The notes below the pieces were generated by a model that saw only the letters and a program-made list of their open reading frames with translations, was not told where the DNA came from and ran no database searches. A stretch of 29,053 nt of DNA. Origin: a virus. Lineage: Duplodnaviria; Caudoviricetes. The position numbers and the translations under genes are program-made. The stretch spans positions 1 through 29,053 of IMG/VR virus record IMGVR_UViG_3300033067_000430; one strand, written 5' to 3'. Shown one piece after another: positions 1 to 29,053 of this stretch; positions within the stretch are counted from its first letter, which is position 1; each line of letters opens with the position of its first letter.

Positions 1-1
1 C

Positions 2-484
2 GTCATTGCGTTAGAGCTTGGCATCACCAGCCGCTCCGCCGTGATTGGTAAGGCCTTCCGCCTCAAGCTTGCCCGCCGCGAGACCAGCATCCGCGCCAAG
101 CCTATGGCTAAGAAGTTCTCCCCCAGCCAGTTTAACGCCCCGCCGCCGCCCAAGCGCGGCGTGCGCAAGGTGTACGTGCTGGCTCAGGATGACCGCCCAG
201 CGCGCCCCGTAGAAATCACCCCAGAGCACGAGCGCAAGACGCTCCTGCAGCTTGAGGACCGTGGTTGCCGGTTTCCCTTCGGAGAGGGCGACCCGATCAC
301 CTTCTGCGGTCGGAAGCGGGTTTCGGGGCTTAGCTACTGCACAAGCCACGCACGGACCTGTTTCACGCAGACCAGCGTGGCGGAGGTTTTTGCCGACGCC
401 GGCAAAAACCCCGACGCTGAAGGCACGGGCGGCTTTGCCCCTCAGTTATTTGAAAAAGTCGAAGAACTGGAGGCCGTGCCGTGA
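2..484 (+). CDS. gcrA: GcrA-family cell-cycle regulator homologue (5'-partial)
   Basis: The frame is open from position 2 and reads VIALELGITSRSAVIGKAFRLKL, matching the GcrA N-terminal HTH (IAxELGxxSRNAVIGKxxRLxL). The C-terminal LLQLEDRGCRFPFGE..FCG..SYCTSHA motif is typical of GcrA. The start lies upstream of the window. Confidence 0.9.
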   Translation, partial: VIALELGITSRSAVIGKAFRLKLARRETSIRAKPMAKKFSPSQFNAPPPPKRGVRKVYVLAQDDRPARPVEITPEHERKTLLQLEDRGCRFPFGEGDPITFCGRKRVSGLSYCTSHARTCFTQTSVAEVFADAGKNPDAEGTGGFAPQLFEKVEELEAVP

Positions 485-708
485 CCGACAATCCCAAGGC
501 CACCCGCCTCACCCTCTTCCTCGCCATGATCAACGCGGCTGAAAAGTTCGCGGCTCCGATTACCCCGATGGAATGCCTGATCGTCTCGCATCTCACGTCG
601 GAATGGATTGAGAGCGGGGAAGTCCCTGATCCTGAGGAGTGGGACCAATACGACTACGAGATCGATCTGGACGAAGCCATCGACGAAGAAACAGCCACAC
701 AGAACTGA
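481..708 (+). CDS. small acidic hypothetical protein
   Basis: GTGA overlap with the gcrA stop; 75 aa with an acidic C-terminus. Confidence 0.6.
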   Translation: MTDNPKATRLTLFLAMINAAEKFAAPITPMECLIVSHLTSEWIESGEVPDPEEWDQYDYEIDLDEAIDEETATQN

Positions 709-713
709 GACAC

Positions 714-953
714 ATGAGCAGCGCATCACAACAAACATCATTCACGCGGTTTGCGGCAATCACCGCGACGGTCTGCGCAGTGGCTGCTATTGGCGGATCA
801 CTGGTTGGGATTTGGCTTGTAGAACCCGAGGTCAACGCGGGCGCGTCTGCTTTTACTCCCGAGAGGTTTCGATGGTTGCAGACCCTTAACCTAACGATGT
901 CCGCGTCGGCCACGGGTGGCGCCGCAGCGCTGTGGGCGGAGTTGTGGAAATGA
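714..953 (+). CDS. small membrane protein
   Basis: ATG at 714 just after the previous stop; hydrophobic stretch FAAITATVCAVAAIGGSLVGIWLV; ATGA overlap with the next gene. Confidence 0.6.
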   Translation: MSSASQQTSFTRFAAITATVCAVAAIGGSLVGIWLVEPEVNAGASAFTPERFRWLQTLNLTMSASATGGAAALWAELWK

Positions 954-1975
954 AAAACGTCATTGCTCCCAAGTGGGTCTGCGCTCTTTCCATCCTCGTC
1001 GGCGTCACCGCCTTCGGGGTTCAATGCGCGATTGATATCTTCCAGTTCACGCGCAATGTTGCCGACCCGGTTGAGTGGTGGACGCAGGTTTGGCAGGCGG
1101 CGCTTCCCACAGGGTTCACCGTAGCCTTCTCAGCCTTCGGCGGCTGCTTGCTGTACGCGCGCGCTTGGGTCAGCGCTGCTGCATTGTATGTGTTTGTCGC
1201 CCTCGTGATGGCTGTCACGGCGTCGAATGGCATCGACTATCTCGCAAACTCAACTGTTGCCAAGACGGTGGAGGCGCAGAGGAAGGTTGTAGTTGCTAAC
1301 GACATTGCCGCTATTCAGACCGAGACAGCCAAGAAGGAGAGGCAGGAGACGCTGGACACCCTCTGGCGCACGTACACCGTCGCCAAAAAGTCGGAAGACA
1401 AGGAAAAGGTCCTTGGGCAGATCAAGGGCGTCACGGACACTCCGTTGCAGGTTCATGCCCCGGTTGTCGAAGAGGTGAAGATGGGCGGCGGCGCCATCCT
1501 CAAGCGCCGTTTCGGCATGAACCCCGAGATCATCCAAGAGGTGCGGTCGGTCGCGTTTCCGGTACTCATTTTGATTGGAAAGAGCCTTGCGATAACGCTG
1601 GGTTTTGCCTTCTGGCCGAAGGTTCCGGCGGTTTCCACTGAAACCCCAGCGAATCCTGCGGATTTTCCACCCACTTTCCACCCCACTTTCCACCCCCCTA
1701 CGATTGAAAAGAAAACCAAAGAAGAGGCCTTGAGCCTCATCCGCTCGGAGTTTCCAAAAAATCGCACAGGGATAGGGGTCAACTTCATCGCTGACCGCTG
1801 CGGTGTAAGCCGACCGTGCGCCCGATCCTGGCTTCGTCAACTTGAAACGGAAGGCCACGTCACGCTTGCGGAACGCCAGGAGCGCTTTGGCGTCAAGCCG
1901 ACAATGTATGTGAAGCTAGTCAAAACCGCCCCTGTTTTGGTGGCCAGCAATAACGACTTGAAAGCGTCTGCGTAA
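950..1975 (+). CDS. multi-pass membrane protein with coiled region and C-terminal (winged) HTH
   Basis: Three N-terminal hydrophobic helices, a charged helical middle, a fourth TM (VAFPVLILIGKSLAITLGFAFWP), then HTH-like GVNFIADRCGVSRPCARSWLRQLETEGHV. The ATG at 950 overlaps the upstream TGA. Confidence 0.75.
   Translation: MKNVIAPKWVCALSILVGVTAFGVQCAIDIFQFTRNVADPVEWWTQVWQAALPTGFTVAFSAFGGCLLYARAWVSAAALYVFVALVMAVTASNGIDYLANSTVAKTVEAQRKVVVANDIAAIQTETAKKERQETLDTLWRTYTVAKKSEDKEKVLGQIKGVTDTPLQVHAPVVEEVKMGGGAILKRRFGMNPEIIQEVRSVAFPVLILIGKSLAITLGFAFWPKVPAVSTETPANPADFPPTFHPTFHPPTIEKKTKEEALSLIRSEFPKNRTGIGVNFIADRCGVSRPCARSWLRQLETEGHVTLAERQERFGVKPTMYVKLVKTAPVLVASNNDLKASA
1664..1697 (+). repeat. TTTCCACCC direct repeats (3 copies, 11-12 bp spacing)
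   Basis: TTTCCAC at 1664, 1675 and 1687, plus a copy at 1632; the run encodes PPTFHPTFHPP. Confidence 0.75.
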
Positions 1976-2010
1976 AAAACAAAAGCCCGCTTTGGCGAGC
2001 GGGCTTGTTT
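1974..2010 (-). terminator. intrinsic terminator, strongest on the - strand, possibly bidirectional
   Basis: Stem AAGCCCGCT(1983-1991)/AGCGGGCTT(1998-2006) with loop TTGGCG. The A-run at 1974-1984 gives a U tail on the - strand; TTGTTT follows on the + strand. Confidence 0.75.
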
Positions 2011-2063
2011 CAACCAGTGGCCGGAGGTTGGCGCCTCGTGTCGGCCGATAACGAAGATCGGTG
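1974..2063 (-). ncRNA. putative ~90-nt counter-transcribed antisense RNA
   Basis: Lies between a predicted leftward promoter (2099-2070) and the - strand terminator; contains two hairpins with identical loops (CGCCAA on this strand). Confidence 0.5.
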
Positions 2064-2068
2064 AACAC

Positions 2069-2099
2069 TATGTACTACAACTTTAACGCCTACGTCAAG
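2069..2099 (-). promoter_or_regulatory. leftward sigma70-type promoter
   Basis: The - strand reads CTTGAC(2099-2094)-N18-GTACAT(2075-2070), close to the rhizobial consensus CTTGAC-N17/18-CTATAT. Confidence 0.5.
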
Positions 2100-2179
2100 C
2101 ACAGGTTGTCCCCAAATCTTCCACCGCCGTGGTGGATTGCACCGCGCCTCACTAAGCGTGCGGTTCTCTGCGCCTACTC

Positions 2180-2368
2180 GTGGCGCATCGTGTCCGCCTC
2201 ATCCACGCAGAGCGTCATCAATCGCTTTCGGCTGTGGGGCGCGTGATGGAACCGGCCACCCAGCAAATCAAAGCCAGCCTCGATGCGCTTATAGCCGCGA
2301 TGAAAGACCCACGCATAACGCGTGAGCAGCTGATCCGCATGATCTCTACGCAAGAGGTGCGGAAATGA
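2180..2368 (+). CDS. small leader ORF coupled to the replication initiator (start may be 2245)
   Basis: Its stop overlaps the initiator ATG (ATGA at 2365-2368); GAGGTG SD precedes 2365. Confidence 0.5.
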   Translation: MAHRVRLIHAERHQSLSAVGRVMEPATQQIKASLDALIAAMKDPRITREQLIRMISTQEVRK

Positions 2369-3474
2369 TCGGCCACAACAGACCGAACTTTGACACCGTC
2401 GTCGAGGACAGCCTTGTACGTGGCGTCTACCTTGTCCATCTGCAGGCCCTGCAGCGCTGCATCAAAGACCCGCGCCTGGATCAACGTCACCGTCTTGTGC
2501 TGGTGGCGCTGACAGAGTGCATCAACTCCAAGTCGGCCGTCGCTTACCCTGGGCGCGCTTGGCTGGCGGCCAACATTGCCCACTACGTGCACGGAGAGCC
2601 GCGCAGGTACTCTGAGGGTACGATTGCCAACACGCTCTCTGAGCTTGTGGAGTTTGGTTACCTCTACGTGACGCGGCGCGCACCAGAGAACGGAAAGCGT
2701 GCGCTCTCTCATTACGCGGTCTACTCACCATCCGTAGAAGAGTTGCAGAGCGAAATCGCGCTTGCTTGTGCCGCCATTCGGGCACTACCCAAGCGTCAAT
2801 TTCCACGGCCTGAGGTCAACTCCGGAGTTGACGTCAACTCGGTACGTGACGTCAAGAACGTGGTTGACATCAGGACCGGGCAGGAAATTCAGCAACCAAT
2901 TGAAAAACAACAAGAACCAGTTTTTGAGGTCAACTCTGGAAGTGACGTCAACTCCGGACGTGACGTCAACTTTTTCGAGGCTGAGGTCAACTCCGGTCGT
3001 GGACAGGAACTAGTTAAGGAACTGGTAGAAGAGAAAGAGGAAGATAAATCTTCCTCTTCGTCCGGCTGTAAGCCGGACAATGACTATGACGCTCGGCCGA
3101 TGAGCCGGGACATGCAGGAGGCTGTTCGCCTCTACAACCTTATTGCCGACGAGGCAGGCCTCCCGTTGGTGCGCTCAATGCGTTTGAGCGACAAGCGCCA
3201 GCGGTTACTTCGTGCTCGCCTCAAAGATGCTGGCGGCCTTCGCGGCTGGGCCGAGGCGATGAGCAATCTGCACAACTCCAAATTTCTCAGAGGGCAGAGC
3301 AAGAGCGGCTGGATGGCCGATTTTGACTTCTGCATTCGCCCGGACAGCTTCGACAAGCTCTGGAGCGGAAAATACACCGATGCGCACTTGCGCAAGGGGC
3401 CGACCGGAGACACGCCTGCGGCGTCGGCCTTGCGTGACGTTTACGAACAGCTTCGGGAGGGTGGCGATCCATGA
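2365..3474 (+). CDS. phage replication initiator / replisome organiser (lambda O-like architecture)
   Basis: N-terminal wHTH (AYPGRAWLA...SEGTIANTLSELVEFGYL), central iteron-encoded repeats, C-terminal SKFLRGQSKSGWMADFDFCIRPDSFDKLWSGKY typical of phage initiators; lies just upstream of the primase-helicase. Confidence 0.8.
   Translation: MIGHNRPNFDTVVEDSLVRGVYLVHLQALQRCIKDPRLDQRHRLVLVALTECINSKSAVAYPGRAWLAANIAHYVHGEPRRYSEGTIANTLSELVEFGYLYVTRRAPENGKRALSHYAVYSPSVEELQSEIALACAAIRALPKRQFPRPEVNSGVDVNSVRDVKNVVDIRTGQEIQQPIEKQQEPVFEVNSGSDVNSGRDVNFFEAEVNSGRGQELVKELVEEKEEDKSSSSSGCKPDNDYDARPMSRDMQEAVRLYNLIADEAGLPLVRSMRLSDKRQRLLRARLKDAGGLRGWAEAMSNLHNSKFLRGQSKSGWMADFDFCIRPDSFDKLWSGKYTDAHLRKGPTGDTPAASALRDVYEQLREGGDP
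2811..2999. repeat. iteron array, probable replication origin inside the initiator gene
   Basis: TGA(G/C)GTCAACT-type units at 2811, 2829, 2847, (2865 degenerate), 2925, 2943, 2961 and 2982, mostly 18 bp apart. The two blocks flank an A-rich spacer (~2885-2924). Confidence 0.85.
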
Positions 3475-3986
3475 TGCTCACCGTCTCCGAAATTCTCCAC
3501 CAAGAGCAGGTTAGGGAACGGCCAGGAGATCACTACTACACCACGTGCCCCCAGTGCTCCCCAAACCGAAAGCGACACAACCAGAAGAAGCCCTGCCTCA
3601 GGGTCCAAGTGGACGAAAGAGGCGTTCGGCTCACCTGCTTCCACTGCAGCTGGTTCAAGGCAAGATTCTACGACGAAGGAAATGGAAATGCTGGCAAAGC
3701 TTCAACTCTCAAGCGACCACAGTCAGTGGTTGGAAGCCGCCCGAAAGATCCCGTGCGAGATCGCAGCGGAGCACGGCGTGGTGTCGAAGGGGAACAGCCT
3801 TGGGTTCCAGTACACGCGGAACGGCGAGTGCTCGTTTCTGAAAATCAGAACGCCAGACAAGTCGTTTTGGATCGAGCCGAAGGGCGCCGCGTTGTTTCTG
3901 TGGAACGAGGACACGCTGAAAGAGCCGTCCGAGGCGCCACTAATCATCACGGAGGGCGAATTCGACGCACTGTCGTTCCTCGCTAG
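3471..3986 (+). CDS. Cys4 zinc-binding domain of a T7 gp4/Twinkle-type primase, with an out-of-frame tail
   Basis: YYTTCPQCS...KKPCLRV...TCFHCSW in the first ~70 aa; ATGA-coupled to the initiator. The last ~100 codons overlap the next gene and show no recognisable domain. Confidence 0.7.
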   Translation: MMLTVSEILHQEQVRERPGDHYYTTCPQCSPNRKRHNQKKPCLRVQVDERGVRLTCFHCSWFKARFYDEGNGNAGKASTLKRPQSVVGSRPKDPVRDRSGARRGVEGEQPWVPVHAERRVLVSENQNARQVVLDRAEGRRVVSVERGHAERAVRGATNHHGGRIRRTVVPR

Positions 3987-5133
3987 CGGGGCAACGCACG
4001 TTGTATCCGTGCCGAACGGCGCGGCCGGAAGGCCAGGAGAGGGTGACGTGATCCCGGCCAATGACAAGCAGTATGCCTACCTCTGGGAGGGCGGCCGACT
4101 AAAGCCAGCAATCGCCCAATTCAAGAAGGTCATCCTGGCGACAGATGATGATGAACCTGGCCGCATTTTGCGTGACGAACTGGCCATCCGCATTGGGCGC
4201 TCGCGTTGCTGGTTTGTGATCTATCCAGACGGCTGCAAAGACGCGAACGAGGTTCTGCAGCGTCTGGGCGCGGATGCTTTGCAAGACATGATTGCAGATG
4301 CGAAGCCCATGGTTCCCAACCAGCTCGTAAAGTTTTCCGATCTTCCCCAGCGGGGTGATCAGAAGCAATACAGCGCTGGATGGTCCAAGCTTGACCCGCA
4401 CTTCCGGTTTGCGCCGCCGCAGCTGATCGTCATTACTGGCGTCCCCAATGCCGGTAAGAGCGAATGGGCAATCTGTATGCTGGCCAATCTCGCGCGCATC
4501 CATGGCCTCAAAGGGGCAATCCTTCAATTTGAAGACAGTCCAGAGCGTAATCGGCGCACCCTGCTCACCTACGCAAAAACGTGGAGGGGGCAGGGCAACG
4601 GCGTCGGCATTCACGATGAGCCCGCAGTGTGGGTGGACGCGATGTTCCGCACAGTCACGCCGAACGAAGACGTCGATGATGACCGGGATTTTGATCTGAA
4701 ATGGCTACAGGGCGCGATTGAAGAAGCCGCCATTCGCCATGGCTGCAAGTGGGTTCTCATCGACCCATGGAACGAAGTTGAACATCTGTGGGGCCGCCAA
4801 GACACGGAGGCTTCCTATCTCAATCGAGCAATCAAACAGCTTAAGCGCATGGCGCGCAGGTACCAGATTGCAATCATCGTTGTGGCGCACCCGACCAAGG
4901 ACGGCGGCAAAAACTCCACGCTTGCTGACGCGTCTCTGTACGACATCGCGGGCGGCGCCGTGTGGAACAACAAGGCCGATCTTGGGGTGATCGTTTACTC
5001 CGATAATCCGGCCTCAACGACGGTTCGAGACATCAAGATCTGCAAGTCGAAGAACTATTTCACCATGGGCGTTCCAGGGACTGTCGTCATGGAATTTGAT
5101 CCTGTCAAAGCAACCTACAAGTGCAAGGGCTAA
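3682..5133 (+). CDS. Twinkle/T7 gp4-like primase-helicase (TOPRIM + DnaB-like helicase), no N-terminal zinc finger
   Basis: TOPRIM motifs IITEGEFDALS, VSVPNGA, ILATDDDEPG and CKDANEVL; Walker A ITGVPNAGKS; Walker B VLIDPWN; VVAHPTK; LYDIAGG..NKAD. Start is 3682 or 3688, after GAAGGA. Confidence 0.92.
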   Translation: MEMLAKLQLSSDHSQWLEAARKIPCEIAAEHGVVSKGNSLGFQYTRNGECSFLKIRTPDKSFWIEPKGAALFLWNEDTLKEPSEAPLIITEGEFDALSFLASGATHVVSVPNGAAGRPGEGDVIPANDKQYAYLWEGGRLKPAIAQFKKVILATDDDEPGRILRDELAIRIGRSRCWFVIYPDGCKDANEVLQRLGADALQDMIADAKPMVPNQLVKFSDLPQRGDQKQYSAGWSKLDPHFRFAPPQLIVITGVPNAGKSEWAICMLANLARIHGLKGAILQFEDSPERNRRTLLTYAKTWRGQGNGVGIHDEPAVWVDAMFRTVTPNEDVDDDRDFDLKWLQGAIEEAAIRHGCKWVLIDPWNEVEHLWGRQDTEASYLNRAIKQLKRMARRYQIAIIVVAHPTKDGGKNSTLADASLYDIAGGAVWNNKADLGVIVYSDNPASTTVRDIKICKSKNYFTMGVPGTVVMEFDPVKATYKCKG

Positions 5134-5137
5134 CACC

Positions 5138-5416
5138 ATGAAGCGCGATGACGTTATTCAGGCAGTGCAGAAGAAAATGGAAGACCTCGGCATTCCGCAG
5201 CACGTCGCCAGCGTGCGCAAAGTTCCGAGCAGCGTCGAGTGTCAAATCCTTATGGGAGGAGCCGACGTTTTAAACATCAAAGCTCGCTCCGGCATCACAC
5301 ATCCCGAGCTGAAGATGCTGCTTCAGGAAATCGAGGACAAGTGGCACCTCAAGCACGACCCGACCGGCTCTCAGACCGACCTTGAGGAAGCAATTTCGGA
5401 GCGGGAAATGGCATGA
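5138..5416 (+). CDS. hypothetical protein
   Basis: ATG 4 nt after the helicase stop; ATGA-coupled to the next ORF. Confidence 0.65.
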   Translation: MKRDDVIQAVQKKMEDLGIPQHVASVRKVPSSVECQILMGGADVLNIKARSGITHPELKMLLQEIEDKWHLKHDPTGSQTDLEEAISEREMA

Positions 5417-5718
5417 CCCCCTCTCTCGAAATCCGCGAAGAAGCAGCAAGGCTGTTCGAAGCATGCGACGCGGCGGAAGAAGCTTACCGCGCGATTGAGG
5501 ATGAGCACGGTTCTGCATTTGCGAAGCTGCATGACTACGACTGGGTCGATGCGTGGACGAAGTACGAGGCGTTTACGAACATCCATCATTTCCGCCTACT
5601 GACGGATGCCTCGCGCCTCTATCTTCGGTGTGCAGAAACCAACATTCCGCTTTGTGATACCGACGAATGCATAGAAACAGAAACCGGGAAGTTAATGATT
5701 GTAAAACAGGCGGCGTAA
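5413..5718 (+). CDS. hypothetical protein
   Basis: Coupled ORF of 101 aa. Confidence 0.6.
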   Translation: MTPSLEIREEAARLFEACDAAEEAYRAIEDEHGSAFAKLHDYDWVDAWTKYEAFTNIHHFRLLTDASRLYLRCAETNIPLCDTDECIETETGKLMIVKQAA

Positions 5719-5734
5719 AACAAACAAAACGGAG

Positions 5735-6373
5735 ATGGAAATGAAATATCTGTGGAAACTCGCTGGAATATCGGGTATTATGTTTGTGCTTGGGGCGAGT
5801 TCCCCAGTTCTCGCTCAAAGCAATCTCTCGTGCTCCCTAGGCGCTCAAGCTGGATTGACGATTGCTTCGTCTGAGATCTCCGGGACGGGGTTTTCGCTGG
5901 ACGGCTTGAGCGCTCGGTCCCGGAGCCCCGATTTCGGCCTTTACACGGGCTGCCTCTACAAAATCCCCACCACCCCTTTCGCAGTCGGCCCCTGGGGCGA
6001 ATACAATTGGCGAGCGGTGGACTTCAAAGCGAGCGCTGGGCCGGTTGGCCTCACAGTGGGCCTTGGCAATGCTTGGGCACTTGGTGCCCGTGCTGGCTAC
6101 GTCCTCTCGAATGGCGTGATGCCTTACGCCTTGATCGGCTACACGAGAACGGAACTGACCCTCCCAGCAGGTACACCCATCAGCAGCGATCTGAAGGGGT
6201 GGATGATGGGTGGTGGCATCGAGGTTCCGTTGGCGAAGAACCTGTCGTTTGCTGGCGAGGCCCGCTGGACTAAGTACGACGCGGTTGACCTCACGCCGGT
6301 CACGACAATCCCCGCAAGCCTGAAGACGGATGGGCTCAGCGTTATGGGCCGCCTCTCGGTCACACTGAACTGA
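5735..6373 (+). CDS. outer-membrane beta-barrel protein (Omp25/Omp31/RopB-like)
   Basis: Signal peptide ending ...SSPVLA-Q; alternating beta-strands; family-like motifs WALGARAGYV..MPYALIGY and GWMMGGGIEV..NLSFAGEARWTKY. Start may be 5741, after GGAG. Confidence 0.85.
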   Translation: MEMKYLWKLAGISGIMFVLGASSPVLAQSNLSCSLGAQAGLTIASSEISGTGFSLDGLSARSRSPDFGLYTGCLYKIPTTPFAVGPWGEYNWRAVDFKASAGPVGLTVGLGNAWALGARAGYVLSNGVMPYALIGYTRTELTLPAGTPISSDLKGWMMGGGIEVPLAKNLSFAGEARWTKYDAVDLTPVTTIPASLKTDGLSVMGRLSVTLN

Positions 6374-6380
6374 GGCCACC

Positions 6381-6614
6381 ATGCAGCAGCCTGAAGACCA
6401 CGCCATCCACCTCCTACGAGCCGAACAACGCGGTGTTGAGATTTCAATGGAGATGCTTGGTCAGGTCTTCAGGCATGCAAGGCCCATCCACACGACAGAC
6501 ACAAGGCCCGCAGAACTTCCCGACGAAGCCATGACTAGGCTGGACGACTACAAGGCAAGCATTGAGCGGGAAATTAAACGCCTACGCATGAAGCGACAGG
6601 GGGCAAATCGATGA
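6381..6614 (+). CDS. hypothetical protein
   Basis: GAGG SD; ATGA overlap with the next gene. Confidence 0.6.
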   Translation: MQQPEDHAIHLLRAEQRGVEISMEMLGQVFRHARPIHTTDTRPAELPDEAMTRLDDYKASIEREIKRLRMKRQGANR

Positions 6615-6838
6615 GCAACGTGCATCCGATCCATCCTGAGAAGGCCACCCCACAGCAAATTCTGGCGCAAGCCTACGCACAGGCGCAGGCGGGAGACATC
6701 AGGGACGTGGTGATCGTCTACTCGCGTCCAGACGGAGAGATAAAGATCGCGCATGCAGGGTGTGTTCCAAGCGATTTGGCGGTTGCAGCCCTTATCGTTG
6801 AGGCAGAAGCCCGCAAGGCACTAGAAATCAATTGGTGA
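6611..6838 (+). CDS. hypothetical protein
   Basis: Coupled ORF of 75 aa. Confidence 0.65.
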   Translation: MSNVHPIHPEKATPQQILAQAYAQAQAGDIRDVVIVYSRPDGEIKIAHAGCVPSDLAVAALIVEAEARKALEINW

Positions 6839-6845
6839 GTGACCC

Positions 6846-6932
6846 ATGATCCGCTCTTACCGTGAATGGCTTCCTCTCGTTCTCACTCTCGCAGTGATCG
6901 CATACGTGGCGCATCTGAAGGGATGGCTGTGA
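6846..6932 (+). CDS. 28-aa single-TM peptide (below the ORF-track cutoff)
   Basis: MIRSYREWLPLVLTLAVIAYVAHLKGWL*; GGTGA upstream; its TGA overlaps the ATG at 6932. Confidence 0.55.
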   Translation: MIRSYREWLPLVLTLAVIAYVAHLKGWL

Positions 6933-7183
6933 TGATCGTTGAGCTTCAGCGGTTCGTGGAGTTCGGGGCGGATTACTTCAGCAACGAGCCCCGGCGCAAG
7001 AGCGATCTTGTGTTTGAGCCGATGACCATCAACACGGATTACATCGCCTGGGTTCATCGCGAAGACTGCGGCCCGTTTGAGATGTGTGTTTTTCATATGG
7101 CTGATCGGGGTGGCAATTTTCGCTTCGACATCACCTACAAGAAAGCTTGCGCTTTGATGCGGGCACGGAGGAAAGCGGCATGA
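6932..7183 (+). CDS. hypothetical protein
   Basis: Start moved to 6932 (GAAGGGA SD, TGATG coupling). Confidence 0.6.
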   Translation: MIVELQRFVEFGADYFSNEPRRKSDLVFEPMTINTDYIAWVHREDCGPFEMCVFHMADRGGNFRFDITYKKACALMRARRKAA

Positions 7184-7329
7184 CCACCGGCCACCGCATT
7201 CACATCAAAGGCTTCCGCCTCGACAAGAAGACCGGCAAGCCCGTCAAGTCTGTTGCTCATCTCGACGTGAGCACCCGCCTCAAACAGGCGGCATCAAAGA
7301 AAATCAGGATCAATAGGGGGACAAAGTGA
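7180..7329 (+). CDS. small basic protein
   Basis: GGAGG SD at 7167; overlaps its neighbours at both ends; K/R-rich, 49 aa. Confidence 0.65.
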   Translation: MTTGHRIHIKGFRLDKKTGKPVKSVAHLDVSTRLKQAASKKIRINRGTK

Positions 7330-7955
7330 GCTTTAGCGTTATGGCCTCCATCCCGTTTTTCCGGTGCTACGTGCGCCGGGAGTACACGAGGAACCTGCAG
7401 GACAGGCATGGCGAATTCATCCCAGCCATCGCCTATGGCGTCCGCTGCGTCCGGGGCCACTCCTTGTGGTTTCAGTGCATGCTGATGGAGCCGGAAGGCG
7501 AAGCCCCCAACGACACGGGCGGCGCCAGCTTCCTGCTCCCCATCGAGGCCATCTGCCACCAGCCATGCCCCAGGCCAGCAGAGATGACCTACGTCCAACC
7601 GTGGGACGTGTTCTCTTCCGACTTCGGCGTCTGTGAATTCGACTTGCTGTCTCGCGGCGCCGTGTTCGTGCTGCCAGAGAAGCGCCCCGGCCAATACCGC
7701 TTCACGCTGGACTTTATCGGCTCAGACCTGGCCATGGACCCAGAGCAGCACAAATCTTTGCACGTCGTATTCATCGAGGGCGGCTTGATCGGCGCCTTCC
7801 CGAACAACCGCATCCTCTGGCGCGATGACGCCTTCTGGAAAGTCATGGACCAGCGCCCAGACTTTGAATCGCTTGCAGGCGAATTCCGCGCCGAAGGGCA
7901 CCAGCACATCTTCACTAAACCCACCATCAGCCCCATACGGGAGGCCGCAGAATGA
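7326..7955 (+). CDS. conserved phage protein of unknown function
   Basis: Motifs CYVRREY..HGEF, QPWDVFS, YRFTLDF, EQHKS and FPNNRILW, recalled from many phage hypothetical proteins. Confidence 0.75.
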   Translation: MSFSVMASIPFFRCYVRREYTRNLQDRHGEFIPAIAYGVRCVRGHSLWFQCMLMEPEGEAPNDTGGASFLLPIEAICHQPCPRPAEMTYVQPWDVFSSDFGVCEFDLLSRGAVFVLPEKRPGQYRFTLDFIGSDLAMDPEQHKSLHVVFIEGGLIGAFPNNRILWRDDAFWKVMDQRPDFESLAGEFRAEGHQHIFTKPTISPIREAAE

Positions 7956-8476
7956 CAACGACAGTCTCATGGTACGCCATACGTGTGGCGCCAAAGGCTG
8001 AATTTCGCGTCCAGGGCGCCATCTCGCGTTTGGAGCGGCCAGCTATCATGCCGTTTGGAGAACGGTCTGTAGCGCGAGAAAATCGGCCTTCCTTGAGGCG
8101 CTGGAGGAAGTACCCCCTAATCCCGGGGTATGTCTTTGCCGGTTTCTTCGATATGGCGGACTTTGCGCACGTCCGAATGGCTATCAACGCGCCCCTTGAG
8201 CACACGGGCCAGCCTAGGGACATCATCGGCCTTGTCGGCTTCGGCAATAAGCCTGCCGTCCTGAGCAAGGCAGACGTGGCCATGTTGTCCGTGATGACGG
8301 ATGAGCCGCCCGTGGAAGAGGTTCCATTCGCAGTCGGGCAAGACGTGATCGTTTATGGCCAGCGGACCAAAGTCCATACCAACCATCCACAGAGGCGCGA
8401 GTTTGATGCCTTCGTTGACTTCCTTGGCGGCGCTCGCCTTGTACGCACGAGCTACGACACAGCGACGGCTGCGTAA
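7952..8476 (+). CDS. NusG/RfaH-family transcription antiterminator (probable late-gene regulator)
   Basis: NGN motifs WYAIRVAPKAE and PLIPGYVF; degenerate KOW-like C-terminus; sits at the Q-gene position before the late operon. Confidence 0.85.
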   Translation: MTTTVSWYAIRVAPKAEFRVQGAISRLERPAIMPFGERSVARENRPSLRRWRKYPLIPGYVFAGFFDMADFAHVRMAINAPLEHTGQPRDIIGLVGFGNKPAVLSKADVAMLSVMTDEPPVEEVPFAVGQDVIVYGQRTKVHTNHPQRREFDAFVDFLGGARLVRTSYDTATAA

Positions 8477-8523
8477 TTTTATTATCTACAACCGAAATAA
8501 TGTACCGTTAGTGAGTAATTATG

Positions 8524-8552
8524 TTGCGTAGATGTCAGGAATGCGTTAATCA
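8524..8552 (+). promoter_or_regulatory. putative late promoter
   Basis: TTGCGT(8524-8529)-N17-TAATCA(8547-8552) in an AT-rich patch right after the NusG-like gene. Confidence 0.4.
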
Positions 8553-8559
8553 CACGACA

Positions 8560-8860
8560 CAGTGGTTGCGTCGCGTTTAGGGGGCTGGCCCATCCGCTTC
8601 GGAGACATAGCCACAGTCCCCCGCGACAGCAGGAGATGTCCTGCATTTGGCGAAGCGTGTCCAAATGCGGTCGAACAGAATACACTATTCGTCGCCAAAA
8701 TCCATCAAATTCAGACCCGCCCAGAGCATTCCGCCCTAGGCGCAAACTCCCTGCTCTATTCCGCGAACCCGGATTTAGGCAGGGCCCTCTATTCAAGTCA
8801 CCCCGAAATAGTGACGGCCCGCTCCAGGGAGACTAGAGCAGGCCGTTATGTGGGTGCAGA
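8560..8860 (+). promoter_or_regulatory. structured late-operon 5' leader
   Basis: Several stems: 8570-8627, 8629-8644, 8641-8670 and 8811-8849. Confidence 0.5.
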
Positions 8861-8955
8861 CGCCTTACGCAACACGTCACCAAACGCAACACACTCAACA
8901 CCTGCAATAATACGAAACATTGTGATCGAAGTTTGGCGCCTTCGGAGAATTAGTC

Positions 8956-9303
8956 ATGGATTGGACGAATACGCAGGCGGACGCGGCTGGTATTGAGCAC
9001 CAGATGGAGATGCGCCGTCTCATTGAGCAGAACCCTTGGCTTGCCACAGCTCTTGCTGGCGCCGGTGGCGCCCTTCAGTCTGTTCCCGGCCAGCTCACGT
9101 CTGATCAAGAGCGCTACGCTTCTAACCTCCGTCAGCATGCCCCCGGCACCTATAGGGCAGGCGCCTATGGCTTCCCCGCCGCTGTTGGGGTTGGTGGCGC
9201 TATGATCGGAAACCCCGTGATGATGGGAGCAGGCGCCGCAGGCCTCGCAACATCGGCCGCACGCGATCCCCTCGTCATTCAAAACCGCCTTTGGGGCAAA
9301 TGA
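8956..9303 (+). CDS. Gly/Ala-rich hypothetical protein with a hydrophobic glycine-zipper-like segment
   Basis: GGAG SD; 115 aa; first ORF after the late leader. Confidence 0.65.
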   Translation: MDWTNTQADAAGIEHQMEMRRLIEQNPWLATALAGAGGALQSVPGQLTSDQERYASNLRQHAPGTYRAGAYGFPAAVGVGGAMIGNPVMMGAGAAGLATSAARDPLVIQNRLWGK

Positions 9304-9325
9304 CGGCGTGAAACACCCTCGTCAA

Positions 9326-9341
9326 TGTTTCACGGCAAACA
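9326..9341. promoter_or_regulatory. parS-like site
   Basis: TGTTTCACGGCAAACA, 14/16 match to TGTTTCACGTGAAACA; an extra half-site CGTGAAACA lies at 9307-9315. Confidence 0.55.
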
Positions 9342-9342
9342 A

Positions 9343-9552
9343 ATGACCATCGCAATGTCCAAAGAGGAGATCCTAGGCGCAACCCAGCGCCTGATCTCCC
9401 AAGTCCACCGCCACTTAGAGAACGACCCCAAAGACATTGACGTGTCCCAGGCCATCAACCTCCTAGAGAGGGCAATGGTCCGCCTCGAAAGCCTCAGACA
9501 AAATCCCCTCATGGATCTCGATGACCAAGACAAAGGCGTCCGACATTCTTGA
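9343..9552 (+). CDS. hypothetical protein
   Basis: Helical, ~69 aa. The track start MFHGKQ at 9325 is probably just the parS-like sequence read as codons. Confidence 0.6.
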   Translation: MTIAMSKEEILGATQRLISQVHRHLENDPKDIDVSQAINLLERAMVRLESLRQNPLMDLDDQDKGVRHS

Positions 9553-9787
9553 CCTTGCCTTTGCGCTTGGTCTTTCAACGCCCAAGATCGTTACTGGGTA
9601 CGAAAAGGGCTCCACAATCTACATCCTAAGCCACGGGACAATGCCCGTGCGCCACGCCGTCATGATCTACAGCTTCACGACACTGGCAGAGGCCGGAAAG
9701 AAACTGGCCCATTCCGCCAATCTCCCCCTTGCCCACGTCCATAAGGCAATCGCAACCCTGGGCGTAAAACAGACCGTTTCAGCATGA
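9521..9787 (+). CDS. hypothetical protein
   Basis: ATGA-coupled to TerS. Confidence 0.55.
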   Translation: MTKTKASDILDLAFALGLSTPKIVTGYEKGSTIYILSHGTMPVRHAVMIYSFTTLAEAGKKLAHSANLPLAHVHKAIATLGVKQTVSA

Positions 9788-10206
9788 CGAAACAGAAGAA
9801 AAAACATGCCGGAAAAGCAGAGGCAGTTACAACTGAACCTGCACTCGGAAAACAGCCCGTTCCGGCACAGCTCACTCCATGGAAACCCGGCCAAAGCGGG
9901 AACCCTCTTGGAAGACCAAAAGGCAGCCGCAATAAGCTCGCGGAAGACTTCATCAAGGATCTTCACGAGGCCTGGCAAACGCAGGGCAAAGAGACCATCG
10001 AAAGGGTCATCTCTGAGCGCCCGCATGAGTTTCTGAAGGTCGTTGCTGGCCTTCTGCCGAAGGAAATCAAAATCAAGGACGAACTGAGTGAGTTCAGCGA
10101 TGAGCAGCTTGCAGCCCTCAACGCTCTTGCAGTCGCACTCATTGGAGACGCTGAAGGCGATCTCAGCGCGGATCAAGCGGGAGCAGGATCGAAGGCGCTC
10201 AATTGA
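9784..10206 (+). CDS. terS: terminase small subunit (DUF5681-like)
   Basis: WKPGQSGNPLGRPKGSRNKL motif; directly upstream of, and overlapping, TerL. Confidence 0.8.
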   Translation: MTKQKKKHAGKAEAVTTEPALGKQPVPAQLTPWKPGQSGNPLGRPKGSRNKLAEDFIKDLHEAWQTQGKETIERVISERPHEFLKVVAGLLPKEIKIKDELSEFSDEQLAALNALAVALIGDAEGDLSADQAGAGSKALN

Positions 10207-10846
10207 TCGGCTGAAGTTCTACGCGCCGTATGGCAAGCAAAGGGACTTTCACCGGGCGGGCGCTACGCATTCAGAGCGGTTGTTCATGGCAGGCAACCAG
10301 CTTGGCAAGACGGTTGCTGGTGGCGCCGAATGGGCCATGCACCTGACCGGGCGTTATCCTGATTGGTGGGATGGCGCCACGTTCTCTAATCCCGTCACCC
10401 TTTGGGCGGCAGGCGTGACCGGCGAAAGCACCAGAGACAACCCGCAGCGCATTCTAGTTGGCCCCCCACCCAAAGAAGAGGAGTGGGGCACAGGGATGAT
10501 CCCGAAGGATGCCCTTGTTGATTGGCACCGGGCTATGGGCATCGCCAATCTGCTTGATACGGTCATCGTCAAGTGGGGCGGTGGCGGTGATGTCCAGCAA
10601 GGCGAAAGCCAACTTAGCTTCAAGGCCTACGAGAAGGGCCGCGAGAAGTGGCAAGGCCCCACAATTGATGGGGTCTGGTTTGACGAAGAGCCTCCGCTTG
10701 AGATTTACACGGAAGGACTGACGCGCACCAACAACGGCCAGCGCAGCCAGTTCACCATGACGACGTTTACCCCGCTTCTTGGCATGTCGGAAGTCGTTCG
10801 AATGTTCCTGACGCCAAAGCAAATCGAAGGGATGATGAACAAGTGA
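10100..10846 (+). CDS. terL: terminase large subunit, N-terminal ATPase part (P22 gp2-like)
   Basis: PYGKQRDFH, Walker A MAGNQLGKT, Walker B VWFDEEPP, motif III TFTPLLG. Start is 10088 or 10100. Confidence 0.92.
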   Translation: MSSLQPSTLLQSHSLETLKAISARIKREQDRRRSIDRLKFYAPYGKQRDFHRAGATHSERLFMAGNQLGKTVAGGAEWAMHLTGRYPDWWDGATFSNPVTLWAAGVTGESTRDNPQRILVGPPPKEEEWGTGMIPKDALVDWHRAMGIANLLDTVIVKWGGGGDVQQGESQLSFKAYEKGREKWQGPTIDGVWFDEEPPLEIYTEGLTRTNNGQRSQFTMTTFTPLLGMSEVVRMFLTPKQIEGMMNK

Positions 10847-11610
10847 GCCGCCACGTCACGGTGATGACCATCGACGACGCGGAGCACTACACGCCAGAGC
10901 AACGGGCGCAGATCATCGCAAGCTATCCCGAGGCAGAGCGCGAGGCGCGCGCCAAGGGTGTCCCCGTTCTCGGCTCTGGCCGCGTCTTCCCAGTCGATGA
11001 GACGAAGATCAAGTGTGACCCGTTTCCGGTCCCCCGCCATTGGGCGCACATCATCGGAATTGACTTCGGCTGGGATCATCCCTTTGGCGCCGCCAAAATC
11101 GTCTGGGACAAGGACTCGGACGTTATCTATGTGACGGCCTGCTATCGCGAGCGGCAAGCAACGCCGCCGATCCATGCTGCCGCCATCAAGCCTTGGGGCG
11201 ATCGCATCACGGTTGCCTGGCCGCACGACGGTCTGCAGCACGACAAGAGTTCAGGCCTCCAGCTCAAAGAGCAGTATATCAAGCAAGGCCTTAACATGTG
11301 GCACGAGCACGCCACGCACGAGGCTGGCGGCTTTGGCATTGAGGCTGGAATTCTAGAGATCCTTGAGCGGATGCAGACTGGCCGCTTCAAGGTGTTCTCA
11401 ACCCTTAGCGAGTGGTTCGAAGAGTTCCGCCTGTACCACCGCAAGGAAGGCATCATCGTGAAGCTGGCCGATGACATCCTCTCGGCTACGCGCATCGCAG
11501 TAATGATGCGCCGCTTTGCTCTTCCCTTGGGGCAGGAGCCAGACAAGCGGCCCAACGGCGACTATGGCTCTGAATACGGCTATGCAGATGAAAACTGGAA
11601 GGTGGCATGA
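10843..11610 (+). CDS. terL: terminase large subunit, C-terminal part (lid + RNase H-like nuclease)
   Basis: MTIDDAEHY..IIASYP..EREARAKG.P.LGSGRVF, IGIDFGWDHP, AWPHDG and DDILSATR, all P22 gp2-like. Confidence 0.92.
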   Translation: MSRHVTVMTIDDAEHYTPEQRAQIIASYPEAEREARAKGVPVLGSGRVFPVDETKIKCDPFPVPRHWAHIIGIDFGWDHPFGAAKIVWDKDSDVIYVTACYRERQATPPIHAAAIKPWGDRITVAWPHDGLQHDKSSGLQLKEQYIKQGLNMWHEHATHEAGGFGIEAGILEILERMQTGRFKVFSTLSEWFEEFRLYHRKEGIIVKLADDILSATRIAVMMRRFALPLGQEPDKRPNGDYGSEYGYADENWKVA

Positions 11611-11825
11611 AGATCACGCGGGAAATCGTCAGAGACACGTTCCGGGCCAAGCAGAGCATCACGAATTCGTCCGATGACGCCTTGGTGGACATGATGCTCA
11701 GCCGGGTTGACCCCATCAGCAGCCTGATGTCCGACGACAAGGCTGCCATTGCGGCTGCCGCCGATGCCGAAGAGGCGAACTACCAAGAGCAGCGCCAACG
11801 TTTCGCAGAAGAAGCCAAAGGCTAA
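11607..11825 (+). CDS. hypothetical protein
   Basis: ATGA-coupled; lies between TerL and the portal. Confidence 0.6.
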   Translation: MKITREIVRDTFRAKQSITNSSDDALVDMMLSRVDPISSLMSDDKAAIAAAADAEEANYQEQRQRFAEEAKG

Positions 11826-11834
11826 GCACCCGCC

Positions 11835-14006
11835 GTGCAAAACTTCGCGCCCTCACTCGAAGAGCAGATGGCTGCGCCGCCCCAAGACGGCTTGCAGTAC
11901 GTCGAAGGCATGCAGCCGGAACCGGAACCCATGGTTCTGGCAGAGCGCCTTCCTGCGACTTCGCTCTGGCGCATGTATCAGGCTTGGGAAACCGCCAAGA
12001 CCGCCGAAAACCTGGAGATGTTCGAAAGCTCCAAGTATTACCACGGCAAGCAGTGGTCTGACGCGGAACTGAAGGAACTCAAGAAGCGTCGTCAGCCTCC
12101 GACCGTCAAGAACCGCATCCGCCGTAAGGTGGACTTCTTGGTAGGCGTTGAGCAGCGCTTGCGCCGTGATCCCAAGGCCTTCCCGCGCAATCCGGCTGGC
12201 GAAGCCGCAGCGCAGACAGCCACCGCCGTCATTCGCGGCGTACAGGACATGACCAAGTGGCAGTCCGTCGCTTCGGAGTGCGCTCGTGATGCGCTTATCC
12301 GAGGGATTGGTGTTCAGTGGTCTGGTGTCACCAAGAACCGCAAGGGCAAGGTGGACATCAAGAAGCACCAGGTCAAAGGTGATCGGTTCTTCTATGATCC
12401 TCGCTCCGAGGAGTGGGACTTTTCTGACGCGCAGTTCCTAGGTGAAGCCCAATGGATGGACATTGAGCAAGCCCGGGAGTTGCTGCCTTGGGCCACCGAC
12501 CTCATTGACCACCTAGGCGAATACGCCTCGGGCAACAACACGCGCGGTTCGCTCCCCCAGCTCTTTGAGAAGGAAAAGAACTGGACGCAGTGGGTGGATA
12601 CCCAGAAGCGCCGGATCTATCTCGTCTCGATCTGGTATCGCTACCAAGGCCAATGGCTGTTTGACTACTTGGTGGGTGAAATCTCGCTGTGCCCCGACAA
12701 GGAGCGCACCAACGACAAGACGGGCGAAGTCTACCCGCCGATTGACTGCCTCTCGCCCTACATCGATGAGAACGATAGCACCACGCATCCCTATAAAGCG
12801 TGGAGCCCTTACGTTGACTCCGATGGCACCCGTTACGGCATGATCCGTGACATGCGGCCCATTCAGGATGAGATCAACAAGCGCTCATCCAAGGCGTTGC
12901 ATCTTCTCACCGTGCGCCAAGTGCAGGTTGAGAAAGGCGCCGTTGACGACATTGAGAAGACCCGCCACGAGCTTGCCAAGCCGGATGGTCTGATTGAGAT
13001 CAACCCCGGCAAAAAGCTGGACGTGATTAGCCAGACGGCACAGATCCAAGGCAACTTGGAACTGATGCAAGAAGCCAAGGCAGAGATTGAGAACCTTGGG
13101 CCTAACCCGGGCCTCGTAGGCCGTGGCGTTGAAAAGCAGTCCGGCCGCGCCATCCTTGCCCAGCAGAATTCGGGCATGACGGAGCTTTCCCCCGTGTTCG
13201 CACGGATGCGGGAATGGAAGCTCCGCTGCTATCACCACGACTGGAACCTCATCCGCAAGTTCTACACCGACGACCGCTATATCCGCATCACGGGTGACGA
13301 AAAGGCCGTCCAGCATCTACGCATCAATGCCCCCGTCGTCAACGAGATGGGCCAGATTGTCGGCGTTGAGAACGTCGTGGCTGAAATGGACGTGGACATC
13401 ATCTTGGACGAAGGCCCCGACACGATCACGATGCGGGAAGAGCTGATCAACGCCATCAGCGACCGTCCTGATATCCCCGTTGAGCTTATCATCGAGATGT
13501 CCAGCCTGCCGGACAAGGACTCCGTTCTCAAGAAGCTGGCAGAGTTCAAAGCCCCGCCGCCTGACGTTCAAGAGATGAGCAAGCGGATGGCCCAGCTTGA
13601 AGAAGCCATGGCCGCCAGCAAGGTAGACAAGCAGCAGGCTGACACGGAGAAGGTGCGGGCTGACACGGCGAAAGTCATGGTCGAATCTATGATGCCGCCC
13701 GAGGCCTTCCCGCAGATCTTCCCGCTGACCTATGGGCGCCCGACGTTTCTAGATCAAGCTGTAGGCATGATGGGCGGCCCGCCGCCGCCTCAGATGCCGC
13801 CGCCCGGCATGGAGCAGAACGCCCTGGCTGGGCCGACCGGGATGCCGCCCGATATGCCACCCGACGCCATGCAGCCTAATGCGATGATGCCTGAGGGCAT
13901 GCCGCAGGAAGACTACCTTGCCCAGATGGCTCCGTATCCTGATCCCCGGGAATACACGGAGCCGCAGCTTGGTGAGCGCGGCGGCCTACCCATCGGCCCC
14001 ATGTAA
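11835..14006 (+). CDS. portal protein (P22-like)
   Basis: YYHGKQW, P.VKNRI...V, YGMIRDMRPIQDEINKRSSK, SGRAI and DVDIILDEGP; C-terminal barrel helix and a Pro/Met-rich tail. Confidence 0.92.
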   Translation: MQNFAPSLEEQMAAPPQDGLQYVEGMQPEPEPMVLAERLPATSLWRMYQAWETAKTAENLEMFESSKYYHGKQWSDAELKELKKRRQPPTVKNRIRRKVDFLVGVEQRLRRDPKAFPRNPAGEAAAQTATAVIRGVQDMTKWQSVASECARDALIRGIGVQWSGVTKNRKGKVDIKKHQVKGDRFFYDPRSEEWDFSDAQFLGEAQWMDIEQARELLPWATDLIDHLGEYASGNNTRGSLPQLFEKEKNWTQWVDTQKRRIYLVSIWYRYQGQWLFDYLVGEISLCPDKERTNDKTGEVYPPIDCLSPYIDENDSTTHPYKAWSPYVDSDGTRYGMIRDMRPIQDEINKRSSKALHLLTVRQVQVEKGAVDDIEKTRHELAKPDGLIEINPGKKLDVISQTAQIQGNLELMQEAKAEIENLGPNPGLVGRGVEKQSGRAILAQQNSGMTELSPVFARMREWKLRCYHHDWNLIRKFYTDDRYIRITGDEKAVQHLRINAPVVNEMGQIVGVENVVAEMDVDIILDEGPDTITMREELINAISDRPDIPVELIIEMSSLPDKDSVLKKLAEFKAPPPDVQEMSKRMAQLEEAMAASKVDKQQADTEKVRADTAKVMVESMMPPEAFPQIFPLTYGRPTFLDQAVGMMGGPPPPQMPPPGMEQNALAGPTGMPPDMPPDAMQPNAMMPEGMPQEDYLAQMAPYPDPREYTEPQLGERGGLPIGPM

Positions 14007-14013
14007 CCACTCA

Positions 14014-14029
14014 CGTTTGTCGTGAAACA
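14014..14029. promoter_or_regulatory. parS-like site
   Basis: CGTTTGTCGTGAAACA, 13/16 match to parS and 14/16 to the reverse complement of the 9326 site; intergenic. Confidence 0.5.
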
Positions 14030-14086
14030 TTTCACGCTGCGCGCGTCGCTTGGCGCGTGGCTGTTGTGCGCATCAACCAAAGCGGC

Positions 14087-14170
14087 TCGCCTCCGTGGGC
14101 GTAAAGCACGGCGCTAATTCGCAAGACGGCGACAGGTTCGGCGGTTCGTCCCCTCCAACGACACAGGAGA
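14087..14170 (+). promoter_or_regulatory. tandem mini-hairpin/pseudoknot leader of the scaffold gene
   Basis: Three small (T)CG(C/T)..(G/A)CG(A) hairpins; units 1 and 3 can form H-type pseudoknots, and unit 3 pairs with the SD. Confidence 0.6.
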
Positions 14171-14178
14171 GATTCGCA

Positions 14179-14937
14179 GTGGATACCGTGATGGAGTCCG
14201 ATCCGTTGGCTGATGCCATGCAGGCGCTCGTTGAGCCCTCTGCAGAGGTAGCACCAGACGCTCAGACGCAAGTTGAGACGCAGCCCGTTGCCCCTCCGGC
14301 ACCGGAACCTCCGCCCCAGCCGTCCCGCACAGTCCCGCTGCCTGAACTGATGGAAGAGCGCCACAAGCGCCAATTGGCAGAACGCGAACGCGAATCTGCC
14401 CGGCGTGAATTGGAACTCGTTCAAAGGTTCATTGAAGGGCAAAGGCAACAGCAGCCCCCGCCGCCGCCGATTGACCCGGTTGCCGATCCTGAAGGCGCTT
14501 TCCGCGCCCTCGCAGAACGGCAAGCCATGATCGCACAGCAGATGCAGGAACAGTCCCTGCACCAGCGCGCGAACATGTCGGAGATGTTTGCCCGGCGTGA
14601 CCACGGTGACGAGAAAGTCGAAGCCGCGATCCAAGCTGCTGTCCAGTCCGGTCTCAACCGTAACTTCATGATGCAGCCTGACCCGTATGGAGCGCTCATG
14701 CGCTGGCATGCGGCGCAACAGGTTGCCTCTGAAGTCGGCACCGACCTGCAAGCGTACCGCCAGAAGGTGGAAGCGGAAGTCCGCGAACGCCTCCTGGCCG
14801 AAGCACGCGCAGCCGGAAGGCCCGCCCCTCAGAACCTCCCACCGTCGCTGTCAACAGCGACCCGAGCAAATGTCCCGAATTCTCAGGTTGTCGATGACCG
14901 CGACTTCTTCAAGTCGGCATTCGCCAAGCGAATGTAA
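14179..14937 (+). CDS. capsid scaffolding protein
   Basis: AGGAG SD then GTG at 14179; VPL.EL.EER.KRQ motif, coiled coil, Pro-rich linkers, LPPSLS near the C-terminus; lies between portal and capsid. Confidence 0.85.
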   Translation: MDTVMESDPLADAMQALVEPSAEVAPDAQTQVETQPVAPPAPEPPPQPSRTVPLPELMEERHKRQLAERERESARRELELVQRFIEGQRQQQPPPPPIDPVADPEGAFRALAERQAMIAQQMQEQSLHQRANMSEMFARRDHGDEKVEAAIQAAVQSGLNRNFMMQPDPYGALMRWHAAQQVASEVGTDLQAYRQKVEAEVRERLLAEARAAGRPAPQNLPPSLSTATRANVPNSQVVDDRDFFKSAFAKRM

Positions 14938-14958
14938 ATCCTCAAAAGGTGACGGACC

Positions 14959-16089
14959 ATGGCTACCACGACGACCCCGACCGATCTTGCACTTACTAAG
15001 TGGCGTCAAGAGTACTTCCTCGAATACGTTCGCGGCCACGGCTTCAAGCCGTACATGGGCGCAAGCAGCGAAGGCATCAACGCCGTCATTCACACGGCGA
15101 TGGACCTGCAGCCCAAGGGTAAGACCCTGACCATTCCGCTTGTGGGTCGCCTGACCTCCAGCGGCGTAGTCGGCAACACCCGACTGTCGGGCGCTGAAGA
15201 AAGCCTTGGCAAGCACAGCCACTCCGTCACCATCCAGTATCGCCGTAACGCTATCGAGTTCTCGGCGCAGGATGAGCACTACGACGCTTCCAACGCTCGC
15301 GATGCGGCCCGCCCGCTTCTGCAGCAGTGGAGCCAGGAGAAGCTGCGCGACGATATCATTGACGCCATGCATTCCGTGTCATTCTCCGGCGCCTCGGTGA
15401 AGACCTTCACCACGCCGCTCAATTCGTGGAATACGGCGGCAACGGCTGGCGAGTGCAATACGTGGGTGGCTGCCAACAGCGACCGCGTGCTGTTCGGAAA
15501 GCTGGTATCCAACTATTCGGCCACCTTCGCCACGGCAACCGCCAACATCGACAACACGGACGACAAGCTCACCGCTGCTGCCGTGTCTGTCATGAAGCGC
15601 ATTGCCAAGACGTGTGATCCGCATATCCGTCCCATCCGCACCAATACGGAAGACGGCCGCGAGTATTACGTCATGTTCACGGGCTCCATCTGCTTCCGTG
15701 ATCTCAAGGCGGACAGCAGCATCATCGCTGCCAACCGCGATAGCCGCGCCCGCGAAGGCAACGGCATGGACAAGAACCCGCTGTTCCAGGACGGTGACTT
15801 GATCTGGGATGGCGTGATCATCCGCGAGATCCCGGAATTCCCGGTGTTCTCCAACGGCACGATCAACTGCGGGGCTGCAATCCTTTGTGGTGCGCAGGCT
15901 GTTGCGGCGGCTTGGGGTCAGATGCCCCGCCCGACTGAGAAGAAGGAAACGGACTACGGCTTCTTCACGGGCGCTGGCATTGAAGAGATGATCGGCGTGA
16001 ACAAGATCATGCGCAAGCATGGTGTGACCGGCGCCTTTAAGGACAACGGAATTGTCACAGGCGTGTTCGCAGCCGTAGGAGACGCTTGA
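14959..16089 (+). CDS. major capsid protein (N4 gp56/DUF4043-like, HK97 fold)
   Basis: DL..KG.TLTIPLVGRL...GV.GN..L.GAEE.L, NPLFQDG.LIWDGVIIRE, LCGAQA, E.DYG. Confidence 0.92.
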   Translation: MATTTTPTDLALTKWRQEYFLEYVRGHGFKPYMGASSEGINAVIHTAMDLQPKGKTLTIPLVGRLTSSGVVGNTRLSGAEESLGKHSHSVTIQYRRNAIEFSAQDEHYDASNARDAARPLLQQWSQEKLRDDIIDAMHSVSFSGASVKTFTTPLNSWNTAATAGECNTWVAANSDRVLFGKLVSNYSATFATATANIDNTDDKLTAAAVSVMKRIAKTCDPHIRPIRTNTEDGREYYVMFTGSICFRDLKADSSIIAANRDSRAREGNGMDKNPLFQDGDLIWDGVIIREIPEFPVFSNGTINCGAAILCGAQAVAAAWGQMPRPTEKKETDYGFFTGAGIEEMIGVNKIMRKHGVTGAFKDNGIVTGVFAAVGDA

Positions 16090-16106
16090 TAGCGGCATGA
16101 CCTCAT

Positions 16107-16131
16107 AGCGGCGCCCTCAAAGGGCGCCGCT
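16107..16131 (+). promoter_or_regulatory. 11-bp GC hairpin after the capsid gene (mRNA stabiliser or attenuator; no U tail)
   Basis: AGCGGCGCCCT-CAA-AGGGCGCCGCT. Confidence 0.6.
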
Positions 16132-16163
16132 CCCTCCCAAATCTCTCAGAAGGAAATGCCACT

Positions 16164-16634
16164 ATGGCAGTCTATTACACCGCTAAGGCCCCCTCCAACG
16201 GCGGCGGCCCGACGACTGGTTACGGCGGAAACCGTGGCCTTGTTGTTCTTGAGAACCAGGTTGCTGTCACGGTCGCGGCCTCCGACAACGCGAACGACGA
16301 CGTGGGCTTCTTTTACGCCCCCGCTGGCTTCGTGGTCGTTGGTGGATCGATCTCCGCTGGCGACATGGACAGCACGACGACGCTGGTTTTCGACTTCGGC
16401 ATTGCGGGCACCGAAGACCTGTTCTTTGCCGCCAGCGCGGTGGGCCAGGCTGGCACCTACTCCGCAGCGCTTGCCCCGACTGGCCATCTCTACAAGTTCA
16501 CAGCTCGCACGGAATGTCGCCTCTTCACCAAGACGGCAACTGGCGGCACCCCCGCCGCCGCGACTGTCAAGGTGGCCCTGATCGGGTTCATTGATCCCGA
16601 CTACAACACGACCGCTCAGACGGTCTCCACCTAA
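16164..16634 (+). CDS. probable capsid decoration/cement protein
   Basis: Beta-rich, 156 aa, directly after the capsid gene, with strongly biased codon usage. Confidence 0.65.
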   Translation: MAVYYTAKAPSNGGGPTTGYGGNRGLVVLENQVAVTVAASDNANDDVGFFYAPAGFVVVGGSISAGDMDSTTTLVFDFGIAGTEDLFFAASAVGQAGTYSAALAPTGHLYKFTARTECRLFTKTATGGTPAAATVKVALIGFIDPDYNTTAQTVST

Positions 16635-16641
16635 CGCGCTT

Positions 16642-16667
16642 GAGAGGCGGGCCTCGGCCCGCCTCTC
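16642..16667 (+). promoter_or_regulatory. 11-bp GC hairpin (stabiliser or weak terminator)
   Basis: GAGAGGCGGGC-CTCG-GCCCGCCTCTC. Confidence 0.6.
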
Positions 16668-16693
16668 TCCCATCCTGACGAGAGGCAACGCAC

Positions 16694-17443
16694 ATGCAGC
16701 AGGATCTTGCAAATATCTGGCGCCGTCGTCAGCAGTTTGAAGGCACGGACCACCCTGGCTTTAGGCTACAGAACCTCACCACGACGCAGCGCGATGCGCT
16801 CACGGGTGATGGAGCGGCCAAGGCGGGCGACAAAATTTGGAACACGACGCAGGCCGCACTCAACATCTACGACGGCTCCGCCTGGCAGATTGTGGGCGTT
16901 CCCAGCTCCGTTGGCACTGTCACCACGACGGCCACAACCGCCGTTGAAGAGTACGGCAGCGGCATTGAGCATCTAACCAAGCTCACCATGACGGCGTTTT
17001 CTCTCGGCAACACGGCTGACAATGCCTCGCTAGGTATTGGCGCCAAGTTCTATACGTTCCCCGCTGGAACAATCATCGTTACCGACGCAACACTGGTTGG
17101 AAGTCTGACGGCAGCCATCTCGGTAACGACAAACACGCCGGAAATCGGCATCGGCACTGTGGTTGCTTCTGGCGCCGTGTCTGTTCTTTCGGGCACCGCC
17201 ACCTTTGAGGACATCATCGACGGCAACGTGTCCGGCACTGGTGGAGATACCGTTGCCCCCGATGTTGCGGGGACCGCTTTTTACAAGTCGTCCAGCTTCA
17301 CCAGCAACGTCCTCATCAAAACCACGGGCGGCAAGTCGCGCGATCTGTTCTTGAACGCAGCAGCGGCTTGGAATGACGTAACTGCGGCCGGTGCCCTGAC
17401 GTTCACGGGCGTCATTACACTCAAATGGACGAAGGTCTCCTAA
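16694..17443 (+). CDS. virion fibre/spike-like protein
   Basis: LTTTQRDAL...GDKIWNTT...LNIYDGSAW fibre module followed by a T/G/A-rich beta domain. Confidence 0.65.
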   Translation: MQQDLANIWRRRQQFEGTDHPGFRLQNLTTTQRDALTGDGAAKAGDKIWNTTQAALNIYDGSAWQIVGVPSSVGTVTTTATTAVEEYGSGIEHLTKLTMTAFSLGNTADNASLGIGAKFYTFPAGTIIVTDATLVGSLTAAISVTTNTPEIGIGTVVASGAVSVLSGTATFEDIIDGNVSGTGGDTVAPDVAGTAFYKSSSFTSNVLIKTTGGKSRDLFLNAAAAWNDVTAAGALTFTGVITLKWTKVS

Positions 17444-17453
17444 AGGAAACGCA

Positions 17454-17936
17454 ATGGGCTACGGCACCACAACGGTCGGCAAGTTCACGCGCATTCGCGA
17501 TGTTACTCTCTCGACCGACACCAGCGCCTACGCGAACGCCGATTTGCTGGCGGATACGCAATCCATCGACGCGTTCTTTAAGGATGTCGATGGCACGGGT
17601 TTAATACAGAGCGTGGCCTTGATCGATACCGACGACCAGACGCTCTACAGCTTCAGTGTTTGGTTTTTGGATGGGACAGGGTCTCTGGGAACGGAGAACA
17701 GCGCACCAGCTGCCACCGATGCCGTCTGCCTTACCGTTCTCGCCAAAGTGGACTTTGCAACCACTGACGGCCTCGATCTTGGCGGCTCCAAGGTTTATTC
17801 CAAGACTGGCTTGAGCATCCCAGTTAAGGCCATAGCTGGCACGGATGATCTCGGGGTTGCTGTGGTCGTCACTACGGGCACGCCAACGCATACCGCGTCC
17901 GGCATCAAGCTGCGCATTGGCGCAATTCTCGACTGA
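17454..17936 (+). CDS. virion structural protein (beta domain, paralogous to the C-terminus of 22219..23025)
   Basis: AAGGA SD; motifs TDTSAYANADLL and DLGGSKVY. Confidence 0.65.
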   Translation: MGYGTTTVGKFTRIRDVTLSTDTSAYANADLLADTQSIDAFFKDVDGTGLIQSVALIDTDDQTLYSFSVWFLDGTGSLGTENSAPAATDAVCLTVLAKVDFATTDGLDLGGSKVYSKTGLSIPVKAIAGTDDLGVAVVVTTGTPTHTASGIKLRIGAILD

Positions 17937-17942
17937 GGTCAC

Positions 17943-18188
17943 ATGAAAGCTCGATACATCGGCGGCGAAAGTGAACCCGGTAGCCGCAGCACCAAGCTCT
18001 TTGGCATCACGGTTTACTGCGACCAAGTGTTTGACGTGCCCACAGGCTTTGAAAAGAAGGCCCGCCTCAATCCATATGTGGAAGTGATTGAGGATGTTGC
18101 AGACGTGGCGGCAACGGACGCCGTAGAGCCGGAAGCGCCGAAGCGCACACGCAAGACAAAGCCCAAAGCTGATGCTGACGGCGCCTGA
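17943..18188 (+). CDS. hypothetical protein
   Basis: GAGG SD; 81 aa with a basic tail. Confidence 0.65.
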   Translation: MKARYIGGESEPGSRSTKLFGITVYCDQVFDVPTGFEKKARLNPYVEVIEDVADVAATDAVEPEAPKRTRKTKPKADADGA

Positions 18189-18204
18189 ATAGGAGGGCAC
18201 GCCC

Positions 18205-18633
18205 TTGTCAATCTCTAACGCTACGGAAAACGCGATCTTGAATTTGCTGTTTTCCGCAACTGCTTGGGCAAACTATGCAGACAACGCAGCGTCGTCTCCA
18301 GAAACCAACATTCATGTTGCGCTTCACACGGCTGACCCTGGCGACGCTGGCACGATGTCCACGAGCGAAGCGGCATATACGTCCTATGCGCGGGTCAACG
18401 TAGCGCGCTCTACGGGGTGGTCTACAGCATCCAGCGGCAGCGTCTCGCCTGCGGCCACGATTGCTTTCCCGGCCTGCACTGGCAGCAGTTCCACCGTGAC
18501 ATACTGGAGCACGGGGAAAACGGGCGGTGGCGCTACGGCGATACTGTTCTCCGGCACCGTTTCGCCATCGCTTAGCGTGTCCTCGGGGATTACTCCGCAG
18601 CTCACCACGAGCAGTACGGTGACCCTAGACTGA
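18205..18633 (+). CDS. virion fibre subunit (VALHTADPG family)
   Basis: AGGAGG SD with TTG start; motifs HVALHTADPG, EAAYTSYARV and IAFPACTG. Confidence 0.7.
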   Translation: MSISNATENAILNLLFSATAWANYADNAASSPETNIHVALHTADPGDAGTMSTSEAAYTSYARVNVARSTGWSTASSGSVSPAATIAFPACTGSSSTVTYWSTGKTGGGATAILFSGTVSPSLSVSSGITPQLTTSSTVTLD

Positions 18634-19091
18634 TGGCCTACGCCGACGCCATGCGCCGCTGCCTTGTAGACCTGGACGTGCCAGGCATCAGGGCCTTGTG
18701 GAAGTTGGTGTCCCCGCATCTGCCGCAAATGAGCGATGACCAGACGCTTGTCGCTTTGCACATGGCAAGAACCGCAGCAGAAAGCGTTCCCTTCCGCGTT
18801 CGGGCCTACTCCCACAAATGGCTCTTGGAGCGTGGGCACAAGTCGCAACTGCCTGACCGACTGAAGCCAAGGGCGGAACGCATCTATCCGCGTGTTGTTG
18901 GTGCCGTTGGCATCTCAGCAAACAGCAAGCATCTCATCGTCAAGCAGAGCGTCCAGGGCGCTATGGAGCGCGCAGTCTTGGATTGCTACGCGAACGGCGA
19001 TGAAGATCCTTCAATTGTGAAACCTAGGATGATGGACGCGAGGGCCAAAGAGCTTCGCGGCCTCAACCATGACCGCAGGTTCTGGCGCTAA
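18633..19091 (+). CDS. hypothetical helical protein (possible fibre chaperone)
   Basis: Coupled at both ends; basic and helical, unlike its beta-rich neighbours. Confidence 0.65.
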   Translation: MAYADAMRRCLVDLDVPGIRALWKLVSPHLPQMSDDQTLVALHMARTAAESVPFRVRAYSHKWLLERGHKSQLPDRLKPRAERIYPRVVGAVGISANSKHLIVKQSVQGAMERAVLDCYANGDEDPSIVKPRMMDARAKELRGLNHDRRFWR

Positions 19092-20278
19092 TGGCATTCC
19101 TCCTGAAAGATCGCGTCAAGGAGACGACGACGACCACGGGCACGGGCTCCATCTCCATGGGTGGCGCCGTGACGGGGTTTCGCGCGTTCTCTTCTGCGTT
19201 TTCCACGGGGGATACGACCTACTACACGATTGATGGCGGCTCTGGGGAGTGGGAGGTTGGCCTTGGCACGCTGACCAGCGGAACGCCCTGGACGATGGCG
19301 CGAACTTCAGTCCTGGCGTCAAGCAACGCGGGCAGTGCGGTCAATTTCAGCGCTGGCACCAAGAATGTCTGGTGCGATGCCCCTGCCGTTATGGTTTCCC
19401 CCGGCGGCTCCACCACTCAGGTGCAGTACAATAACGCTGGGGCTTTTGCGGGCGACAGCGGGTTTACCTACTCCAGCACCAACAAAGCCATCACTCTTGG
19501 TGGGGCAACAGTCACAGCCTCTGCGCCTGTGCTGGATCTTTCCCAGACGTGGAACAACTCCGGCGTCACGTTTACGGGCTGGAAGCTCAACGTCACAGAT
19601 ACAGCCTCTGCATCTGCCTCTCTCCTTATGGATTTGCAGGTGGGGGGGAGTAGTAAGTTCAAGGTTGACAAAAGTGGCAACGCAACCGTTCCGCTTGGGT
19701 TCATTTGCGGATACATGCAGGTTGCTGACGCTGGCGGGTTCCTGTCCGCGACACGCTCTCAGTTCAAGACCAATAGCGACGGTACTTGGACTATGTATAA
19801 TTCGGCAGGCACGTCGTTTACGTCGCTAAGCTGGTACACTGACACCATCCTCGCCCGCGACGCAGCTAACACTCTCGCCCTGCGTAACTCTACATCAGCG
19901 CAGACGTTCAATGTCTACAACACGTATACGGATGGAAGTAACTACGAGCGCGTTTCGCTGCAGTATTCTGCAAACGTAGCCTATCTTGCGTCTGAGGCGG
20001 CAGGCACGGGTACCGCGCGCACCATCGCTATATCTTACGCTGGCACTTATGTTGCGTCGTTCAGTACTTTCGGCATAAATATCAACCAGTCGCTGCTGTT
20101 CCCATCCGACAACACCTACGACATAGGTGCAAACGGCGCCACGCGCCCACGCAACGGCTACTTCGGCGGCACTCTGCAATTCGGCACGCACTCCGCAATC
20201 GGCGCCGAAACCGTCACCGGCTATATCACCATCACCGACGCAGGAGGCACGACGCGCAAGATTGCCGTCGTGAGCTAA
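19091..20278 (+). CDS. tail fibre / receptor-binding protein
   Basis: N-terminal DRVKETTTTTGTG...EWEVGLGT module, PGGSTTQVQYNNAGAF linker, C-terminal DNTYDIG...RPRN motif; followed by a DUF4376-like gene. Confidence 0.8.
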   Translation: MAFLLKDRVKETTTTTGTGSISMGGAVTGFRAFSSAFSTGDTTYYTIDGGSGEWEVGLGTLTSGTPWTMARTSVLASSNAGSAVNFSAGTKNVWCDAPAVMVSPGGSTTQVQYNNAGAFAGDSGFTYSSTNKAITLGGATVTASAPVLDLSQTWNNSGVTFTGWKLNVTDTASASASLLMDLQVGGSSKFKVDKSGNATVPLGFICGYMQVADAGGFLSATRSQFKTNSDGTWTMYNSAGTSFTSLSWYTDTILARDAANTLALRNSTSAQTFNVYNTYTDGSNYERVSLQYSANVAYLASEAAGTGTARTIAISYAGTYVASFSTFGININQSLLFPSDNTYDIGANGATRPRNGYFGGTLQFGTHSAIGAETVTGYITITDAGGTTRKIAVVS

Positions 20279-20281
20279 CCC

Positions 20282-20947
20282 ATGAACTACTCCATCACTC
20301 TCTCTGGACAGTCCTATACCCTGTCCACAAATGACGATGCGCAGATTGCCGCGATTGCAGCATGTAGGGCACGAGTGAATTCCTCGATGCCTCAGACAGT
20401 CAAGGACGGGGAGAACGATATCCCGAACCCTGAACTGTTAGCAGATGACAATGCCTTCCTTCAGCGGGCTTTTGATGCGTGGGCGATTGGTAATCCGGGC
20501 TACACGGCAGAAGACGTAGAGGCCACGAAGGTTCGCGCCTTCGCAAGCTACGCAGGGCAAGAGCCGCCGCAGCAGATTGTGGAGGCGGAAGTCCTGACAG
20601 GCGATGCTCTTAAGTCAGCCCTTAAAGCCTACGCCGCGCAAAAGCGCTATGCCGTCGAGACAGGCGGCATGAGCTTCAACGGCCTTGCCATTCCCACGGA
20701 CCGCGAGACGCAGAGCAAGTTGAGCGGCGCCGTGCTGGCCTTTCAGACAGGTGCGCTCTCAAACGCCATCGATTGGAAAACCGCAGCAGGCTGGGTGCAG
20801 CTCGATCAGGCCGCAGTGACCGCTCTGGCCTCTGCCGTAGCGGCTCACGTCCAAGCCGCCTTCTCTAGCGAGAAAACGGTTTCCTCCGCCATCGACGCCG
20901 AAACCATCACCACCATCCATCAGATCAACGCAGCAAACTGGAGCTAA
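20282..20947 (+). CDS. DUF4376-like tail fibre-associated protein
   Basis: AAQKRYAVETGG...TDRETQSKL...WKTAAGWVQL...AVAAHVQAAF..E. Confidence 0.8.
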   Translation: MNYSITLSGQSYTLSTNDDAQIAAIAACRARVNSSMPQTVKDGENDIPNPELLADDNAFLQRAFDAWAIGNPGYTAEDVEATKVRAFASYAGQEPPQQIVEAEVLTGDALKSALKAYAAQKRYAVETGGMSFNGLAIPTDRETQSKLSGAVLAFQTGALSNAIDWKTAAGWVQLDQAAVTALASAVAAHVQAAFSSEKTVSSAIDAETITTIHQINAANWS

Positions 20948-20948
20948 C

Positions 20949-21149
20949 ATGGACAAGGCCTTCAAGCCGCTTTCCGTCAAGATCGATACAGAGCAAGAGC
21001 TTAATGCTCTGATGCAGGTTCTTGACTGGGCGACCCGTCAGGGCGGCATTCAGGCGGCCACGCCCGTCGCCATCTTCGTCCAGAAGATCGAAGCCGCCCG
21101 CATCGAAGCCGCCCGCGACGAGGACAAACAACTCGCCCTCGTGGCCTAA
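20949..21149 (+). CDS. small helical protein (possible fibre chaperone)
   Basis: GGAG SD; 66 aa. Confidence 0.65.
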   Translation: MDKAFKPLSVKIDTEQELNALMQVLDWATRQGGIQAATPVAIFVQKIEAARIEAARDEDKQLALVA

Positions 21150-21168
21150 CAACACCTAGGGTCGAAAC

Positions 21169-21534
21169 ATGCTTGGGTTTTCGGCCCTATCAGAAACTGC
21201 ACTTGCGGAACTGCCACTTGGCGCACTGTCTGCGACAGGTTCTGCAAGCGGTACTGGCGATGCGGCTGGTGTTCTTGCGGCTCTTTTTGATGGCGTAGGC
21301 AGCGCAAGCGGCACAGGATCAGCAGCAGGCGCTGGGCAGTTAAGCGCGGCGGGTGTCGGCTCAGCATCCGGTCTCGGCGCAGCAATCGGCATCCCGATCC
21401 TGCAAGGTGTTGGGCGTGCGTCGGGTGTTGGCGCTGCGCTGGGCATCATCACGTACTCGGGAACACGCCGCCGCATTTCAAAGATCACATCAGGCGGCGC
21501 AGCGCGGTTCTTCGGCCGACGCTCGGCATCTTAA
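21169..21534 (+). CDS. Gly/Ala/Ser repeat protein (4 x G[S/R]ASGxG)
   Basis: MLGFSALSE N-terminus; repeats at aa 24, 44, 64 and 82; basic C-terminus. Confidence 0.7.
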   Translation: MLGFSALSETALAELPLGALSATGSASGTGDAAGVLAALFDGVGSASGTGSAAGAGQLSAAGVGSASGLGAAIGIPILQGVGRASGVGAALGIITYSGTRRRISKITSGGAARFFGRRSAS

Positions 21535-21545
21535 AGGAGGCTGTT

Positions 21546-21956
21546 TTGAGCCTGCAATACTCGGTCACGGCGCGGAACAATAAGCTCGACTCTCTGGAGA
21601 CGACGATTGGCGTGTCTCCCATCCTAACTATCCGAACAGGCTCGCCCCCGGCCAATTGCGCCGCCGCAAATACGGGAACCGTTCTCGCAACCGTCACGTT
21701 GCCCTCAGATTGGATGGCAGCGGCGTCTGGTGGAAGCAAGGCCAAGTCCGGCACCTGGCAGGACACGTCAGCGGACGCCACGGGCACAGCGGCGCACTTC
21801 CGCATTCATGACAGCACCGGCACGACTTGCCATATGCAGGGGACGGTAACCTCTGTTACTGTTGGGACGGGGGATATGCTGGTCGATAATACGAGCTTTG
21901 CCGCAGGACAGTCCTTCACCATCGGCACCTTCACAATCTCGACGGGCAACGCCTAG
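21546..21956 (+). CDS. virion fibre subunit (LPSDWMAAASGG family)
   Basis: AAAGGAGG SD with TTG start; 136 aa, T/G/S-rich. Confidence 0.7.
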   Translation: MSLQYSVTARNNKLDSLETTIGVSPILTIRTGSPPANCAAANTGTVLATVTLPSDWMAAASGGSKAKSGTWQDTSADATGTAAHFRIHDSTGTTCHMQGTVTSVTVGTGDMLVDNTSFAAGQSFTIGTFTISTGNA

Positions 21957-22219
21957 TGAGCATGCTTCTCCTCTATAACGCGGTCGGCGTCGGGTATGCC
22001 GCCATTACAGAGGCAGACGATACGCTGTCAGGCGCGGCAGCGCTCGCCCTCTTGGGCACTCTAACGGCAACGGAAGACGACGACACGCTGTCTGGCGCAT
22101 CCGTTCTGGCTTTGTATGCAGAGCTTTCTATCACAGAGCCTGACGATACGATGACGACGGCCTCCACGCGCCGCATCCGCAAAATCCTTCGCAACGTTAC
22201 GATGGGCGGCCACATCTAA
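21956..22219 (+). CDS. repeat protein (3 x TExDDT, 21-aa period)
   Basis: Repeats at aa 18, 39 and 60; coupled at both ends. Confidence 0.7.
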   Translation: MSMLLLYNAVGVGYAAITEADDTLSGAAALALLGTLTATEDDDTLSGASVLALYAELSITEPDDTMTTASTRRIRKILRNVTMGGHI

Positions 22220-23025
22220 TGGCAGACAACGATACCCTCCCAGCAACCGGCAGCATCATTGCCTCCGATGATATAGGTGGCGTGAAGTATCAGCGCGTCA
22301 AGCTGACGTGGGGGCCGGACGGAACGGCCAATGACGCGGACGTTGCCACGGGAAAGCCTATCCCGCTGCAATTACGCACGGCCACAGGAACGGCTATCGG
22401 AACTGCAGAGGACGTGGCGTCTGCCGATGGTGACGGCGGAATTCCGATTCTTGTGCGGCGCGCGGCATCTCCCGCCAACACATCTGGAACTGATGGCGAC
22501 TACGAAACCCTACAGATCAACGGGGGCGCCCTTTGGGTCAAGAATGTCCCCGTTGGCCATTCCGTAGCGGTCTCTGTCACGCGCACAGCAGACACGAACG
22601 TTTACGCCGCAAATGATGTTATAGGCGCGGCAACAGGTTCAACTGCGGCCCTGACCTGCGCCAACATGGGCGCCAGCGGCAGCACCATTATGATTACCGG
22701 GGCAGAGCTTCTGATTGAAGCCTCTTCGGTCATCAGCGGCGAAACGAGTTATCGGCTGTATCTCTACAACGTCACCCCGCCGAGCGCATCCGGTGACAAT
22801 GCTGCATGGGATCTGCCTTCGGGGGATCGCGCCTCTTTCTTGGGCTTCATAGAGCTTGGAACGCCCGTGGATCTTGGCAGCACCCTTTACGTGCAAAACG
22901 CCAACATCAACCGCCAAATGATCCTGTCCGGTACAAGCCTGTTTGCTTATCTGGTTACTGTCGGGACGTACACGCCTACATCGGCCCGTGTTTACAAGGT
23001 CACCTTGCACTCCGTCGAAGTCTAA
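22219..23025 (+). CDS. virion fibre tip / adhesin-like protein
   Basis: N-terminal MADN...DDIGGVKYQRVKL module; C-terminal beta domain. Confidence 0.65.
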   Translation: MADNDTLPATGSIIASDDIGGVKYQRVKLTWGPDGTANDADVATGKPIPLQLRTATGTAIGTAEDVASADGDGGIPILVRRAASPANTSGTDGDYETLQINGGALWVKNVPVGHSVAVSVTRTADTNVYAANDVIGAATGSTAALTCANMGASGSTIMITGAELLIEASSVISGETSYRLYLYNVTPPSASGDNAAWDLPSGDRASFLGFIELGTPVDLGSTLYVQNANINRQMILSGTSLFAYLVTVGTYTPTSARVYKVTLHSVEV

Positions 23026-23029
23026 CGGC

Positions 23030-23695
23030 ATGCATCCGACCCTGAATTACATTCTGACGCGGTCGAAACTGCCCGCCGCTGTTGCGACATACGTCACGAG
23101 CACAGGGAGCGGGTCAAGCGGGTCAAGCTTTTCATTCTCCGCCACGTCGCTCGGTCAAGTTTCGCAGTCGCGGATTGTCGTGGTCGGCGTATCGGCGCGC
23201 ATGTCCTCGGGCGGCGCCGCGGGCGTTACGTCTCTGACAATTGGCGGCACGGCGGCAACGCAGTTGGTACAAACGGCCGACACAACGACAGGTATCGTTG
23301 CTGGTCTCTATGCGCTCCAAGTCCCTTCAGGTGAGACAGCAACCATAGCTGCGGGCCTCTCAGGAACTGCACTTGCGTGCAACATTAGTGTCTGGGCTGT
23401 TGATGGAGCGCGTTCATCAACGCCGTTTACAACGGGATCTTCCACGTCGGACCCGGGGGCTGTTTCACTCACGTTCCCAGCCTATTCTACGGTTTTGGCC
23501 GTTGGCGGCTCTGACAATGCGCCACCCAACACCACATGGAGCAACGCAACAAAACGGTTTGATGGCGCAGCCGGTGGCGTCACGCATGCTGCCGCCGATA
23601 GCTTCTTCACTACTGCGCAAGTCGGCGTGAGCGTTTCGTGTGACTTCACAACAGCGACAAGTCCACGAACAGTGGCCGTCGTGTTCTCCCCTTGA
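23030..23695 (+). CDS. S/T/G/A-rich beta-strand virion protein
   Basis: ATG at 23030, just after the previous stop; two similar beta-sandwich-like halves. Confidence 0.6.
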   Translation: MHPTLNYILTRSKLPAAVATYVTSTGSGSSGSSFSFSATSLGQVSQSRIVVVGVSARMSSGGAAGVTSLTIGGTAATQLVQTADTTTGIVAGLYALQVPSGETATIAAGLSGTALACNISVWAVDGARSSTPFTTGSSTSDPGAVSLTFPAYSTVLAVGGSDNAPPNTTWSNATKRFDGAAGGVTHAAADSFFTTAQVGVSVSCDFTTATSPRTVAVVFSP

Positions 23696-23710
23696 GCGCA
23701 GGTTTCTGAC

Positions 23711-24046
23711 ATGGCTTTCAAGCCCGGACGCTATTACGTCAATTCTCCGTTGCGCCTGACAATTAACTTTCAGGACGACAGTGGAGACGACACGGACCCA
23801 TCTACCATCACGTTGCGACTGATATCTCCGGCGGGCGTAGAGACAAGCTATGTCTATCTGACGGATGACGAGGTTCAGCAGACCGACGCAGGCGATTACA
23901 CTTGCGACGTAACGCCAGATGAACCGGGGCGCTGGCGCTTTCGATGGGAGACGACGGGAGACGGCACCACAGTTGCATCAGAGGGCGATTTCCTTGTGCA
24001 AGACTCAGCCTTCTATGACACCAGCTATGTAGATTACGGCCCATGA
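23711..24046 (+). CDS. Ig-like acidic virion protein (possible fibre adaptor)
   Basis: DPSTITLRLISPAG...GDYTCDV....PGRWRFRW pattern; directly upstream of the head-tail adaptor. Confidence 0.6.
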   Translation: MAFKPGRYYVNSPLRLTINFQDDSGDDTDPSTITLRLISPAGVETSYVYLTDDEVQQTDAGDYTCDVTPDEPGRWRFRWETTGDGTTVASEGDFLVQDSAFYDTSYVDYGP

Positions 24047-24414
24047 CAAACCCGGACAAGACGCCAGAAGAATTGGCCACAGCGGTTATGCGGCGACTGG
24101 GCCTGATCGATTTGCGCAAGCAGCCTAGTGCGCAGGAGCAGGCACACATCACCGATATCTATCTGGACAAGCACGAAGAGCTTTCGCACCAGAATTTGGT
24201 GTATTGGCCGACGACAGCGATTCCGCGCGCCGTGTTTGGTGCCATCACGCGTATCGTTGCTGAAGAGTTCTGCACCAGCGTCGGCCGGGATATACCAGTT
24301 GAGCAAGACGACGACGGCCAGCAGATGAGCATCGGAAATCATGGCCTACGTATGCTGCGCGCACTCATGGCGCGAGATGCGACGGGGCTCCCGATTAAAG
24401 CGGCGTACTTCTAG
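24043..24414 (+). CDS. head-to-tail adaptor (P22 gp4-like)
   Basis: T..ELATAVMRRLGLI....PSA helical N-terminus, IPRAVFGAI..IVAEE, ends in YF; expected position. Confidence 0.7.
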   Translation: MTNPDKTPEELATAVMRRLGLIDLRKQPSAQEQAHITDIYLDKHEELSHQNLVYWPTTAIPRAVFGAITRIVAEEFCTSVGRDIPVEQDDDGQQMSIGNHGLRMLRALMARDATGLPIKAAYF

Positions 24415-24416
24415 GC

Positions 24417-24956
24417 ATGGCGATTGTTCTTCCTGCTCCGTCCGCCAGCTTTATTGGTCCAGACGGGCGCCCCGTTCATGATTGGTACGCCATCCTCCAG
24501 CAGTGGGCTGAAGCCTTCAACGCAACGGCGAACACGGGCAATAGCAGCGCCACCGACCTTGCGGCCCTACAGACAACCGTCGCAGAGTTGCCCGCAAGCA
24601 TTGTCGAGATGGAAGCGGCGGCCTCGGTAGCGAAATTCGTGTCTCCCGGCCGTGCCCATCGACACCCCGGAGTTGCCAAGGCCACCCTTAAGTGCGGCGT
24701 GGCTGCTGACATTCAAACCTCTTACGGCGTGACTTCTCTCGTTGATACGGGGACGGGGCGCGTGACTGTGAACTTCACGACATCGTTCTCGTCTGCCGAC
24801 TACACGATTGCGGCCTCCGCCCTCAACTCGACGGCGCGCGTTGTAACCGTCGAGTCGCAGGCGGCTGGCTCAGTTGGACTGCTTGCGACGGATGCTGCAG
24901 CGCCATCGACTGGTGACCCGACCAACTACTTTGTTTCCGCCTTCGGTGACCTATGA
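24417..24956 (+). CDS. probable tail needle with C-terminal knob (P22 gp26 analogue)
   Basis: N-terminal P....DGRP..DWY motif, short coiled coil, then fibre-knob-like SYGVTSLVDTGTG.VTVNF. Confidence 0.55.
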   Translation: MAIVLPAPSASFIGPDGRPVHDWYAILQQWAEAFNATANTGNSSATDLAALQTTVAELPASIVEMEAAASVAKFVSPGRAHRHPGVAKATLKCGVAADIQTSYGVTSLVDTGTGRVTVNFTTSFSSADYTIAASALNSTARVVTVESQAAGSVGLLATDAAAPSTGDPTNYFVSAFGDL

Positions 24957-25174
24957 ACCGTGATGAAGTTCTGGCCGCCATGCTGGTTGCCGGATTGATT
25001 GGGCCTCGGGTTTTGTTGCACCGGACAGCAACCGGGAACGTCGAGTTCCTTCTGACGTGTGGCCTGCCCGAAGCCCGGCGCACAAAGGCAATCTCGGTGG
25101 CGGGCAAGAAATCCTGCAAAGCCTCCAAGGCCGACGTGGACGCTGCAATCTCACTCTTGGGCGCGAATGGCTGA
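24953..25174 (+). CDS. hypothetical protein
   Basis: Overlaps both neighbouring genes by a few bases. Confidence 0.5.
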   Translation: MNRDEVLAAMLVAGLIGPRVLLHRTATGNVEFLLTCGLPEARRTKAISVAGKKSCKASKADVDAAISLLGANG

Positions 25175-26621
25175 ACCTATCCCCATCTCTCTTGGCCAAG
25201 GTTCCAACAAGGGCCGATATGGTCAGGAAGGCCTCACAGAGTTCGTCAACGTCTATGCCGAAAGGCTTGGCGAGGGCGGCAAGGTCGAGTGGCCTATTCA
25301 CGCCATCAACGGATTGAGCACCTTTGCAACGCTGACGGGTGGCGGGGCGGTTCGCGGTGTCCTGGCTGTAGACGATACGCTCTTGGCCGTCTCTGGGCGG
25401 CGCATGTATGCAACAAACATCTTTGGCAGTCCGGTCACAGACGTTGGCGGCATTCCGTCTGACGGCTTCGTCACGATGGCGCGAAACCGTAAAACGCCCA
25501 ACCCGCAAGTTGTGGTTGTCGCGTCTGGCGAATGGTTCATCTACCAGGCCGGAACGGTTACGCAGGGGGCTGATCCCGATCTCCCGCCGCCCGTCTGCGT
25601 GGTGGAGATCGACGGCTATTTTGTCTTCCCCACGAGTGATGGCCGCTGGTTCATTTCCTCCGTGGATGATGTGACTATCGATGGGCTTGACTTCACGGCG
25701 GCGCAATCAAGCCCTGATGCCAATGTGATGGCGGCGGTGCGCGGGCGGGAGCTGGTCATCTTCGGCCAGCGGTCGATGGAATTCTACGTCAACAACGCCG
25801 CATCAGAAGATTTTCCCTTTTCCCGCGTTCAGGCGGTCTCCATGGGGTGCTACGCGGGCGGGACGGTTGCCAAGATCGTTCTGCAGCCTACGGGCGGATC
25901 GGCCGCTGACAGCCTGATTTGGGCCGCTACGGACCACAAGGGCGGGTTCTCAGGGGTTCATGTTCTCAACGGCTATTCTGGGACGAAGATTTCAACAGCC
26001 GAGATTGACAGGCTAATCCGAGACGAAACCGACGTATCAGCCCTGCGTGCGATGGCATGGACTGAAGATGGGCACGCCTTCTACTGCATCAGCGGAACCA
26101 GCTTCAGCATGTGCTGGGATTCCGGCACCGGCCAGTGGCATGCGCGGAAGAGTTACGAACTCGACCGCTGGCGCCCGTCCTGCCACGCCCAAATTGGGCA
26201 GAAGCACGTCTTCGGGGACTACGCGAGCAACGTTCTTTACGTCTCAAACCCGGCAACCCTCACTGACGCTGGGGAAAGCATTGTTGCCAGCATCACTCTC
26301 CCGACCGTGCATATGGGTGCCAATCCGTTTCGCGTTAGCGCCGTCCATATCGATGCGTTGACGGGCGTTGGTACGGTGACTGGGGCGGCCTCCGACACGT
26401 CTCCGCAGATGATGCTGAGTTATTCCGACGATGGCGGGGCCAGCTTTGGAGGCGAGCGCATGATTGATTTGGGCGAAACCGCTCAACGTCATGTGCGCAT
26501 CAAGGAACTGGCCTTTGGCCGGTTTGATACCAACGGCGTAATCTTCCGGCTTTCGTGGTCTGCGAACGTGGTTAAGGGTGTGTTGGGCATGTCCATTGAA
26601 GCCGATAAACTGAGGGCATAG
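25167..26621 (+). CDS. tail hub / DNA stabilisation protein (P22 gp10-like)
   Basis: Beta-propeller features: IDGYFVF, AAQSSPD, IFGQRSMEFY, EDGHAFY, QWHAR, LSYSDDGG. ATG at 25167. Confidence 0.85.
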   Translation: MAEPIPISLGQGSNKGRYGQEGLTEFVNVYAERLGEGGKVEWPIHAINGLSTFATLTGGGAVRGVLAVDDTLLAVSGRRMYATNIFGSPVTDVGGIPSDGFVTMARNRKTPNPQVVVVASGEWFIYQAGTVTQGADPDLPPPVCVVEIDGYFVFPTSDGRWFISSVDDVTIDGLDFTAAQSSPDANVMAAVRGRELVIFGQRSMEFYVNNAASEDFPFSRVQAVSMGCYAGGTVAKIVLQPTGGSAADSLIWAATDHKGGFSGVHVLNGYSGTKISTAEIDRLIRDETDVSALRAMAWTEDGHAFYCISGTSFSMCWDSGTGQWHARKSYELDRWRPSCHAQIGQKHVFGDYASNVLYVSNPATLTDAGESIVASITLPTVHMGANPFRVSAVHIDALTGVGTVTGAASDTSPQMMLSYSDDGGASFGGERMIDLGETAQRHVRIKELAFGRFDTNGVIFRLSWSANVVKGVLGMSIEADKLRA

Positions 26622-26623
26622 CA

Positions 26624-27307
26624 ATGAGCTTTCTGGGTGGGTTGATCGACAGCTTCACGGGCGAAGGCGCTAAGCGTAACATCCAAGAGGGGATGGACAA
26701 GAGTGCGTCCGCCCTGCAGCAGGGACGCGACCAGCAAACGAGCGCCATCCAAGGTGCTGGCACCGAAGCGCGGGGATACTATTCGCCATACGTAGCGGGC
26801 GGGCAGAAGTCTTATGGGCTTTACAACGACACGTTGGGCGTCAATGGCGCCGAAGCCCGCCAGAACGCGCAGAACATTTACAACTCTGACGACATGTTGG
26901 CCCAGAACCGGGCCTATGATCTCAAGCGCTCGGGCTGGCAAAAGAATGCCTCGGGTGATTTCAACAGTGGGACTGCGGCTCTTGCTGACAGTCGCGTCCG
27001 CATGCGTGGATATGGCGACTGGCAGAACCGTTTGATGCAGGGCGGCCAGACGGGGCTGCAGGCGGCCTCAGGCGCGGCAGGCGTCGCCCAGAACGAAGGA
27101 AACGCGCTTGCTGGCGCCTATGGCGGTTATGGGCGTGATCTCGCCAACGTATACTCGCAGGGCTACGGCGGGCTTGCGCAGGCCAACAACACATTCGCAC
27201 AGAACCTGATCGGAACGGCTGGCACGCTGGTCCGCGCGTTCAACCCGCTTGGTGGCATCAACTACATCTCTCCCAACGGCGGCAGCGCACAAGGCGGAAA
27301 GCCCTAA
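26624..27307 (+). CDS. DNA ejection/pilot protein (P22 gp7-like)
   Basis: G/A/Q-rich; YYSPYVAGG and SG..NSG motifs; follows the hub gene. Confidence 0.75.
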   Translation: MSFLGGLIDSFTGEGAKRNIQEGMDKSASALQQGRDQQTSAIQGAGTEARGYYSPYVAGGQKSYGLYNDTLGVNGAEARQNAQNIYNSDDMLAQNRAYDLKRSGWQKNASGDFNSGTAALADSRVRMRGYGDWQNRLMQGGQTGLQAASGAAGVAQNEGNALAGAYGGYGRDLANVYSQGYGGLAQANNTFAQNLIGTAGTLVRAFNPLGGINYISPNGGSAQGGKP

Positions 27308-27310
27308 GCC

Positions 27311-28789
27311 ATGGCCAATCCCTACGCCCTAGACTTCAATCCGCTGGCATCAGCGATCACAGACAACCAGCAGCTTGACCTGGCAAGGAATAGACTTGCC
27401 ATGGATCAGAAGAGGCTGGGGTTTGAGGAGCAGCGGCTTGGATTCGAAACGGAGCTACAGCCGTTTCGCGTACAGGGCGCGAAGCTGAACAACCAGCAGG
27501 CTGAGCAGGGCATCAAGACTGGGCGACTTGAGTACGAGAACGCCGTAGGGAAGACCTTTGGTGGCGTTGCTCAGAACATTTCGGAGCGGCTTGCCAAGAA
27601 CCCGAACGACGCAAGCGCAATTGCCGACTGGAACGCATGGGCCAACCATCCGCAGTATCGCGACTATTTCGCAAGCAAAGGCATTCCGGCCAATGACCCG
27701 TTGCGGGGCTCGCAGGCCGTGCTGATGCATGTGCGCGGGTTCCAGGACCCACTTGTAGCGGAAGCAAAGCAGGCGGAAATCGCAAAGGACAAGGCGCAGG
27801 CTGGTCTGTTCACCTCGCAGGCGACTGCGGGCAGGTTTGTGCCGCTGCCGGAAAAATCTCGCGGCGTCCTTGACGCGAAGACGGGCAGGATCATTGGTGC
27901 CGAGACCGCTGACCGCACCCAGCAGCAGTTTGATGAGAACTACGCGAAAGAGGTGGCTCCGAAAGCGTATCAAGAGGCCTCAAAGGCATACGCCGACGCC
28001 AATGACGCGCACATGACGTACAAGACCATGCTGGACTTGGCGCCCTACGCAAAAACTGGCTTCACAGGTCCAGTGCCCCCGGAGGCAATGCTGACGCTGC
28101 GCAAGATAGGCGCATCGATGGGCGTGTTGAACGCCGATACCATTGCGCCGACTGAAATCTACAAAGTGCTGGCGCAGAAAGGTGTGTTCGAACTTACCAA
28201 GTCACTGAAGCCAGCCTCCAACCTTGATATGATCGCGAGCGAAAAGGCAACGGCCAGCCTGCAGTCAGATCCGACCACACTCCCCGTCGTTCTGCCGATG
28301 CTCATGCGCATCCAGCAGCGTTCTATGATGTTGCGCCAAGCAGAAATGGAGGCCTACAAGTCCGGTCGCCCTCCAAACACCAGCGCCATCATGGCAGAAA
28401 TAGACAAGCGCTTGCCTCTTATGAATATCAACGGCCAAGCGGGTCAAATTGACGGCCAGGCCGGAGGCCCCCGCGTCAATAAGGCCGATACTGACCGCCT
28501 TCCGCAACCAGGTCAGCCGCAGCCGGAAGCGCCGATGCAGGCGCAGGGATGGACACCTGAGCAATTCGCGCAGGCTCCAGACGGCACCAAGACGCCGAAT
28601 GGGAAATTTATCAAGCGCGGTGGCACCCTTGTCCCTGTTGGTCCCGCAGGTACGCGTGATAATCCCCGCGAATACTCCCTCTTCGGCGGAGAAGAGCCCG
28701 CAGAAGGCGACTTCGTGCAATGGAACGGTAAGATTTACCAGAAGCGCGGAACGGGCTGGCGCAGCTTGGTTCCGGTGCAGGGGCAGTAA
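27311..28789 (+). CDS. DNA ejection / internal virion protein (gp20 position)
   Basis: Helical, A/Q-rich, 492 aa; positional call. Confidence 0.65.
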   Translation: MANPYALDFNPLASAITDNQQLDLARNRLAMDQKRLGFEEQRLGFETELQPFRVQGAKLNNQQAEQGIKTGRLEYENAVGKTFGGVAQNISERLAKNPNDASAIADWNAWANHPQYRDYFASKGIPANDPLRGSQAVLMHVRGFQDPLVAEAKQAEIAKDKAQAGLFTSQATAGRFVPLPEKSRGVLDAKTGRIIGAETADRTQQQFDENYAKEVAPKAYQEASKAYADANDAHMTYKTMLDLAPYAKTGFTGPVPPEAMLTLRKIGASMGVLNADTIAPTEIYKVLAQKGVFELTKSLKPASNLDMIASEKATASLQSDPTTLPVVLPMLMRIQQRSMMLRQAEMEAYKSGRPPNTSAIMAEIDKRLPLMNINGQAGQIDGQAGGPRVNKADTDRLPQPGQPQPEAPMQAQGWTPEQFAQAPDGTKTPNGKFIKRGGTLVPVGPAGTRDNPREYSLFGGEEPAEGDFVQWNGKIYQKRGTGWRSLVPVQGQ

Positions 28790-28792
28790 TAC

Positions 28793-29053
28793 ATGGCTGA
28801 TGCGATCGACGTTGGCGGCCTGACGCCTGAGCAGCTTGCGGAGCTCACGGGCGCTCCGCCCCCCGTTCAGCAGGCGCAGCAAGCCCAGACGGGGCCGATT
28901 GATGTCTCGCGCATGTCGGCTCAGCAGCTTGCGGAACTTACTGGTGGAGAAGTTGCGCCCGGAACGAACCTCACGTCGAATGCAGAAGCCGCCGCCCGAC
29001 TGTTCTATAAGCATCTGACCTTTGGGACTGAGCCCTTCGCAGACAAGGCCCGC
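28793..29053 (+). CDS. large ejection / internal virion protein (3'-partial)
   Basis: ATG at 28793, open to the window end: MADAIDVGGLTPEQLAELTG...IDVSRMSAQQLAELTGG...KHLTFG. Confidence 0.7.
   Translation, partial: MADAIDVGGLTPEQLAELTGAPPPVQQAQQAQTGPIDVSRMSAQQLAELTGGEVAPGTNLTSNAEAAARLFYKHLTFGTEPFADKAR

Follow-up and report, generated by a model that had tools for sequence, protein, structure and literature searches.

Putative counter-transcript with repeated loops in the leader of a phage replication module

In plasmid R1, the target RNA CopT carries a UUGGCG loop, and repA is reportedly controlled through a leader. UUGGCG is also said to be the target motif in Inc/repZ control of ColIb-P9. 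The repABC systems of Alphaproteobacteria, of which p42d is one, have a counter-transcript between the upstream gene and the initiator. A YUNR U-turn in the recognition loop, on either strand, is described for antisense systems that work by loop-loop contact in the accessible part of PMC4485353. For Pseudomonas plasmids, Bardaji et al. describe a portable module made of stem-loops, a putative antisense RNA and a leader, with incompatibility depending on the letters of the loop (PMC5304414, available sections). Among phages, the OOP RNA of lambda has been tied to replication for decades, by a mechanism that the available sections of PMC3349717 and PMC5869508 present as unsettled. The element analyzed here occupies the slot of lambda OOP, and its mechanism, in which the ribosome-binding site at the head of a chain of coupled genes would be blocked, is likely plasmid-like.

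The window is the 29,053-nt stretch of phage record IMGVR_UViG_3300033067_000430 (49% complete) that was analyzed as a whole. Besides the initiator, it encodes a primase-helicase, a terminase, a portal and a capsid. The layout is lambdoid, with an O-like initiator gene that has iterons inside; the iteron cluster is likely a lambda-type origin. The GcrA gene that opens the window points to an alphaproteobacterial host. This gene (2-484) is a phage-encoded homolog of the GcrA cell-cycle regulator in the early operon, and a similar ORF was seen by eye in the related locus L011. In related loci, inspection of the ORF lists by eye also revealed a repressor-like and cro-like gene pair farther upstream, which places the element within an early operon read rightward, where accessory genes lie on one side of it and the replication module on the other. 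The accessory gene whose stop codon adjoins the element gave no CII family match in the family searches and is swapped for unrelated DNA in some relatives (loose ends before 1941/1964; runs X2, X6 and X11). The features of the region are listed in Table 1.

Table 1. Coordinates of the element and of the genes around it (positions in the window)
Feature	Position	Strand	Remarks
Upstream accessory gene	932..1975	+	N-terminal hydrophobic segments, weak C-terminal helix-turn-helix (sub-threshold matches only)
U tail of the predicted antisense terminator	1974..1982	-	A tract on plus strand
Predicted antisense RNA, ~89 nt	1974..2063	-	Single-stranded 5' tail and two hairpins; start inferred from the -10 box
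Hairpin 1, AAGCCCGCT-TTGGCG-AGCGGGCTT	1983..2006, loop 1992-1997	.	Terminator stem of the predicted antisense RNA (loop CGCCAA); mRNA loop TTGGCG
Hairpin 2, GGCCG-GAGG-TTGGCG-CCTC-(4 nt)-CGGCC	2019..2046, loop 2028-2033	.	Second TTGGCG/CGCCAA loop, 4-nt bulge
Predicted Shine-Dalgarno GGTGA of ORF-A	2060..2064	+	At the 5' edge of the antisense RNA; inferred from sequence
Predicted leftward sigma70-type promoter	2069..2099	-	-35 at 2098-2093, -10 at 2074-2069
ORF-A, 58 codons	2070..2246	+	ATG inside reverse -10 box; stop overlaps ORF-B start (TGATG)
ORF-B, 40 codons	2246..2368	+	Small conserved protein; ATGA overlap with initiator
O-like replication initiator	2365..3474	+	PHROG 345 'replication initiation O-like', E 5e-15
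Iteron cluster inside initiator gene	2811..3001	.	5 copies of a 20-nt unit, 18-nt spacing
Zinc-finger ORF	3471..3986	+	ATGA overlap with initiator
TOPRIM primase-helicase	3682..5133	+	Family matches

The earlier note on this DNA had described two adjacent hairpins sharing the loop TTGGCG, and a counter-transcript that would be delimited by a leftward promoter and by a U-tailed terminator on the minus strand. Both hairpins are present, with their loops at the positions claimed, and the promoter-like site and the terminator were both located, framing a predicted counter-transcript of about 89 nt. The terminator was called by prediction on the minus strand (2006-1983, with U tail). On the same strand, CTTGAC (2099-2094) and GTACAT (2075-2070) are separated by 18 nt, which in the sigma70 register reads TTGACG-18-TACATA and scores 8/12. 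The antisense strand from 2063 to 1974 folds into both hairpins (z -2.6), an equally good fold being found in 1 of 200 shuffles. The predicted start at 2062-2063 overlaps the Shine-Dalgarno of ORF-A only in part. A pair of identical hexamers at most 70 nt apart, both flanked by stems and one of them by a stem of at least 8 bp, is found on the plus strand only here and on the minus strand at one other place.

The reading that we prefer, and to which we would give about an even chance on the basis of sequence comparison, is that a cis-antisense RNA base-pairs with the leader by means of its 5' tail and repeated loops, prevents ribosomes from starting at the first ORF and reduces expression of the coupled replication genes. 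The leftward promoter-like site, which lies over the first codons of ORF-A, would produce a self-terminating RNA of about 89 nt, whose pairing partner would be the intercistronic leader of the early rightward mRNA. First contact would be made through the repeated loops, UUGGCG on the mRNA and CGCCAA on the antisense RNA, and pairing would then spread to the 5' tail, reaching the ribosome-binding site of ORF-A. The loss of ORF-A translation would pass down the coupled chain, leaving less replication protein, and RNase III might cut the duplex. As the antisense unit begins directly after the upstream stop codon, its target would be the downstream leader. The RNA would rise with template number, and would brake early origin firing in a temperate integrating phage rather than serve as copy control of a plasmid-prophage.

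In run X2, a close relative, the hairpin region is unchanged over about 100 nt, whereas a stretch of about 340 nt downstream has 28 changes (P 0.0008). The promoter spacer is changed at 5 of 18 positions, against none of the 12 box positions (P 0.07); both counts leave out five differences close to the alignment ends. On the other side, run X11 has indels in hairpin 2, and a second contig of run X1 carries a different loop in hairpin 1. A near-identical copy of the whole element was found with the hairpin-1 pattern in locus L022, ahead of DnaB and another initiator. Hairpin 2 is identical there and hairpin 1 has two compensatory pair changes, a covariation that comes from two sequences and is alone not significant (112/500 shuffles). 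A leftward TTGACA-17-TAGGTA and a short ORF are also found in this locus. Covariation counts from multiple DNA alignments of distant elements were dropped, the alignments being too unreliable.

The layout was then sought across the wider clade in 15 slots: the window, six of the seven loci of the A1 searches, L011 and L012 (primase search), L022 and the five best new loci; L005 was left out for having too little upstream DNA. A leftward promoter of at least 8/12 is found in 12 of these slots (1.4 expected from shuffles) and a rightward one in none, with an ATG within -8..+3 of the -10 edge in 13 (2.3 expected), all counts being inflated by the choice of the slots by hand and eye. A fixed detector found the layout in 7/17 loci of its tuning set, with 8 hits in 14.3 kb against 4 in 199.8 kb. 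In a held-out set of mostly distant loci, from which eight duplicates or look-alikes had been removed beforehand, it was found in 5/39 (1.3 expected, P 0.01), with two hits of opposite orientation in the same slots. Taken with the counts in the 15 slots, this indicates a layout that is strong among close relatives and, farther out, either weak or not detected. The claim of a counter-transcript unit placed before replication genes is supported, the predicted layout being kept in related phages. In the relatives with the ATG left of the -10, the predicted antisense 5' tail reaches farther into the downstream ribosome-binding site.

These comparisons bear on the possibility that no functional antisense RNA is made, and that the element is a terminator with a common loop, joined by a chance second loop and by a promoter look-alike that stems from the start-codon region. 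TTGGCG is indeed frequent, with 50 matches in the window, and shuffling a single 165-nt stretch gives a score of 8/12 about 10% of the time. In addition, a strict promoter scan of the window did not call the leftward site (2099-2069), and the Rfam scan proposed earlier returned no family for the element: there were no gathering hits in the window and, by E-value, only weak terminator-type matches, and no match fell on the element in 16 related loci. Against this explanation, the promoter geometry recurs, leftward only, in relatives of unrelated sequence, the hairpin region is more conserved than the adjacent coding DNA, and a near-identical element stands ahead of another replication module. 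We consider it improbable.

The loop letters are less constant than the layout. That TTGGCG as such is what is conserved is not supported, as TTGGCG sense loops are found in only 2 of 12 protein-selected, folded relatives (three in L011, two of three in L065). The layout does not require TTGGCG, and other relatives repeat different loops. Locus L012, homologous to L011, has TGCCAG twice instead, giving CUGGCA on the antisense strand; similar loops are found on the antisense strand in L002 and L006, and TTGCCG in L004. In 6/12 of the protein-selected relatives, there is no repeated or YUGGCR-type loop. That the loops are repeated within an element and change together between homologs favors loop recognition, while duplication of a hairpin could be an alternative source of this concerted repetition. 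The hairpin-1 pattern matches 15 viral loci, against one with the loop reversed. These represent about 10 independent types, of which three lie before replication genes (Pfam), five are plain-terminator-like and two are unclear. Loci of the plain-terminator type, with hairpin 1 and its TTGGCG loop, are found after structural or convergent genes. Since the hairpin-1 loop also occurs in plain terminators, the TTGGCG loop alone is not diagnostic.

Hairpin 1 is possibly also a weak terminator on the plus strand. An unlikely explanation, which makes use of this, is that hairpin 1 terminates transcription in both directions within the early operon, with the counter-promoter or its RNA tuning read-through by attenuation or promoter interference. 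Hairpin 1 directly follows the stop codon and has the plus-strand tail TTGTTTC, the same hairpin type is a plain terminator in 5 of the about 10 independent types, and the phage encodes a NusG-like antiterminator. The sense RNA also offers a possible switch: in its equilibrium fold, an alternative helix (2045-2049/2057-2061, probability 0.96) displaces the outer stem of hairpin 2. This helix hides part of the Shine-Dalgarno, and sense loop 2 is not exposed in the fold, a point against the reading that we prefer. The plus-strand U tract is nevertheless weak, is not called as a terminator and is absent in L011, L012, L004 and L002. Runs X2 and X6 carry changes at 2056-2065 that disrupt the alternative helix, and no conserved switch is therefore assumed.

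The reading frames overlap in a chain from ORF-A through ORF-B and the initiator to the zinc-finger ORF. Coupling of a short ORF to the initiator had been noted before; the stop/start overlaps for such coupling are present, through two ORFs in place of the single frame from 2180. That 62-codon frame was rejected as the leader, since the substitutions do not fit it. Further hairpins had been placed at about 2110-2126 and 2141-2164: the latter is present, and the third hairpin lies instead at about 2120-2136, both being within ORF-A. Among the changes listed for four related contigs (a listing complete for X2, with 28, and X7, with 17), third codon positions account for 8 of 14 changed sites in ORF-A beyond 2100 and for 10 of 12 in ORF-B. 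The ORF-A stop is conserved as TAA in X2 and X6, and its start region is free to vary. A homolog of ORF-B is found upstream of rep in L003, so that ORF-B is a conserved small protein and more than a leader. No leader ORF precedes dnaB in L004 and L001, where dnaB itself starts at the ATG next to the -10.

The known phage counterpart is the lambda pO-oop-tO unit. Both are short leftward self-terminating units, here a predicted one, right before the replication genes. The lambda promoter pO has its reverse -10 over the start of O, with the tO hairpin upstream (J02459), just as the ATG of ORF-A lies inside the reverse -10 here. An optional orf before an O-like initiator with iterons inside its gene is likewise common to both (PMC3349717, sections available). 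The element nevertheless lacks two hallmarks of OOP, a cII-like overlap and sequence likeness: lambda OOP overlaps 52-55 nt of cII, whereas the overlap with the upstream gene here is limited to the stop codon, and model R1, run against L010, the lambda locus, gave no match even with E values of up to 1 allowed. No lambdoid phages were found among the BLAST matches of the element. OOP also starts just upstream of the Shine-Dalgarno of O (position 776 of L010), while the 5' tail here reaches the downstream ribosome-binding site, and the two or three hairpins with repeated loops of this element and its relatives are not a feature of OOP.

These differences matter for a second way in which an antisense RNA might act, as OOP would, mainly through RNase III cleavage of the polycistronic early mRNA or together with the iteron origin. 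In its cleavage version, the RNA would affect the upstream regulators and the lysis/lysogeny choice rather than block a ribosome-binding site. The shared slot and unit make this possible, yet we hold it to be doubtful: the overlap amounts to a stop codon where OOP covers 52-55 nt of cII, the gene before the element bears no likeness to CII and is swapped from one relative to another, the ribosome-binding site downstream lies within the reach of the 5' tail, and multiple identical loops point to loop recognition.

Several plasmid systems resemble the element in design. With CopA/CopT-tap-repA of R1, Inc/repY/repZ of ColIb-P9 and RNAI of ColE2, it shares a counter-transcript, here predicted, whose 3' hairpin is the terminator. 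With R1 and ColIb-P9, it also shares a small, putatively coupled ORF before rep and the UUGGCG target loops, exposure of the second one on the mRNA being doubtful here. Unlike these three, it lies in a phage early operon, with two coupled ORFs, one of them under purifying selection, and no partition genes were found. An IncI-type pseudoknot is not apparent, the full hexamer CGCCAA being absent from the plus strand between 1387 and 4794, and the IncFII/IncI models of Rfam had no match in the window. The repABC ctRNA is similar in its location between an upstream gene and the initiator and in its host class. It differs in lying between repB and repC, whereas the element is flanked by an accessory gene and an O-like initiator (not RepC), with neither repA/repB partition genes nor an Rfam ctRNA match. 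As for the P4 CI and P1 C4 immunity RNAs, there was no Rfam C4 match and, in a search for the loop complement, no same-strand complement nearby.

The REx-C module, compared here by its description in the available sections of PMC5304414, has two or three stem-loops, the first being the predicted antisense terminator, and a putative leader ORF, as does the element. It is portable across unrelated rep genes, with the loop letters setting specificity, and the element likewise heads different replication modules in the window and in L022. REx-C is a plasmid module, reported in these sections as limited to Pseudomonas, and its antisense RNA is also only predicted.

The likeness to plasmids extends to sequence for hairpin 1. 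By BLAST, the element matched 109 plasmid records through this hairpin. One plasmid family comprises 91 records and has no Rfam match. All four plasmid matches examined lie upstream of an annotated rep gene, with a second TTGGCG 60 to 130 nt farther on. The suggestion of U-turn-type repeated loops of the plasmid kind is supported to this extent, hairpin 1 and a second TTGGCG loop standing before real plasmid rep genes. Only hairpin 1 is shared in sequence with the plasmids, and convergence is therefore as likely as descent. Twin TTGGCG hairpins were seen before rep in L033 (1809-1960), L034 (1802-1950) and L036, in the parC-rep gap of rep_cluster_429 plasmids, and a leftward TTGCGT-17-TACAAT was noted before rep by eye in these plasmids; this stretch is common to 91 plasmid records. 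A Vibrio plasmid with a portal gene, and thus phage-plasmid-like (L035, 2201-2480), carries hairpin 1 in identical form and another TTGGCG loop, together with a leftward promoter, upstream of a hypothetical gene and of a Rep3 initiator; L013, L018, L019, L023 and L026 were grouped with it.

A plasmid-like or carrier state, which had been proposed for this phage, is unsupported by these sequences. The record with the near-identical element, the closest homolog, contains a tyrosine integrase, the only one among five related records, and ParA was found in none of the five, all of them incomplete. Neither integrase nor ParA was found in the window, itself 49% complete. A broader and rather speculative scenario, which we rate as having a small chance, is that a clade of alphaproteobacterial temperate phages carries a portable plasmid-style kissing-loop module in which the concerted loops (TTGGCG, TGCCAG) would define specificity groups. 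RNA from a prophage would then silence the replication of superinfecting phages with the same loops independently of the repressor, and this so far undescribed design would be shared with pXAC64-type plasmids and Vibrio phage-plasmids, in which the first hairpin is identical and twin loops stand ahead of rep. If the antisense reading is right, an RNA in this slot that faces the ribosome-binding site of a coupled chain and has plasmid-type recognition loops, with no cII overlap, would allow simple fusions to test whether phage initiation is under direct antisense control. It would also provide natural orthogonal loop pairs and an RNA family that is absent from Rfam and is found before plasmid rep genes as well.

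In other searches, the initiator, as a single-protein query, had no relative in the viral contigs, and alignment A1 had none in the genome contigs. Model R1 gave 0 hits in 151 genomes of one alphaproteobacterial order, a set without a positive control. BLAST against named phages gave matches to the hairpin-1 terminator only, and the L011 element gave two short unrelated matches. The literature searched, with subscription papers mostly outside it, gave no account of the element in alphaproteobacterial phages. The pattern of two loops plus promoter matched two loci in the viral contigs, both chance matches in coding DNA, and three in the genome contigs, all by chance. The twin-loop pattern matched four loci: L029 and L031 appear to be chance matches, L032 is the same as L022, and L030 is a three-loop element. 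The latter (2380-2590, minus strand) belongs to a high-GC phage and, upstream of a long ORF, combines three hairpins that have TTGGCG loops with a promoter-like site facing left.

Some minor observations were made in the window and in related phages. The T7-like primase-helicase is split between the zinc-finger ORF and a TOPRIM-helicase ORF that overlaps it in a different reading frame. L011 (4781-6485) and L012 (4775-6458) show this split too; it could represent separate polypeptides or a conserved frameshift. The family match to the large terminase falls on two ORFs (10088-10846 and 10843-11610), with a 4-nt overlap. The gene for the NusG-like antiterminator lies in the 7952-8476/8477-8955 region and is followed, before the late genes, by a long stretch without any family-matched gene, which may hold a late promoter and an RNA element. 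An outer-membrane beta-barrel gene is found within the phage early region (5735-6373). Finally, matches to the MmgR/suhB small RNA above the Rfam threshold were mapped to the early regions of related phages, at 1857-1932 in L007 and 2009-2093 in L012.
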